Part shown: positions 1 through 64,000 of the stretch, one piece after another | Numbering within the stretch: the first letter of the stretch is position 1 | Layout of the letters: each line of letters starts with the position of its first letter | Assembly (NCBI RefSeq): GCF_938028735.1 | Contig: NZ_CALIMF010000001.1 | Coordinates: forward strand, 79,003 to 143,002 | DNA from: an uncultured Thermanaerothrix sp. | Lineage (GTDB): Bacteria > Chloroflexota > Anaerolineae > Anaerolineales > Anaerolineaceae | Length of the DNA stretch: 64,000 bases | Direction of reading: 5' to 3' | Notes under the pieces: generated by a model | The model's database searches: none | Told to the model about the DNA's origin: nothing | The model's input: only the letters and a program-made list of their open reading frames with translations | Program-made: the position numbers and the translations under genes

Positions 1-2
1 TC

Positions 3-452
3 GGTTACGTGCCTCCTCAGGAGAATTTTGGTCGGTTTCTGCGTCACATTATCCTGCCCGCGGTGACCCTTGGCTGGTCACTGGCAGGTACCACAACGCG
101 TTTGACGCGCTCCAGCCTCTTGGAAGAACTAGGCAAAGACTACGTGCGCACAGCCCGTGGGATGGGCTTGCCCGAGCATAAGGTGCTGTGGGAGCATGCC
201 CTGCGTAATGCGTTGATCCCAACGGTGACCATGATTGGCCTGCAACTGGCTTTTTTAATCGGAGGCGCGGTGATTGTAGAAACCGTCTTTGCCTGGCCCG
301 GAATTGGCTTGCTCATTGTGGATAGCATTTTTGCGCGCGATTACCCGGTGGTTCAAGGGGTCATTATGGCAGTGGCGGTAATGGTGGTCCTCGTGAATCT
401 CCTGGTAGATTTCATCTACACGCTCTTGGACCCGCGCATTCGTCTGGAGTAG
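3..452 (+). CDS. Peptide/nickel ABC transporter permease, DppB/OppB type (5' truncated by window edge)
   Basis: EAA-loop region DYVRTARGMGL...HALRNAL, VIVETVFAWPGIG, RDYP and a C-terminal LDPRIR; reading frame is open to the window start. Confidence 0.93.
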   Translation, partial: GYVPPQENFGRFLRHIILPAVTLGWSLAGTTTRLTRSSLLEELGKDYVRTARGMGLPEHKVLWEHALRNALIPTVTMIGLQLAFLIGGAVIVETVFAWPGIGLLIVDSIFARDYPVVQGVIMAVAVMVVLVNLLVDFIYTLLDPRIRLE

Positions 453-504
453 AGAGCTTGAGTGGCTCTTCTCAGAATCTGAACCAGAGGAGAAGGAGGA
501 AAAA

Positions 505-2142
505 ATGAAAACCAAATACCTGAAGTGGCTAACTTTACTAGTTGCACTGGTGCTGGTGGTGAGTGCTTGCCAACCAGCGGCAACCCCTGCACCCACCACA
601 CCTCCCGAAAAGCCGCCCGCCACTCTGCCTCCGACCGTACCCCCTCAAGAGGTGGCTACCACTGAAGCCCCGGCGGGACCAAAATACGGCGGCGTGATCA
701 CCTTTGCCATGAAAGAGGACGTTACCACCCTGGACCCGCTCAAGGCCATTCAATATGGGGATATCCGCCTGAACGGGCTGGTAGTGCAGCAACTGGTGGC
801 GCCGGATCGTAGCGGCAAGTTTGTGGGCGTGCTGGCAGAGAGCTGGGAGACTTCAGCGGATGGCAAGGAGTGGATCTTCCACCTGCGCCCAGGGGTCAAG
901 TTCCACAATGGGGCGGACCTAACCGCCGATGATGTCAAGTGGATCTTTGACCGCATCCTGGACGAAAAATCAGGTGCGGTGATGCGCAACACCTACCTCA
1001 ATATTGGGCTCAAGGTTGAGGTGGTGGACCCACGGACGGTTAAGATGACCATTGAGAAAGGAGCTGGGCCATTCCTGTCTTACCTAGCGCTGCTCAATCG
1101 CTCCGGGATCATTCACCGCGATAGTTACGACGCAGAAGGCAACGTGACCAAACTGATCGGCACTGGCCCCTTCATGCTGGATTCTTTCAAACCGGGTGAG
1201 TCCTACACGCTCAAGCGTTTCGATCAGTACTGGAAAGAGGGCGAACCCTACCTGGATGGGGTGGTGCTCAAGGTCATTACCGATCCGGTGGTGCGGTTGA
1301 ACGCGTTGCGCACGGGCGAGGTGGATATGACCGAGGAACTGCCCCTTGCCGATGTGAAGCGCCTGCTAGACAATCCGGATCCCAACTTCACGGTGGTGGT
1401 GTACTATTTCAACTCCGGTGCCCGCCTGGTCATGAATCACACGCGCCCGCCCTTTAACGATCTCAATGCCCGCATGGCAGTGCAGTATGCCTTCGACCGC
1501 GAAGCCTACAATGAGGCGGTTTACTTTGGGCTCGGTCAGGTACACAATCAACCCTTTGTGCCAGAGGATGTGTGGTATCTAGATGTGCCGATGATCCAGC
1601 CTGACCTGCAAAAGGCCAAGGAGTACTTCCAGAAGGCTGGCCTCAAAGAAGGCACAGAGATCACCATGCTGCTGATGCCCAACCAGAAAGACGCGGCTGA
1701 GATCATTGACGCTATGCTCTCGCAGGTGGGCTTCAAGGTCAAGTTTGATATTGTGGATGCGGCGGCCTGGAATGCTCGCGGTAAAGCCCTGGATTACGAC
1801 CTGCTGATGGGCACCATGACCGGCATCTTCGATCCTGACCGCCCCTATGGCTACTTGACCCCCAAGAGCAGTGGGAACTGGCTAGTAGGCGGTTACAGCA
1901 ACCCCAAGATGGACGAATTGTTGGAGCAGGGAATTTCCGAAGTGGATGTCGCCAAACGCAAAGAAATCTACAAGCAAGTTTTGCAACTGGTGCAGGATGA
2001 CGCGGCAACCATGTATGTGCTCGGTTTGCCTTGGGTAGAAGGCTGGCGCAACTACGTCAAGGGATACCGTCCGGGCAATGCCCCCATGTTGATGATGATG
2101 GACGCTTCCGAGGGCTTGAATACCACCTGGTTAGATAAATAA
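505..2142 (+). CDS. ABC transporter substrate-binding lipoprotein, family 5 (DppA-like)
   Basis: Lipobox VSAC, Pro/Thr linker, family-5 signature LAESWETSADGKEWIFHLRPGVKFHNG, GTGPF; SD aaggagg upstream. Confidence 0.93.
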   Translation: MKTKYLKWLTLLVALVLVVSACQPAATPAPTTPPEKPPATLPPTVPPQEVATTEAPAGPKYGGVITFAMKEDVTTLDPLKAIQYGDIRLNGLVVQQLVAPDRSGKFVGVLAESWETSADGKEWIFHLRPGVKFHNGADLTADDVKWIFDRILDEKSGAVMRNTYLNIGLKVEVVDPRTVKMTIEKGAGPFLSYLALLNRSGIIHRDSYDAEGNVTKLIGTGPFMLDSFKPGESYTLKRFDQYWKEGEPYLDGVVLKVITDPVVRLNALRTGEVDMTEELPLADVKRLLDNPDPNFTVVVYYFNSGARLVMNHTRPPFNDLNARMAVQYAFDREAYNEAVYFGLGQVHNQPFVPEDVWYLDVPMIQPDLQKAKEYFQKAGLKEGTEITMLLMPNQKDAAEIIDAMLSQVGFKVKFDIVDAAAWNARGKALDYDLLMGTMTGIFDPDRPYGYLTPKSSGNWLVGGYSNPKMDELLEQGISEVDVAKRKEIYKQVLQLVQDDAATMYVLGLPWVEGWRNYVKGYRPGNAPMLMMMDASEGLNTTWLDK

Positions 2143-2155
2143 CAGGGTTCAGAGA

Positions 2156-2191
2156 TGGGGGCGCTTCGCCGCAGCGAGACCGGCGCCCCCA
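2156..2191 (+). terminator. GC-rich hairpin after the binding-protein gene (mRNA stabiliser or partial terminator)
   Basis: TGGGGGCGC...GCGCCCCCA inverted repeat directly after the stop at 2142. Confidence 0.5.
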
Positions 2192-2208
2192 CTCCCTTTT
2201 ACCGACCT

Positions 2209-3108
2209 ATGGCAACGACACAAGCCCGAGTGATTGCTTCTATGGAACCTGCGCTACGGCAGCGTCGCCTGAGCGAACGGGTTTTCTTTCGACTGTTGCG
2301 TCACCGCCTAGCGCTGGTGGGAATGATCCTGACCGCATTGATAGTGTTCACTGCCATCTTCGCAGATGTGATCGCCCCTTATGATCCCCTCGAGATTCGA
2401 CTGAAGGATCGCTTGCAACCCCCCAGTTCACTACACCTGATGGGTACAGATCACCTGGGGCGCGATGTTTTCTCGCGCGTGGTATATGGCTCGCGCATAT
2501 CGCTGCAAGTGGGGGTCGTCTCCGTGGCGTTGGGCACGATTGTGGGTTTGTTTGTGGGAATGGCAGCCGGGTATCTGGGTAAGTCGGTGGACACCGTGCT
2601 GATGAGCATCATGGATGCCATCTATGCCTTTCCGGCCATTCTGCTGGCGCTAGCGCTAGTAGCAGCTTTTGGTCAGGGGCTGGTGACGGTGATGACGGCC
2701 ATTGCCATCGTGCGCATTCCCATTTTTGCACGCACGGTGCGTTCCTCGATTCTGGCCGAAAAGGAGAAGGAGTACGTCGAGGCAGCGCGCTGTATCGGTC
2801 AGCGGGAGTGGCTTATTCTCTTTCGGCACATTTTACCCAATATTATGGCTCCCATCATTGTGGTCACTACCACGTACTTCGCTGCGGCGATTGTGGTGGA
2901 AGCCTCCTTGAGTTTCTTGGGGTTGGGGGTGCCACCGCCGCAGGCCAGTTGGGGGGTCATGTTGTACGACGGGCGAAAGTACATGGAGCAAGCCCCGTAT
3001 GTAGTGATCTACCCCGGCCTGGCGATCTCGCTGGCCGTTCTGGGCTTTAACCTCCTGGGGGATGGCCTGCGGGATGTCTTGGACCCGCGGCTGCGGAATG
3101 TCACATGA
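2209..3108 (+). CDS. Peptide ABC transporter permease, DppC/OppC type
   Basis: HLMGTDHLGRDVFSR, EYVEAAR, RHILPN, SFLGLGVPPP, GDGLRDVLDPR; start moved to ATG 2209 because the longer ORF begins inside the hairpin. Confidence 0.92.
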   Translation: MATTQARVIASMEPALRQRRLSERVFFRLLRHRLALVGMILTALIVFTAIFADVIAPYDPLEIRLKDRLQPPSSLHLMGTDHLGRDVFSRVVYGSRISLQVGVVSVALGTIVGLFVGMAAGYLGKSVDTVLMSIMDAIYAFPAILLALALVAAFGQGLVTVMTAIAIVRIPIFARTVRSSILAEKEKEYVEAARCIGQREWLILFRHILPNIMAPIIVVTTTYFAAAIVVEASLSFLGLGVPPPQASWGVMLYDGRKYMEQAPYVVIYPGLAISLAVLGFNLLGDGLRDVLDPRLRNVT

Positions 3109-4277
3109 GCCCCGTGCTACCCCTTGAGGTGGCCACCGGCGAGGCCCTGCGGTTGCTAGTGGATTTGGTGCGCATTCCGGCTCCCTCAGGTGGAGAGCGA
3201 GCAGCGGCGGATTTTGTCCAAGCCCAGATGCAGCGCCTGGGCTTTGAGGCGGTACGCCGAGATCTTTACGGCAATGTGATAGGGGATTGGCGGGGAGAAA
3301 GTTCCGGCCCTACCCTGTTGCTTGAGGCTCATATGGATGTAGTGCCGCCGGGTGATGAGCAGGATTGGCGCTGCCCTCCCTATGCTGGCGAGGTGAGCGC
3401 TGGGCGGGTGTGGGGACGTGGTGCTGCCGATACGCATGCCTCGCTGGCGGCGATGCTGGCAGCGGTGGCCTCTCTCCCCCGCTCAGAGTTGCGTGGGCGG
3501 GTAGTGCTGGCGGCTACCGTGATGGAAGAGTCCTTAACGGCGGGTGCGGTGGAGGGGCTCGTGGTCACCGAGCGGCCGGAGGTATTTATTACAGGAGAGC
3601 CTACCGCGTTGCGTTTGGGGGTGGCTCAAAAGGGACGGGCCACATTGGAGATCAGGACCACTGGGCGCGCAGCGCACACCTCGCATCCTGAGCAGGGGAT
3701 CAATGCGATTACTCGCATGATGCAAGTTTTGGCGCGCATTGCGGGCCTGCCACGCCGATGGGACGAGGATCTGGGGAGCGAGGTGTTTGAAGTGACCGAT
3801 ATCATCTCGCACCCCTACCCCAATATCAACGTAGTCCCACCGGAATGCCAGGTGCATCTGGTGGCCCGCCTGTTGCCGGATGAGACCCCTCTCTCTTTGC
3901 AAACCCGCCTGACCCGGGCCATGGTAGGGCTGGAAGGGGTGAAAATCGCCCTGGCGCGACTGCGCCAAACCTGCTACACCGGCTACGTGTTGGAGCGCGA
4001 GGATTTTCTGGTGGGTTGGAAGTTGCCTGCTGAGCATGCCTGGCGGGTTCGTCTCTTGGAGGCCTTGCGATCCCAAGGCTTGCCGGCAGAGACGCTAGCG
4101 GCGGGCTTTGGCAGTAACGCCTCTGCAGCAGCGGCAGCCGGAGTCCCCTGCTTTATTTATGGGCCGGGGGACTTAGCACAAGCTCATACGGTGGATGAAT
4201 GGGTGGCTATTGAGTCAGTGGAACAGGCTGTGGTAGGATATCGGACATTGATACAGGCTTGCCTAGGGTTGCCTTGA
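3105..4277 (+). CDS. M20/ArgE/DapE-family metallopeptidase (YgeY-like)
   Basis: AHMDVV, GRGAAD, EE, GEPT and AHTVDE metal-ligand motifs; ATGA overlap with the permease gene. Confidence 0.88.
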   Translation: MSPVLPLEVATGEALRLLVDLVRIPAPSGGERAAADFVQAQMQRLGFEAVRRDLYGNVIGDWRGESSGPTLLLEAHMDVVPPGDEQDWRCPPYAGEVSAGRVWGRGAADTHASLAAMLAAVASLPRSELRGRVVLAATVMEESLTAGAVEGLVVTERPEVFITGEPTALRLGVAQKGRATLEIRTTGRAAHTSHPEQGINAITRMMQVLARIAGLPRRWDEDLGSEVFEVTDIISHPYPNINVVPPECQVHLVARLLPDETPLSLQTRLTRAMVGLEGVKIALARLRQTCYTGYVLEREDFLVGWKLPAEHAWRVRLLEALRSQGLPAETLAAGFGSNASAAAAAGVPCFIYGPGDLAQAHTVDEWVAIESVEQAVVGYRTLIQACLGLP

Positions 4278-4370
4278 AAGGCTTGGTAAAAATTATCCCG
4301 CCTGCGTGAGCGAGGTGAGCTGATCCCCCAGGGGGCACATCAGTAGGGTGTGATAAAATCATAAGCAATT

Positions 4371-5039
4371 ATGGATGCTCCCCTCATTTTATTAGCGTCA
4401 AATTCTCCCCGACGTCGGGTATTGCTTTCGTGGACGGGCTGGGCGTTTGAAGTCCGTCCAGTCAACTTGGATGAGACTCAGGCGCTCGATGAGTCCCCGC
4501 GCGAGTATGTGGTGCGGCTGGCTCAGGAAAAAGCCTTGGCTGCTACCGAATTTGAAACGGAGGCAACGGTCATCCTGGCAGCTGATACAGTGGTGGCGCT
4601 GGAGGATGAGGTGCTGGGAAAACCCGAGTCGCCGGAACAGGCCGCAGACTTTCTGCGCCGCCTGCGCGCTCGGGTGCACGAGGTGTATACGGCCATTGCC
4701 CTTATTGATCGCCGGAGTGGCGACTTAATCACCGATGTGTGCCGTTCCCTGGTGCCCATGCGGGCCTATAGCGAGGCAGAAATTGAGGCTTACATTGCCA
4801 GCGGCGATCCCATGGACAAGGCAGGTGCCTATGCTATTCAGAGCCCTGATTTCCATCCGGTGGCAGATTTTGAGGGCTGTTATGCCAGTGTGATGGGACT
4901 CCCACTGTGCCATTTGGTGCGTACAATGGCGGTCTTGGGATTTGAGCCACCAGTAGATGTACCGGCAGTATGCCAAAAGAACTTGAATTATACCTGCCCG
5001 GTCTATCGGGCAATCCTGGAAGGCGAAGATGAGGGCTAA
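4371..5039 (+). CDS. maf: Maf-family nucleoside triphosphate pyrophosphatase
   Basis: [32 protein letters not shown] motifs. Confidence 0.93.
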
Positions 5040-7320
5040 TCCATTGCTGCGAACCATGCAAAAGTTGGTTACTCGGGTAGGCTGGCATACAGGAGGGTTG
5101 GTGTTGGTTGTGACGGCGCTGCTGGTGGGGGCGTGCTACCCCAGCGTGGCAACGCCGACGAGCCCTCTGGCGCAGCCTAGCCTGGGCGAACCGATGGTTA
5201 ATGTGACGTCTGTGCCGGATGTACGGGCGGCGGCAAATGCTTTTTTGGCAGCGTGGAAGGCGGAGGATTACCCCAGCATGTATGCGATGCTGACGCGTCT
5301 AAGCCAGGATGCCCTGAGCGAAGAGGCGTTTACTCGGCGCTATCGCGAGGTGGCCGCAACCATGAGCCTAAGCGGGTTGGAGTATGCCATCCTGTCAACC
5401 CTGACCAACCCCACTAATGCTCAGGTGGCCTATCAGGTCACGTTTCACACCGTTCTACTGGGGGATCTCAGTCGCGAGATGGTGATGAACTTGGCCCTTC
5501 AGGACGGAACCTGGAAGGTGCAGTGGGAGGATGGTATGATCCTGCCCGAATTACGGGGCGGCAACCGTTTGATGATGGATATTACCATTCCGGCGCGAGG
5601 AAACATTTACGATAGTCGAGGGAATGCACTGGCTGCCCAGACGGATGCCGTGGCCTTGGGGATCATCCCTGGTCAGATTGATCCCGATCAAGAAGGCACT
5701 CTGCTGACCGAATTAGCCAACCTGACCGGTCTGAATCCGGATTATATACGCTCGCTTTATCAGTATGCAGCGCCTGATTGGTATATTCCAGTGGGGGATG
5801 TTTCGGCCCAAGCGGTGCAACGGCGTTACAGCGTACTCTCCAACCTCAGTGGCCTAGTAATGCGCACCTATAATACGCGGTACTATTTCGATAGTGCCGC
5901 CCCGCATGTGACGGGGTATGTTCAGCCCATTCCGGCGGAGGCTCTGGAGGAGTATAAGCGGAAGGGCTACCGTGGGGATGAACGGGTGGGTATGGCTGGC
6001 TTGGAGCGATGGGGAGAGGCCTATCTGGCGGGCCAGCGCGGTGCAGCGTTATACGTGGTGGATGCACAAGGCAACATCCTTACCCGACTGGGCCAGCGGG
6101 ATGCTCAGCCCGCCTATTCGATCTACACTACGCTGGATAAGGATTTCCAGGTGCAGGTGCAGAAAGCCATTGAGGGCTTTCGTGGCGCCATCGTGGTGCT
6201 TGAGCGGGATACCGGGCGCATTTTGGCCTTGGCCTCCGCGCCGAGTTTTGATCCCAATTTGTTTGATCCGAACAACTACAACAGCGGCTGGTTATTAAAT
6301 CAAGTCTTTGATGCCACCACCACTCCTTTGCTCAATCGGGCCACCCAGAGCGCCTACCCATTAGGGTCGGTGTTCAAGATCGTCACCATGGCGGCGGCTC
6401 TAGAGAGCGGTTTGTTTACCGCTGATTCCACTTATGAATGCGGTCACACTTTTACTGAGATCCCGGGGTTAACCCTTTACGATTGGACTTATGAAAAGGG
6501 GAAACCCCCTAGCGGTACCTTGACTCTGCCGGAAGGCCTGATGCGTTCCTGCAATCCTTGGTTCTATCACATTGGCCTGGATCTTTATCGCCAGAATCGC
6601 CCGCAGGACGTTAGCAAAATGGCACGGGCGTTCGGGCTGGGCAGCCCTACAGGCATTGAGCAGTTGCCCGAGGTGGCGGGGAACATTCCCGATCCAACCA
6701 GCGAGAACGATGCGGTCCAATTGGCCATTGGGCAAGGCGCTATGCTGGTAACCCCCTTGCAAGTGGCAGATTTCATCGCGGCGGTTGGGAATGGTGGCAC
6801 GCTTTACCGTCCGCAAGTGGTGGAAAAAATTACCAATCCAGATGGGGAATCGGTGTATGCTTTCAAGCCCGAGGTGCGCGGGCAGTTGCCCGTTTCTCCT
6901 GAGAATCTCAAGATCATCCAGGAGGCCATGCGCAGTGTGGTTAGTAACCCGCGTGGCACAGCTCATTACGCTTTGATCGGATTGCAAATCCCAATCTACG
7001 GCAAAACGGGCACCGCGACGAACCCGGCGGGCAAGCCGCATGCTTGGTTTGCCGGTTACACGGATGCTAGACGCAGCGATAAACCGGATATTGCGGTGGT
7101 GGTCCTGGTCGAGAATGGGGGCGAAGGCTCCGAGGTAGCGGCACCCATCTTCCGCCGTGTGATTGAGGATTATTTCTACGGGAAGCCCCTGCGCCTCTAC
7201 CCGTGGGAAGCCTCGCTCTACGTAACACGCACCCCCACACCGCTCTACACAGAGACGCCAACCCCCACACCTGTACCAACCGAAACCCCGCTTCCCCCGG
7301 AGGAAACTCCCACGCCATGA
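5029..7320 (+). CDS. Class B penicillin-binding transpeptidase with NTF2-like (MecA_N-type) N-terminal domain; probable lipoprotein
   Basis: SxxK (SVFK), SxN (SCN), KTG, RGNIYD dimerisation-domain motif, lipobox-like VGAC, C-terminal PT repeats; start may be 5056. Confidence 0.9.
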
Positions 7321-8261
7321 GCACGTCATCTGCTTCAGTTACGGCCGATCCTACTTGGGGCCAGGTAGTGCGTGCCCAGTCGGGCTTTTACACCGTGCGT
7401 ATGCGCGGTGGGCAGAGTGTGGTTTGCCGTTTGCGCGGGCGCTTGAAGAAGATGCACCGTCAGGGGGATGTGGTGGCCGTAGGGGATTGGGTGCGGGTGA
7501 CCTTGCTCTCGGATGGCAGTGGTGTGATTGAGGCCGTGGCACCCCGTCAGCGTGCCCTAGAGCGTCGTGCTCCCACGGCGCGGGGAACTTACCAGCAGGT
7601 CCTTCTAGCCAACCCTGATCAACTGGTTCTGGTTTTTGCTTGTGCCCAGCCTGAACCACGGTTGCGCATGCTGGATCGTTTCCTGGTTATTGCCGAGAAA
7701 CAGCAGATTCCGGTGCTCATTGTGGCAAATAAAGTGGATCTGGTGGGACTGGAGCGTGCGCAGGAGATCTTCTCAATCTACCCACCTTTGGGTTATCCAG
7801 TGCTTTATACCTCGGCCAAAGTGGGCTATGGGGTGGCAGAACTGAAGGCCCACCTCATTGGCAAACTCTCGGCACTGGCCGGGCCTTCTGGGGTGGGTAA
7901 AAGTAGCTTGCTCAACGCTATCCAACCGGACCTTGGGCTGGCGGTGGGTAGTGTCCGTGAGAAAGGGGGGAAAGGTCGCCACACCACGGTTGTGCGCCAG
8001 TTGTTCCCCTTGGAGGGGGGCGGCTACGTGGCGGATATGCCAGGGTTGCGTACGCTGGCTCTCTGGGATACCCAGCCCGAGGAACTAGATGGTTATTTCC
8101 CGGAGATCCGCGATTTGGTTTCCCAATGCCAGTTCAACGATTGCACGCACACTACAGAACCGGGCTGTGCGGTGCGTGAGGCGGTGGCGCAGGGCAAGAT
8201 TCATCCCCATCGCTACGAGTCCTATCTGCGCCTGCGACAGGGCGAGGAAGAAGATGAGTGA
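7317..8261 (+). CDS. rsgA: Ribosome small subunit-dependent GTPase A
   Basis: [37 protein letters not shown] zinc finger; ATG 7317 overlaps the PBP stop (ATGA). Confidence 0.96.
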
Positions 8262-8287
8262 GTAACTCCCTCCCGATAAGGAGGTTT

Positions 8288-9319
8288 ATGGCCTCAATCC
8301 TTTCTCTTCGATGGGAGCGCTTGACCTTGGTGTTGAGGCACCCGTTTCGCCTTTCCTACGGGGTGAGCGAAACGCGTCAGACGTATTGGCTGCGATTGGG
8401 GGAGGATCAAGGATGGGGGGAGGCCACGTTGCCTCCTTACTACGGAGTTGATTTAACCACCTTTGAGGCCTTTTGGGAGCAACGCGCCCGAGGTGATTTG
8501 AATCCGCCCCGGTCATTAGAGGATTTACCGGCCTGGGTGGGGGAGAGCGGCCCGGCTCCTGCTCGTTGTGCGCTGGAGATGGCAGCGCTGGATTATCTGG
8601 CGCGCCAGGCTGGTCAACCCTTATATCGCTGGCTAGGTCTCTCGGCGCCACCGGCTTTGCCAACCTCGGTGACAATCGCCATAGATACTCCTGACGCCAT
8701 GGCCGAAATGGCGCAACGCATGCGCTCTTATCCGATTTTGAAACTTAAACTAGGGGGCGCCGAAGCTCTCAAACGCCTGGAAGCCGTCCGAGCCGCACGG
8801 CCAGAGGCTGAAATCCGCGTGGATGCCAACGCTGGCTGGAGCCTGGAGGAGGCTAAAGCCTATTTGCCGCGGCTGGAGGCTCTGCGGGTGTCCATAATTG
8901 AACAGCCATTACCCCGAACAGCGCTGGCCGAGATGGGACAGTTGCAACAAATGACCGCCATCCCCATAGTTGCCGATGAGTCCCTACAAACTTATACGGA
9001 TGTGGAGCGACTGGCTGCGGCAGGGGTCGGTGGGATCAATGTCAAACTTATGAAGACGGGGGGGCTCCTCGCAGCATTGCGGATTATTCGTCGGGCGCGT
9101 GACTTGGGCATGCGGGTCTTGCTAGGGTGTATGATTGAAACCTCTCTGGGCACAACAGCGATGGCTCACTTGGCTGCCCTGGCCGATTGGCTAGACCTGG
9201 ATGCCCCGCTCTTGATCGCTAACGATCCCTTTGAGGGTTTGATCTATGACCTTGATGGGCGCATTCAGCTACCCGCGCGTCCGGGGATTGGCGTCATCAA
9301 ACGCATTCCAGTGGCTTAG
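8288..9319 (+). CDS. Dipeptide (L-Ala-D/L-Glu) epimerase, enolase superfamily (YkfB/YcjG-like)
   Basis: KLK, DAN, EQP, DES, K(INVKLMK), GCMIE and DLD motifs; SD aaggagg before ATG 8288. Confidence 0.9.
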   Translation: MASILSLRWERLTLVLRHPFRLSYGVSETRQTYWLRLGEDQGWGEATLPPYYGVDLTTFEAFWEQRARGDLNPPRSLEDLPAWVGESGPAPARCALEMAALDYLARQAGQPLYRWLGLSAPPALPTSVTIAIDTPDAMAEMAQRMRSYPILKLKLGGAEALKRLEAVRAARPEAEIRVDANAGWSLEEAKAYLPRLEALRVSIIEQPLPRTALAEMGQLQQMTAIPIVADESLQTYTDVERLAAAGVGGINVKLMKTGGLLAALRIIRRARDLGMRVLLGCMIETSLGTTAMAHLAALADWLDLDAPLLIANDPFEGLIYDLDGRIQLPARPGIGVIKRIPVA

Positions 9320-9331
9320 GAGGTTACAAAC

Positions 9332-10360
9332 ATGCCCGACTTCATGGCGCAAGCCCAGGTGGTTTTACAGCGTTTGGCCCGCGAGCGCGCTGATGAGCGC
9401 TTGCATGTGTTTGAGGTGAAAATTGAGGAGGCGGATGAATGGCACCTGCGCTTGAGTGGCCGCGTGCTGGAGGAAGCGGATCGCCAAGCCTTGCGGGCAG
9501 CCTTTCTGGCTGAAGATACGCGCTGGGTGGTGGATGATAACGCTTTACGCGTCTTGCGCCACCCGCATAATCCGGTGCTGACGGTGGCCACCAACTTGAC
9601 CAGCCTGCACCGTGAACCTTCCTTTCTGGCTGAAATGTTGACCCAATTACTCTGGGGGGCTGTGGTAGAGGTATTGGAACAGAAAGACCGCTGGGTGTTT
9701 GTGCGTTGCTCGGATGGCTACCTAGGATGGACCTATCGCCCTTACCTCGGTGAACAACCTTCTCAAGAGCCCACCCATCTTGTGGCTGCACCGATCAGCT
9801 TGATTCGGACTCAGCCCGATGTCAACGCCCCTCTGGTGAGTCGTTTGTTTGCCGGGACAGCCCTGTGCGTGAAAGAGACACGTCAAGGCTGGGTGTGGGT
9901 AGAGACGCATGTTTCTGGTTGGGTGGCCCGTGAGGACCTGCGCGCGCTGGATGCTTTGCCGCGCACCTCCGAGGCACAGCGCACCCAAATGCTCCAAGAT
10001 GCTTATCGCCTGATTGGTGTGCCCTACCTATGGGGAGGCACTACAGCGAACGGTATTGATTGCTCGGGTTTTGTGCAATTGGTGCATCGGCTGAGTGGGA
10101 TGACCCTGCCACGTGATGCCGATATGCAACAAGCCGCCAGCCGTACGTGTGACCCCGACCACCTTCAACCTGGGGATTTGCTCTTCTTTGGCGAAAAGGG
10201 AGAGTCCCGTGCGATCACGCATGTGGCGCTCAGTTTGGGAGGATGGCGCATTTTACATTCTTCCCGTTCGCGGAACGGTGTGTACGAGGACGATGTGCGG
10301 CAAGTAGCGCATTTGCGCGAGTCATTGGTGGCTACCGGTACCTTTCTAGAGGCAGGTTAA
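9332..10360 (+). CDS. C40/NlpC-P60 peptidase with SH3b domains (YkfC-like gamma-D-glutamyl-diamino acid endopeptidase)
   Basis: PYLWGG, DCSG, LPRDA..Q, GDLLFF, ITHVAL, ILHS; two SH3b-like repeats; no signal peptide; adjacent to the epimerase as in ykfBC. Confidence 0.88.
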   Translation: MPDFMAQAQVVLQRLARERADERLHVFEVKIEEADEWHLRLSGRVLEEADRQALRAAFLAEDTRWVVDDNALRVLRHPHNPVLTVATNLTSLHREPSFLAEMLTQLLWGAVVEVLEQKDRWVFVRCSDGYLGWTYRPYLGEQPSQEPTHLVAAPISLIRTQPDVNAPLVSRLFAGTALCVKETRQGWVWVETHVSGWVAREDLRALDALPRTSEAQRTQMLQDAYRLIGVPYLWGGTTANGIDCSGFVQLVHRLSGMTLPRDADMQQAASRTCDPDHLQPGDLLFFGEKGESRAITHVALSLGGWRILHSSRSRNGVYEDDVRQVAHLRESLVATGTFLEAG

Positions 10361-10363
10361 GCA

Positions 10364-11461
10364 ATGACAGAAGGGCTGAGCTCGCCGGTTGGGCCACGTG
10401 TGAGGGTAGCGGGTCGGGAATGCGATTATTTTTCCGGCACTGGTTACCTGGGTTTGCAGAGTGATCCGCGGGTTCTGGCCGCCGCCCAAGCAGCCTTGAC
10501 CCGGTTTGGTTTGAGTACAGCCACCTCGCGCGGTGGCTATGGTGAGCATCCTCTTTATGCAGACTTGGAGCAGGCCATTTGCACCTATTTTGGCACTGAA
10601 CAGGCGCTCTATCTGCCCACAGGTTATCTGGGGATGGCCTTACTGGTGCAGGGGTTGCATGGTCATTACGAGCGCCTCTTCGTGGACGAGGCTGCTCACT
10701 TCAGCGTTTGGGATGCGGCGCGAGGGGCGAACCTGCCAATAGTGTCTTTCCGTCACCTGGATGCCGAGGATTTGGCACGCCAGTTGCGTACGCATTTGCG
10801 TCCGGGGGAGCGCCCGCTGGTGCTCAGCGATGGCGTATTTCCGATTTCAGGTGACATTGCCCCGCTACCCGAGTATTTGCGCATCGTTGCGGAGTATGAT
10901 GGTCTGGTGGCGTTAGATGATGCGCATGGAGTGGGTGTACTGGGTGCACATGGCCGCGGGACGCCGGATTACTGGGGAGTGAGCGACGTGCGTTGTTTTT
11001 CCACTGCCACGTTAAGCAAGGCGTTGGGTGGTTACGGGGGCATTGTCACCGACCAAGCCGAGCGCATTCAACGCTTGCTGGTTCATTCTGCAGTCTATGT
11101 GGCTACCAGTCCACCGCCCTTGCCGGTAGCAGCGGCCTCGGCTATGGCGTTGCGCATTGCGCTAGAAGAGCCCCAACGGCGTGAGCGCTTGTGGCAGAAC
11201 GTGGGTCTAGCGCGGGCGGGGCTACGTGCGCTGGGGTGGGATCTGCCCGAAACGCCGGTGCCCATTCTTTGCCTGCGTGCCCAGCCCGGGCTTGATCTGG
11301 GGGTTTTGCAACGGCGTTTGTTGGAAGCGGATATCTGCGTGGCCCATGTGACGCGCTACTCCAGCACGCCACCCGGTGGGGCGCTACGCATCGCCATCTT
11401 TGCTACCCATACCGAGGCTCAGATTCAGCGCCTGGTTGAGACGCTTGGGCGGTTGCTCTAG
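10364..11461 (+). CDS. Class II PLP-dependent alpha-oxoamine synthase family enzyme (BioF/Kbl-like)
   Basis: YLGL, DGVF, DDAHG, TLSKALG (PLP lysine); substrate not assignable. Confidence 0.8.
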   Translation: MTEGLSSPVGPRVRVAGRECDYFSGTGYLGLQSDPRVLAAAQAALTRFGLSTATSRGGYGEHPLYADLEQAICTYFGTEQALYLPTGYLGMALLVQGLHGHYERLFVDEAAHFSVWDAARGANLPIVSFRHLDAEDLARQLRTHLRPGERPLVLSDGVFPISGDIAPLPEYLRIVAEYDGLVALDDAHGVGVLGAHGRGTPDYWGVSDVRCFSTATLSKALGGYGGIVTDQAERIQRLLVHSAVYVATSPPPLPVAAASAMALRIALEEPQRRERLWQNVGLARAGLRALGWDLPETPVPILCLRAQPGLDLGVLQRRLLEADICVAHVTRYSSTPPGGALRIAIFATHTEAQIQRLVETLGRLL

Positions 11462-12420
11462 TTAGACCCGCCATTGGTGCGGCTTTCAGTACGGCGCAGG
11501 GGCTCGCCGTATTTGATCTGGTACATGTCGAAATCTCGCGCAACAAACACATTGGGGAAGACCGTCTGCGCCTCATGGAGGATGTCCTTTTCACGATAGC
11601 GCCGTGAGAGGTGGGTCAGGATCAGGGCGTTAACCTCGGCCCGACGGGCCAGTTCGGCGGCACGGCGGGCAGTCAGATGTCCAAAGTGGCGGGCCATCTC
11701 GGCCTCTTCTTCCAGATAGGTGGCCTCGATGACCAGCGCATCGGCCTGGTAACACGGCTCCACCAGACTGTCAATTTCGCCAGCATCACCGACGATGACC
11801 AGGTGAGTCCCGCGGCGGTACTCGCCAAGAACCATGTCGGGAGTAATAAACCGCCCATCGGGTAGGGTGACTGCCTGGCCTTCGACCAATTGTCGCCGTA
11901 AGGGGCCATTGGGAATGCCCAGGGCTTCGGCCTTTTCGGGTAGGAAAGGGCGGCGTCCTTTTTCTTCAAAGCGGAAGCCCAAACTATCGGCACCGCGGTG
12001 TTGAACCGGGAAGGCAGTAATCGTGAAATCTTCGGCTTCAAAGAAGGTACCATTGCTAATTGGGCGTAGGTTGAGCGGCATGGGCGGGGTAGCGCCGCGC
12101 AAGACCACCCCGAAGAGCAGGTCGTGGATGCGTTCCAGCGCCCCACGGCTGCCGAAGATCTCAAGTTCGTCAATGGTCTCCCAGCGCATGAACGTAGAGA
12201 GCAACCCCGCAAGCCCTAAAATATGGTCGAGGTGCCCGTGAGTGATCAGGATGCGGTTGAGGCGTTTGAAACCAATCCCAGCCTGCAGGATTTGACGCTG
12301 GGTGCCTTCGCCACAGTCCACTAGAAACCGATGTTCGTCGTGCTTAACAACAATTGCCGGCAGGTTACGCCGGATCGAAGGAGCCGATGCAGAGGTGCCA
12401 AGGAAGATGAGTTCAAACAA
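11458..12420 (-). CDS. rnz: Ribonuclease Z
   Basis: FLGTSAS, DCGEGTQ, THGHLDHILG, flexible arm GIPNGP, EATY, HLT, THLSRRY. Confidence 0.93.
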   Translation of the reverse strand: MFELIFLGTSASAPSIRRNLPAIVVKHDEHRFLVDCGEGTQRQILQAGIGFKRLNRILITHGHLDHILGLAGLLSTFMRWETIDELEIFGSRGALERIHDLLFGVVLRGATPPMPLNLRPISNGTFFEAEDFTITAFPVQHRGADSLGFRFEEKGRRPFLPEKAEALGIPNGPLRRQLVEGQAVTLPDGRFITPDMVLGEYRRGTHLVIVGDAGEIDSLVEPCYQADALVIEATYLEEEAEMARHFGHLTARRAAELARRAEVNALILTHLSRRYREKDILHEAQTVFPNVFVARDFDMYQIKYGEPLRRTESRTNGGSN

Positions 12421-12534
12421 GGAAAATCACCTGATTAATTCGTGTCCCTTATTTTAATGCAACTTGGCAGGAAGCAGTAAAATTATCGGAAGAATGACCC
12501 CATTTGGGCGAGGAAAATCATAGGAGGTGACCCC

Positions 12535-13020
12535 ATGGAAATCAAAGTCGTGCCGATCGAAAAACCGGAAGCCGTGAACGTCATCCTGGGTCAATCGCAT
12601 TTCATCAAGACGGTGGAAGATATTCATGAGGCGCTAGTGACCAGTGTACCGGGTATCAAGTTCGGGTTGGCCTTTTGTGAAGCTTCGGGTGCCTGTTTAG
12701 TGCGCTGGAGCGGGACGGATCCCGATCTGATTGCCTTGGCGCAAAAGAACGCCCTGGCAGTGGGCGCGGGACATACTTTCTTTGTCTTTTTAGGCGAGGG
12801 ATTTTACCCCATTAATGTGCTCAAGGCTATTCAGGCGGTTCCTGAGGTGTGTCGTATCTTCTGCGCCACGGCTAACCCGCTCCAGGTCATCGTGGCCGAA
12901 ACCGATCAAGGACGTGGCATCTTGGGAGTGGTGGATGGCAGCAGCCCCAAGGGGATTGAAGATGAAGAGGGCATTGCCTGGCGCAAAGGCTTCTTGCGGC
13001 GTATCGGTTATAAAGCGTGA
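12535..13020 (+). CDS. Adenosine-specific kinase family protein (DUF355)
   Basis: GQSHFIKTVEDI, FGLAFCEASG, ATANP, GRGILGVVDG, GYK C-terminus are characteristic of the family. Confidence 0.88.
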   Translation: MEIKVVPIEKPEAVNVILGQSHFIKTVEDIHEALVTSVPGIKFGLAFCEASGACLVRWSGTDPDLIALAQKNALAVGAGHTFFVFLGEGFYPINVLKAIQAVPEVCRIFCATANPLQVIVAETDQGRGILGVVDGSSPKGIEDEEGIAWRKGFLRRIGYKA

Positions 13021-13025
13021 GGCCC

Positions 13026-13059
13026 GGAACTTGCAACGCGTTTTCTACGTCTGTACAAT
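13026..13059 (+). promoter_or_regulatory. Overlapping candidate ECF-sigma and housekeeping-sigma promoters
   Basis: GGAACTT(13026-32)-N16-GTCT(13049-52) and TTGCAA(13031-36)-N17-TACAAT(13054-59). Confidence 0.5.
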
Positions 13060-13107
13060 ATCCCCCTTTTCCTCAGAAGCCTGAGGGGAACGTAGAAGGA
13101 GCTGACA

Positions 13108-14061
13108 ATGAAAGCACGATGGATTGGCATTTTTATCCTGGCTGTGGTATTGAGCGGGTGTGGGCTACTCGGGCAGCGGGCCACCCCTTCGGATGCAGAG
13201 ATGGCGACACAGGTGGCCCAAATTCTAACAGCTATGCCCACGCCGACTTCCCCGCCTCTTGAGCCCACCCCAACCCAACCGTTGCCCACTGTGGCATTTA
13301 CGGAGCCTCCCACGGCCATCCCGCCAACTGAGACCCCTACGCCACTCCCCGCTGAGCCAACGGCCACGCTGCCAGCCTACCCGCCGCCGGAGACACCTGT
13401 GCCTACAGCCACTGCCACGGTGACGACTCAGCCGACACCCACTTATGCTTTTACCCCGCCTGCAACCGATCCGGTACTCAAACTGGGTAGTGCCACCTGG
13501 ACAGATCCCATGGATAACGATCGCAATTGGCCCACCGGCCCGGATCAATACACGCGTATTGAGTTTCGGGATGGTGTGATGCGGTTAACCGGCTTGACTC
13601 CCACGGACGGCTGGCGGATGACTTGGCCAAAAGTGGCTGATTTTTACCTGGAGGCAACCTTCCGCACTGGTGAGTGCAAGGGTAGCGATCGCTACGGCCT
13701 GTTTTTCCGGGTGCCGATCCTAAGCAATCCCGACCGAGGTTACCTGTTCGGCTTGACGTGTGATGGTAAATACGGGCTACGTCGTTGGAATGCCTCGGTT
13801 GGGACCCGAGGCGAGATGATCACCCTGGTGAACTGGAAGTCCGATGCGGCCATTAACGCAGGGCCTAATCAGGTCAATCGCTTGGGAGTAATGGCGATTG
13901 GTGATCGCTATGCCCTCTACGCCAATGGGGTGCTGCTTACCGAAGTGCGCGACGATCGCTTCCTCGAGGGCTACTTTGGTGTCTTCGTGGGGGCTCGTGA
14001 AACCGAAAATCTCACCATCCAGGTAGATCAAATTCGCTACTGGGAGAATCCGCGCCCATAA
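13108..14061 (+). CDS. Lipoprotein with Pro/Thr-rich linker and C-terminal concanavalin-like/DUF1080-like beta-sandwich domain
   Basis: Lipobox LSGC; PT repeats; DFYLEA..YGLFFR..YLF..NRLGV..LYANG..G.FG pattern. Confidence 0.75.
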   Translation: MKARWIGIFILAVVLSGCGLLGQRATPSDAEMATQVAQILTAMPTPTSPPLEPTPTQPLPTVAFTEPPTAIPPTETPTPLPAEPTATLPAYPPPETPVPTATATVTTQPTPTYAFTPPATDPVLKLGSATWTDPMDNDRNWPTGPDQYTRIEFRDGVMRLTGLTPTDGWRMTWPKVADFYLEATFRTGECKGSDRYGLFFRVPILSNPDRGYLFGLTCDGKYGLRRWNASVGTRGEMITLVNWKSDAAINAGPNQVNRLGVMAIGDRYALYANGVLLTEVRDDRFLEGYFGVFVGARETENLTIQVDQIRYWENPRP

Positions 14062-14079
14062 AGACAGGCTAGTGGGTGC

Positions 14080-14106
14080 GAGAGCGGGTTATATAAACCC
14101 GCTCTC
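14080..14106 (+). terminator. Probable intrinsic terminator
   Basis: Perfect 11-bp stem GAGAGCGGGTT/AACCCGCTCTC after the lipoprotein stop. Confidence 0.6.
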
Positions 14107-14166
14107 CTTATATTGGTGTGCACGTAAAATGAGGATGTCATTGATTACGAAAAGAGAGTTCAAAGT

Positions 14167-15501
14167 ATGACCACGCTCAAGGGCTATCAATTGCTCCCGC
14201 ATCTACCGCGCATCCGTACGGATACTCCTGGCTTTCTGCTGGAATGTGCCCGACGCTATGGAGATTGGGTGCACTTTGATGTAGGAGTTACCCAGGCCTT
14301 TTTTATCAATCATCCGGACGCTGTGAAGCATGTATTGCAGGAAAAAAACCGCTATTATACGAAAGATACCCTTCAATACCGTACGTTGGCTCTGGTGACC
14401 GGTCAGGGATTACTGACAGCGGATGGGGACATGTGGCTGGCACATCGACGATTACTTCAGCCGGCTTTTGCTCGCCCGCATTTGATGGCTCTGGATGAAG
14501 TGGTGCTGCCGGTCGTTGATCGGATGCTGCAGCGGTGGGAGCATTTGGCCATCCAGCAGGAGATCGTGGACGTAGACCATGAAATGCTGGAAGCGGCGCT
14601 AGAGGTCGTGGGTCTGGCTCTGTTTGGTTTGGATCTCAGCCGTGAGGCCCCTCAGTTGGTCAGGGCGGTGCTCACCGCCTTAGATTATGTGATTTATCGC
14701 GCTCAGAATCTGGTGGTACCGCCCCTGAACTGGCCGACCCCGCGCAATCGCGCCTTCAAACGCGCTTTGGCCGAGTTGGAGCGGGCCGTAGATGCCATTC
14801 TGGATCAAAGGCGCGATGGGAAGGCACAAGGGGGAACTCTGTTGAATCTACTGGTGCAGGCTGAGCAGGCTGGTCAAATGACGCGTCAGCAGGTGCGGGA
14901 TGAACTGGTCACCATGATTGTAGCGGGGCATGAGACCGTTGCTACGGCCCTGACCTGGACTTGGTACCTTTTGGCGCAGCACCCTGAGGTAGAGGCTACT
15001 CTGCTTGCTGAGATTGACACGGTCCTGGATGGACGTCCACCAACGCGAGAGGATTTGCCGAAGTTAACCTATTCCACCCAAGTGTTCGCCGAAGCCTTGC
15101 GTCTCTATCCGCCGGCGTGGTTGATCACGCGGCGGGCCATCGCCGAGGATGCGTGGATGGGGCACTCCATCCCACGGGGTGCGCTAATCATCATCAGTCC
15201 CTATGTGTTGCACCGTCATCCTGAGTTCTGGGATGAACCTGAAGCTTTCCACCCCGAACGGTTTGCTGAGGACAAGGCAAGGGCTTATCCACGTTTCGCC
15301 TACATTCCTTTTGGGGGTGGGCCGCGCCTGTGCATTGGCAATCAATTCGCTCTGGTTGAGGCTCAGTTGATTCTAAGTCGGGTGTTGCAGCGCTTTCGCC
15401 TGAGTTTTGCGGGCGCAGGCCCGGTGCAGGCAAAGCCGCTGGTAACCCTGCGCCCGAAAGGTGGGATGCCAATGCGATTGATCCCGCGTCAGGCGAGTTG
15501 A
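14167..15501 (+). CDS. Cytochrome P450
   Basis: I-helix AGHET, ExxR (EALR), PERF, heme motif FGGGPRLCIG. Confidence 0.96.
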   Translation: MTTLKGYQLLPHLPRIRTDTPGFLLECARRYGDWVHFDVGVTQAFFINHPDAVKHVLQEKNRYYTKDTLQYRTLALVTGQGLLTADGDMWLAHRRLLQPAFARPHLMALDEVVLPVVDRMLQRWEHLAIQQEIVDVDHEMLEAALEVVGLALFGLDLSREAPQLVRAVLTALDYVIYRAQNLVVPPLNWPTPRNRAFKRALAELERAVDAILDQRRDGKAQGGTLLNLLVQAEQAGQMTRQQVRDELVTMIVAGHETVATALTWTWYLLAQHPEVEATLLAEIDTVLDGRPPTREDLPKLTYSTQVFAEALRLYPPAWLITRRAIAEDAWMGHSIPRGALIIISPYVLHRHPEFWDEPEAFHPERFAEDKARAYPRFAYIPFGGGPRLCIGNQFALVEAQLILSRVLQRFRLSFAGAGPVQAKPLVTLRPKGGMPMRLIPRQAS

Positions 15502-16212
15502 TCAGGTAATTTTCTCCACCACCTCGATTCCGTTAAGGGCCATGTGGTAGAGGAAAATGGCGTGCATTAAATCGCCAGGATGGGGAAAGCCCCCTTCTTT
15601 TTCGGCAACCTCGATGGGGCGATCGTAAGTTTCCACACCATCGGTTGGAACAATCACCCTGCGCTGTAATTGACGCGCGTTGGCATCCAGGCGCAGGTGC
15701 ATAGCCAGTTGATAGGTGCACAAGTCGGTAACATCCCCTACCACAATGAACGTATTGACTTCCGGATGCTGGGCCAACCAGTCGTTTAGCCCTGTGTTCA
15801 GACCCGAAGAAAGGGAGTTCTTCTCCAAAATTACCATTTGAGGGAAGAAAGGCAGGCGCTTAAAGGCATCCACAGGTTCGGCCTCGGCGGTGCCGCGCAC
15901 GCAGTGGGGCGGCCAGGCGGCGAATTCAACCGCATCCGGCTCGTGACTATCTTGGATCAGGATGATGTGGCGGATGCCGTAATCCCAAGCGCGCTGAAAG
16001 AGCGAGGCAATGGGTTCCACGATGCGCCCCACGCGCTCGCTGGCTAGCGGTCCGCTAACACAGAAGCCGTTGATTACGTCCACTGAGACGATAGCCGCTC
16101 GTGCAGGGTCAGGGGCGATCTCCTTCAGACTGACCACCGGTAACTGAGCCAGCCACTGTTCCAAATAGCGCAAGAAGGGCCCGCTTTGGGGTTCCAGGTT
16201 CAGGCGAGGCAT
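15502..16212 (-). CDS. pncA: Nicotinamidase / isochorismatase-family cysteine hydrolase
   Basis: VDVINGF, DSH, WPPHC metal ligands, K, TDLC catalytic Cys; an NrtR-like operator upstream supports a NAD-salvage role. Confidence 0.75.
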   Translation of the reverse strand: MPRLNLEPQSGPFLRYLEQWLAQLPVVSLKEIAPDPARAAIVSVDVINGFCVSGPLASERVGRIVEPIASLFQRAWDYGIRHIILIQDSHEPDAVEFAAWPPHCVRGTAEAEPVDAFKRLPFFPQMVILEKNSLSSGLNTGLNDWLAQHPEVNTFIVVGDVTDLCTYQLAMHLRLDANARQLQRRVIVPTDGVETYDRPIEVAEKEGGFPHPGDLMHAIFLYHMALNGIEVVEKIT

Positions 16213-16243
16213 GATTACACCTCCTTAGGTGAAGAGCATGAGA

Positions 16244-16272
16244 TGAATTGGTGTAATTTTTACACTAATTCA
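16244..16272. promoter_or_regulatory. Palindromic operator, NrtR-like (GT-N7-AC core)
   Basis: TGAATTGGTGTAA-TTT-TTACACTAATTCA: 13-bp arms with 1 mismatch, just downstream of the pncA -10. Confidence 0.7.
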
Positions 16273-16300
16273 ATTTTAGCCGGAACGGGGGGAATGTCAA
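16273..16300 (-). promoter_or_regulatory. Sigma70-type promoter for pncA
   Basis: Minus strand TTGACA(16300-16295)-N16-TAAAAT(16278-16273). Confidence 0.65.
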
Positions 16301-16316
16301 GCCAGTAGCATGGACT

Positions 16317-16776
16317 TTATATCCCCTCATCCAGGTTTTCCGGATGGGCGTTGATCCATTTTTGAAGGGCACTTGCGATACGGGTGATATCGCCAAGTTG
16401 ATGGGTGCAAATTTCATAAAGTTCTTCTGGGCTGACTTCATGATAAAAATGAACTAGGCGGTTGCGATAGCCAGCCAGAATATTCAACAGAGCACTTTCT
16501 TCGGCGTTGATTACGCCATTTTGGTGAAGAGCACGGGCAATTTCTTTGTACTCGCTCACCCCTAAAGCGAAGCCCTTCACTAGGATGTGTCGTCCCAGGT
16601 CAAACAAAGCCTCAAGGGCGCGTCGAAGACACAATTCGGCTGCAAAAAGATTGCGGGGGTCCCCGAAGAATTCATCGCGGGATGTCAAGGGCAACCTCTG
16701 GATGTGGTCCAGCATATTTGGAGATCCAAGCCAAGCGATCTACGACCACGCGGCGGGAGATTTTCTGGGGCATCAT
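16317..16776 (-). pseudogene. HepT-like HEPN ribonuclease toxin (DUF86), frameshifted near the N-terminus
   Basis: Rx4H motif RNRLVHFY; the N-terminus MMPQKISRRVVVDRLAWISK (from 16776) is one base out of frame with MLDHIQRL (from 16715). Confidence 0.75.
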
Positions 16777-17027
16777 AGGTTTCTGGTGAGGATCATTTGC
16801 ATACGCTCACGAACAGATCTTCCAGGGCCTGCGCAAATTCCACTTTTTCCCGCACTGCAAGGCGGCGGGCAGGTAAAATGCCAACATCTATATCGCTAGA
16901 TGAGGCGGGTATGGGTTCGCCGTGCAAGAGGAGGTTTACCGCCGCCTTGGCTTGGCTGCCAAATAAGGTAAACAATAAGGATATTGTAAGCCTCGCATAA
17001 ATGGGCCAAAGTTGACAGGGTGTTCAC
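16773..17027 (-). pseudogene. MntA-like minimal nucleotidyltransferase antitoxin, frameshifted and internally deleted
   Basis: VNTLSTLAHLCEAYNILIVYL then one extra base before FGSQA...SDIDVG...EDLF; a C-terminal-like remnant RERMQMILTRNL* in another frame ends with an ATGA overlap on the HEPN start. Confidence 0.7.
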
Positions 17028-17068
17028 ACAACTATTATACCCTGCCCGGTGGCGTGTTGCTGGGTCGT

Positions 17069-17953
17069 TCACCAGCGCTTTTGTAGGCGAATGCGCAAGA
17101 TAATAGCGGTAGTGTTGAGGAGCAGCAATACCCCTAGAAGCACAATGATGCCGGCAGCGGCAAGTTGCTGGAACTCTTTTTGTGGTAGTGAGATCCAGTT
17201 GAAAATCTGGATGGGCAGGACGGTGAAGATATCCAGCGGGCCGCGCAGGTCGAAGCGAATGTAGGTGAGGGCCCCGATAGTGATCAGCGGGGCAGTTTCG
17301 CCAATGGCACGAGACATAGCCAGGATGGTGCCGGTCAAAATTCCCGACATTGCGTAAGGTAAGACGTGATCGCGCACAGTCTGCCAAGGCGTGGCTCCCA
17401 CACCAAAGGCGGCTAGGCGTATGCTGCGCGGCACAGCACGGATGGCTTCGCGCGAGGCGACGATCACCGTGGGCAATATAAGCAGGGTCATGGTCAGGGC
17501 ACCAGCCAGCAGACTGCGTCCCAAGTTGAGCCCGTACACGAACAACCCTAATCCCAGCAAGCCGTAAATGATCGAGGGTACGCCGGCCAGGTTAGAGATG
17601 TTGATCTCAATGAAGCGGGTAAACCAGTTATCCTGAGCGTATTCCTCAAGATAGATGGCCGCCGCAACGCCAATGGGAAAGGAGAGTACGGCCGTAATCA
17701 CGGCCAGCCAAAGCGTACCCTGGAGGGCAGAGCGCAGCCCCGCCTTCTCCGGAAACCGCGAGGGGAATTGGGTGAAAAGTTCGGGACGCAACCAGGGAAG
17801 CCCGTCCAGGAAAACATCAATTAGCAAGGTGAGCAGCACTACAATCCCGATCAGAACGGCCATCAAAGCGAAGAGTTCAAACAATTTTCCGTAACGTTTG
17901 CGCTGTTGCAAGCGTTGCAGTTCAACGGGACTGAGAAAATCGCTTGTGTTCAT
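17069..17953 (-). CDS. pstA: Phosphate ABC transporter permease PstA
   Basis: [40 protein letters not shown]. Confidence 0.96.
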
Positions 17954-18897
17954 TCGTACACCTCGCGGAAGCGGCGGGTGAGGAAATGACTGATCACATT
18001 CATCACCAAGGTCATAAAGAAGAGCATCGCACCCACAGCAAAAATGGTCAGGTAAGCCAAGCTCTGCTGCGGGGTATCCCCCAGGCTGACCTGGACGATA
18101 TACGCAGTCATGGTTTCGATAGATTCAAGCGGGTTGAGGGTTAGTTTGGGTTGTTGACCAGCGGCAATGGCTACAATCATGGTCTCGCCGATGGCACGTG
18201 AGACGGCTAAAATGAAAGAAGCACTAATTCCTGAAAGCGCGGCCGGGACTACGATTTGTGTGGATACCTCCAGTTTGGTGGCGCCCAGGGCGTAAGCAGC
18301 ATCCCGGAGCGAGCGGGGCACTGCCGAAAGTGCATCCTCAGAAATGGAGGCTACCATGGGCAGGATCATGAACCCCATCACAATGCTGGCGCTGGCGCCG
18401 TTGAAAGTCTGAGTCTGGGGGAAAATGGACTTAAGTAGAGGGGTGACAAAGAGCAGTGCAAAGTACCCGTACACTACTGTGGGGATACCCGCCAGGACCT
18501 CCAGGATCGGCTTGAGGATACGTCGCATATTCTCTGACGCATATTCGCTCATGTAGATGGCTGCCAGCAGCCCCAGCGGAAGAGCAATAATCATGGCACC
18601 TGCCGCAACCAGGACGGTGCCATTGACCAGCGGCCAGATGCCAAATTTCTTAGAGGCGAAAAGGGGGGTCCAGCGCGTTTCGGTGAAGAATTCAACAATG
18701 GAGACTTGTTGGAAAAAGAGTATCGTCTCGCGTAGCAGGGTCAAGACGATACCAAGCGTGGTTAGGATTGAGACGGCAGCGCAGATGAGCAGCCCGGTTT
18801 GAATCAGGCGCTCAACGGTACGGGGACGGCGCTTGAGGGCTTGAGCAATTGGTGAGGGTGAGGTGGTTGTGAGGGGTGCAGTTTTTGCGGTTTCCAT
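17950..18897 (-). CDS. pstC: Phosphate ABC transporter permease PstC
   Basis: [39 protein letters not shown]; start set to ATG 18897 by SD position. Confidence 0.96.
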
Positions 18898-18919
18898 GAT
18901 GGACCTTCTCCCATGCAAG

Positions 18920-18950
18920 CCTGGGAAGGGACTATCTGGCCCTTCCCAGG
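18920..18950 (-). terminator. Intercistronic hairpin after pstS (mRNA stabiliser)
   Basis: Perfect 11-bp stem CCTGGGAAGGG/CCCTTCCCAGG. Confidence 0.55.
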
Positions 18951-18988
18951 TAGATTTTACATGAAATCTGGTTTTGAGTCAGCGATGG

Positions 18989-20089
18989 TTACTGCTGCTC
19001 TTTGGCCAGCAGATCTGCCAGACTGACGCCCACAGTGGAGCCACGTCCCTCGAAGATCGAGCCGGTGATGCGGTTATCATAGCGCTTTTGGGCCAGTTCG
19101 TAGAGTTCAGGGGTCAGGGGGATGTAACCTACTTCTTTGACGATCTTGGAAGCGTTTTTGAGGTAGAAGGCCACAAAGGCACTGATTTCATCCTTCTGAT
19201 CCACGCGAGCACGGTTGACGTAGATGAAGATGGGACGCGAGAGGGGCTGATAGGTACCGTTGGAGACGGTCTCTAGGGTGGGCAGGACACAGCCGTTTCC
19301 ATTATCAATGGCGACCAGTTTTAGTTTATCCTTATTCTCCTCGTAGTAAGCCAGACCAAAGAACCCTAAGGCGTTTTCATCTCCCGCTATGCCCTGTACC
19401 AGAACATTATCGTCCTCGCTGGGCAAGAAGTCACCCCGGCTAGCCCCCTCTTTGCCGACGATGGCCTGAGTAAAGTAATCGTATGTCCCTGAGTCCGTGC
19501 CGGCACCGTAGAGCGTCAGGGGTCGGTCCGGAAAGCCCGCGCGCACCTGGCTCCATTTGGTGATCTTGCCTTCGGCCTCCGGTTCCCAAATTTTCTTTAA
19601 CTCTTCTACAGTCAGACATTCGACGAAATCATTCTTAGGGTTGACCATTACAGCCAGGCCATCAAATGCCACCGGCAGTTCGATGTACTCAATGCCGTTC
19701 TGTTCGCAGAGTTCGGTTTCCGATTCCTTAATCGGGCGGGAGGCGTTAGAAATATCCGTTTCGCCGTTGCAGAATTTCTTGAATCCCCCGCCGGTGCCCG
19801 AAATGCCCACCGGGACGCGCACGTTCGGGTATTCAGCCTGGAACTCTTCGGCAATGGCAGCGGTGACGGGCGCGACCGTACTGGAACCATCGATCAAGAT
19901 AGTGCCTTCAACATCAGCCGCACTAGTCGGGGCGGGAGTGGCGGTAATGACCTGTGGTGTACCCTGAACAATGCGAGTGATTTCAATGACTGTCGGCTCG
20001 GAAGGTGCAGGGGTGGCTGCCGGAGCACAGGCGCTGGCCACAATGGCGATTACGAAGAGTAAACTTACCAGACGAAATAACTTACGCAT
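18989..20089 (-). CDS. pstS: Phosphate-binding lipoprotein PstS
   Basis: Lipobox [43 protein letters not shown]; start 20089 follows SD gaggag. Confidence 0.96.
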
Positions 20090-20131
20090 GGGTCTTCTCC
20101 TCTCGTTTTGGATGAGATTGTTTCGCATCTC

Positions 20132-20186
20132 AGTATAAACGAGGCGTGTTAAGGTTGCTCGAAAGACGGTTTAAGAATGGGTTAAG
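20132..20186 (-). promoter_or_regulatory. Pho box array plus -10 element of the pstS promoter
   Basis: Minus-strand CTTAAC / CTTAAA / (degenerate TTTCGA) / CTTAAC at an exact 11-bp period (plus coordinates 20181, 20170, 20159, 20148), then 10 bp, then TATACT (20137-20132). Confidence 0.75.
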
Positions 20187-20203
20187 GATTAGGTGGCAAT
20201 GTT

Positions 20204-20262
20204 TTCACATTTGTGAATTATATTCACAAATGACTTGTCAAGGCATGGATAATTCTTATAAT
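20204..20262 (+). promoter_or_regulatory. Operator palindromes and promoter of the SorC-dehydrogenase-PTS operon
   Basis: CATTTGTGAAT-TAT-ATTCACAAATG perfect 11-bp inverted repeat (20208-20232), overlapping TTCACATTTGTGAA; TTGTCA(20235-40)-N16-TATAAT(20257-62). Confidence 0.65.
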
Positions 20263-20299
20263 CGCAATTAGCCTCCATTCGTATTTGCCGGGTTTGAGA

Positions 20300-21301
20300 A
20301 TGTTGATGAACGCAGATCGTCTGGATCTGCTAGCGCGGATTGCCGAGATGTACTATGAAGCCAATCTGACGCAGGACCAGATTGCCAAAATTACCGGCTA
20401 TTCGCGCTCAATGGTGTCGCGCCTGCTAACCGAGGCCCGGCGGCAAGGAGTGGTCGAGATTCGCATCAACCATCCCATGCAGCGACGCCGGGATCTTGAA
20501 CAAGCCCTGCAGGCACATCTAAATCTAGACGAAGCGTGGGTGATGGCGCGGGGAACGCTGGCCCATAGTGAGATGCTGCGTCGCTTAGGTGTGCTGGCAG
20601 CGCGGTTTTTAGAGACCTATCTGCACGACTATATGACGCTGGGGACTTCGTGGGGCACGGCGGTTTATGAAACGGTGAATGCGCTGCAACCGCGCACGTT
20701 TCACGGTATCCGTGTAGTGCAGATGATTGGGGCTTTGGGCACTCCTAACCCGGATATTGATGGTCCTGAACTGGCGCGGCGCATGGCCCGTGCCCTAACT
20801 GGTCAGTACGCCACACTGCCGGTGCCGCTAATTGTGGACAGTGAGGCTACCCGTCAGTCGCTGATGCGGGCGCCCCATGTGCAGCGCGTAACTCAGTTCT
20901 TCCGTCAAATTGATCTGGCGTTGGTTGGTGTTGGGACGGTAGAACCCGAGCATGCCAGCCTCCTGCGCGCTGGCTACCTGACCGCCGAACAATTGGAGGG
21001 TCTGCGCGCCGCCGGCGCGGTGGGAGATGTGTGTGCTATTCACATTGCCCTGGATGGCTCGCTGGTGGATACCCCGTTGACCCGCTGTATTCTGGGCATT
21101 GACGCAGAGACCTTACGCCGTGTCTCCATTCGTATCGGGGTGGCCGGAGGGCAAGCCAAGGCTTTGCCGATCCTCGCCGCCAGCCGCTCCGGGCTGATTA
21201 ATCGTCTGGTGACCGACGAGGTTGCCGCAACCTTTGCTTTACGTGTATTGGAGGAAGGATCTTTGTCATATGTCAACGCAACCGAACCTGATGGTAATTG
21301 A
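20300..21301 (+). CDS. SorC/DeoR-family sugar-binding transcriptional regulator
   Basis: N-terminal [33 protein letters not shown]; sugar-binding domain SWGTAV, GAVGD, GG.AK, LVTD; start 20285-20306 uncertain. Confidence 0.92.
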
Positions 21302-22283
21302 GAATACGATTCCAGTGGATCATGACCAGTTATTAACCGAACTGGGACGTGACCAGGCTCTGGATATGTTAGCGACCATGTGCCTGATCCGTGCCTTTGA
21401 AGAAAAGGCTGAGGATCTCTTTGCCCGGGGGATGGTGCATGGCACAATGCACCTCTCGATTGGCCAGGAAGCCGTGGCAGTTGGCGCTACCCGTGCCATG
21501 CAGAAAGGAGACTACTTACTTAACCATCACCGCGGACATGGGCACTGCTTGGCCTGGGGGAGCGATGTAAACCTGATGATGGCCGAGTTCCTGGGTAAGG
21601 AAACCGGCTACTGCCGTGGGCGTGGCGGCTCAATGCACATCGCCAATGTGGAGGCGAACAACCTCGGTGCCAACGGCATTGTGGGGGGTGGGATTCCCAT
21701 CTCGGTGGGGGTGGGGTTGAGCATCAAAATGCGCCGCACTCACCAGGTCTGCCTGACCATCTTTGGGGACGGAGCGGCCAATGAAGGTGCATTCCATGAG
21801 TCGCTGAACATGGCCAGTATTTGGGATTTGCCGGTGGTGTACCTGTGTGAGAACAACCAATATGCCATGTCTATGCCGATGACCAAGGCGTTCAACATCG
21901 AACGCATTAGCCAGCGAGCATGTGCCTATGGTATTCCTGGCATAACGGTGGATGGTAATGATGTGTTGGCCGTCTACGCCGCCGTGCGCCAGGCGGCAGA
22001 ACGTGCCCGCAGTGGGCAGGGTCCGACCCTGGTAGAGGCTGTGACCTATCGCTGGCGTGGGCACTCCAAGAGCGATCGTCAGGCTTATCGCACCCGTGAG
22101 GAAGTCAAGGCCTGGCAACAGCGCGATCCAATTCGCCGCTTTGCCGGCCTACTGGGTTTGAGTGAGCAGGAATTGGCGGTTTATATATCCGAAGCGCAGC
22201 GCAAAGTGGAGGCGGCGGTTGCATTTGCCCAGGCCAGTCCCGAACCCGATGTGAGCACCATTCTTGAGGGTGTCTATGCGTGA
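21270..22283 (+). CDS. TPP-dependent dehydrogenase E1 alpha subunit (acetoin/pyruvate dehydrogenase type)
   Basis: GQEA, HRGHGH, GRGGSMH, TPP motif GDGA...ENN, YRWRGHS. Confidence 0.92.
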
Positions 22284-23262
22284 GATTACTTACGTCGAAG
22301 CCATCCGCGAAGCCCTGGCCCAGAAAATGGCCGAGGATCCAACGGTTTTTCTCATCGGTGAGGATATCGGCATTTATGGGGGGGCCTTTGGGGCGACCGC
22401 GGGGTTAATTGAGCAATTTGGCGAAGAGCGGGTCATTGATACCCCGATTTCGGAAGCCGGAATTGCCGGCGCCTGTATTGGCGCCGCGCTGACCGGGATG
22501 CGTCCGGTGGGCGAGATCCAGTTCATGGACTTTGTGACCCTGAGCATGGAGCAGTTAGTACTCCAGGCCGCCAAGATTCGCTTTATGTTTGGGGGCAAGG
22601 CCAAAGTGCCGTTTGTGCTACGTATGCCAGGGGGTTCGGGCACGGGTGCGGCGGCGCAGCATTCTGAAAGCCTGGAGAATTGGTTTGTCCATGTGCCGGG
22701 GTTGAAAGTAGTCATGCCCAGTACCCCTTATGATGCCAAGGGGTTATTAATTGCAGCCATTGAAGACGACAATCCAGTCATTTTTGTCGAGCACAAATTG
22801 CTCTATAAAGTCAAAGGGCCAGTACCCGAAGAAATGTATCGCATTCCACTGGGGCAAAGTCACATTGTGCGCGAAGGGAAAGACTTGACCATCGTAGCCA
22901 CTTCGGTCATGGTGCAACGCGCCTTACAAGCCGCCGAGCAGTTGCAGGCAGAGGGCATTGAAGTGGAGATCATTGACCCGCGCACGCTACGTCCGCTGGA
23001 TGATGTTCCGATTATCCGTTCGGTGAAGAAGACCGGGCGTGCCCTGGTGGTACATGAGGCGGTCAAAATGGGTGGGTTTGGCGGCGAGATCGTTGCGCGC
23101 ATCGTCGAGAGCGAGGCATTTGACTATCTGGAAGCCCCGGTGCGTCGCTTAGCGGGCTTGGATATCCCGATCCCTTATAACCGTACCCTGGAGTATCACG
23201 CTGTGCCTCAGGTAGAAAACATCGTGGAAGAAGCCCGTAAATTGGTCAAAGGGGTTTACTAG
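22276..23262 (+). CDS. TPP-dependent dehydrogenase E1 beta subunit
   Basis: [49 protein letters not shown]. Confidence 0.93.
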
Positions 23263-23271
23263 GAGGGAAGC

Positions 23272-24675
23272 GTGGCGCACGAAGTGATCATGCCCAAGTT
23301 TGGCTTTACCCAGGAGACAGCGGAAATCGTGCGCTGGCTTAAGCACGAAGGGGACGTGGTTGAGCAGGGTGAACCGATTGCCGAAGTGACGACGGATAAA
23401 GTCAACATGGAAGTGGAGGCCCCCGCCAGCGGCATTCTGGCTGGCGTGCGTTACCAGGAAGGGGAGGTGGTGCCGGTCACCCAGGTGATCGCCTATATCC
23501 TGCAGCCTGGTGAGGCCTTGCCGGGAGGTGCGCCTGCTTCTGCCGCTGCAGGAACTCCGCCTCAAGAGGTTGCCTTCCCCGCCGAAAAGCCGGTTGAGGG
23601 CGAGGGGGTGCGGGTTACCCCCGTGGCAGCGCGCCTGGCTGAAGTGGCGGGGGTGGATCCGAGCCAAATCCAGGGGAGTGGGCCGGGGGGGCGGGTCACG
23701 CGCAAAGATGTTGAGGCCTACTTGGCCAGCCGGCAAGAAGTTGAGGGTAAGGTGCGGGCTGTACCTGCAGCGCGACGGTTGGCGCGTGAGCTGGGGGTAG
23801 ATTTGAACCAAGTGGCAGGAAGCGGTCCCCAAGGGCGCATTCAATCGGAGGATGTGCAACGTGCCTATGCTACGCGGGCTCAAACCGTTGCTACGGTTCC
23901 TGAGATTGCCCCTGAAGTGGCAAGGCCGGTCGCTCCTGCGCCGAGTGGAGAGACCTTTGGCGTGCAAACGCCGATTGCTCAGGTCATCCCGTTGGCCGGG
24001 ATGCGCAAGGTTATTGCCCAGCGCATGCAGCAGAGCGCTCAAAATGCCCCGCATATCCACCTGGAGATCACCGTGGACGCCACAGCCGCAGAGGCCCTGC
24101 GGGCACGCGCAAATCAGCGCTTGAAAGAGGGGCAAACCAAGGTTAGCCTAACTGCTGTCATTGCACGGGCATGTGCCTGGGCGCTGACCCAGCACCCGCG
24201 ACTGAACGCCTGGCTGGCGAATACACCGCAAGGCGAACAAATCTTGATTCCTGCCCAGGTTAACTTGGGAATTGCCGTGGCGGTGGAGGAGGGATTGATT
24301 GTCCCGGTGGTGCGGGATGCTGCGCGGAAGAACCTACTGCAACTGGCGGGTGAGATCGGGGATCTGGTGGAACGGGCACGGGGCAATCGCCTGAGGCCCG
24401 AAGATGTTGTTGAGGGCACTTTTACCATCTCTAACCTGGGCATGTTGGGGATAGAACGCTTTACGGCCATTATCAATCCGCCGCAGGTGGCTATTCTGGC
24501 GGTGGGGAGTCTGCGACGGGAGGTGGTGGCCGATGCGGAGGGGAAGATTCAGGTACGCCCCGTATTCAGCCTAACTCTGTGCGCTGACCATCGGGTGGTG
24601 GATGGGGCAGTGGCCGCGCGCTTTCTGGCGGATTTGCGGGAGGCGCTGGAGCAACCCGAGGTGATGGTGGTGTGA
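23272..24675 (+). CDS. Dihydrolipoamide acyltransferase E2 (one lipoyl domain, two peripheral-subunit-binding domains)
   Basis: Lipoyl TDKV; two PSBD repeats ([16 protein letters not shown] and [16 protein letters not shown]); FTISNLG; DHRVVDG. Confidence 0.94.
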
Positions 24676-24703
24676 GACTTACAATTTTTAGACCGGAGGG
24701 AGT

Positions 24704-25195
24704 GTGGACTCAACTTTATTAAATCTGCTAGACTTATTAGCGCCGGAGGCGGTTGCGCTTAACTTTCCAGCCACCTCGGCTGAGGCGGTCATCCGACACC
24801 TGGCAGCAGCATTGTTCAAGGGGGGGTATGTGCGGGAGACATTTGCCGAGGCGGCGCTGGAGCGCGAAGCGCGGCTGCCAACGGGTCTGCGACTCTCGGG
24901 CGAAATTCATGCGGCGATCCCGCACACGGACATTGAACATGTCATCCGCCCGGCTGTGGGGCTGGCAACCTTGCCTACGCCAGTGGTGTTTCAGAACATG
25001 ATTGATCCCACAGATGCTGTTCCGGTGCGTCTGGTCTTCTTGCTAGCCTTGGAGCAGCCTAAGTCACAAGTCGAGATGCTACAACAAGTGGCCACCATTT
25101 TACAGAATCCCCAGGTCGTTAGTGAACTGGTTGCTGCACAAACACTAGAGGAGGTGCGGCGGGTACTGGCGCAGGTAGTGCCTACGCAATCGTGA
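24704..25195 (+). CDS. PTS EIIA component, Gat/Mtl-Fru type
   Basis: ERE..LPTGL, AIPHTD (phospho-His), F.NM. Confidence 0.9.
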   Translation: MDSTLLNLLDLLAPEAVALNFPATSAEAVIRHLAAALFKGGYVRETFAEAALEREARLPTGLRLSGEIHAAIPHTDIEHVIRPAVGLATLPTPVVFQNMIDPTDAVPVRLVFLLALEQPKSQVEMLQQVATILQNPQVVSELVAAQTLEEVRRVLAQVVPTQS

Positions 25196-25272
25196 ATGTT
25201 GGTGATTTGTAGTTTTATCGCTGATACCCATCAAATCCCATCCTTCTAAACCTGATCTGTGAGGAGGTTAAC

Positions 25273-25560
25273 GTGAGCAAACCTAAAGTCGTTCTGGTGG
25301 CCTGCGGTACAGCCATTGCAACTTCCACTGTGGTAGCCCATGCCATTGAAGAAGAAATGAAGAAGCGGGGGATCAACATTACAACCCGTCAGTGCAAAGC
25401 GACAGAAGTGCCGAGCCTGGCTGCCGATGCCGACCTGATCGTCACAACCACCCCGCTGCCTTCAAATCTTGGCAAACCCGTGATTCAAACCCTGGCGTTT
25501 CTCACGGGAATCGGAAAGGAGGAGGTGTTAAGGCAGATTGAAGAGATCCTGAAACAATAA
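25273..25560 (+). CDS. PTS EIIB component, galactitol (Gat) family
   Basis: VACGTAIATST (phospho-Cys), FLTGIG. Confidence 0.92.
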   Translation: MSKPKVVLVACGTAIATSTVVAHAIEEEMKKRGINITTRQCKATEVPSLAADADLIVTTTPLPSNLGKPVIQTLAFLTGIGKEEVLRQIEEILKQ

Positions 25561-25628
25561 TTCCCCTATCTTGATCGTTAATCTTTCACGATCCCCGTTT
25601 TTTATTTCAATCCTCTCAGGAGGCAAAA

Positions 25629-27038
25629 ATGGAAGCCGTACTAAGTGCGATTAAGACGTTGTTTGACACGCTCGGCGCCACTGTCATGCTCCCCATCATT
25701 ATCTTCTTGCTGGCTTTGATCCTGGGCGCCAAGCCAGGGCGGGCTTTCCGCGCTGCCGTCACCATCGGTGTGGCTTTCGTCGGTATCAACCTGGTCATTG
25801 GCTTAATGTGGACCAACCTGACCGCGGTGGCGCAGGCCATCGTGAAAAACACCGGCGTCACCCGCGATGTGGTGGATGTGGGTTGGCCTTCAGCCGCTGC
25901 CATTGCCTTCGGCTCTTCGGTGGGGTTGTGGGTGATTCCGTTAACCCTGGTGGTTAACCTGGTGCTGCTGACCTTGCGCCTGACCCGCACCCTGAATGTG
26001 GATGTGTGGAACTACTGGCACTTTGCTTTCATCGGCTCGCTCATTGTAGCCGGTACTGGCAATCTGCTGTACGGGTTGATCGGTGCGGCGTTAGCGGCAG
26101 CCCTGGCGCTTTTCCTGGGTGACTGGACGGCCAAAGCGGTGCAGAAGTTTTACAGCCTGCCGGGTATTTCTATCCCCCACTTGACCTCTGCTCCCATCGT
26201 GCCTATCGCGATTGCCACCAACTGGGTCATTGAACGCATCCCAGGGTTGCGCGATGCTGAGTGGGATACTGAGACCATCCGCAAGCGTTTGGGTGTCTTT
26301 GGTGAGCCGGTTATTTTGGGCCTGGTCATCGGTCTGGTATTGGGTGCCATCGCTTTCTACAATGCGGGTGATGCGGTGACGGTGCTGGCCAAAGTCCTGG
26401 GGGCCGGCATTAACCTGGCTGCTGTTATGTTGCTGCTCCCGCGCATGGTGGCAATCCTGATGGAAGGCTTGATCCCGATCTCTGAGTCGGCACGTGAGTT
26501 CATGCAGAAGCGCGCGGGTGGCGATCGCGAGTTCTACATTGGCCTCGACTCGGCCATCCTGATCGGCCATCCGGCCGCGATTGCTAGTGCGCTAGTGCTT
26601 GTTCCGATTGCCATTTTGCTCAGCATCATCCTGCCGGGTAACCGCGTCATCCTTTTTGCCGACTTGGCCGTAATCCCCTTCGTGGTGGCTATGACGGCGC
26701 CGGTGATGCGCGGGAATGTGCTGCGCATCGTTATCGCCGGGACGATTACCCTGGCAATTGGCTTCTACATCGCTACCTCCATGGCACCGCTCTTCACTTC
26801 CGCGGCGGTGGCCTCCGGCTTTTCACTGCCTGAAGGCGCAGTGCAGATTACCAGCATCGCAGATGGTTTCCTGTGGCCGCCATTCCTCTTCGTCCGCACA
26901 GTGATGGGGCTGGGTGCGCTGGGGCTGTTGGTTCTAGCGGCTTTGCTGGGTGTGGCGTTCTTCTTATTCCTGCGCAACACCAAAGCCTGGGAAGTGGCTG
27001 CGGGTGCACCTGCAGAGGTCTCGGCTTCGGCTGACTAA
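25629..27038 (+). CDS. PTS EIIC component, galactitol (Gat) family
   Basis: DVGWP, TLNVDVWNYWH, PRMV..LMEGL.PISE, IGLDSA; multiple TM segments. Confidence 0.94.
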   Translation: MEAVLSAIKTLFDTLGATVMLPIIIFLLALILGAKPGRAFRAAVTIGVAFVGINLVIGLMWTNLTAVAQAIVKNTGVTRDVVDVGWPSAAAIAFGSSVGLWVIPLTLVVNLVLLTLRLTRTLNVDVWNYWHFAFIGSLIVAGTGNLLYGLIGAALAAALALFLGDWTAKAVQKFYSLPGISIPHLTSAPIVPIAIATNWVIERIPGLRDAEWDTETIRKRLGVFGEPVILGLVIGLVLGAIAFYNAGDAVTVLAKVLGAGINLAAVMLLLPRMVAILMEGLIPISESAREFMQKRAGGDREFYIGLDSAILIGHPAAIASALVLVPIAILLSIILPGNRVILFADLAVIPFVVAMTAPVMRGNVLRIVIAGTITLAIGFYIATSMAPLFTSAAVASGFSLPEGAVQITSIADGFLWPPFLFVRTVMGLGALGLLVLAALLGVAFFLFLRNTKAWEVAAGAPAEVSASAD

Positions 27039-27061
27039 CGCCAATCTCCGCTTCATTTTTG

Positions 27062-27090
27062 GAACAGCCCGGGTGCGCCCTGGGCTGTTC
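27062..27090. terminator. Probable bidirectional terminator between convergent genes
   Basis: GAACAGCCCGGG/CCTGGGCTGTTC stem. Confidence 0.55.
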
Positions 27091-27116
27091 TGCTAGTTGG
27101 ACTGTTACGACTATGG

Positions 27117-28106
27117 TTAGCGCATCAGCCCGCGGATGATCAAATCCACCGCTTCATCTTCGCTCAGTCCCCGCGCCATCAGCGTTTCCAGTTCCTTGCG
27201 GTTGACAGTACCAATGGCAGCTTCGTGGGTGACTTGCGCCTGATCGTGGCGAACGATGACTAAAGGATTGTTACTGGCCTGGGCTTGTCCGCGCACGATC
27301 TCGGTGCAATCCATGTGTCCGCGGGCACCTGGGGCGTTCCCCTCAGTGACCGTATCTACCCGACTTTGGGCGCGATCCTGGACGGCAATGCGTGTGCGGG
27401 TCAGACCACGAGCACCAGGGCCATCCAAGACGACCACTTCGCGCACGTGGATGGTATCCTCGCTCTTGCCATAGGCTTTGGTGACCAGTTCCGCTACACC
27501 ACCGGCGCCAACGCGCACGTGGTAATCTAGGCGCAGATCACCCACCCGCCCCCGTGTCAGGGCAAAGGTGGTGATGAAGTGTCCGCCATCCTCAACCCTT
27601 ACCTCGGCCTGGGGCACGACCACCGTCCCGCCGTAAGGGCCGTGAAAGTGCTCTTCAGCATAAGTCAGGCTGGCCTGACGGCCCACCTGAATGCGTGCTT
27701 GCATGCGGTGCTCAACTTTGACGGCATTGGGGAACGAACAGTGTGCCAGGAAGCGCACCTGGGCATAGTCGCCGATCTCATAATCGGCAACAATCTCTTG
27801 AATGCCCTCTGCCGGTAGCAACCCAAAGCACAGGTGGACAGGTTGGGCGAGGCGAGTGTGAGGTTCAACCCAAATACGGGCACGGACGCCGTGGGGCAAG
27901 CTCTCGGCCCTAAAGTGCACACCAGGAATTTCATGAGCAACTAAGACTTGGTTAGCGGAAATGACCAGGGTGGCAACTTGAGGCAGCTCAAGCACCTTGG
28001 GATCGCCGCCGGCCTGTTGATAGGCATCCATCATGGCCTTGAGTTCACCCGCCCAGGCTGGAGCGATCTCGCCAGAGGGTGGAGTAAAGCGGATTGCGTG
28101 GGTCAT
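27117..28106 (-). CDS. SufB/SufD-family Fe-S scaffold (SmsB-like)
   Basis: VHLCFG, AHCSFP, GHMDCTEIV, VTHEAAIG, LMARGLSEDEA; ATG 28106 overlaps the sufC-like stop. Confidence 0.9.
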   Translation of the reverse strand: MTHAIRFTPPSGEIAPAWAGELKAMMDAYQQAGGDPKVLELPQVATLVISANQVLVAHEIPGVHFRAESLPHGVRARIWVEPHTRLAQPVHLCFGLLPAEGIQEIVADYEIGDYAQVRFLAHCSFPNAVKVEHRMQARIQVGRQASLTYAEEHFHGPYGGTVVVPQAEVRVEDGGHFITTFALTRGRVGDLRLDYHVRVGAGGVAELVTKAYGKSEDTIHVREVVVLDGPGARGLTRTRIAVQDRAQSRVDTVTEGNAPGARGHMDCTEIVRGQAQASNNPLVIVRHDQAQVTHEAAIGTVNRKELETLMARGLSEDEAVDLIIRGLMR

Positions 28107-28861
28107 GGTTGGTTCTCCTTGGATTCGAGGCCCAAAGTCATGGGTTCCGGCGGCATAGGGTGCCGTTGGCAATGTTCGCGGTAGAAGCGCCGTGTTTCTT
28201 CCGCATTGCCAACATAAGCAATGCTGCCCAGGCACATCAGGGAAGCACTATCGCCGATTTCGGCCAATTCATCGCGGTGGGTAATGAGTAAAACAGTGCT
28301 TCCTTCATCGGCCATGCGTCGAATCAGGCGCTCTATATCCGTCAGAGAAAGCGTATCAATGCCGGAGTCCGGTTCATCGAGAATGGCCAGGCGTGGGCGC
28401 ATTGCATACACGGCGGCCAATTCAATGCGCTTGCGCTCGCCACCGGAGAGGGTTTTATCCACCGCTCGATAGGCATATTGAGCCGGGGGGAGGGCCACGG
28501 CTTCAAGAGCTTCTAACACGCGTTGCCGGCTCGACTCTTTCATGCCTAGACTAATATATTTACCCACTGGGATGCCCTCGAAGCGGGCCGGTTCTTGCCA
28601 GGCAAGAGTAATCCCCAAACGCGCACGTTCTGAAAGGCTCAGTCCGGTGATGTCGCGGCCCTCAAAGAGGATTTGACCGCGGTCAGGGGTGTAACCACTG
28701 CATCCCATAATGGTGTATGCAAGCGTAGACTTCCCCGAACCGTTAAGGCCCAACAGTACATGAATCTCCCCTGGTTTCAGGGCCAAGTTGACATTATTCA
28801 ACAGCACATGACCCTCGCGGGCCAAGTACAAATCTTTTATCTCGAGCAAATAGGGTTGCAT
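28103..28861 (-). CDS. SufC-like ABC ATPase (SmsC-like)
   Basis: GLNGSGKST, WQEPARFEG, LSGGERKRIE, LDEPDSGID, LITH; C-terminal Cys residues. Confidence 0.9.
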   Translation of the reverse strand: MQPYLLEIKDLYLAREGHVLLNNVNLALKPGEIHVLLGLNGSGKSTLAYTIMGCSGYTPDRGQILFEGRDITGLSLSERARLGITLAWQEPARFEGIPVGKYISLGMKESSRQRVLEALEAVALPPAQYAYRAVDKTLSGGERKRIELAAVYAMRPRLAILDEPDSGIDTLSLTDIERLIRRMADEGSTVLLITHRDELAEIGDSASLMCLGSIAYVGNAEETRRFYREHCQRHPMPPEPMTLGLESKENQP

Positions 28862-29072
28862 GAAACTGCCTTTAAAGGTAATATTATTCTAGAAAAAGAA
28901 TATAATCCAAATGAGGTCTTTTTACCAGTTCCATTTGTCATTTAAAGACTCTCGCTTTGTCACCGATTATATTTGCCCCGGAACGCAACAAGGCAGTAAA
29001 TAAGGATCATCCTTTACATTCGAGGGGGGGTGTGATAATATATTGTTGACAATTGAATAGCCTTTACAGGCA

Positions 29073-29199
29073 CCTCTTATCCAGAGAGGCGGAGGGACCG
29101 GCCCGATGAAGCCTCGACAACCTGGGTGCGTATGATGTGGGCGCATACGCATCCAAGGTGCCAAGTCCGGCAGAAAGTCAATTTCTGGAAGATAAGAGG
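29073..29199 (+). ncRNA. SAM-I (S-box) riboswitch aptamer
   Basis: P1 CCTCTTATC/GATAAGAGG; GAGAGGCGGAGGGACCGGCCCGATGAAGCC, CAACC...GGTGCCAAGTCCGGCAG...CTGGAAGATAAG; directly upstream of metK. Confidence 0.95.
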
Positions 29200-29222
29200 G
29201 CAGCCTACACGAGTGTAGTGAT

Positions 29223-29260
29223 TGCCCCTCCTTATCCCAGAAGGGGCATTTTCTTTTTCT
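29223..29260 (+). terminator. Riboswitch expression-platform terminator
   Basis: TGCCCCT...AGGGGCA stem followed by TTTTCTTTTT; the 5' arm (TGCCCCTCCTTATC) can alternatively pair with the P1 3' strand to form an antiterminator. Confidence 0.8.
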
Positions 29261-29288
29261 AAAATCTCTTTAGGAGGTAGACCCGAAA

Positions 29289-30515
29289 ATGAACACGTCT
29301 TTCATGAATTCGCCTCGGTACCTGTTCACCTCGGAATCGGTGACCGAGGGGCATCCTGATAAAATGTGTGATCAAATCAGTGATGCTGTGTTGGATGCCT
29401 GTCTGGCGCAGGACCCGTACTCACGCGTGGCCTGCGAAACCGCGACCAAGACCGGCTTTGTGATGCTTCTGGGCGAAATTACCACCCGCGCCACGATTAA
29501 CTTCGATCAGTTAGCGCGTAAGGTGATCCTCGATATCGGCTATGATGATTCGAGTAAATCCTTTGATGGTAATACCTGTGCGGTGCAGGTGGCGATCAGT
29601 CAGCAATCGGGCGATATTGCCATGGGGGTAGATCAGGCCTTGGAAGCCAAGACCGGTGAGATGACGGATGCCGAAATTGAGAAGATCGGTGCGGGTGATC
29701 AGGGAATGATGTTTGGCTATGCCTGTAACGAAACCCCAGTGCTAATGCCTATGCCGATCTATCTGGCGCATAAACTCACGCGGCGCCTGGCCGAAGTGCG
29801 TAAAAACGGTATCCTGCCATGGCTGCGCCCAGACGGCAAATCTCAGGTCACAATTGAATACCACTACGGTAAGCCGGCACGGGTTCATACGGTGCTGATC
29901 AGTGCTCAACATGCACCAGAGATTACCCAACAGCAGGTGCGCGAGGCGATCATTGAGCATGTGATTCTGCCGGTGTTACCTCCGCATATGGTGGATCGAG
30001 AGATGAAGATTTACGTTAACCCCACTGGGCGCTTTGTCATTGGCGGTCCATTAGGGGATGCTGGTGTGACTGGGCGCAAGATCATCGTAGATACCTATGG
30101 TGGGATGGGGCGCCATGGTGGCGGTGCCTTCAGCGGTAAAGACCCCACGAAAGTAGATCGCTCGGGTGCTTATGCTGCACGTTATGTGGCTAAGAACATT
30201 GTAGCGGCAGGTTTGGCGGAGCGCTGCGAGATCCAGGTCGCTTACGCTATTGGTGTGGCACGTCCGTTAAGCATCAATGTTGAGACCTTTGGTACTGGCT
30301 TGATCCCCGATGAGGAAATTGTGCGCCTGGTTGAGACTTACTTTGATCTCCGCCCAGGCGCGATCATCCGTGATCTGGATTTGCGGCGCCCTATCTATCG
30401 GCAGGTTGCTGCTTATGGACACTTTGGCCGCGATGATCTTGACCTGACGTGGGAACGTACCGATAAGGCTGAACTCCTGCGTGAAGCAGCGGGCTTGAAA
30501 GTAGTTGCCTCTTAG
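29289..30515 (+). CDS. metK: S-adenosylmethionine synthetase
   Basis: [39 protein letters not shown]. Confidence 0.99.
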
Positions 30516-30538
30516 AGAGTATTATTTGCGCTACCAGT

Positions 30539-30570
30539 AGCCGGTTGCAGGCCTCTGCGACCGGCTTTTT
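30539..30570 (+). terminator. Intrinsic terminator of metK
   Basis: AGCCGGTTGCAG/CTGCGACCGGCT stem plus T tract. Confidence 0.7.
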
Positions 30571-32953
30571 AATCCTCGGCGGGGGGAGCGGCTGGCCCGT
30601 AATCGAGCACCTCGCGGATAGGTGAATTCGGCAAGGCAGGAGAGATAATTCCTCGTTCTTCCATAGCGTCGATCAGCCGGGCAGCGCGGGTATAACCAAT
30701 GCGTAGTCGGCGCTGTAACATAGTGACCGAAGCCCGCCCCTCGCGCCGCACGAGGTCAATCGCTTCCTGCAGGAGTGGATCGCCTTGCTCGGTATTCCAT
30801 AGTTCACCCTGCTTGAGAGGAACGTGAGGTGGGAGGAGATCTACAGCTGTTTCACCGCTAGCGCTAGGGGAGGGGAGCACAGTCTGTTGAGCCGCCGCGG
30901 TGCGCCAGTAATCCACCAGGCGTTGAATTTCGGCCTCGGAGACAAATGTGCCCTGAAGCCGGACGGGAGCAGCCGCATCAGGGGCCTGAAAGAGCATATC
31001 GCCACGCCCTAGCAAACGCTCTGCGCCGGGCTGATCGAGAATGACGCGGCTGTCAATCGAAGAGGCCACGGCAAAAGCAATCCGCGCCGGGAAGTTGGCC
31101 TTGATCAGTCCGGTGACAACGTCCACAGAAGGACGCTGGGTAGCCAGGATCAGGTGAATTCCGGTCGCCCGTGCCAGTTGGGCCAGGCGGGTAATACTAC
31201 GTTCGGTCTCATCCGGGGCTAACATCATCAGGTCAGCCAGTTCATCAATCACGGCAACCAAATAAGGCAATGGTGGGGAGTGGCGAACATTATATTCTTG
31301 TAAATTACGTACCCCAACCTGGGCAAATTTATGGTAGCGGGCATCCATCTCACGTTGCAACCATTGCAGAGCGCCAATCACGCGCTCGGTATCCACCACC
31401 ACGGGCGTCAACAGGTGGGGAATGCCGTTGTAACCGGTGAGTTCAACCCGCTTAGGGTCAACCAGCACCAGGCGCAAGTCCGCTGGCGTGTTATGGAGCA
31501 ACAGACAGGTGAGGATGGCATTAACGCAGACCGATTTACCTGAGCCAGTGGTCCCAGCAATCAGCAAATGGGGCATAGCGGCCAGATCAGCGGCAATCGG
31601 ACGTCCAGCTACATCCTTGCCCAGAGCAAAGCGCAAGGGGGAACGTAGGCGCTTGAATGCTTCGCTCTCAATCACCTCGCGCAACGCCACACGGCTGATC
31701 TCGATATTAGGGACTTCAATACCCACATAATGTTTACCCGGCACAGGCGCCTGAATGCGGATGCGCGGCGCGGCTAACGCCAGCGCCAGGTCATCGGCCA
31801 ATGAAACAATGCGACTGACCCGCACACGGGTGCGTCCACTGCGCGTTTCGATGAAATCCGGCTCGACCCCAAAACGGGTAACGGTAGGACCGTGAGAGAT
31901 ATCCACCACATGGGCGGGGGCCCCGAATGAAGCCAGCGTCTCTTCGATGATTTTAGCGCGCTCATGGTCCAAATTGTCCTGGGCAGCGGCGGGGGTGGGT
32001 GGGTCGAGAATTTGGTCCAGCGCTGGTAACATCCAGGGAGAGGGAGGCAGAGGTTCAGAAGAGGAAGAGGCTTCAGCATTGGCTGGGGGTGCAGAAGCGG
32101 TAGGAGCCATCTCGGTGGTGGGTTCGGCAGCGTGTGCCCGGCGCGGCTTTGCCGAAACAGGGCTGCGCGGCGTGACTCCCGGCAGGGGTTGAAACTCGGG
32201 AGGAAGAGGCTCGTCTGTCTTTGGGGCGGGCGAGGAGGACGAGGTGGGATGCCGAGGAAGTGACAATCCGCTACGCTTGGTCATTGCCGTCTGCCAGGCT
32301 TTGCTCAGGCGCTGGATCAGCACGGTGAGAGAGGTGTCGGTGATCAGCATCAGGCTAAAGCCCAGCCAGGCCAGGAGCACCACTCCCGTCCCCATAGGCC
32401 CTAAGGCGTCATTAAGCAGCGAAAGGGTGCGTTCTCCAAGCCATCCACCCCCTTTACCTTGGCCAACTAGGATTAGGTTGCTGCTGAGCCAGTGTAGCCA
32501 AGTCAATAAATTCCAGTAGAGTAACCCCAAACCGACCAGGCGTGGCGCTGAAGGTAGTGGGAGGCGCTCAATACGGCGCAAGATCAGCCAGATGCCGGTG
32601 ATCATCATCGCAAAAGGCACCGCGAGGCTTCCCCAGCCCAAGAACCGCCGTAGGGCGTTCAGAAGAACCTGACTTACCGTCCCATTCTGAGGTGAGATCA
32701 GGCTCAAGAACAGCCCTAAGCCAGTTAAGGTTAGGAAGACGCCCAGCGCATCCATTTTGTGTTCCGGAGAGATGCGTTTCCATAGGCTCCGCAAACGGAC
32801 GAGCAGGTGCGGTGAACGGCTGGGTGCTTGGGCTGCCGTTTTTCGTCGTGATACGGTGCGTGTTTTGGGTTGGGCACCTCGCGGACGCGGAAGTCGCTCC
32901 CCAGCCCGGCCTTTGCGCGAGGAAGGCTTGCGGGTCTTGGCTTGTGGGCTCAT
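30569..32953 (-). CDS. ftsK: DNA translocase FtsK
   Basis: N-terminal TM domain, PHLLIAGTTGSGKS, DPKRVEL, IDELADLM, ATQRPSVDV, GAERLLGRGDML, gamma domain LQRRLRIGYTRAARL. Confidence 0.97.
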   Translation of the reverse strand: MSPQAKTRKPSSRKGRAGERLPRPRGAQPKTRTVSRRKTAAQAPSRSPHLLVRLRSLWKRISPEHKMDALGVFLTLTGLGLFLSLISPQNGTVSQVLLNALRRFLGWGSLAVPFAMMITGIWLILRRIERLPLPSAPRLVGLGLLYWNLLTWLHWLSSNLILVGQGKGGGWLGERTLSLLNDALGPMGTGVVLLAWLGFSLMLITDTSLTVLIQRLSKAWQTAMTKRSGLSLPRHPTSSSSPAPKTDEPLPPEFQPLPGVTPRSPVSAKPRRAHAAEPTTEMAPTASAPPANAEASSSSEPLPPSPWMLPALDQILDPPTPAAAQDNLDHERAKIIEETLASFGAPAHVVDISHGPTVTRFGVEPDFIETRSGRTRVRVSRIVSLADDLALALAAPRIRIQAPVPGKHYVGIEVPNIEISRVALREVIESEAFKRLRSPLRFALGKDVAGRPIAADLAAMPHLLIAGTTGSGKSVCVNAILTCLLLHNTPADLRLVLVDPKRVELTGYNGIPHLLTPVVVDTERVIGALQWLQREMDARYHKFAQVGVRNLQEYNVRHSPPLPYLVAVIDELADLMMLAPDETERSITRLAQLARATGIHLILATQRPSVDVVTGLIKANFPARIAFAVASSIDSRVILDQPGAERLLGRGDMLFQAPDAAAPVRLQGTFVSEAEIQRLVDYWRTAAAQQTVLPSPSASGETAVDLLPPHVPLKQGELWNTEQGDPLLQEAIDLVRREGRASVTMLQRRLRIGYTRAARLIDAMEERGIISPALPNSPIREVLDYGPAAPPAED

Positions 32954-32992
32954 AGATACCCTAAAAAATGGGCGGATTTGCCGTTTCTATTA

Positions 32993-33481
32993 TTATTCTA
33001 CCCCAAGGGCGCGGCGGGTGGCTCGAAAGGCCAGTGGAGGAAGGTGCTCACGATCGAAGAATCCTACGCGGTCTGCATCATCACCCGGGCGCAGGGTACC
33101 GCCAACACGCCTGGCACGGTAAACGATGACGATATCAGCGCCGCGCTCGTGCTCACGCCCACTGATGACTTCCACTAGTCCGGTCACTTGAATTTCCAAG
33201 CCAGTTTCTTCGAACGTTTCGCGTTCTGCGGCACGGGCAGGATCTTCACCGGCATCTACGAAACCCGCCGGTAGGGTCCAATAGCCTTGGTAAGGCTCGT
33301 TGACGCGGCGTGTGAGCAAGATTTTGCCTTCCTCTTCTACGATGGCGGCGGCAGCTACTTTGGGGTCGGCAAAGTAAATCCAACCGCACTGAGGGCAGGT
33401 GGGGCGTTCCTGTCCAAATAGAAAGCGTGAGACGACGGGCACACCACAATAGGGGCAAAAGCGAATCGGACGTTGGTTCAT
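32993..33481 (-). CDS. Nudix hydrolase with N-terminal zinc ribbon
   Basis: FCPYCG...CPQCG, Nudix box GFVDAGEDPARAAERETFEETGL; ATG 33481 overlaps the upstream stop (TGATG). Confidence 0.9.
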   Translation of the reverse strand: MNQRPIRFCPYCGVPVVSRFLFGQERPTCPQCGWIYFADPKVAAAAIVEEEGKILLTRRVNEPYQGYWTLPAGFVDAGEDPARAAERETFEETGLEIQVTGLVEVISGREHERGADIVIVYRARRVGGTLRPGDDADRVGFFDREHLPPLAFRATRRALGVE

Positions 33482-34308
33482 CAGGAACGCGACTTTCGGA
33501 TCAAAAGTATGGTGCTCAGGACAAGGGCGATCCCAATCAACCCGGCCTGAATCCAACGCCTGAGCGGGACTCCGCTGCCCCGAGGGCCCTCGGGGGTAGG
33601 GAGAGCAGAAGGCGTGGCTATGTATATTTTACCCCGCTCTTCAGGCGCCGGCAGTCCCAAAATGGGGTTGGGGGTTTCGTTGGCTGGGCCCTGCAACGTA
33701 CGTATTTCGGGGGTAGCCTGTGGGGGTGTCAACGGCTGGGAGGGGTAAGGCGGGGGAACCACCAAGGGCGCAGGGGTGGTAGGGGGGAGCGGTGGGTGCT
33801 CTGGAACTGTCCCTTTAGAACTGCCTCCGCCCATGTCCGCGGCGCCTTCGCCGCCCATGCCCATAGTGCCGGCAGGTGGAGGTGGCCCGCCCCAATAAAC
33901 GATAACAGCGGTGGGGGTGGGCTCGGTCATGCCCAGAGCCTCTATTTGTGGAGCGCTGGGCGCTATGGTGCGCATCGCCCTCCCGCCTTCCGGTAAGGGA
34001 AGCCACTCGAGCAAGACAGCTAGAACCACTAAGAAGATGGCCAGCGCTGGGGCGAGTTGCCAAATCAGCGAGGGGCGTGGCTGGTGAGAAGTCACCATAG
34101 CAGGCGTTAGCGTGAAAGCACGGGGAGCTTTATGCCGCGGAGCCTGGCGGAGCACATGCCGAGTTTGGCGCAGGCTATCCCAGGCTTCACGGTATTCGGG
34201 GCGCGTACGTAGTTGCTCTTCCACCTGGCGACGCTCGCGCTCGCTGAGCTGATCATCCAGGTAGGCAGAGAGGCGTTCCCAGTCCTTGTAGGAGAGCCGC
34301 GTTTTCAT
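33481..34308 (-). CDS. Membrane anti-sigma factor
   Basis: N-terminal anti-sigma-domain-like LSAYLDDQL...APRAFTL, two TM helices, coupled to the ECF sigma gene. Confidence 0.8.
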   Translation of the reverse strand: MKTRLSYKDWERLSAYLDDQLSERERRQVEEQLRTRPEYREAWDSLRQTRHVLRQAPRHKAPRAFTLTPAMVTSHQPRPSLIWQLAPALAIFLVVLAVLLEWLPLPEGGRAMRTIAPSAPQIEALGMTEPTPTAVIVYWGGPPPPAGTMGMGGEGAADMGGGSSKGTVPEHPPLPPTTPAPLVVPPPYPSQPLTPPQATPEIRTLQGPANETPNPILGLPAPEERGKIYIATPSALPTPEGPRGSGVPLRRWIQAGLIGIALVLSTILLIRKSRS

Positions 34309-34913
34309 ACCATTTCCTCTTTATCTAGACGAAAGCGGGCTGGCAATAGTTCCGCGAATCCGGCTAGACAGTCGCGCAAGCGGAAACGGGCGCGCGCCAA
34401 GCGGCTCTTGATCGTGCCCAGGGGTTTGCTTAAAATCTGGGCCACTTCGTTATAGTCATATCCTTCCACATCTACCATGATCACCACAGCGCGAAAATCT
34501 TCCGGGAGTTGCTGCAAGCAGTGAGTAATGGCTTTTTCAACCTCACGCATCTGAACGGCTTCTTCAGGCGAGAGGTGGTTATCGGCGAGCCAGGTTGGCG
34601 ATTCGATTTCCTCTTCATCGCGGTTGAAGGGCTCGAGCGTCACCGTGGGGCGGCGCTTGCGCCGCCGCAATTCATCGTAGCAAGCATTGGTGACCATTCG
34701 TAGCACCCAGGCGCGGAAGGAACCACCGCGGTAAGTTTTGAGGTTACGGTAAGCTGCGATAAAGGCGATTTGGGTAACATCTGCCGCCGCATCGGGGTCA
34801 TTGAGCATGCGGTAAGCCAAATTGTAAGCACTATCCTGGTAGGTCAGTACCAACTGGTTGAACGCCTCCAGGTCACCCTCTAGCGCGCGGGCGATATAAG
34901 TGGTTTCGTTCAC
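34305..34913 (-). CDS. ECF RNA polymerase sigma factor
   Basis: GDLEAFNQLV, region 2 AADVTQIAF...FRAWVLRMVTN, region 4 YNEVAQIL..PLGTIKSRLARAR; GTG start at 34913. Confidence 0.94.
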   Translation of the reverse strand: MNETTYIARALEGDLEAFNQLVLTYQDSAYNLAYRMLNDPDAAADVTQIAFIAAYRNLKTYRGGSFRAWVLRMVTNACYDELRRRKRRPTVTLEPFNRDEEEIESPTWLADNHLSPEEAVQMREVEKAITHCLQQLPEDFRAVVIMVDVEGYDYNEVAQILSKPLGTIKSRLARARFRLRDCLAGFAELLPARFRLDKEEMV

Positions 34914-34914
34914 G

Positions 34915-35310
34915 TCAGCCCTTTCTCGAGCGGAGCACCAAAGCGGCAATCTCACGCCAAACAGCCATACCAACGCCAACCGTTGCGGTTAGCACCAGGA
35001 CAAACAGAGGGATCACGGTGGTTTGGAGCCAAAAGCCACGCAGCCAGGCTGCCAACGGAACGGTGAGGAGAGCAGCCCGAAGAGCGCGCCCGCTCACCCC
35101 AAGGCGGCTAGCCAAAGTAAGTTGGTAGAGCCCTAAGGCAGGGGCGCTCAGTGCCCATCCAATAAGCAGGGGGATAAATGTTGAAAGCCAGCGGCTTGAG
35201 GCCAGGGTCAGCCCATGTGTGATTTCCCCAGCCAGTGTTACCCCCAGCAGGACGAATCCATCCCCTAGGATGATCCAATTAGGAACGCGGGGAGAATGTT
35301 GAAGTGCCAC
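34915..35310 (-). CDS. DUF3054-like membrane protein
   Basis: Four TM segments with GD...G..TH, P.LIGW and a C-terminal WR pattern; start uncertain (35310-35346). Confidence 0.6.
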   Translation of the reverse strand: MALQHSPRVPNWIILGDGFVLLGVTLAGEITHGLTLASSRWLSTFIPLLIGWALSAPALGLYQLTLASRLGVSGRALRAALLTVPLAAWLRGFWLQTTVIPLFVLVLTATVGVGMAVWREIAALVLRSRKG

Positions 35311-35516
35311 GTCAGTTATCCTATCCCAAAGAAAAGGGGGCGTCAAGTCAAAGCGGTAAGTTGATTATGGGGGCAATCCCTGATCTTGGGAAGGGAAACT
35401 CAAGAAAGGTGTTTCACGTATTATAATCAGCCTAGTATGATTATCAATATCCTTAAGCGCCTCAAAGGGACGTGAGAGTAAGGTGTGAGATCGGCGAGCA
35501 CAAACGGGGATAGGTC

Positions 35517-36167
35517 ATGGAAGGGTTTCTCAACGGCTTAGACCGTGCGATAGGATGGCTTCACCTTATCCCGCTTGCTCCGGTAGGGGGATGGTTTTAC
35601 CCTCTGTTGGTGCTCATGGTGGCCCTAGAAGGCCCCATTTCGATTTTATTGGCGGCCACGGCAGCTTCTGCCGGCTTTGTTGCTCCCTTTCCGGTCTTTG
35701 TCGCGGCATCGCTGGGTAACTTGATTGCAGATATGCTGTGGTACACCCTTGGCTATATCGGGCGTTTAGAATGGCTGGCGCGCTGGCGTTGGCTGGGAGT
35801 CCGTCGCGAACACATCGAAGGATTGCAAGAACTGGTTCAACGCCATGCGCTTAAGATCCTGGTAGTTGCCAAACTCACTAACGGGATGATCATCCCGGCG
35901 CTGATTGCTACCGGGTTGGCGCGGGTGCCTTTGCGCCGCTGGTTTGGGGCAATTTTTGTTACTAATCTGGTGATTACGGGGGCTTTTGTGGCGGCCGGTT
36001 ACTATATGGCCAACAGTCTGATGCACATTACCCAAGGTGTGCGGTATTTGGCCACTGCTTCTACCCTTCTTTTTCTTATATTGGGTATGTTCTTTGTGCC
36101 GCGTTTGTTGCGCCGTCATCCAGCATTTAAGATCGAAGACGCTACGCCCAAAGAACATAAGAGCTGA
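35517..36167 (+). CDS. DedA/VTT-family membrane protein
   Basis: LEGP, GNLIAD.LWY.LG, K(for R)LTNG pattern of DedA proteins. Confidence 0.8.
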   Translation: MEGFLNGLDRAIGWLHLIPLAPVGGWFYPLLVLMVALEGPISILLAATAASAGFVAPFPVFVAASLGNLIADMLWYTLGYIGRLEWLARWRWLGVRREHIEGLQELVQRHALKILVVAKLTNGMIIPALIATGLARVPLRRWFGAIFVTNLVITGAFVAAGYYMANSLMHITQGVRYLATASTLLFLILGMFFVPRLLRRHPAFKIEDATPKEHKS

Positions 36168-37963
36168 TGTTTGCTATGCGTATCCTAATCGTTACCACCA
36201 CTTTTCCGCCCCATTTGAATGGGCAAGCCACCTTCAGCGGCAACTTGGCCCAAGGGCTGGTGAAACATGGGCATTGGGTAGGCGTGGTAGTGCCGCAGCG
36301 CGGTTGGAAACTGAAAGTGGAGGAATACGGTAACTTGAGCGTGTGGCGCGTGCCGGGCTTACCCCTTAGCCTGCTTCGTAACGAGTTGGTGTGGGTGTGG
36401 CGCTTGGGCACGTTGATGCGAGGTATCTTCAACGCCGTTCAACCCGAAATTGTTCACTTGCAGGACTCCTCCCCTTTATGCCGGGCGGCTCTCAAAGAGG
36501 CCCGCCGTCGAGGAATTCCAGTTTTAGCAACCCATCATCCTGGCCCGGAGATCTGGGCGCCGTATTTTTCGTGGCTGGCACGTTATTTCCGTCCCATAGT
36601 GGCTTGGGCCGCTTGGCGCTGGATGCTCTCTTACCTCAACCGCGTGGATGGTGTCGTCGTGCCCTCTACGGCCGCAGCGCAGATATTGCGTCAGCAACGA
36701 TTGCGCTCTCCACTTCATATCATCTCGTGCGGTGTGGATTGGCAGGGTTGGCAGGCCCAACCGCCGGTTGATCCTCGAACGGTGCGGCAGGCCTGGAATT
36801 TGGATCCGGATCGGCCTCTTTTTCTTTACGTGGGACGCCTGGATCCGGAAAAGCGGTTGCCGGTGTTGCTCAAAGCTGTGGCTGAGGTTCAGGGAAGGCC
36901 CTTCCAGGTAGCATTGGCAGGGGAAGGGGGGATGGAAGCCACGTTGCGCCGTTGGGTGTCTGCGCATCATCTCCAGGATCGGGTGCAGTTTTTGGGCTGG
37001 GTGCCGCGCGAAGCGGTGATCCAATTGTTACAGGCAGCGGATGTGTTTGTCATGCCTGGCGATGTGGAGTCGTTGAGCCTGGCTACGCTGGAGGCCATGG
37101 CTTGTGGCAAGCCGGTAATTGCTGCCCGTGCCATGGCCTTGCCGGAACTGGTCCATCACGGGGAGAACGGCCGTCTATTCCAACCCGGTGACCCCAACGA
37201 CCTGGCGATTCAAATCCAATGGTTTCTGGAACATCCTGAAACCTGGGCGGTCATGGGGGAGCGAGGGCGTCAGATGGCCCAAGCCCACGATCTTAATCAC
37301 ACCATTGCACATTACGAGCGCCTCTACCATCAACTCGGTGCGCCTGAGGTTTCACCCTTGCCGGTATCTGGAACCCAGACAGCGTGGGGGGGTGCGCGCT
37401 TTTCAATCTCACGGATTTTGGCAGTGCTTCTGGTGGTTTTGGGAGCGCTCTTTTTGAGCGATATGTACCGCGCCCCGGCAGCTTCGGCTTCAGGACTCAC
37501 TCTGGATGAGATGCGAACGGCTGTGGTAGAGCGCTTGGAGCGCCTATTTGAGCAGCGCAATGGAGGAGCACAATTACCGGACGGATCTATCTTCCCCTGG
37601 CAGCATCTGGGAGGCCCGGTGCGCATGGCCTTATTTGCCCGTGGTCACGGAAGAATGTGCCCACCGTTGATTCTGGAGTGGCAGCCGCTTCCGACCTGGC
37701 TTACTGAGGGCGAATCAGGTTCCCCGATGGTGGCACAGGCTTTGGTGATCGTGGAAAGTGATTTAGATGCCAAGCGCCTGCAAATGGTCTGGCAACCCCA
37801 TGGTTGTGCCAACTTGTCTGAGGTACCTGACTCTGAGCAATCGCTGTTGCAATCTTATAAAGTGCTAGCGTGTCAGGTCTCGCCTGCTCAGGAGGACCCG
37901 GACGCCTTGCGTTGCGGTTTTCAGGTACTAGAAGACTGGGTGCAGTCGGGGATCACGCCTTAG
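36167..37963 (+). CDS. GT4-family glycosyltransferase with C-terminal TM helix and extra domain
   Basis: MRILI..TF.P..NG, YVGRLDPEK, ADVFVMP..ES.SLATLEAMACGKPVIA; about 190-aa C-terminal extension. Confidence 0.85.
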   Translation: MFAMRILIVTTTFPPHLNGQATFSGNLAQGLVKHGHWVGVVVPQRGWKLKVEEYGNLSVWRVPGLPLSLLRNELVWVWRLGTLMRGIFNAVQPEIVHLQDSSPLCRAALKEARRRGIPVLATHHPGPEIWAPYFSWLARYFRPIVAWAAWRWMLSYLNRVDGVVVPSTAAAQILRQQRLRSPLHIISCGVDWQGWQAQPPVDPRTVRQAWNLDPDRPLFLYVGRLDPEKRLPVLLKAVAEVQGRPFQVALAGEGGMEATLRRWVSAHHLQDRVQFLGWVPREAVIQLLQAADVFVMPGDVESLSLATLEAMACGKPVIAARAMALPELVHHGENGRLFQPGDPNDLAIQIQWFLEHPETWAVMGERGRQMAQAHDLNHTIAHYERLYHQLGAPEVSPLPVSGTQTAWGGARFSISRILAVLLVVLGALFLSDMYRAPAASASGLTLDEMRTAVVERLERLFEQRNGGAQLPDGSIFPWQHLGGPVRMALFARGHGRMCPPLILEWQPLPTWLTEGESGSPMVAQALVIVESDLDAKRLQMVWQPHGCANLSEVPDSEQSLLQSYKVLACQVSPAQEDPDALRCGFQVLEDWVQSGITP

Positions 37964-38705
37964 AGGGGGATAAGGCCAGTTCCCCCGCCCATCCAAATAG
38001 ATCCAACGCAGCGCGTTCATCCTGAATGCTTTGCATGAGTAAAAAGACTTCGGCTTGGGGAGTGTATCCCCAGTCGTGGAGGACGCCGGGGATGCTGCCG
38101 GTTTTGTGGCAGAAGGTGACCGCATCTGGGTTGAGGTTGCGCTTGAGCAAGCGGTCATCCTGGTTCAGGCTGAGAACCTGATCCACCCACTGCCGTTCCG
38201 GTGGTTCGAGATCGCGGATCAGCGCGAACAGATGGATGCAGTCGGTAGGGCTGATCCAGTTATCCAGACCGCGGGCACGTGCCTCGAAGTCCATAAGTTT
38301 CCGCTGGATCACCGTACCGGCTAGCCCTAGACCGGTCTGGAAGACCCGATTGAGGCGCTCAAGACCAACTCGGCGAATGACCAGGTTCGTGCACAGGTTA
38401 TCAGAAGTGGTGATCATCATAAGCAGGACATCATGGTAAGTTAGGCGGCGTGTGGTCATCATCCAGGCAAAGCCGGCTCCCCGAACCTGGGGTTCCTCAT
38501 CCAGGCTGCACCATTCATTCCGATTCAGTTGTCCTTCGCGTTCTAAGTACAGCCAAGCCAGCAGGATGGGGACTTTGATCAGCGAAGCTGCGGAAAAGCG
38601 TTCGCAATTGGCTTGCAAATGAGCGGGTTCCCCCTGGCGATGTAAGTAAAAGGCATACTGGGTGCCTGATTCGCGCAGAGCACGAAGAAAATCGGATAGT
38701 TGCAC
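37953..38705 (-). CDS. Serine hydrolase, class A beta-lactamase-like (Beta-lactamase2 family), cytoplasmic
   Basis: SxxK (ASLIK), SDN, KTG; no signal peptide; GTG 38705 after GGAGG. Confidence 0.85.
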   Translation of the reverse strand: MQLSDFLRALRESGTQYAFYLHRQGEPAHLQANCERFSAASLIKVPILLAWLYLEREGQLNRNEWCSLDEEPQVRGAGFAWMMTTRRLTYHDVLLMMITTSDNLCTNLVIRRVGLERLNRVFQTGLGLAGTVIQRKLMDFEARARGLDNWISPTDCIHLFALIRDLEPPERQWVDQVLSLNQDDRLLKRNLNPDAVTFCHKTGSIPGVLHDWGYTPQAEVFLLMQSIQDERAALDLFGWAGELALSPSKA

Positions 38706-38785
38706 ACTGCCCTCCGTTAAAGCATGGGATGCTTTTATTCTACCCTCAATCGCAGCCCAGCTCTTGGTGAGGGCTGCCGGCTGGT

Positions 38786-39772
38786 CTAAGGCAAGGCAGG
38801 GCCGTGCTGGCACTCCGGTGCGGTTTGAAGGGTAGTACGGAAGAAGTGGACCAGTTGGGGCATAAGGTGATCTAGACCGGGAGAACGCACCTGCTCGTGA
38901 GTGGCCTTAGGTAGCCAGATAATGGCCTTGGGTTCTCTAGCCGCCGTATATAACCGTTCAGCTTCTTCTGGGGGAATACGGCGGTCGGCGCGACTGAAGA
39001 CAAACAAGATGGGGCGAGGAGTGAGGCGGTGTACAACGTCCAGGGGACGTACTTCGTCCCGCGAGAAGCCTTTGCGCCACTCTGCAAGGCGCATGACCTG
39101 TTCGTAGAGGGGGGTCGGGAAGAAGGCTGGCCGATTGAGCCGCCATGCATCTTCGAGGGACGGGAAGGGGGCAGCTGCGACCATGGCGCGAAGGCCGGGG
39201 GTCCGGGCGGCGCTGAGGATCAGGGCCACTGCACCAGCGGAGTGACCGATGCCCCCAACACAGGGGATACCCCGGGTTTCGGTGAGATAGCGTACCGCGG
39301 CGTCCACATCTTGGCTTTCGCGTGCCCCGTATGAGAAGGCAAAGCGGTTGCCCTCGCTTTCCCCACTGCCCCGATAACTGAAGAGCAGGACATGAAAGCC
39401 AGCCTCACGGAGAGGTTGGACTAAAGACAAGCCTTGGCGTTGGTCTTTGGCAGTGGCGGGTGCGTAAAGAATCGCTGGTGCGTCGGGGTTGGGGGCGGGG
39501 AAGAACCATCCCCGCAAGGTCAATCCATCGGCGGTGAGGAAACTCACCTCTTCATAGGCGAGATTCAGGTCGGAGGGGGGGCTTTTGAGGCTGCGCAGGG
39601 GGGCAGTGGTGGCGATCATCTCGCCAAGTAGAGGGGCCGAGGCCAGGAAAAAGGACAAACTTGAAATGAGGCTAGTCAGTAAAAGCGTGCTTCTCAAACG
39701 GCTACCTAGTTGTAAAGTGTGTTTTATTGTATCTGTAAAAAGAGATATTGAATAGGTCGCTGGAGTGTACAA
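38786..39772 (-). CDS. Membrane-anchored alpha/beta hydrolase
   Basis: DGLTLRGWF, YRGSGESEG, GHSAGA (GxSxG), Asp (RAD) and His (ATH); start uncertain because the longer ORF overlaps the opp promoter. Confidence 0.78.
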   Translation of the reverse strand: MYTPATYSISLFTDTIKHTLQLGSRLRSTLLLTSLISSLSFFLASAPLLGEMIATTAPLRSLKSPPSDLNLAYEEVSFLTADGLTLRGWFFPAPNPDAPAILYAPATAKDQRQGLSLVQPLREAGFHVLLFSYRGSGESEGNRFAFSYGARESQDVDAAVRYLTETRGIPCVGGIGHSAGAVALILSAARTPGLRAMVAAAPFPSLEDAWRLNRPAFFPTPLYEQVMRLAEWRKGFSRDEVRPLDVVHRLTPRPILFVFSRADRRIPPEEAERLYTAAREPKAIIWLPKATHEQVRSPGLDHLMPQLVHFFRTTLQTAPECQHGPALP

Positions 39773-39814
39773 ATCGTGCAGGTTATGGGTTTTATCGCCA
39801 CGGGGTGATTCAGT

Positions 39815-39843
39815 TTGACATGCCTCTACTTTGGTTGTAAAAT
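39815..39843 (+). promoter_or_regulatory. Sigma70-type promoter of the opp operon
   Basis: TTGACA-N17-TAAAAT. Confidence 0.7.
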
Positions 39844-39928
39844 TGATTTTGCCTTGTTTCTTGGGCTTTGTATGAACCACCTCACACCTGTTCCAGGGAA
39901 CACATTCATATCAACCGAGGTCCATCCC

Positions 39929-40915
39929 ATGACCGAATTGTTGACTGTCGAGGGCCTGGAGACCCAATTCCGCACGCGTGAAGGGACCGTCCATGCCGTC
40001 AACGGGGTTTCGTTTTCGCTGCGCGAAGGGGAGACCCTGGGTATTGTGGGGGAGAGCGGATGTGGCAAAAGTGTGACCGTGATGTCCATCCTGCGCCTGA
40101 TCCCCTCACCGCCGGGTAAAGTTGTGGCCGGGAAGGCCATCTACCAGGGCAAAGACCTGCTGAAGATGAGCGATGAAGAAATCCGCCATATCCGTGGGGC
40201 GCAGATCAGCATGGTCTTTCAGGACCCGATGACCTCGTTCAATCCGGTATTGACTATTGGCCGGCAAGTGGCAGAACCGTTAGAGATCCATATGGGGATG
40301 TCGCGCAAGCAGGCGCTTGAGCGGGCGGCAGAGATGTTGGCTATGGTGGGCATTCCCAATGCCAAAGAGCGCCTAAATGATTATCCTCACCAGTTTTCGG
40401 GGGGCATGCGTCAGCGCGTCATGATTGCTATGGCGTTGATCTGCACCCCGCAAATCCTGATTGCCGATGAGCCTACCACAGCCTTGGATGTGACCATCCA
40501 GGCGCAGATCATTGATTTGGTCAAGCGCTTGCGCGATGAACTGGGAATGGCCATTATTTGGATCACTCATGATTTGGGCATCATCGCGGGGTTAGCCGAC
40601 CGGGTAGCAGTGATGTATGGTGGTTACATTATAGAAATGGCCCAGGTGGATGAACTGTATGCCCATCCGACTCATCCTTACACAATTGGCCTATTGGGCA
40701 GTCTACCCCGTATGGACGAAACCGGCCACCGGCGTCTGATTTCGATTGATGGTTTGCCGCCGGTACTACTGGAAAAGCCGAACTACTGCCCCTTTGCACC
40801 ACGTTGCAAATATGCGGTTGAGCGTTGTTGGCATGAAAATCCGCCCTTGATGTCGGTGGCTCCTGAGCATCAAGTGGCCTGCTGGGTGGACACTCAAACT
40901 GGGAGAGAACGCTGA
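39929..40915 (+). CDS. oppD: Oligopeptide ABC transporter ATPase OppD
   Basis: [38 protein letters not shown]-terminal CPFAPRC...VAC. Confidence 0.95.
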
Positions 40916-41895
40916 TGGCCGAGCCCGAAGTTCTGGTTCGTGTTGAGAATCTGGTTAAGCATTTTCCAATTACCCGTGGCATTATCATTCAGCGTCAGGT
41001 GGGGGCTGTCCATGCAGTGGACGGGCTGACCTTTGATGTTTACAGAGGCGAGACCCTGGGACTAGTGGGCGAATCGGGGTGTGGGAAGTCCACCACGGGC
41101 CGCACGATCCTGCAACTCTATCGCCCTACCTCGGGCAGTGTGCACTTTGAAGGGGTGGATTTGGTTAAACTCAAAGGCGAGGACCTGCGCCGCATGCGGC
41201 GACGCATGCAGATGATCTTCCAGGATCCCTATGCCAGCCTCAATCCACGTATGACGGTGGGTGAGATTATCGGTGAGCCGCTAATCATTCACAACGTGGC
41301 GCGGGGGCGTGAGGTACAAGAACGGGTGGAGCATTTGCTTGAACTGGTGGGCTTGAACCCGGCCTATGCCAATCGTTACCCGCATGAATTCTCAGGCGGG
41401 CAGCGCCAGCGCATTGGTGTAGCGCGTGCTTTAGCCCTGCAGCCCTCTTTCATTGTCTGCGATGAGCCGATCTCGGCGCTGGATGTCTCCATTCAAGCCC
41501 AGGTAGTTAACCTGTTGGAAGACCTGCAGCAGGAATTTGGCCTGACTTATCTTTTCATTGCGCACGATCTCTCGATGGTGCGTCACATTAGCAACCGCGT
41601 GGCCGTAATGTACCTGGGCGTGATGGTGGAACTGGCCTCACGTGATGAACTCTACAACCACCCCCTGCATCCTTATACCCAAGCGTTGCTCTCGGCGGTA
41701 CCCATCCCGGATCCAGCGGTGGAGAAGAAACGCAAGCGCATCATTCTTCAAGGAGATGTGCCCTCGCCGGTCAACCCACCTTCGGGGTGCCGTTTCCGCA
41801 CGCGTTGCCCGCTGGCCGCTGAGATTTGCAAAGAAGTGAAGCCCGAATGGCGTGAGGTAAGTCCAGGTCATTTTGTGGCCTGTCATATGGTATAA
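40915..41895 (+). CDS. oppF: Oligopeptide ABC transporter ATPase OppF
   Basis: [47 protein letters not shown]. Confidence 0.95.
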
Positions 41896-42024
41896 ATTTA
41901 TGTGAAGGCGAGGTTGGAAAGGAGGTGATGGTTGGGAAAGTGCGTTAGGTATGTAGGGTTGGTTAGAAGCGGGGCGTTAAACCCACTCGAATCCATTTAG
42001 ATCCTTTTCAAGGAGGAGAAAGAT

Positions 42025-43830
42025 ATGCGTACCAAGTTGTTCTTGTTGATCAGTGTGTTGGTGTTGGCGGGCCTAGTCCTGGGGGCTTGCCAGCCGGCTG
42101 CACCGACCCCGGAGAAAATCATTCAGACAGTTGTGGTTGAGGGTACGCCCAGAGAGGTGGTGGTGACCGCGACCCCCGCGCCAGCGGCTGCGGGACCCAA
42201 GGTGCTGCGCCTGAACATGGGCCCAGGCGATATTCCTACCATTGATCCAGCACTGGCGACCGATACTTCTTCGGTTCAGATCATTGAAGAGACGAGTGTA
42301 GGTCTGACTCGTCAAAACGAAGAGACTGCGGAAGTATTGCCTGGCATGGCCGAGTCGTGGGATGTGGTTAACAACGAGGATGGCACCCAAACGGTGACCT
42401 TCAAATTGGTGACGGGTATCCCGTGGGTACGTTGGAACGGGAAAGAGGTCGAACAGGTACTGGATTGCGAGGGCAATCCGCGCTATGTGACGGCCTATGA
42501 CTTTGAGTACGGCATCCTGCGCACACTCAATCCCAAGACGGCTTCAGACTATGCTTACGTGCTGGCCTTTGCCATCAAAGGTGCAGAAGACTATAACGCG
42601 GGCAAGACCGATGATCCCACTACCGTGGCGGTGAAGGCGCTCGATGAGAAAACCCTCGAGATCACCTTCAACGAGCAGGCGGCTTACAATGTCAACATCG
42701 CCGGCGTGTGGGTAGCCCATGCTATGCCCAAGTGGTTAATTGAGGGTGATGATTGCACTGAGGCGCGCGGTGATAAGTGGACCGAGACCGGTTTCTTCCA
42801 GGGTTATGGCCCCTATACCTTGAAGGAATGGGTGCATGACTCTTACATCACTTTGGTGAAGAACCCATTCTGGCCGGGTTTGCCCTCCGTGCCGGTGGCT
42901 AAGATTGACGAGATCACCTGGACAATGCTGGATGAGGTACCGGCGTTTGCTGAGTATGAGGCCGGCAATCTAGATGTAGCGGGCGTGCCTTTGGCCGACA
43001 TTGACCGCGTCAAGGCAGACCCTGAACTCTCCAAGCAACTGGTGATTGGCCCGGTGATGTGCACCTACTACTACGGCTTCAACACCAAGGCCAAGTTCGT
43101 GGATGATGTCCGTGTGCGCCGCGCTCTCTCTATGGCGATTGACCGCCAGAGCCTGATTGACAACGTGCTTAAGGGTGGTCAGGAGCCAGCGCAGTGGTTC
43201 TCTCGCCCTGGTCTGACTGGTGCGCCGACACCGGATAAATATCCTGACCTGGGCGTCAAGTTCGATCCTGAGAAGGCCAAAGCCGAATTGCAGTCCTACC
43301 TGGATGAGAAGGGTCTGAAGGTCAGTGATTTGGATATCACCCTGATGTTCAACACTTCTTCGGGTCACCAGAAGATCGCCGAGGCCATCCAGCAGATGTG
43401 GAAGGAGTATCTCGGCTTGGATGTCAAATTGGCTAACCAGGAGTGGAAGGTCTACCTGAAGACCATCCGTGACCCGCAGGCGACGCCGCAGATTTTCCGC
43501 CTTGGCTGGTGCCAGGACTACCCGGATGCTAACAACTTCCTGCGCGAAGTGCCCACCAAGGGCGGCTCGTCCAACCCGGCTGATGGCGGTGGCTTCAACT
43601 GGGAGAACCCCAAGTTTGAGGAACTTGTAGTGCAGGCTGCGCGCGAGACCGATCCGCAGAAGCGCGTAGACCTCTATGCCCAGGCCGAGCAGATCCTGGT
43701 TTACGAAGATGCGGTGATGGCCCCGATCTATTGGTACACCCGCGTCACTGTGACCAAGCCGTACGTCCAGCGGACTTTCTCGGTGCTGGGTGGTCTTGAG
43801 CATATTGAGAAATGGGATATCACCCGCTAG
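42025..43830 (+). CDS. oppA: Oligopeptide-binding lipoprotein OppA (copy 1)
   Basis: Lipobox LGAC, TAYDFEYG..R.LNPKTAS.YAY, GPY.LKEW, DVRVRRALS, RLGWCQDYPDA. Confidence 0.92.
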   Translation: MRTKLFLLISVLVLAGLVLGACQPAAPTPEKIIQTVVVEGTPREVVVTATPAPAAAGPKVLRLNMGPGDIPTIDPALATDTSSVQIIEETSVGLTRQNEETAEVLPGMAESWDVVNNEDGTQTVTFKLVTGIPWVRWNGKEVEQVLDCEGNPRYVTAYDFEYGILRTLNPKTASDYAYVLAFAIKGAEDYNAGKTDDPTTVAVKALDEKTLEITFNEQAAYNVNIAGVWVAHAMPKWLIEGDDCTEARGDKWTETGFFQGYGPYTLKEWVHDSYITLVKNPFWPGLPSVPVAKIDEITWTMLDEVPAFAEYEAGNLDVAGVPLADIDRVKADPELSKQLVIGPVMCTYYYGFNTKAKFVDDVRVRRALSMAIDRQSLIDNVLKGGQEPAQWFSRPGLTGAPTPDKYPDLGVKFDPEKAKAELQSYLDEKGLKVSDLDITLMFNTSSGHQKIAEAIQQMWKEYLGLDVKLANQEWKVYLKTIRDPQATPQIFRLGWCQDYPDANNFLREVPTKGGSSNPADGGGFNWENPKFEELVVQAARETDPQKRVDLYAQAEQILVYEDAVMAPIYWYTRVTVTKPYVQRTFSVLGGLEHIEKWDITR

Positions 43831-43843
43831 TGGGTTGTGCTCA

Positions 43844-43871
43844 GGAGGGGAGGGGGAAACCTCTCCCCTCC
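43844..43871 (+). terminator. Intercistronic hairpin after oppA (mRNA stabiliser)
   Basis: GGAGGGGAGGGG-GAAA-CCTCTCCCCTCC stem-loop without a U tract. Confidence 0.6.
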
Positions 43872-43909
43872 ATCCCTTCGGGGAAGATTTGGATCTCAGG
43901 AGTGAGTGA

Positions 43910-44965
43910 ATGGGCCGATATATTGCACGGCGTTTGATTTACCTTTTGGTGGTCTTGTTTGTGGTTTCAGCCATCACCTTTGGGCTAATGCACGCCGTAC
44001 CCGGGGGGCCATTTGATCGCGAGAAGGCTTTGCCCCCGGAAATTATTGAGAATCTTAATAAGCGTTACCACTTGGACGAGCCCTTATTGATGCAGTACGG
44101 GCGCTATCTCTACGATGTGTTTATCCCCAGAATCAGCGCCACTCCACCCCAAGGGAGTGTGGATGACGATTTTCTCATCACGGTAAAACTGGGAAACGTG
44201 TGGTTCAAGTGGATGAATTTTGGCCCCACATATTCATCCCGTAGCCGCACGGTTAACGATATATTCCGCCAGCAGTTGCCAGTTTCGGCACAACTAGGTA
44301 TTATGGCTTTGCTCGTGGCGATCATCATTGGCATGCCACTAGGCATTTTAGCTGCCCTCAAGCAGAATACCATTTTTGATTATTTGGGCATGAGTGTGGC
44401 CATCTTCGGCGTCTCGGTGCCAGTTATTATTCTGGGCCCCCTCATGATCTGGATCTTTGGAGTCACGTTGAAGTGGTTCCCGCCGACCGGTTGGGGTGCC
44501 AAACCACCGTTTGTCTTGGGCATTTTCCCCCGTGAGTTAGGTCCGGAGTTTTTCCGCTACGCCATTATGCCCTCGGTAGCATTGGGGTTAGGCTCGTCGG
44601 CGATTATTGCCCGTCTTACCCGTGCCAGTTTGCTCCAAACCATGCGCGAGGATTACATCCGCACGGCGCGGGCCAAGGGGTTACGTGAGTCGCTGGTCAT
44701 TGTGCGCCATGCACTTAAGAATTCGCTCATTCCAGTGGTCACTATTTTAGGGCCGCTGTTTGCCGCGTTGGTGACCGGGACCTTTGTCACCGAGGTAACC
44801 TTTGGAATCCCGGGGATGGGGCGTTATTTTGTCACCAGTATCACCAACCGGGATTACCCAGTGATTATGGGTACCATTTTGCTTTATGCGTTGATTTTGG
44901 TCATTGCCAACCTGGTGGTGGATATAGTCTATGCGTATCTGGATCCGCGTATTCGCTATGATTAA
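43910..44965 (+). CDS. oppB: Oligopeptide ABC permease OppB
   Basis: PGGPF, DYIRTARAKGL, RHALKN, IPGMGRYFV, NRDYP, LDPRI. Confidence 0.95.
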   Translation: MGRYIARRLIYLLVVLFVVSAITFGLMHAVPGGPFDREKALPPEIIENLNKRYHLDEPLLMQYGRYLYDVFIPRISATPPQGSVDDDFLITVKLGNVWFKWMNFGPTYSSRSRTVNDIFRQQLPVSAQLGIMALLVAIIIGMPLGILAALKQNTIFDYLGMSVAIFGVSVPVIILGPLMIWIFGVTLKWFPPTGWGAKPPFVLGIFPRELGPEFFRYAIMPSVALGLGSSAIIARLTRASLLQTMREDYIRTARAKGLRESLVIVRHALKNSLIPVVTILGPLFAALVTGTFVTEVTFGIPGMGRYFVTSITNRDYPVIMGTILLYALILVIANLVVDIVYAYLDPRIRYD

Positions 44966-44983
44966 GGCCTCTGAGGGATCAAT

Positions 44984-46009
44984 ATGGCTCAACCCGTGAC
45001 ATTGGATGCTCGTGCTCGAGATAAAGACACACTTTTAACCACTAAGCGCGAAAGCCTGTGGCAGGATGCCCTGCGTCGGTTAATACGCAACCGCGCCGCG
45101 GTAATCGGTGGGGTTATCATTCTCATTCTCTATCTTACCGCCATCTTCGCCGATAAGATCGCGCCTTATCCCTACGAAAAACAAACGCTGGTGGATCAAA
45201 ACAAAGTGCCAGCATGGATGCTTAAGGTCTTCCCCACCATGCAGCCTTACGCCAAGATTTCGGATAAGTATCTTTTAGGGGCGGATTATGTGGGCCGAGA
45301 TCTCTTCAGCCGGATTGTCTATGGAACCCGCGTCTCCCTAACCGTCGCGCTGATTGGCCCACTCATTAGCCTGTTTATCGGTGTGATCTATGGGAGCATT
45401 TCGGGCTACTTCGGTGGACGCTTAGATAACATCATGATGCGCATTGTGGACGTATTGTACGCGTTCCCTGGCTTGCTCTTTATTATCCTGCTCATGGCAT
45501 TCTTCCGTTCAACCTTTGCACGCCCTGAACCCGGCACATTCACTTATACGGTCAGCCAGTTGGATGCGCGCTTGGGGGGGATGTTGTTCATTTTCATCGG
45601 GATCGGTCTGACTGCCTGGGAGACGATGGCTCGTTTGACTCGTGGGCAGGTGCTTTCGATGCGTGAGAAGGAATTTATTGAGGCGGCCCGCACCATTGGT
45701 GCCACCGATTTACGCATTATGTTTCGCCACATTCTGCCTAATATCGTGGGTCCGCTGGTGGTGGCGGAGACGCTCGCCATCCCGGGGTATATCACTACCG
45801 AAGCGTTCCTTTCGTTTATCGGTTTGGGGGTCAATCCTCCCACACCCTCCTGGGGCTCCATGATTTCCGAAGGAGCGCAGGTGATCCGTACCTATCCCAA
45901 CCAGACCATCTTCCCGGCCCTCGCCCTGGCGATCACCATGTTCGCCTTTAACTTCTTGGGGGATGGCCTGCGCGATGCGCTCGATCCGCGGTTGCGTGGG
46001 ACTCAATAG
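44984..46009 (+). CDS. oppC: Oligopeptide ABC permease OppC
   Basis: LGADYVGRDLFSR, EFIEAARTIG, RHILPN, EAFLSFIGLG, GDGLRDALDP. Confidence 0.95.
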   Translation: MAQPVTLDARARDKDTLLTTKRESLWQDALRRLIRNRAAVIGGVIILILYLTAIFADKIAPYPYEKQTLVDQNKVPAWMLKVFPTMQPYAKISDKYLLGADYVGRDLFSRIVYGTRVSLTVALIGPLISLFIGVIYGSISGYFGGRLDNIMMRIVDVLYAFPGLLFIILLMAFFRSTFARPEPGTFTYTVSQLDARLGGMLFIFIGIGLTAWETMARLTRGQVLSMREKEFIEAARTIGATDLRIMFRHILPNIVGPLVVAETLAIPGYITTEAFLSFIGLGVNPPTPSWGSMISEGAQVIRTYPNQTIFPALALAITMFAFNFLGDGLRDALDPRLRGTQ

Positions 46010-46129
46010 TCTAGAGATTTCGTGGCCCCCGATCTTGTACCCTAAAAATCGAATGGTTCAACCGCCGCGCTGAGGAATCGCCATTCCCAGGGCGGCTTAT
46101 CCTATTAGTCAAAAAGGAGGAGGCCTGAA

Positions 46130-47965
46130 ATGCGCAATAAAATCTGGATGGTGCTAAGTGTCTTGTTGGGTGTGGCGCTGATTATGGCTGCCTGCCAGCC
46201 CGCTGCACCAACCCCCCAGGTTGTCGTGGAGACGGTGGTGGTCGAGGGTACGCCCAAGGTGGTAGTGGTGACTCCCCAAGCCACGCAGCCGGCTGAACAA
46301 CGCAAAGTGCTGCGCCTAGCGTGGGGGCCAGGGGATATCCCTACCATTGATACCGCCCTGGCTGTGGACGTAATTTCCATTCAACTGATTGACGAAATGA
46401 CGGTCGGGTTGACGCGCCAGAATGAACAGACGGCAGAGTTGGAACTGGCGATGGCCACCGATGTGCAAACCTCGGAGGATGGGCGTACTTACACCTTTAC
46501 AATCAAAGAGGGGGTGCCCTGGGTGCGCTATAACGGTAAGGAGGTTGAGCAAGTGTTGGATTGCGACGGCAATCCTCGCTATGTGACGGCCTATGACTTC
46601 GAATATGGCATCTTGCGCACGCTCAACCCAGCCACAGCGTCGGATTATGCGTATGTGCTGTACGGGATTGAGGGGGCAGCGGCATATAACCAGGGCGAAA
46701 CGGATGACCCGAGCACCGTGGGGGTCAAAGCGCTGGATGCAAAAACTTTGCAGATCACGTTCATTGAGCCGGCGGTATATAACCTTAACATCGCTGGCCT
46801 GTGGGTGGCTCATGCACAGCCCAAGTGGATCATTGAGGGCGATGATTGCACTGAGGGACGTGGTGAGCGCTGGACGGAGACGGGCTTCTACCAGGGTTAT
46901 GGGCCCTTCACGCTCAAAGAGTGGGTGCATGATTCTGAGATCTCCATCGTGAAGAACCCCTTCTGGCCGGGCGATGCCGTGGTGCCTTCGCCCAAGATTG
47001 ATGAGGTGCATTGGAAACTGGTGGACGCCGCAGGGGCTTTGGCCGAATTTGAAACAGGCAACCTTGATGTCTCGGGGATTCCAGCGGGCGACTTGGATCG
47101 CATCCTCAACGACCCAAAGTACGCGGATATGCTGCGCAATACCTATACCCTGGGCACTGAGTTCTATGCCTTCAATACCACCAAGGCCCCAACCGATGAT
47201 GTGCGGGTGCGGTTAGCGTTGGCGCTGGCTGTGGATCGAGAGGCGCTGGTCAAGAATGTGACCAAAACTGGGGTACCCGCGCGCTGGTTCACACATCCAG
47301 GTGTGGCCGGCGCCCCCAAGCCGGAGAAATTCCCGAATTTAGGATTGACGTATGACCCGCAGCGCGCGAAGACGTTGTTGGACGAGTATCTGAAAGAGAA
47401 AGGCCTAACCGCGGATCAGTTGGACCTCACGTTAGTATTCAACACCAGTGAATCACACCGTCGCAAGGCAGAAGCCGTACAGGCGATGTGGAAGGAGACG
47501 TTGGGTATCAATGTGAAACTGACCAATCAGGAGTGGAAGGTCTACTTGAAACAGCGTAAGGCGGGTAATGAGAACATTTATCGCGGCTCTTGGGTACAGG
47601 ACTACCCGGATGCCAATAACTTCCTGCGTGAGGTGTTTACGGATAATAACGGCACGCCGGGGCCCTATCAGGATGTGGTAAACTGGCCCGTAGCCGAAAA
47701 TGCTGAGGGGAAAATCGTTTACACACCCGGGAGTAACCCGCTCTACGATAAGTTTGTGGAGCTGGTAATAGCGGCAGCCAAAGAGACGGATTCGGACAAG
47801 CGAATGCAATTGTATGCGGATGCTGAGAACATTTTAGTCAATGAAGCGGTAGTGATCCTCCCACTCTACTGGTATGCGGATAAAGTCCTGGTCAGTCCAC
47901 GGGTTATCGACACTCCCTCGATTACCGGCTACGACCGCTTTGAGAAGTGGGACATCAAGTCTTAA
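46130..47965 (+). CDS. oppA: Oligopeptide-binding lipoprotein OppA (copy 2, close paralog of copy 1)
   Basis: Lipobox MAAC; long shared blocks with 42025-43830, e.g. NGKEVEQVLDC.GNPRYVTAYDFEYGILRTLNP. Confidence 0.92.
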   Translation: MRNKIWMVLSVLLGVALIMAACQPAAPTPQVVVETVVVEGTPKVVVVTPQATQPAEQRKVLRLAWGPGDIPTIDTALAVDVISIQLIDEMTVGLTRQNEQTAELELAMATDVQTSEDGRTYTFTIKEGVPWVRYNGKEVEQVLDCDGNPRYVTAYDFEYGILRTLNPATASDYAYVLYGIEGAAAYNQGETDDPSTVGVKALDAKTLQITFIEPAVYNLNIAGLWVAHAQPKWIIEGDDCTEGRGERWTETGFYQGYGPFTLKEWVHDSEISIVKNPFWPGDAVVPSPKIDEVHWKLVDAAGALAEFETGNLDVSGIPAGDLDRILNDPKYADMLRNTYTLGTEFYAFNTTKAPTDDVRVRLALALAVDREALVKNVTKTGVPARWFTHPGVAGAPKPEKFPNLGLTYDPQRAKTLLDEYLKEKGLTADQLDLTLVFNTSESHRRKAEAVQAMWKETLGINVKLTNQEWKVYLKQRKAGNENIYRGSWVQDYPDANNFLREVFTDNNGTPGPYQDVVNWPVAENAEGKIVYTPGSNPLYDKFVELVIAAAKETDSDKRMQLYADAENILVNEAVVILPLYWYADKVLVSPRVIDTPSITGYDRFEKWDIKS

Positions 47966-47989
47966 AAAGCGTCCTCCTGAGCATGACTT

Positions 47990-48024
47990 CGCAGCCCCTG
48001 GTAAACCCCAGGGGCTGCGTTTTT
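47990..48024 (+). terminator. Intrinsic terminator
   Basis: CGCAGCCCCTGG/CCAGGGGCTGCG 12-bp stem plus TTTTT. Confidence 0.8.
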
Positions 48025-48109
48025 GGATTGGAGTGTGAATTGTGGTTATAATGGGAAAGCGTCTTTGCAGGTGTTATATCCCAAAGGCGATCTCATTGTG
48101 GAGCATGGT

Positions 48110-50074
48110 ATGGATTGGAAGCCAGTTCTCTTCCGCATCCGTTATGGCGTGGTGCTCATCCTAGTTCTGACCTTGGTGGCCTGCCAGGCGACATCGAGGG
48201 AGAACGGAAAGATCACACCACCGAACCCTATGGCGACTTCTATCCCCTCACCTCTTCCCAGCCCAACCCAGCCACCCAAAGTGTTGACGGTGTGCTTGGG
48301 GGAGGAGCCCCTGACTCTTTATCTCTACGGGGGTAACAGCCGTGCCATGTGGAACATCTTGGAGGCGCTTTATGATGGCCCGGTGGATTGGGTGAACGGC
48401 CAGGCCCAACCGGTCTTACTGGAACGCTTGCCCGAGTATGAAAACGGAGATGTGGTTGAGGAAACGGTGACCGTTCAGTCGGGGGATGAGGTGGTAGATA
48501 CCAGCGGGCGGGTCGTCCCCCTGGAAAAGGGGGTGCGGGTTTTTCCTGCAGGATGCCGTGCGGCAGATTGTGCCCGGTCCTGGGATGGGAACGCCCCTGT
48601 GGAAATGACGCGTTTGCGCATCACCTTCCACCTGCGGCCTGGGGTGACCTGGTCAGATGGGCAGCCTCTAACGGCTGAGGATTCGGTGTACTCCTTCCAT
48701 CTCGCTGCCGATCCTAAAACGCCCACCTCAAAGTATTATGTGGAACGTACCGCGGATTATCGGGCAGAGGACTCCCAAACGGTGGTTTGGGTGGGAAAAC
48801 CCGGTTATGTTCCCCGCGATTACGCTGCGATGTTTTATATCCCCCTGCCTCAGCACGTCTGGGGGGGCTATACGCCCGAAGCGCTGCTGACTGCTGAAGT
48901 TAGCGCGCGCCAGCCCATGGGGTGGGGACCGTATGTGATCGAAACCTGGCAACCGGGGGAGGTTTTGCGGCTGCGCCGTAATCCCAACTACTTCCGTGCA
49001 GGTGAAGGGCTGCCGAAGTTTGATAGGATCGAATTTCGCTTTCTGGGTGAGCAGGCAGACAACAACCTCTACGCGCTGCTCCATGGCACGTGTGATGTGG
49101 TAGATCGAACGGTACTGTTGGAGAACCAATTAAAGGACGTCTTGGAAGCCGAGAAAAATGGTCAGATCCGTGTGTGGCGCTTGCTGGGTCCAACCTGGGA
49201 GCATTTGGATTTTGGCATTCGCCCGGCGGCTTATGACGCAGGTTACGTGCCGAATGGGGGGTATCGTCAAGATATTTTCGGCGATGTGCGTACACGTCAG
49301 GCATTTGCCTATTGTTTGGATCGTGAACGGGTAATTCGAGACCTATTCCTGGGACAGAATCAGGTACCGCTTGGCTTTTACCCACCCGGCGACCCGCGCT
49401 CTTTCCAGGGCGAGAATCCGTTTCCCTATGATCCCCGAAAGGGACAGGAGTTGCTGGAGCTCGTTGGTTGGGTGGATGATGACAGCAACCCGGCCACGCC
49501 GCGCGTGGCACGGGGGGTGCCCAATGTGCTGGATGGCACACCGTTGGCGGTTACTTACCTGACGACGAATGCCCCCTTACGCCAGAAGGTTGCTGCCATC
49601 CTGGCTGAGAGTCTGCGAGGGTGTGGCGTTGGAGTGAATGTGCAGACCCTAAACGCAGGTGAATTCTACGCGCCCGGGCCGGAGGGACCGCTGTTCGGAC
49701 GAAAATTTGATCTGGCGGCTTTTGCCTGGCAAAGCGGAGATGAATCCCCTTGCTTTTTATACACAACCGATCAGATACCCAACGCGGGCAATCACTGGCT
49801 GGGCACAAATGTGACTGGATTCAGCGATGCGACTTATGACCGGCTTTGTCAAACAGCGCTCTCTGCGCATCCATCAGAGGGCGAGGCCTATCTGGCGGCG
49901 CAACGTGAGGTACAGGTGGCCTATTGGCAGTTTTTGCCCTCAATCCCACTTTATTATTCCCTGGATCTGGTGGCAGCGCGTCCAGATATTTGCGGGCTAG
50001 CCCCGGACCCCACAGGTCGCAGTGACTTGTGGAATCTGGAAGGGCTGGATCGTGCGCCGAGTTGCCCGCGATGA
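48110..50074 (+). CDS. Family-5 peptide-binding lipoprotein, cysteine-rich
   Basis: Lipobox LVAC, LRPGVTWSDGQPLTAEDS, WGPY, DVRTRQAFA; start uncertain. Confidence 0.88.
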   Translation: MDWKPVLFRIRYGVVLILVLTLVACQATSRENGKITPPNPMATSIPSPLPSPTQPPKVLTVCLGEEPLTLYLYGGNSRAMWNILEALYDGPVDWVNGQAQPVLLERLPEYENGDVVEETVTVQSGDEVVDTSGRVVPLEKGVRVFPAGCRAADCARSWDGNAPVEMTRLRITFHLRPGVTWSDGQPLTAEDSVYSFHLAADPKTPTSKYYVERTADYRAEDSQTVVWVGKPGYVPRDYAAMFYIPLPQHVWGGYTPEALLTAEVSARQPMGWGPYVIETWQPGEVLRLRRNPNYFRAGEGLPKFDRIEFRFLGEQADNNLYALLHGTCDVVDRTVLLENQLKDVLEAEKNGQIRVWRLLGPTWEHLDFGIRPAAYDAGYVPNGGYRQDIFGDVRTRQAFAYCLDRERVIRDLFLGQNQVPLGFYPPGDPRSFQGENPFPYDPRKGQELLELVGWVDDDSNPATPRVARGVPNVLDGTPLAVTYLTTNAPLRQKVAAILAESLRGCGVGVNVQTLNAGEFYAPGPEGPLFGRKFDLAAFAWQSGDESPCFLYTTDQIPNAGNHWLGTNVTGFSDATYDRLCQTALSAHPSEGEAYLAAQREVQVAYWQFLPSIPLYYSLDLVAARPDICGLAPDPTGRSDLWNLEGLDRAPSCPR

Positions 50075-50075
50075 A

Positions 50076-50975
50076 TCATGTTGGCCAAAAAAGTAGCCAT
50101 ATCCCTGTTAGTGCAACCCCGGCGCCGGCAACAGCGCGCAGGGATAGACGCTCGCCATTCCATGCAGCCAGCGGGAGGATGAAAACAGGACTGGTGGCCA
50201 GTAGGGTTTGGACAACCCCTGCTGCTGCGTATGTGAGAGCGACTTGCTGCAACCACATGGCCAGGTAGGTGCCCAGGAAGGTGGCGCCCACTGTCATCAC
50301 CAGTAGGCGTGGGTAGGCCCGAAAGGGAGTTATATCCGGCCAGGACTGATGGGTGAGCCCTATCCAGAGGAGCAATCCCACCACACCCGCGGCTAGGCGG
50401 ATTACCGCGCTTTGTAGCGCATTGATCGAGGTGGTGAGGAAAACAGCGCGAGAGAGGAGAACAGCACTGGATTGCGCCAGCGCTGCTAATAACCCCCATA
50501 GCACGCCCCGCCAGTGCGGAGGCCCTGCTTGCCGTTCCGCGGGGGTCCGCTCGCTGATAACCCAGGCAACTCCCCCACTGGTTATCAGAATGCCTGCCCA
50601 CGCCGGCGGGCTTAATGATTCTCCCAAGGTTATCCAGCCAAGCAGGGCAGTGATGGGTGGGGCCAAAATGGTCAAGAGCAGTGTGCGGCGCGGTCCTAGG
50701 TCGTTCAAGGTGGCCAGGTAGGCTGTATCACCTAGGCTAATGCCGATCAAGCCACTCAGTCCTAGCCATAGCATTGCCTGGGGGGAGGGGGAGGTGGGCG
50801 GGTTGGGCATGCATAGCAGAGTCAACCCCAGCAGGAATAACCCAATAATTCCCTTAAAAAGGTTAAGGTGCAGAGGGCGCAACCAGCGTCCTGATTGTGC
50901 AAACAGAAAAGAAGCACAGGCCCATAGTAGGGCAGCAGTTAGTGCAGCCAGAGCACCGAGGGTGAAAACAGCCAT
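50076..50975 (-). CDS. DMT/EamA-family transporter
   Basis: Two EamA repeats, about 10 TM helices, GISLGDT and SPVFIL..GERLS motifs. Confidence 0.9.
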   Translation of the reverse strand: MAVFTLGALAALTAALLWACASFLFAQSGRWLRPLHLNLFKGIIGLFLLGLTLLCMPNPPTSPSPQAMLWLGLSGLIGISLGDTAYLATLNDLGPRRTLLLTILAPPITALLGWITLGESLSPPAWAGILITSGGVAWVISERTPAERQAGPPHWRGVLWGLLAALAQSSAVLLSRAVFLTTSINALQSAVIRLAAGVVGLLLWIGLTHQSWPDITPFRAYPRLLVMTVGATFLGTYLAMWLQQVALTYAAAGVVQTLLATSPVFILPLAAWNGERLSLRAVAGAGVALTGIWLLFWPT

Positions 50976-51155
50976 GAGTCAATCTCTCCACAGCCAAGGA
51001 CTTAATCCCGGCTACTTCTATCATACCGCGATTTTGAAGGATTATCTGGTCTACCGCGTCAGGTATGATTGAGGGGCAGGGTTTCCGATAGATGTGGTAT
51101 AAATAGTTAACAGGTGGAGATAGCCGGTTTGAGCACACAGAAAGGGAGGGCGCTG

Positions 51156-51431
51156 ATGGTAGGTTTTGGCGACGCACGTCGCGCGAACCGAATTGACTGG
51201 GAACGGCCGGTGCAGATTGTTGCTCCTGTGCTGGCCGCAGCGAAAACCCTGAATGTGAGTGCGGTGGGGATGTTATTACTGACCGCTGCTGACGTGGCCT
51301 TAAGTGTGGGGGACGAAGTGGCGTTGGAGGTGCCCCATCTAGACGCCGGTGAGCCGTTGGTGGTTCATGGGCGGGTGGTGCGTCTGGAGCGTGCTCCGGA
51401 TTTCCTGCGCGTGGCCGTGGACTTTTCATAA
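51156..51431 (+). CDS. Single-domain PilZ protein
   Basis: RxxxR (RRANR) and N/DxSxxG (NVSAVG) c-di-GMP motifs, G.VVR...AV.F; SD gggagg before ATG 51156. Confidence 0.8.
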   Translation: MVGFGDARRANRIDWERPVQIVAPVLAAAKTLNVSAVGMLLLTAADVALSVGDEVALEVPHLDAGEPLVVHGRVVRLERAPDFLRVAVDFS

Positions 51432-51467
51432 AAGAGAGCGCCACTTTTAGGGTAATTGACCTGATGG

Positions 51468-51498
51468 CCCCTGCGCCCCTCAAAGCGCAGGGGTTATT
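51468..51498 (+). terminator. Probable terminator after PilZ gene
   Basis: CCCCTGCGC/GCGCAGGGG stem followed by TTATT. Confidence 0.5.
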
Positions 51499-51518
51499 AA
51501 AACGTTCGACAAACCTTG

Positions 51519-51558
51519 TTGACAATTTTTACTAATGATAGTAATATAATCTAGAAAA
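51519..51558 (+). promoter_or_regulatory. sodA promoter with palindromic operator candidate
   Basis: TTGACA(51519)-N17-TAATAT; TTACTA-ATGA-TAGTAA inverted repeat in the spacer. Confidence 0.5.
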
Positions 51559-51617
51559 TCTAATAAACTTAGGCTGAATAGCACCAATCTCAAAAACAAC
51601 CCAGAAAGGACCAAATT

Positions 51618-52235
51618 ATGGGAAAGCCGTTTGAACTACCCGAATTGAAATACGCCTATGCGGCTCTAGAACCAGTCATTGATGCGCGGACGATGGAGAT
51701 TCATCACACTAAGCATCATGCTGCCTATGTTAACAACCTCAATAAAGCGCTAGAAAGCGCGCCGGAATGGTTTGATTATCCTATCGAAACCATTTTGCGT
51801 CGGATCAACGAGATCCCGGAGGCCATTCGCACCGCTGTTCGCAATCATGGCGGTGGTCACGCTAATCACTCCCTTTTCTGGGAGGTCATGATCCCCGGCG
51901 GGGCGAAGGAACCCCATGGGGCGTTGGCAGAAGCGATCAATACTACCTTTGGTTCGTTTGCGGCTTTTCAAGAGCAGTTCAGCAATGCCGCCATCACCCG
52001 TTTTGGATCCGGATGGGCTTGGCTGGTAGTGGATGGGGATAAAAAACTGCGCGTCTACTCGACCGCTAATCAGGATAGCCCTTATATGGACGGACATACG
52101 CCTATCCTGGGCTTGGATGTGTGGGAGCACGCGTATTACCTTAACTATCAATGGCGCCGTCCCGATTACGTGAAGGCGTGGTGGGCGGTGGTTAACTGGG
52201 ACGTGGTAGGTCGCCTGTACGAGCAGGCGCGCTAA
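51618..52235 (+). CDS. sodA: Superoxide dismutase, Mn/Fe family (Mn-type signature)
   Basis: [33 protein letters not shown]. Confidence 0.95.
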
Positions 52236-52263
52236 TCGGATTGGTGACCTAATCTGATATCAT

Positions 52264-52294
52264 GGAGACAGGCGGAACAGCCTGTCTCCTTCTT
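52264..52294 (+). terminator. Intrinsic terminator after sodA
   Basis: GGAGACAGGC/GCCTGTCTCC stem plus TTCTT. Confidence 0.7.
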
Positions 52295-52302
52295 GCGTTT
52301 GA

Positions 52303-53235
52303 TTAAGGTGCCAACTTACCATTCTCGTCAATGGTTGCAGTTAGGTGGGCGCCCAATAGAGTGATCAGGCTGCTCACGTACATCCAGATCATAAATACCA
52401 CTACGGTACCCAGTGAACCGTAGATGAGTTCATACCGTGCCCAGCCACTGCTCAGATAGAAGACAAAGGCTCGCTTCGCCACTTCCCACCCCAGGGCAGC
52501 AAAAAGCGCTCCCGAGAACACAGCTCGCCACCGTACGGAAGTATTGGGGATCCAGGCATAAAGGCCAAGAAACATAAGGAAGGTGAACGTCCAGGGCACC
52601 AGCGTAGAGAGGGCGGTCCATAAAAGGGTCTGTTCCAGCGGGACGCCGTTGTGAACTGGCAGGTGTGATTGGCGAAGGAGGTTGATCAAAGGGGTGGAGG
52701 CCAGTGAGAGGATCAGTAGCAGGATGATGATCAGTACTATGAACAACGCCATTAAGCGCGTGCGGAGGAGATCGCGCGGCTTAACCCCTTGCCAAGCGTA
52801 GTTGATATGGCGTACCAAGGTATTAAAGAACCCTGTGGCCGACCACAGCGCGCCAAGCAAGCCGATCAACCCATAGGTACTGCGACGGCTGAGAACTTCC
52901 TGCAGGGTGCGCTCAATCAGGCTCTGGGCACCCGGCATGAGTTCCACCACAAGGTTGAGTGTGATTTGGTAGGCATCTTCACGGCGCAGCACAAAACCAA
53001 GCACTGAGATCAGAATTAGCAGGAGGGGGAAGAGAGAGAATAGCGCGTAGTACGAAAGGCTGGCCGCTGCTTCGGCGCCGCGTGCCTGACTGAAACGCAG
53101 GACGGTCAGACGAATGATGTGCAGGCTCCCACGGCTCAACCGGTTGGCGCGGCGGTAGAGGGTCCGAATCTTCAGATATCCCTGGTTGGCAAATTGGGCC
53201 AGATGAGCATGTTTTCTGGGCAGCTCAATAGGCAT
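52303..53235 (-). CDS. YihY/virulence factor BrkB-family membrane protein
   Basis: AASLSYYALFSLFP, Y.WIPN, GALFAA..WE..K, IYGSLG, W.Y.S...LLGA. Confidence 0.9.
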   Translation of the reverse strand: MPIELPRKHAHLAQFANQGYLKIRTLYRRANRLSRGSLHIIRLTVLRFSQARGAEAAASLSYYALFSLFPLLLILISVLGFVLRREDAYQITLNLVVELMPGAQSLIERTLQEVLSRRSTYGLIGLLGALWSATGFFNTLVRHINYAWQGVKPRDLLRTRLMALFIVLIIILLLILSLASTPLINLLRQSHLPVHNGVPLEQTLLWTALSTLVPWTFTFLMFLGLYAWIPNTSVRWRAVFSGALFAALGWEVAKRAFVFYLSSGWARYELIYGSLGTVVVFMIWMYVSSLITLLGAHLTATIDENGKLAP

Positions 53236-53367
53236 CACAAGTGGCTCACGTCTGATGCAGCTTCTCATCCTCAATTTACCATATAAGGCCCGGTTTGGGT
53301 ATGGAAAGGGCTGTCCTCTGGTACAATTTTCCAACGCTATCTGGTTGAAGATGGAAGGAGTGTTAGC

Positions 53368-53973
53368 TTGATCGAACAGGATTCGCCAGCAAGTGTCATG
53401 CCTCGGCTCGTCAAAGGGGTGCGCATTGTGACTTCGCGGTTGGTAGAACAGGGGATCAGAACGACTGGATTATGGTTGGTTCATCTCTTCTGCCGAACTG
53501 TGCTGGACCGGCCCTTACGGCGCCTTTCTCAGATCACCCCCAGTTTATTTGTAGGAGGGCAGTTTGGGCGGCGAGGTAAACGCATCCTTGAGCGTTGGGG
53601 GATTGAGGCGGTGGTCAACCTGCGCGCGGAGTTTGATGATCGTGCTGCTGCGCTGGCACCAACGCACTACTTATATTTGCCCACAATAGATGACCAGGCG
53701 CCTTCTATGGAGGCACTGGAGGAGGGGGTTGCCTTCATCCAAGCGCAAATAAAAGCCGGGCGCAAAGTCTATATACACTGTGCGTCAGGTGTAGGGCGTG
53801 CGCCTACGCTGGCAGTGGCTTATCTGGTTAGCACCGGTCTCATGGTGGAGCAAGCTTGGGATATGATTCGCCAGGTGCGTCCCTTTATCCGGCCCACATT
53901 GGTGCAACGCCGTCAAGTGGAACGCTTTGCTCAATGGTGGAGGCAACGCGAACAAGCCTCTCCCCGAGAATAG
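53368..53973 (+). CDS. Dual-specificity protein/tyrosine phosphatase family protein
   Basis: CX5R loop HCASGVGRA, upstream acid Asp (TIDD), R...RP C-terminal motif. Confidence 0.87.
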   Translation: MIEQDSPASVMPRLVKGVRIVTSRLVEQGIRTTGLWLVHLFCRTVLDRPLRRLSQITPSLFVGGQFGRRGKRILERWGIEAVVNLRAEFDDRAAALAPTHYLYLPTIDDQAPSMEALEEGVAFIQAQIKAGRKVYIHCASGVGRAPTLAVAYLVSTGLMVEQAWDMIRQVRPFIRPTLVQRRQVERFAQWWRQREQASPRE

Positions 53974-54050
53974 TTGTGAGATCATCCTCATACAAACCCG
54001 ACATAGGTTCTCCTAATTCCTTATAATTAGAGGTAAGAGAGGAGAAACGA

Positions 54051-55007
<957 letters not shown>

Positions 55008-55016
55008 ACCTGGCCC

Positions 55017-55658
55017 ATGGCAAAAGTGTTGACACGTAAGGCAGTTGAGCGCCCTGCATGGCTTCTCTGGGTTCATGGTCTAGGGGTAGCGCCGGCGGTT
55101 TTGTTCTGGATAGGTGTCTTGCGTGGGATGTACTGGATCAACCCGCTGCAAACTGCTATTCAGCGCAGTGGTGATGCGGCCATTTTGCTTCTGCTGGCTT
55201 CGCTGACTTGTACACCCTTGGCTTGGGTAAGGGGCTTGGCGTGGGTTGTGCGCTGGCGGCGTCCCCTGGGGCTGTATGCTTTTGCTTACGCTCTGGTCCA
55301 TGTTGCACTCTACGTGGGTGTGGATTATGAGTTGAACTGGGCTTGGTTGGGCGCCGAGTTTCGCGAGAAGCCTTATTTATGGTTTGGGGCGGGCGCTTTT
55401 CTCATTCTTAGCGGCCTGGCGGTAACGTCTCTTCAGGGCATCCAGCGTAGGCTTGGGCGGCGCTGGAAGGCGCTCCACCGGCTGGTTTACGTGGCGGCCC
55501 TCTTGGTGCTTGTGCATTTGGCACTGGTAGTCAAGGGAGATGCCCTTCGTTTGCGTGGGGAAGTGTGGAAGCCTCTGCTAGCCGGCATGGGGGTTGGTGT
55601 ACTCTTAGGGGTGCGTTTGCTCCGGAGGGTACGGCGGGGATTGTCAAAGCATCTCTAA
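55017..55658 (+). CDS. msrQ: Protein-methionine-sulfoxide reductase heme subunit
   Basis: TPL, RRPLGLYAFAY..H, LAVTS, W.ALHRLVY...H; follows msrP. Confidence 0.93.
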   Translation: MAKVLTRKAVERPAWLLWVHGLGVAPAVLFWIGVLRGMYWINPLQTAIQRSGDAAILLLLASLTCTPLAWVRGLAWVVRWRRPLGLYAFAYALVHVALYVGVDYELNWAWLGAEFREKPYLWFGAGAFLILSGLAVTSLQGIQRRLGRRWKALHRLVYVAALLVLVHLALVVKGDALRLRGEVWKPLLAGMGVGVLLGVRLLRRVRRGLSKHL

Positions 55659-55817
55659 AACTCGTCAGCAAGGGGGCCATGAGCATGGGAAAAGACATGT
55701 GCTAAGGGGAGCAAGAAATATGACTCGAAATATGACCGAAATGCTCTGTGTAGGGGGTGGAACACAAAGCGGAGCAGGCTAAAATGAGATTATCCCCTTA
55801 CCCAAAAGGAGAAGCCT

Positions 55818-56894
55818 GTGATGGAAGCCACAACCCGCGAGGCACGCTTGGCTGCCTTGCCTAAACTGAATGAGATTAACCGTGAGATTACCGCTTACCA
55901 GCGAGCGGATACGCGTCGCGCCGTTTGGCAATTGGTTAACACCCTGGTGCCATATGCGGTGCTCTGGTATTTAATGTACCGCAGCCTGACGATTTCTTAT
56001 GCGTTGACCTTGGGCCTGGCCGTTTTGGCGGCCGGTTTTCTGATCCGTGTATTTATCTTTTTCCACGATTGTGGTCACAACTCCTTCTTTCCTTCCACCC
56101 GACTGAACCGTACGGTAGGCTTCTGGTTGGGGATCCTGGTGTTTACCCCCGGCGAGCAATGGTGGCACTCCCATGCCATTCACCATGCCACCAGTGGGAA
56201 CCTGGACAAACGTGGGGTGGGGGATGTTACGACTCTGACCCTTGAAGAGTTTTACGAAAAGGCCTGGCTGGAGAAACTGGGATATCGCTTCTTTCGTAAC
56301 CCGCTGGTTATGTTCATCTTAGGACCGATCTTCATGTTCCTGATCATGCACCGTTTACCCCTGCCGCGCTATGGCAAGCGCCAGACGCGCAGCGTGTGGT
56401 TGACCAATCTGGGTGTTGTGGCCTTGGCTGCAGGGCTGATCGCGCTGGTGGGCTGGAAGGCATATGTGATGATTCAACTTCCGGTTATCTGGTTGGCCGG
56501 CACAGGGGGAATCTGGTTGTTCTACATCCAGCATCAGTTTGAGGATGTATATTGGGAGCGCGCGGAGCACTGGAACTATGTGGCGTCGGCATTGCTGGGG
56601 GCTTCCTATTACAAATTACCTAAGGTGCTGGAGTGGTTTACGGGTAGCATTGGCTATCACCACATTCATCATCTCAGCCCACGCATTCCCAATTATTACC
56701 TGGCCGAATGCCAGCGGCAGTCCCCTATCCTGCAACGGTGGGCACGGGTGGTGACCATTCCTGAAAGCCTGCGTGCTGTTCGTCTCAAGGTGTACAACGA
56801 GGCCCTTCGGCGCATGGAAGGTTTCCCCAAAGCCGAAACCACCTCTGTAGGTGAGAAGCAGGTGGGAGAGGCAGCCTCTACAAATCTCACTTGA
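55818..56894 (+). CDS. Membrane fatty acid desaturase (Bacillus Des-like)
   Basis: His boxes HDCGH, HAIHH, HHIHH; FYIQHQFE; PRIPNY. Confidence 0.92.
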   Translation: MMEATTREARLAALPKLNEINREITAYQRADTRRAVWQLVNTLVPYAVLWYLMYRSLTISYALTLGLAVLAAGFLIRVFIFFHDCGHNSFFPSTRLNRTVGFWLGILVFTPGEQWWHSHAIHHATSGNLDKRGVGDVTTLTLEEFYEKAWLEKLGYRFFRNPLVMFILGPIFMFLIMHRLPLPRYGKRQTRSVWLTNLGVVALAAGLIALVGWKAYVMIQLPVIWLAGTGGIWLFYIQHQFEDVYWERAEHWNYVASALLGASYYKLPKVLEWFTGSIGYHHIHHLSPRIPNYYLAECQRQSPILQRWARVVTIPESLRAVRLKVYNEALRRMEGFPKAETTSVGEKQVGEAASTNLT

Positions 56895-56919
56895 GATTTT
56901 GGGTTTATCTTTGTTCATC

Positions 56920-56956
56920 ACAGACCGGTTAGCGTGCGAGCCGGTCTGTCGTTTTT
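56920..56956 (+). terminator. Intrinsic terminator after the desaturase
   Basis: ACAGACCGGTT/AGCCGGTCTGT stem plus CGTTTTT. Confidence 0.65.
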
Positions 56957-57044
56957 ATGTGTGCTATCATTGAGATGAAGCCTCACCGGTTCGGGGGATC
57001 CGGGCAGACTGGCTATCCTCTAAAACATCTTCCCACAAGGAGGC

Positions 57045-58865
57045 ATGGAAACCATGGTTTGGCAACCTCAACGTGCGCCGTTGATGACTCGTTGGGGCGA
57101 GGCGCTTCAGCCTGAGGCCGTCTGGCCGGAGTATCCTCGACCTCAATTGGTGCGGGAAGAATGGTTGAACCTCAACGGAGTCTGGCAATTTGGCATTGCC
57201 CCGCGGGCTCAGGCAACCCCTCCTGTTTTCGAGGGTGAGATTCTAGTGCCTTTTGCTATCGAAGCGGCGCTTTCTGGGGTAAGGCGCTCGCTCCAACCTG
57301 AAGAACGTTTATGGTATCGCTGCATTTTTGAGGTGCCTCCGGCTTGGGAAGGCAAGCGGGTGCTGTTGCATTTTGGTGCAGTGGATTGGGAGGCGGAAAT
57401 TTGGGTCAATGGTTACCGCGTGGGGAGCCATCAGGGTGGTTATTTGCCGTTTGTGTTCGATATCACTCCTTACCTACGCTCAAGGGAGCAGGACCTCATA
57501 GTGGCCGTGTGGGATCCTACGGATACCCATTGGCAGCAGCGCGGCAAACAAACGCGTCAGCCGCATACGATTTGGTACAATTCCGTTTCGGGAATTTGGC
57601 AAACCGTCTGGCTAGAAGCTGTGCCGGCCCACTATGTAGCCGGGTTGCGGATCACGCCGGATGTATCTGGGCAGGCAGTGCGGGTGCGAGTTTTGACTGG
57701 TGGTACAGCTGCCTTGCACGATGTGCGGGCCGAAGTGTTAGCGGAAGGGGTCAAAGTGGCTGAGGTGAGCGTCCCTACCTCTGAAAGTGAGATGATTATC
57801 TCCTTACCCTCGCCACGCCTTTGGAGCCCCGATTCTCCATTCCTCTATGACCTGGTGATCACTGCTGAAAGAGATCGCGTGCGTAGTTACTTTGGAATGC
57901 GAGAGTTTCGGTTGGGCCGAGATGCCCAGGGGCGGACGCGAGTTTTGCTCAACGGCGAGCCGCTGTTCATGTTGGGCCCTCTGGATCAGGGATACTGGCC
58001 AGATGGGTTGTACACGCCGCCCTCAGAAGAGGCCATGCGCTGGGAACTGGCTTTTCTCAAACGGCTGGGTTTCAATATGCTGCGCAAGCATGTCAAGGTT
58101 GAGCCGGCCCGTTATTATTATGCCTGTGATCAGATGGGATTGATTGTTTGGCAAGATATGCCCAACGGTGGGCGTGCGCAAACTGGGTTTGAGGGGTTGG
58201 TTACGCTCTTATTGGGACTGCATCAGGGAGATCAGCGCGCTTTGTGGCGCTTTGGCCGTCAATCCCTTGAATCACGCGCGGATTATCGGCAAGAGTTACA
58301 AGCAATGGTGGATCACCTGTACCATTTCCCTTGTATTGGGGTGTGGGTTCCCTTTAACGAGGGGTGGGGGCAGTTTGAAGCGCGTGCTATTGCAGATTGG
58401 CTCAAGGCGTATGATCCCACGCGCCTAGTGGATCACGCCAGCGGCTGGTACGATCAAAAAGGTGGCGATTTTTGCTCCTACCACGTTTATGGCAAGCCCC
58501 TACGCCCCATTCTGCCAGAAGAAGAGCGAGCAGTGGCGCTTTCTGAATTTGGGGGGTATAGTCTGGAGATCTGCAATCATCTTTGGAACCCCCGCAAGCG
58601 CTTTGGGTATAAACATTTCAAAACTATTCCGGATCTCACATCTGCCTATGAGCGCTTGCTGGACGAGCAGGTGCGTCCTTGGGTAGAAGCCGGCCTTTCG
58701 GCGGCGATTTACACTCAGACCAGTGATGTGGAGATTGAGGTGAATGGCTATCTGACTTATGACCGGGCGGTGGTCAAAATGGATGAGGAACGGGTGAGGG
58801 CTGTCCACGAACGACTCATGCAAACAGCGCGTGAGGCGGCTGAGGGCACTGGTGAGGCTGGATAA
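57045..58865 (+). CDS. Glycoside hydrolase family 2
   Basis: EYPRPQL, NLNGVW, LHFGAVD, SGIWQTVWLE, LDQGYWPDG, RKHVKVE, FNEGWGQ (acid/base), SEFGG (nucleophile). Confidence 0.92.
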   Translation: METMVWQPQRAPLMTRWGEALQPEAVWPEYPRPQLVREEWLNLNGVWQFGIAPRAQATPPVFEGEILVPFAIEAALSGVRRSLQPEERLWYRCIFEVPPAWEGKRVLLHFGAVDWEAEIWVNGYRVGSHQGGYLPFVFDITPYLRSREQDLIVAVWDPTDTHWQQRGKQTRQPHTIWYNSVSGIWQTVWLEAVPAHYVAGLRITPDVSGQAVRVRVLTGGTAALHDVRAEVLAEGVKVAEVSVPTSESEMIISLPSPRLWSPDSPFLYDLVITAERDRVRSYFGMREFRLGRDAQGRTRVLLNGEPLFMLGPLDQGYWPDGLYTPPSEEAMRWELAFLKRLGFNMLRKHVKVEPARYYYACDQMGLIVWQDMPNGGRAQTGFEGLVTLLLGLHQGDQRALWRFGRQSLESRADYRQELQAMVDHLYHFPCIGVWVPFNEGWGQFEARAIADWLKAYDPTRLVDHASGWYDQKGGDFCSYHVYGKPLRPILPEEERAVALSEFGGYSLEICNHLWNPRKRFGYKHFKTIPDLTSAYERLLDEQVRPWVEAGLSAAIYTQTSDVEIEVNGYLTYDRAVVKMDEERVRAVHERLMQTAREAAEGTGEAG

Positions 58866-58941
58866 CTTCCGGACACCTATCCCCTGCCCGGGTGACTTCC
58901 GACTATAATTTGTCTAAATCAGAATATTCTAAGGGGTCGTT

Positions 58942-59520
58942 GTGTCCGAAACAAAACGTTTTAACCCTAAAAAGCATGCCATCCTTTTAGAAACCTCACG
59001 CGAGGCCAAATGGCATCCTCGAGCGTTGTTGCGTCAGGTTGGTGTGCAGCCGGGGCAGGTGGTGGTGGACTTGGGATGTGGGCCAGGCTTTTGGACTTTT
59101 CCCCTGGCCGATTTGGTTACCCCCACCGGGGCGGTTTGGGCGCTGGATATTAGCCGCGAAATGTTGGATGCCCTGGTCGCTCGGCATCCTCCGGCGCAGG
59201 TGCATACCATGTGCATTGAGTTGCCGCGCATCCCGTTGCCAGCGGCAAGCGCAGACTTGGTTTGGGCGGCTTTTGTGGTTCATGAGGTTGATCCATTGGA
59301 TGATCTGATGCGCGAAATCCAGCGCGTTCTAAAGGTTGGCGGACGGGTGGCGGTGCTGGATTGGCGGCCAGATGCGGTTCATGATGATGGTCCTCCGCGT
59401 GCCCATCGTTTGGATGCCGGGGTGATTCGCAGTGGTTTGCAAGGTGTGGGGCTGACCCTGCTGGCTTCACCCTGGCAGCACGAGGACGCCTATCTTATCA
59501 TGGCTCAGAAGAGCGAATAA
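58942..59520 (+). CDS. Class I SAM-dependent methyltransferase
   Basis: VVDLGCGPG, ALDIS, R.LK.GG, DW...GPP..HR. Confidence 0.88.
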   Translation: MSETKRFNPKKHAILLETSREAKWHPRALLRQVGVQPGQVVVDLGCGPGFWTFPLADLVTPTGAVWALDISREMLDALVARHPPAQVHTMCIELPRIPLPAASADLVWAAFVVHEVDPLDDLMREIQRVLKVGGRVAVLDWRPDAVHDDGPPRAHRLDAGVIRSGLQGVGLTLLASPWQHEDAYLIMAQKSE

Positions 59521-59530
59521 AGGGTGGTCT

Positions 59531-60517
59531 ATGGAAAAAACGGCAGCCACTGCCATTGCCCATCCCAACATTGCCTTTATCAAGTACTGGGGGAATCGTG
59601 ATCCTGAACTGCGCCTGCCGGCGAATGGCTCGCTTTCCATGAATCTGGGTGGGCTTCTAACCCGCACGCGGGTCTGGTTTGATCCCACGTTGGCTCAAGA
59701 TGAGATCTGGCTCAACAGTCAGCCACTCGAGGGAGCAGCACGTGAACGCGTTGTGCGCTTCCTGGATCTTGTGCGAGGTCTGGCCGGACGCACTCTGGCC
59801 GCGCACGTGGAAAGTGAAAACAATTTCCCAGCGGGCGCCGGTCTGGCCTCATCTGCGGCGGCGTTTGCAGCGTTAGCGCTGGCTTCAACGGCGGCTTTGG
59901 GCTTGCGTTTGGATGAAGCCGCGCTCTCGCGCCTAGCACGGCGCGGTTCGGGATCAGCAGCACGTTCCGTACCGGCGGGATTTGTGGAATGGCAACCTGG
60001 CAGAGGCGATGCCGATTCCTATGCCTTTTCGATTGCCCCTCCGGAGCACTGGCCGCTGGTGGATTGCGTGGCAATTGTTGAGTCTGCCCACAAAGCCATC
60101 GGTTCGAGTCAGGGCCACTTATTGGCGGCAACCAGTCCTCTGCAGGCGGCACGGGTGGCGGATGCGCCACGGCGGTTGCGGATCGCCCGCCAGGCCATCT
60201 GGCGTCGCGATTTTGAGGCCTTGGCCGAAATTGCCGAGCAGGACAGTATGATGCTACATGCGGTCATGCTGACCTCACAGCCCCCTCTGATCTATTGGCG
60301 AGGAGTTTCGGTAGAGCTCATGCATGCGGTGGCGTCCTGGCGCCGTGAGGGAATAGCGGCTTTCTACACCCTAGATGCTGGGCCGAACGTGCATGTCATC
60401 TGCCTACCCGAACACGCCGAAAGCATCCAAAGACGGTTGCGCGACTTCCCGGGAGTGCGGGAAGTGATTGTTGCGCAGGTTGGTGGCCCAGCGCGTTTGG
60501 TAGAGGGACAAGGTTGA
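59531..60517 (+). CDS. mvaD: Mevalonate (di)phosphate decarboxylase, GHMP family; probably the mevalonate-5-phosphate type
   Basis: NIAFIKYWG, P.NGSLS, NNFPAGAGLASSAA, RRGSGSA.RS, TLDAGPNVH. Confidence 0.9.
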   Translation: MEKTAATAIAHPNIAFIKYWGNRDPELRLPANGSLSMNLGGLLTRTRVWFDPTLAQDEIWLNSQPLEGAARERVVRFLDLVRGLAGRTLAAHVESENNFPAGAGLASSAAAFAALALASTAALGLRLDEAALSRLARRGSGSAARSVPAGFVEWQPGRGDADSYAFSIAPPEHWPLVDCVAIVESAHKAIGSSQGHLLAATSPLQAARVADAPRRLRIARQAIWRRDFEALAEIAEQDSMMLHAVMLTSQPPLIYWRGVSVELMHAVASWRREGIAAFYTLDAGPNVHVICLPEHAESIQRRLRDFPGVREVIVAQVGGPARLVEGQG

Positions 60518-60596
60518 GCCAACTTTTGCCCGGCGCACCCAAAAGCGATATAATCAGGGTGCAAGGGATAACGGTTAGGATGATAAGGTAAAGGCG

Positions 60597-61667
60597 ATGA
60601 TCTTTCTAGAGTTTTTCATTTTCTTCAGCCTGACTCTGTTTTTACATGAGTTCGGGCACTATCTGGCGGCACGGATTTTTGGTATCCGGGTTGAGGAGTT
60701 TGGCTTTGGTTTTCCGCCGCGTCTGGTGCGCCTGTTTCGGGTCGGTGAAACGGAGGTCACCTTAAACTGGATTCCGTTTGGGGCCTTTGTGCGCCTTTCT
60801 GGCGAAAACGATCCCAGTGTGCCGGGGGGGTTTATCAACGCAAAACCCTTGGCGCGGATGGTGGTCTTGCTGGCAGGGCCCTTCATGAACTTGTTGACCG
60901 GGTTGTTTCTCTTTAGTGTGTTCTTTTTGCGAGCGGGTATCCCTGAGGTTAACAAGGTCATGGTAGATTTTGTCGAGCCAGACTCCCCGGCGGCTCAGGC
61001 CGGTATTCTGGCGGGTGATTTGGTGCGTGAGGTTAATGGCACGGCCATTACCAGCATGGCACAATTGAGCCAGATCATCACTCAGAACCGAGGGCAGGAA
61101 ATTACCTTGGTTATAGAGCGTCAGGGTGCGTTGATTACCTTGCGGGCGACTCCCCGCCTTAATCCACCTCCAGGGCAGGGGGCGCTGGGGATCCGCATGG
61201 CCACCCCTTGGCGGGCGGTCTCCTCCTGGTTTGAGACGTTACCCTGGGCCTCACGGGCCACCTGGGAGGGGTTGGTCCAAATTCCACGCTCTCTCATTGC
61301 AGCAATACGGGGGGAAGTTCCCCCTGAACAGAGCCGGGTGGTTGGCCCGGTGGGTATTTACACGATTTTCTCCCAAGCCCGTGAGCGGGATATTGAGAGT
61401 GAGCAGGCGGGGGCCAGCCCGGTTGAATCCACCCTGACCTTACGGCTGATGGCACTGATTTCGGTTGCCGTGGGCTTTGCCAATCTGCTGCCGATACCCG
61501 CTCTGGATGGTGGGCGCATCCTCTTTATCCTGCCCGAACTGGTAATTGGCCGGCGCGTACCTCCCAAGTACGAGGCACTCATTCACATGATCGGCTTTGT
61601 GTTGTTAATATTGCTTTTCATATACATTACCGCTCAGGATATTCTTAATCCGGTGGTATTGCCCTAG
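60597..61667 (+). CDS. rseP: Site-2 protease RseP (M50 family, PDZ domain)
   Basis: HEFGH, FGFGFPP, AGPFMN, PDZ SPAAQAGI..GD, NLLPIPALDGG. Confidence 0.93.
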   Translation: MIFLEFFIFFSLTLFLHEFGHYLAARIFGIRVEEFGFGFPPRLVRLFRVGETEVTLNWIPFGAFVRLSGENDPSVPGGFINAKPLARMVVLLAGPFMNLLTGLFLFSVFFLRAGIPEVNKVMVDFVEPDSPAAQAGILAGDLVREVNGTAITSMAQLSQIITQNRGQEITLVIERQGALITLRATPRLNPPPGQGALGIRMATPWRAVSSWFETLPWASRATWEGLVQIPRSLIAAIRGEVPPEQSRVVGPVGIYTIFSQARERDIESEQAGASPVESTLTLRLMALISVAVGFANLLPIPALDGGRILFILPELVIGRRVPPKYEALIHMIGFVLLILLFIYITAQDILNPVVLP

Positions 61668-61682
61668 ATAAATGAGGTAGGT

Positions 61683-62741
61683 ATGTCAAGAAAATCGCGG
61701 AAGCAAGTTTCGTTTGAGCAGGTGCTGGAAGCCCTGCTAGATATGAACCAGCCTTTCCCGGCGCGTTTTTTGCATCGCTTCTCAGACCTCAGCCCTGAGG
61801 ATCTGGAAAGTCTCAAGCGCGTATGGAAACAAGTGCCCGTCGAACGTCGCGCGGCGTTGATGGAAGACCTGGAGATGCTGGCCGAGGCCGATACACTGGT
61901 CTCGTTTGACGAGTTAAGTAAATTTGCCCTGGATGATGAGGATCCACGGGTGCGGGCTGGCGCACTTAGCCTGCTGTGGGAGTGCCAAGATCCGCATCTG
62001 ATTCACAAGATGATTCAGATGATGGAAGAGGATAGCGATGAGATTGTGCGGGCTCAGGCGGCTTCAGTGCTGGCCCAATTCGTTTACCTTGGTGAGGTCG
62101 AAGAACTCCCTGAGACCACCTTGCACATGGTAGAAGATCATCTGCTCAGCGCGCTGAGCCGCGACCGCTCGCCACTGGTGCAACGGCGGGCTCTGGAGGC
62201 GCTTGGATTTTCCAGCCGCCAGGAGGTGCCCTCCCTGATCCTGCGCGCTTATACCAGTGATGACCCTGCGTGGGTAGCCAGTGCCCTTTTTGCGATGGGG
62301 CGCTCGGCCGACCCAGCGTGGGGGCAACACGTTGTACGTATGCTGGATCATCCCGATTTCGATGTGCAACTCGAGGCGGTACGGGCAGCAGGTGAATTAG
62401 AGATCGAAGAGGCGCGTGAACCTCTCTTGAACATGCTGGAAGAAGGGATTGAGGACGAGGAAGTGCGCATGGCGGCCATTTGGTCGCTTTCACAGATCGG
62501 TGGGGAAGGCGTGCAACAGGCGCTCGAGCGGCTGTTGGCCGAGACCGAGGATGACGACGAGGCTACTTTCATCGAGGATGCTTTGGATAACCTTTCCTTC
62601 AATGAGGGTGTGATGCCGTTCGGAATGTTTGAGTTTGAAGTTCAGGATGAGAAGGACCTCGATCACATCATTGATCTCGCGTCTGCGGAGGAGGACGAGG
62701 AAGAGGACCTAGATGAGGATTTATTGGCGCGCTTGAACTAA
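61683..62741 (+). CDS. HEAT-repeat (PBS lyase-like) protein with acidic tail
   Basis: Repeated D.D..VR..A...L helical pairs; Asp/Glu-rich C-terminus. Confidence 0.82.
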   Translation: MSRKSRKQVSFEQVLEALLDMNQPFPARFLHRFSDLSPEDLESLKRVWKQVPVERRAALMEDLEMLAEADTLVSFDELSKFALDDEDPRVRAGALSLLWECQDPHLIHKMIQMMEEDSDEIVRAQAASVLAQFVYLGEVEELPETTLHMVEDHLLSALSRDRSPLVQRRALEALGFSSRQEVPSLILRAYTSDDPAWVASALFAMGRSADPAWGQHVVRMLDHPDFDVQLEAVRAAGELEIEEAREPLLNMLEEGIEDEEVRMAAIWSLSQIGGEGVQQALERLLAETEDDDEATFIEDALDNLSFNEGVMPFGMFEFEVQDEKDLDHIIDLASAEEDEEEDLDEDLLARLN

Positions 62742-62769
62742 GGCGGTCCCAGCGGGGAGGTGAGGCGAA

Positions 62770-63954
62770 TTGGCTTGGCTAGTTGTGGCGGCACTATGGT
62801 GGCAAAGTCTATGGTGGCCACAGGTAACCCCCGATCCTATTGTTGAAGGGGTCTCAGCAGAATCGAAGTTTGGCGAGCAGGTGACTTTCCGGGCCCATCT
62901 GCGTCTGAGCATACCACCTCAGGAGGTGATATTACTTATCTCCCCTGAGGGCCAGCCACCCCTTGCTGTTGATCTCATGCCTACCTCAACGGGGGAATTG
63001 GTTTATGTCTGGAAGTTAACCGGACGTACATTAACTCCCTTTGCCCGTGTTACCTACTGGTTCCGAGTGAAACAGGCCGATGGGCGGTTGGTAGAGAGTC
63101 CCCGTTATCAGTTCATTTACCACGATAACCGTTTTGATTGGCAGGGTCTGCAAGATGGCACAATTCAGGTGGGGTGGGTAGAAGGGGATTTGGCTTTTGG
63201 GCAAGCGGCACTTCTGGCTGCACAGAGTGGTCTTAGTAAAGCCCAAACACTCCTTGAGGCAGAGCCTCCTTCCCCCTTACAAATCTATATCTACCCAGAT
63301 GTTCAAAGTCTACAACAGGCGCTAAGCCTGTCCCAAACGCCCTGGTTGGCGGGCCATGCCAGCCCAGAAACAGGGATTGTGCTGGTGGCCATTCCACCTG
63401 GGCCGGATCAGGTGGCGGAAATGGAGCGGCAGATCCCACATGAAATTGCGCACCTGTTGCAGTACCGGTTGATGGGAGAGGCATATGCGCAGATGCCGGT
63501 TTGGTTGGCGGAAGGCATGGCCTCACTGGCTGAACTTTACCCCAATCCAGATTATCAGCGTGCGTTGGAACGGGCGATTCAAGAAGATCGTCTGCTGCCT
63601 ATGCAGAGTCTGTGCCGCACCTTCCCGCGTGAAACAGCGGGGGCTTTCCTGGCTTATGCTCAGTCTGCCTCGTTTGTGCACTATTTGCAAGAACGGTTTG
63701 GGCGTAGCGGGTTGACCACGCTAACGCGCATTTACCAGGACGGCCGAGGGTGCGAGGAAGGTGTGCAAGCAGGCCTAGGGATCGCACTCATCCAACTAGA
63801 GCGCGAATGGCAGCAGGATGTGCTAGGGGTTAATGTATGGCAACGGGCCTGGCGCCACCTATGGCCTTATCTGGTACTGGGTGTCTTGGTCACCGTACCG
63901 GTGCTTGTCAGCATGTTTTTCATCCACCCCCATCGCTTGCATCTTCCTCGATAG
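62770..63954 (+). CDS. Peptidase MA-family (gluzincin) metallohydrolase, exported and C-terminally anchored
   Basis: HEIAH...WLAEGMA, AYAQS..FV.YL, N-terminal hydrophobic signal, C-terminal TM. Confidence 0.85.
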   Translation: MAWLVVAALWWQSLWWPQVTPDPIVEGVSAESKFGEQVTFRAHLRLSIPPQEVILLISPEGQPPLAVDLMPTSTGELVYVWKLTGRTLTPFARVTYWFRVKQADGRLVESPRYQFIYHDNRFDWQGLQDGTIQVGWVEGDLAFGQAALLAAQSGLSKAQTLLEAEPPSPLQIYIYPDVQSLQQALSLSQTPWLAGHASPETGIVLVAIPPGPDQVAEMERQIPHEIAHLLQYRLMGEAYAQMPVWLAEGMASLAELYPNPDYQRALERAIQEDRLLPMQSLCRTFPRETAGAFLAYAQSASFVHYLQERFGRSGLTTLTRIYQDGRGCEEGVQAGLGIALIQLEREWQQDVLGVNVWQRAWRHLWPYLVLGVLVTVPVLVSMFFIHPHRLHLPR

Positions 63955-63962
63955 GAGGGATC

Positions 63963-64000
63963 ATGACGACAGATGCCATGCGTCTTCACGCCTTGATTCA
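63963..64000 (+). CDS. 5' end of a probable acylphosphatase (truncated by window edge)
   Basis: SD aggagg then MTTDAMRLHALI, which resembles the RLHA..HGRVQG start of acylphosphatases; only 12 codons are visible. Confidence 0.4.
   Translation, partial: MTTDAMRLHALI

Follow-up and report, generated by a model that had tools for sequence, protein, structure and literature searches.

Which sugar does a Gat-family PTS, whose usual cargo is a polyol or galactose, import when its genes follow those of a TPP- and lipoyl-dependent dehydrogenase complex? This question is raised by a seven-gene cluster in the window (the whole stretch of DNA that was analysed, 64,000 nucleotides), which contains the following features.

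20204..20217, no strand: operator box 1, palindrome TTCACAwwTGTGAA, predicted SorC site from motif conservation
20223..20236, no strand: operator box 2, a degenerate copy 19 bp downstream of box 1, overlapping the -35 hexamer
20235..20262, + strand: sigma70-like promoter, -35 TTGTCA, 16-nt spacer, -10 TATAAT, 11/12 matches
20300..21301, + strand: SorC/DeoR-family sugar-phosphate-sensing regulator, 333 aa, from the family search
21270..22283, + strand: TPP-dependent E1alpha, 337 aa, signature H57-G-T59-x-H-x-S63 and G-H-S266-K267-S268-D
22276..23262, + strand: E1beta, 328 aa, E60 and H129
23272..24675, + strand: E2 dihydrolipoamide acyltransferase, 467 aa, lipoyl K43, two E3-binding domains, DHR
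24704..25195, + strand: PTS EIIA, Gat type, 163 aa, H74
25273..25560, + strand: PTS EIIB, Gat type, 95 aa, C11
25629..27038, + strand: PTS EIIC, Gat family, 469 aa, from an EIIC clade that is mostly tied to window-type E1
27061..27091, no strand: hairpin of 13 bp, rich in G+C, where the EIIC and sufB-like genes converge, z -3.38

Gene content and control region

The gene run of the original prediction (SorC, E1alpha, E1beta, E2, EIIA, EIIB, EIIC) is unbroken and entirely on the + strand, forming an apparent operon. It is flanked by a divergent pstS gene on one side and a convergent sufB-like gene on the other, and between these two we found, as first described, no kinase, dehydrogenase, epimerase, aldolase or E3. 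The corrected E1alpha start, most likely the ATG at 21270 (AAGGA ten bases 5'), overlaps the sorC 3' end; E1alpha and E1beta overlap by 8 nt, and the remaining gaps are, in order, 9, 28, 77 and 68 nt. Family searches assigned the regulator to PF04198 (best structure match, PDB 2W48), E1alpha to PF00676 and E1beta to PF02779/80. E2 has one lipoyl, two E3-binding and one catalytic domain, and its best model is an acetyltransferase (352 bits, versus 271 or less for succinyltransferases). GatA and GatB are the best models for EIIA and EIIB, and EIIC is over the PF03611 cut-off, with 457 bits against TIGR00827, under the cut-off of 542. The catalytic residues, which had been described as intact, are indeed present: GDG at aa 166 and H265 in E1alpha, E60 and H129 in E1beta, K43 and D439-H440-R441 in E2, H74 in EIIA and C11 in EIIB. 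The missing partners had been expected elsewhere in the genome: EI and HPr, and also lipoate ligases, were located at other sites, but E3 was not found in the 88%-complete assembly; E3 was over the cut-off in five of five related genomes.

A promoter/operator had been proposed to bound the cluster. The only + strand sigma70-like site in 19000-28500 has its -35 at 20235 and its -10 at 20257-20262; since the scan found 3 sites over both strands versus 3.9 in shuffles, it proves nothing alone. The -10 is conserved in three Thermanaerothrix loci (L014-L016). Operator box 1, TTCACATTTGTGAA at 20204-20217, carries a motif with a single exact occurrence across the whole assembly, and of 58 distinct regions upstream of sorC, 36 contain TCACAWWTGTGA with one mismatch allowed (shuffle mean 0.24, maximum 2). 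The proposed terminator is borne out only in part: the hairpin is there, but it has no U-tract and the terminator scan did not list it.

The E1 clade and its genomic neighbours

In a tree of 161 E1alpha+beta sequences, the window's E1 falls in its own clade (support 0.999 for 132 tips, or 128 once four basal tips are removed), separate from seven E1s in an AcoX/sigma54/acetoin-reductase context (0.965) and from the PDH of the same genome, encoded on contig C14. This places it outside the acetoin-context and pyruvate clades, a separation that the original prediction had put forward for checking. H57, T59, S63 and S266-K267-S268 are present in 119-127 of the 128 clade members, versus P/G, F, Y and F-E-G in the acetoin-context E1s, and these positions align with human GFCHLC and GHSMSD. 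We infer that the polar HGTxHxS/GHSKSD pocket would suit a phosphorylated substrate.

Linkage between the PTS and E1, which had also been put forward for checking, recurs across genomes. Among loci with at least 4 kb on each side, SorC lies beside E1 in 38 of 47 clade loci versus 0 of 24 outside, and a PTS, a DXR-II-like enzyme (DRL) or a RuBisCO-like protein (RLP) in 35 of 47 versus 0 of 24. The other 12 clade loci have none of the three nearby, and no recognisable sugar genes were found in L271 and L272. A sample of 301 Chloroflexota genomes gave 14 Gat-EIIC matches, 13 of which lie within ~10 kb of a clade E1alpha; these relatives are non-independent, with one genus supplying 8 of the 13 EIIC genomes. 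In the same 301 genomes, the best 16 DXR-II-like matches are confined to the 21 genomes whose E1alpha matches best; 14 of these 16 lie within 13 kb of the E1alpha on the same contig, and none of the 21 genomes lacks both DRL and a Gat PTS.

Three unrelated modules that form DXP are found repeatedly next to the clade E1: a sorbitol-type PTS with DXR-II, RLP with or without a methylsulfurylase cupin, and xylulokinase. The first occupies the same slot as the Gat PTS, interchangeably. DRL is found in all 19 sorbitol-type-PTS loci (16 within 8 kb, L095 at 8.3 kb, L207 and L209 after extension) and in none of 33 well-flanked Gat-only loci; both locus types occur intermixed among the E1s (74-89% identity) and SorCs closest to those of the window, and they have a common operator. 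DRL scores 315 bits against Brucella DXR-II, and G121, D167, E168, K191, K193, T229, E232 and R320 are kept in 34 of 34 DRLs, H250 in just 24. The three acidic residues (D167, E168, E232) have functional roles, as have the other five kept in all 34, whose roles are described in PMC3847144. L207 also carries an IspD gene, with an ORF of equal size at the same place in L209. For the second module, L166 and L168 have RLP (3QFW, 335 bits) and a cupin (Rru_A2000 match, E 6e-46) upstream of E1, with DhaK/DhaL genes between cupin and E1, and L265 has an FGGY kinase and RLP immediately upstream of E1alpha. The clade E1 is present in 13 of 18 RLP genomes versus 87 of 301 overall, and the RLP-cupin link represents two lineages. 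According to the available text of PMC5893883 and PMC6302742, RLP and methylsulfurylase cupin make DXP. Finally, XylB, over its cut-off, lies near E1 in L167.

DXP as the candidate substrate

These neighbours lead us to favour, with moderate confidence, an operon that would convert 1-deoxy-D-xylulose to DXP and then to glyceraldehyde 3-phosphate (GAP), acetyl-CoA and NADH. Of the substrates first proposed, the 1-deoxyketose phosphate, here DXP, is the one favoured by the neighbours and the acetyltransferase-like E2, while the glycolyl-CoA and 2-keto-acid options found no neighbour support. The case is guilt by association from related, non-independent genomes; the window itself names no sugar. 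Phosphate would pass from PEP through EI, HPr, EIIA H74 and EIIB C11 to C5 of the putative sugar during EIIC transport. Acetoin dehydrogenase cleaves ketols via hydroxyethyl-TPP, and DXP synthase runs the same chemistry the other way in the second half of its reaction. With DXP, the TPP ylide would attack the methyl ketone at C2, and breakage of the C2-C3 bond would free GAP and leave hydroxyethyl-TPP. Lipoyl K43 would then be reductively acetylated, E2 would pass the acetyl group to CoA, as established for the family, and a shared E3 would reoxidise lipoamide, yielding NADH. DXP may also be the SorC effector, releasing the double operator over the -35. Relatives would probably make DXP in other ways: with a sorbitol-type PTS, or ABC plus PfkB, and a reverse-running DXR-II from methylerythritol; with RLP, with or without cupin, from methylthio- or 5-deoxy-ribulose 1-phosphate; or through xylulokinase. 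The window's genome encodes HMG-CoA reductase, and DXS, DXR, DRL and IspG were not detected in it, which makes a catabolic rather than isoprenoid-forming route likely. If so, an isoprenoid precursor would be burned to acetyl-CoA and triose phosphate by a predicted breakdown route; in the literature we found no description of this pathway, nor any paper reporting where free 1-deoxyxylulose would come from in nature.

It is possible, but unlikely, that E1 splits DXP while the Gat PTS imports a precursor, the converting enzyme being elsewhere or lost in this genome: 1-methylthio-xylulose (then a cupin), a 1-deoxypentitol (then a Zn-dehydrogenase) or a 1-deoxypentulose epimer (then a class II epimerase). 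Such genes do occur in some Gat operons, so another conversion of the sugar after import may be required: a cupin follows EIIC in many relatives (that of L032 matches Rru_A2000, E 1e-19), Thermoflexus has a Zn-dehydrogenase and sometimes a methylsulfurylase-like cupin, and C. difficile, L214 and L039-type loci have a class II aldolase/epimerase. However, most Gat operons lack converting genes: a cupin occurs in 12 of 73 clade loci, and 6 of 58 close EIIC loci have a Zn-dehydrogenase no more than 3 kb away, so that the absence of a GatD-like dehydrogenase stressed originally extends to most such operons. The T. solaris cupin, directly 3' of EIIC, is TM1459-like and gave no Rru_A2000 match at 1e-6. 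The sole cupin match in the window's genome is 24-34% identical and far away, and the RLP and cupin methylsulfurylase of the MTA-isoprenoid shunt were not found in that genome.

We also doubt that the target of E1 is some other ketol or keto acid that bears a phosphate. Candidates here are xylulose 5-phosphate or another ketose phosphate (giving glycolyl-CoA), phospho-AI-2 (P-DPD), a 2-keto sugar acid phosphate and the product that DRL would make from a branched polyol different from methylerythritol. The polar active site is compatible with any sugar phosphate, the window's regulator scores 152 bits on LsrR, and the DRL substrate range may be wider: PfkB and split transketolase, which occur in branched-sugar pathways, are found in the DRL-E1 loci L208, L274, L280 and L281. 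By contrast, RLP with cupin, DXR-II and IspD all indicate DXP/MEP, and ordinary ketose phosphates already have a route because transketolases are present in the genome. The best E2 model likewise speaks against this reading, as does the AcoC-type E2 of the alphaproteobacterial clade members, and FGGY neighbours match XylB better than AI-2 kinase.

A mosaic of modules, in which an ordinary acetoin dehydrogenase or second PDH adjoins a polyol PTS unrelated to it, appears very improbable. The best curated model for E1alpha is PDH alpha (373 bits, cut-off 394), relatives are publicly annotated as pdhA/acoA, and in 9 of 29 close EIIC loci with good flanks the PTS lies away from E1. Yet in five of five such genomes tested (of the nine), a 58-62% identical E1alpha lies elsewhere beside DRL, FGGY kinases or SorC, and the distinct clade with its signature, the absence of sugar-PTS/SorC neighbours outside it, the genome's own PDH and the lack of an acetoin phenotype in a C. 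difficile knockout, as far as the available text of that study goes, all point away from this reading. Least probable of all is that E1 makes DXP as a DXS substitute, imported deoxyxylulose or methylerythritol being used to build isoprenoids, thiamine or B6. In its favour, DXS can be replaced by a mutant PDH E1 (available text of PMC10663253), one cluster type has IspD and 13 of the 21 top-E1 genomes have IspG, but the window's genome and seven others of the 21 lack it, including five of 98-99% completeness with DRL beside E1, the lipoyl E2 and often E3 are retained though unneeded for DXP synthesis, and a sugar-phosphate regulator would control the importer.

Comparison with known systems

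The C. difficile acoRABCL locus (CD0035-CD0039), which we matched to that of Wetzel et al. by gene order, has the SorC/DeoR regulator, E1alpha, E1beta and E2 in the same order (50/61% identity), the clade signature in AcoA and an adjoining Gat PTS. Unlike the window, it has its own E3, and its PTS has a separate sigma54 regulator and an EIIC from another branch, outside the window's EIIC clade; its basal placement in the E1 clade is weakly supported (0.31/0.59). According to the available text of the preprint (bioRxiv 10.1101/2023.07.28.551048), acoA deletion left acetoin level and growth unchanged, acetoin represses the aco operon, promoter activity was lower in the acoA mutant, and the PTS is not co-transcribed with acoL; in that text the authors retain the acetoin label and propose no alternative substrate. 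The lower promoter activity is the opposite of simple substrate induction, and DXP cleavage, if correct, would explain why these matching 'acetoin' genes had no effect on acetoin use.

With AcoA/AcoB/AcoC/AcoL, the window system has in common an alpha2beta2-type TPP E1, a lipoyl E2, E3 and a predicted ketol C-C cleavage to an aldehyde and acetyl-CoA. It differs by its separate clade, by HGTxHxS/GHSKSD instead of PGFVHLY/GHFEGD, by SorC in place of the sigma54 AcoR, by the absence of AcoX and acetoin reductase, and by the linkage of the clade E1 to PTS, DXR-II, RLP or sugar kinases. Known Gat-family PTS operons include E. coli gatABC-gatD and the D-arabitol PTS with arabitol-phosphate dehydrogenase. 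They have the same Gat EIIA/EIIB/EIIC with phospho-acceptor His and Cys, whereas the window has no polyol-phosphate dehydrogenase, kinase or aldolase, and its EIIC, under the TIGR00827 cut-off, belongs to a clade mostly tied to E1. Phosphoketolase dehydrates and yields acetyl phosphate with no redox step. It too depends on TPP and splits a pentulose 5-phosphate, yielding GAP plus a C2 unit in activated form, but it belongs to a different protein family, and the window system would oxidise via lipoamide.

DXS and the early MEP steps, including DXR-II (PMC3847144), involve the same hydroxyethyl-TPP intermediate and DXP/GAP pair, and relatives encode DXR-II-type enzymes; the window system is predicted to run in reverse and oxidatively (lipoyl E2, NADH, acetyl-CoA), in genomes without a detected IspG. 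Finally, both MTA-isoprenoid shunt enzymes of Rhodospirillum rubrum and Rhodopseudomonas palustris (DeepYkr RLP and cupin methylsulfurylase; available text of PMC5893883) lie upstream of E1 in L166 and L168, and RLP alone in L265. There, DXP from the shunt feeds isoprenoids, whereas a window-type system would burn it.

The operon, its predicted control region and its recurrence

The seven operon genes are flanked in the window by pstS, read divergently, and by a sufB-like gene, read convergently; we infer from gene overlaps and short gaps that the seven are co-transcribed.

Features of the operon (window coordinates, strand, feature)
20235-20262, + strand, candidate sigma70-like promoter from the promoter scan
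20300-21301, + strand, SorC regulator, intact
21270-22283, + strand, E1alpha, intact
22276-23262, + strand, E1beta, intact
23272-24675, + strand, E2, intact
24704-25195, + strand, EIIA, intact
25273-25560, + strand, EIIB, intact
25629-27038, + strand, EIIC, intact

All the catalytic residues named in the original prediction were found in the window proteins. E1alpha carries the GDG...NN TPP motif and the loop His, E1beta the catalytic Glu and His, and E2, whose best family model is an acetyltransferase, the lipoyl Lys, an E3-binding domain and the DHR catalytic motif. The PTS belongs to the Gat family, with separate EIIA (His) and EIIB (Cys) and an EIIC-GAT permease nearer to GatC than to UlaA, and the SorC regulator joins an N-terminal HTH to a PF04198 sugar-binding domain.

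A double palindrome, TTCACAwwTGTGAA (20204-20236), overlaps the promoter -35 and is found upstream of sorC in 36 of 58 distinct regions vs 0.24 in shuffles, a conservation suggesting that it is the SorC operator; the exact motif occurs once in the whole host assembly. The resemblance to a Rex or CRP box was set aside, since the spacer has a base too many and the actual unit is TTCACAwwTGTGAA. The promoter and terminator scans of the window gave no excess over shuffled sequence, and the terminator initially proposed held in part: a 3' hairpin does exist (z -3.38), but the U-tract is absent. Upstream of the divergent pstS gene, three TTAAG-type direct repeats (20147-20190) resemble a Pho box. 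The convergent SufC/SufB gene pair spans 27117-28861, and its second gene is matched best, though below cut-off, by the model for SmsB, the minimal SUF protein. A short ORF on the - strand (16317-16715) is one that we take, by motif, to resemble a DUF86/HEPN protein.

The linkage of a Gat PTS to a dehydrogenase complex recurs in genomes other than the host, E1/E2 being carried by 40 of 58 loci with an EIIC at least 58% identical (one of 79 EIIC loci, unlabelled, was dropped from the EIIC-locus counts). Where a close EIIC locus reaches 6 kb to either side (29 loci), E1/E2 is present in 20; of the nine exceptions, five were checked, and each of these five genomes has an E1alpha (58-62% identical) at another place, with DXR-II-like, kinase or SorC genes next to it. 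Of 14 Gat-EIIC matches in a sample of 301 Chloroflexota genomes, 13 lie within about 10 kb of a clade E1alpha, eight genomes belonging to one genus. E1alpha itself, at E 1e-108 or better, is present in 87 of 301 sampled genomes of the class Anaerolineae (~29%), and the PTS-E1 layout, in varying order, is found in Caldisericia, Atribacterota, Brevibacillus, Pseudoroseomonas and C. difficile.

Several further features were noted at the related loci (L-numbers). A small predicted membrane protein (~135-145 aa, no Pfam match) lies 3' of EIIC in 29 + 5 of 79 EIIC loci (for example L031:11830-12246 and L037:1777-2211); neither the window nor its assembly has one. The ESM Atlas returned only hypothetical clusters for this protein, and nothing specific for E1alpha. 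Gat EIICs of Alphaproteobacteria (L049-L051, L056-L061, L067, L094), 65-70% identical and followed by an HPr-EI fusion, branch beside the window EIIC within the Chloroflexota clade (0.987), which suggests acquisition by transfer. A zinc-ribbon-like CxxC...CxxC protein of ~105 aa, again with no Pfam match and sometimes fused to a TIM-barrel-like domain, recurs across Bacillota, Caldisericia and Chloroflexota (L093:14948-15298, L095, L062, L070, L150-L160, L207-L218).

The E1 clade and the competing substrates

In a tree of 161 E1alpha+beta pairs, the window E1 falls in a clade (132 tips, 0.999; inner 128-tip node weakly supported) apart from the host PDH and from seven acetoin-context E1s, assigned to that group by their AcoX/sigma54/acetoin-reductase context. 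This position outside both the AcoA and PdhA groups agrees with the new pathway originally proposed. SorC neighbours were counted in 38 of 47 clade loci vs 0 of 24 outside, and a PTS, DXR-II-like or RuBisCO-like gene in 35 of 47 vs 0 of 24; these E1-anchored counts cover loci with 4 kb on each side and exclude loci with less than 4 kb beside E1alpha (55 of 128 in the clade, 5 of 29 outside), EIIC-anchored loci and 4 basal tips, and 20 hand-picked extra loci stand outside both tree and counts. The claims made here are independent of the unpublished genomes G186 and G043. Fused E1alpha-beta proteins (~690 aa) of the same clade were seen in Thermoflexus and other Anaerolineae (L033, L045, L046, L053, L202, L203, L219, L276-L278, L284).

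The clade carries an HGTxHxS/GHSKSD signature in E1alpha, with H57, T59, S63 and S266-K267-S268 (one higher in alignment numbering) kept in 119-127 of 128 members; the acetoin-context E1s carry P, F, Y and F-E-G at these positions. The signature lines up with the GFCHLC and GHSMSD segments of human E1alpha, which line the substrate channel. The predicted pocket, polar and basic, would suit a sugar phosphate.

Acetoin is one competing substrate. The window E1 neither groups with acetoin-context E1s nor has their active-site motifs, which sets it outside acetoin dehydrogenase (AcoABCL), and no sigma54-dependent AcoR, AcoX or acetoin/butanediol dehydrogenase adjoins the window operon. The acoRABCL operon of Clostridioides difficile shares the regulator-E1-E2 order of the window at 50/61% identity and carries the signature. 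According to excerpts of bioRxiv 2023.07.28.551048, deletion of acoA left acetoin level and growth unaltered, acetoin repressed the aco promoter, and loss of acoA raised sporulation. Because of the unaltered acetoin level and growth, and of the repression by acetoin, the acoA result argues against acetoin as the substrate of the clade E1. Against the reading of DXP (1-deoxy-D-xylulose 5-phosphate) as the substrate, the same excerpts state that the C. difficile PTS is not co-transcribed with the aco genes and that promoter activity fell in the acoA mutant, and the C. difficile EIIC sits on another branch than that of the window. A record labelled as a C. difficile plasmid (NZ_CP149680.1, loci L098/L106) carries gltX, cysS, proS, ispD and ispF, and looks like a chromosome fragment.

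As for pyruvate, E1alpha scores 373.5 bits on the PdhA equivalog, under its cut-off of 393.85, and its motifs differ from the PDH GFxHLY / GHSMSD, with E1beta passing the broad PdhB subfamily model. As first noted for the operon, the window has no GatD-like polyol-phosphate dehydrogenase, which places the operon outside galactitol/arabitol catabolic operons, and only 6 of 58 close EIIC loci have one within 3 kb. An AI-2/P-DPD substrate was dropped because Lsr genes are absent (no LsrK, LsrG or LsrF recognised among the neighbours scanned); the SorC regulator reaches 152 vs 486 bits on the LsrR equivalog, and two scanned FGGY neighbours score better on XylB than as AI-2 kinases.

Neighbouring modules and the host genome

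A GutM-SrlA-SrlE-SrlB cassette followed by a DXR-II-like enzyme (DRL) fills the slot that the Gat genes hold elsewhere, DRL being present in 19 of 19 sorbitol-type loci vs 0 of 33 well-flanked Gat-only loci; at one locus with a short flank (L050), a DRL-E1 operon is convergent with a Gat operon. Since sorbitol-type and Gat-type loci are intermingled among the nearest relatives in E1 and SorC, and have the operator in common, both PTS types likely supply the same intermediate. The sorbitol PTS is said, after Testa et al. 2004, to transport methylerythritol. An excerpt of PMC3994034 cites Testa 2004 with the wording 'ATP-dependant kinase'. DRL matches the DXR-II structure 3UPL at 315 bits, has a SAF domain, and conserves G121, K191, K193, T229 and R320 in 34 of 34 sequences (H250 in 24, V351 in 30), the former five being tied to DXR-II function in excerpts of PMC3847144. 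An IspD gene lies inside one E1-DRL cluster type, and in rhizobia an ABC transporter and a PfkB kinase stand in for the PTS ahead of DRL-E1.

Upstream of E1 at L166 and L168 are a DeepYkr-type RuBisCO-like protein (RLP) and an Rru_A2000-like cupin (E 6e-46), with DhaK/DhaL between, and at L265 kinase, RLP and E1 are directly adjacent; E1 occurs in 13 of 18 RLP genomes vs 87 of 301 sampled overall (kin among them not being independent). Near E1 at L167 is a xylulokinase scoring above cut-off. Xylulokinase phosphorylates 1-deoxyxylulose, and acetoin-type E1s cleave methyl ketols, of which DXP is one. RLP and cupin enzymes of the L166/L168/L265 type make DXP, according to excerpts of PMC5893883 and PMC6302742. 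Taken together, the three neighbour modules (sorbitol PTS-DRL, RLP with or without cupin, and xylulokinase) appear to converge on DXP. Loci L208, L274, L280 and L281 hold another version, in which DRL and E1/E2 are joined by a PfkB kinase, a split transketolase and xylose-isomerase-like proteins; it may import a longer or branched deoxy sugar.

Among 21 top-E1 genomes, eight are without IspG, including the host and five others, 98-99% complete, in which DRL lies next to E1; because IspG is absent, DXP cannot feed isoprenoids there. The other 13 have IspG, and in these salvage is a possible side use of DXP.

The nearest relatives of the window EIIC are from Thermanaerothrix (95-97%). The host assembly, 88% complete, encodes EI, HPr, the lipoate ligases LplA/B, HMG-CoA reductase and, on contig C14, a separate PDH E1/E2. 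DXS, DXR, DXR-II and IspG were not found in this 88%-complete assembly, where the PF21135 search ran without a positive control and DRL as blastp query gave zero matches. Nor was a true E3 (LpdA) found in it, the best matches being MerA and an LpdA-like quinone reductase; LpdA is above cut-off in 5 of 5 related genomes. In T. daxensis, the nearest relative, E3 closes a separate E1-E2-E3 operon, ~2 kb beyond the stretch matching the end of contig C30, and for this reason the host E3 is likely missing through an assembly gap. A 141-bp repeat occurs at several contig ends (C7, C8, C30), and the lpdA-bearing E1-E2-E3 operon of relatives falls beyond one of them; being such a repeat, the match at the C7 end was rejected as proof of a gap at lpdA. 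The host assembly (G000; C23:49981-51636, C16:1730-7682, C27, C28, C6) also holds two further Gat-type PTSs, of which one is truncated at a contig end and the other comes with an EIIA-HPr fusion and a class II aldolase; a DhaKLM set is there too, along with an ascorbate-type PTS and a fructose PTS.

The proposed route and its place among known systems

We propose that the PTS would take up 1-deoxy-D-xylulose as DXP, on which E1 would act to release glyceraldehyde 3-phosphate (GAP), leaving hydroxyethyl-TPP; E2 would then yield acetyl-CoA and a shared E3 NADH, with DXP as the inducer acting through SorC. The genes and their residues, the conservation of the operator, the clade, the linkage and an undetected MEP pathway are established directly, and every substrate in the pathway is a putative one. 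DXP is probably the E1 substrate. The balance tips only slightly towards the whole route, from 1-deoxy-D-xylulose by the Gat PTS through DXP to GAP, acetyl-CoA and NADH, under DXP induction. The imported sugar is the main doubt, because some Gat operons come with cupins, a Zn-dehydrogenase or a class II epimerase, and because CC-licensed PMC and bioRxiv texts yielded no natural source of free 1-deoxyxylulose.

We lean, with some reserve, towards a wider reading taken as one. The clade would be a dedicated DXP dehydrogenase, a widespread branch mis-annotated as PDH or acetoin dehydrogenase and a catabolic mirror of DXP synthase; it would serve as the common sink burning 1-deoxyxylulose brought in by the Gat PTS, methylerythritol (through a sorbitol-type PTS or an ABC transporter, plus reverse DXR-II) and SAM by-products (RLP/cupin); and it would operate in rhizobia, in Bacillales and in ~29% of the Anaerolineae sampled (87 of 301), and lie behind the C. 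difficile 'aco' sporulation phenotype. If true, this would give DXP and methylerythritol the catabolic way out that has been missing, make MEP-pathway intermediates from other organisms a food, and account for DXR-II in genomes without the remaining MEP pathway. Many pdhA/acoA annotations would be corrected, the HGTxHxS/GHSKSD signature singling them out, and a specific testable substrate would become available for 'aco' of C. difficile, an operon the loss of which gives more sporulation and the same acetoin use. The regulator and operator would likely be DXP-responsive, and of use as an isoprenoid-flux sensor.

Catabolism of DXP, deoxyxylulose or methylerythritol through an E1/E2 complex is undescribed in the titles and abstracts of CC-licensed PMC and bioRxiv literature, a scope set apart from subscription journals. 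If true, the route would be an oxidative, CoA-linked counterpart of phosphoketolase. Its parts are all members of known families, and the cluster, as judged from its sequence, lies outside the definitions of acetoin dehydrogenase, PDH and galactitol-type operons.
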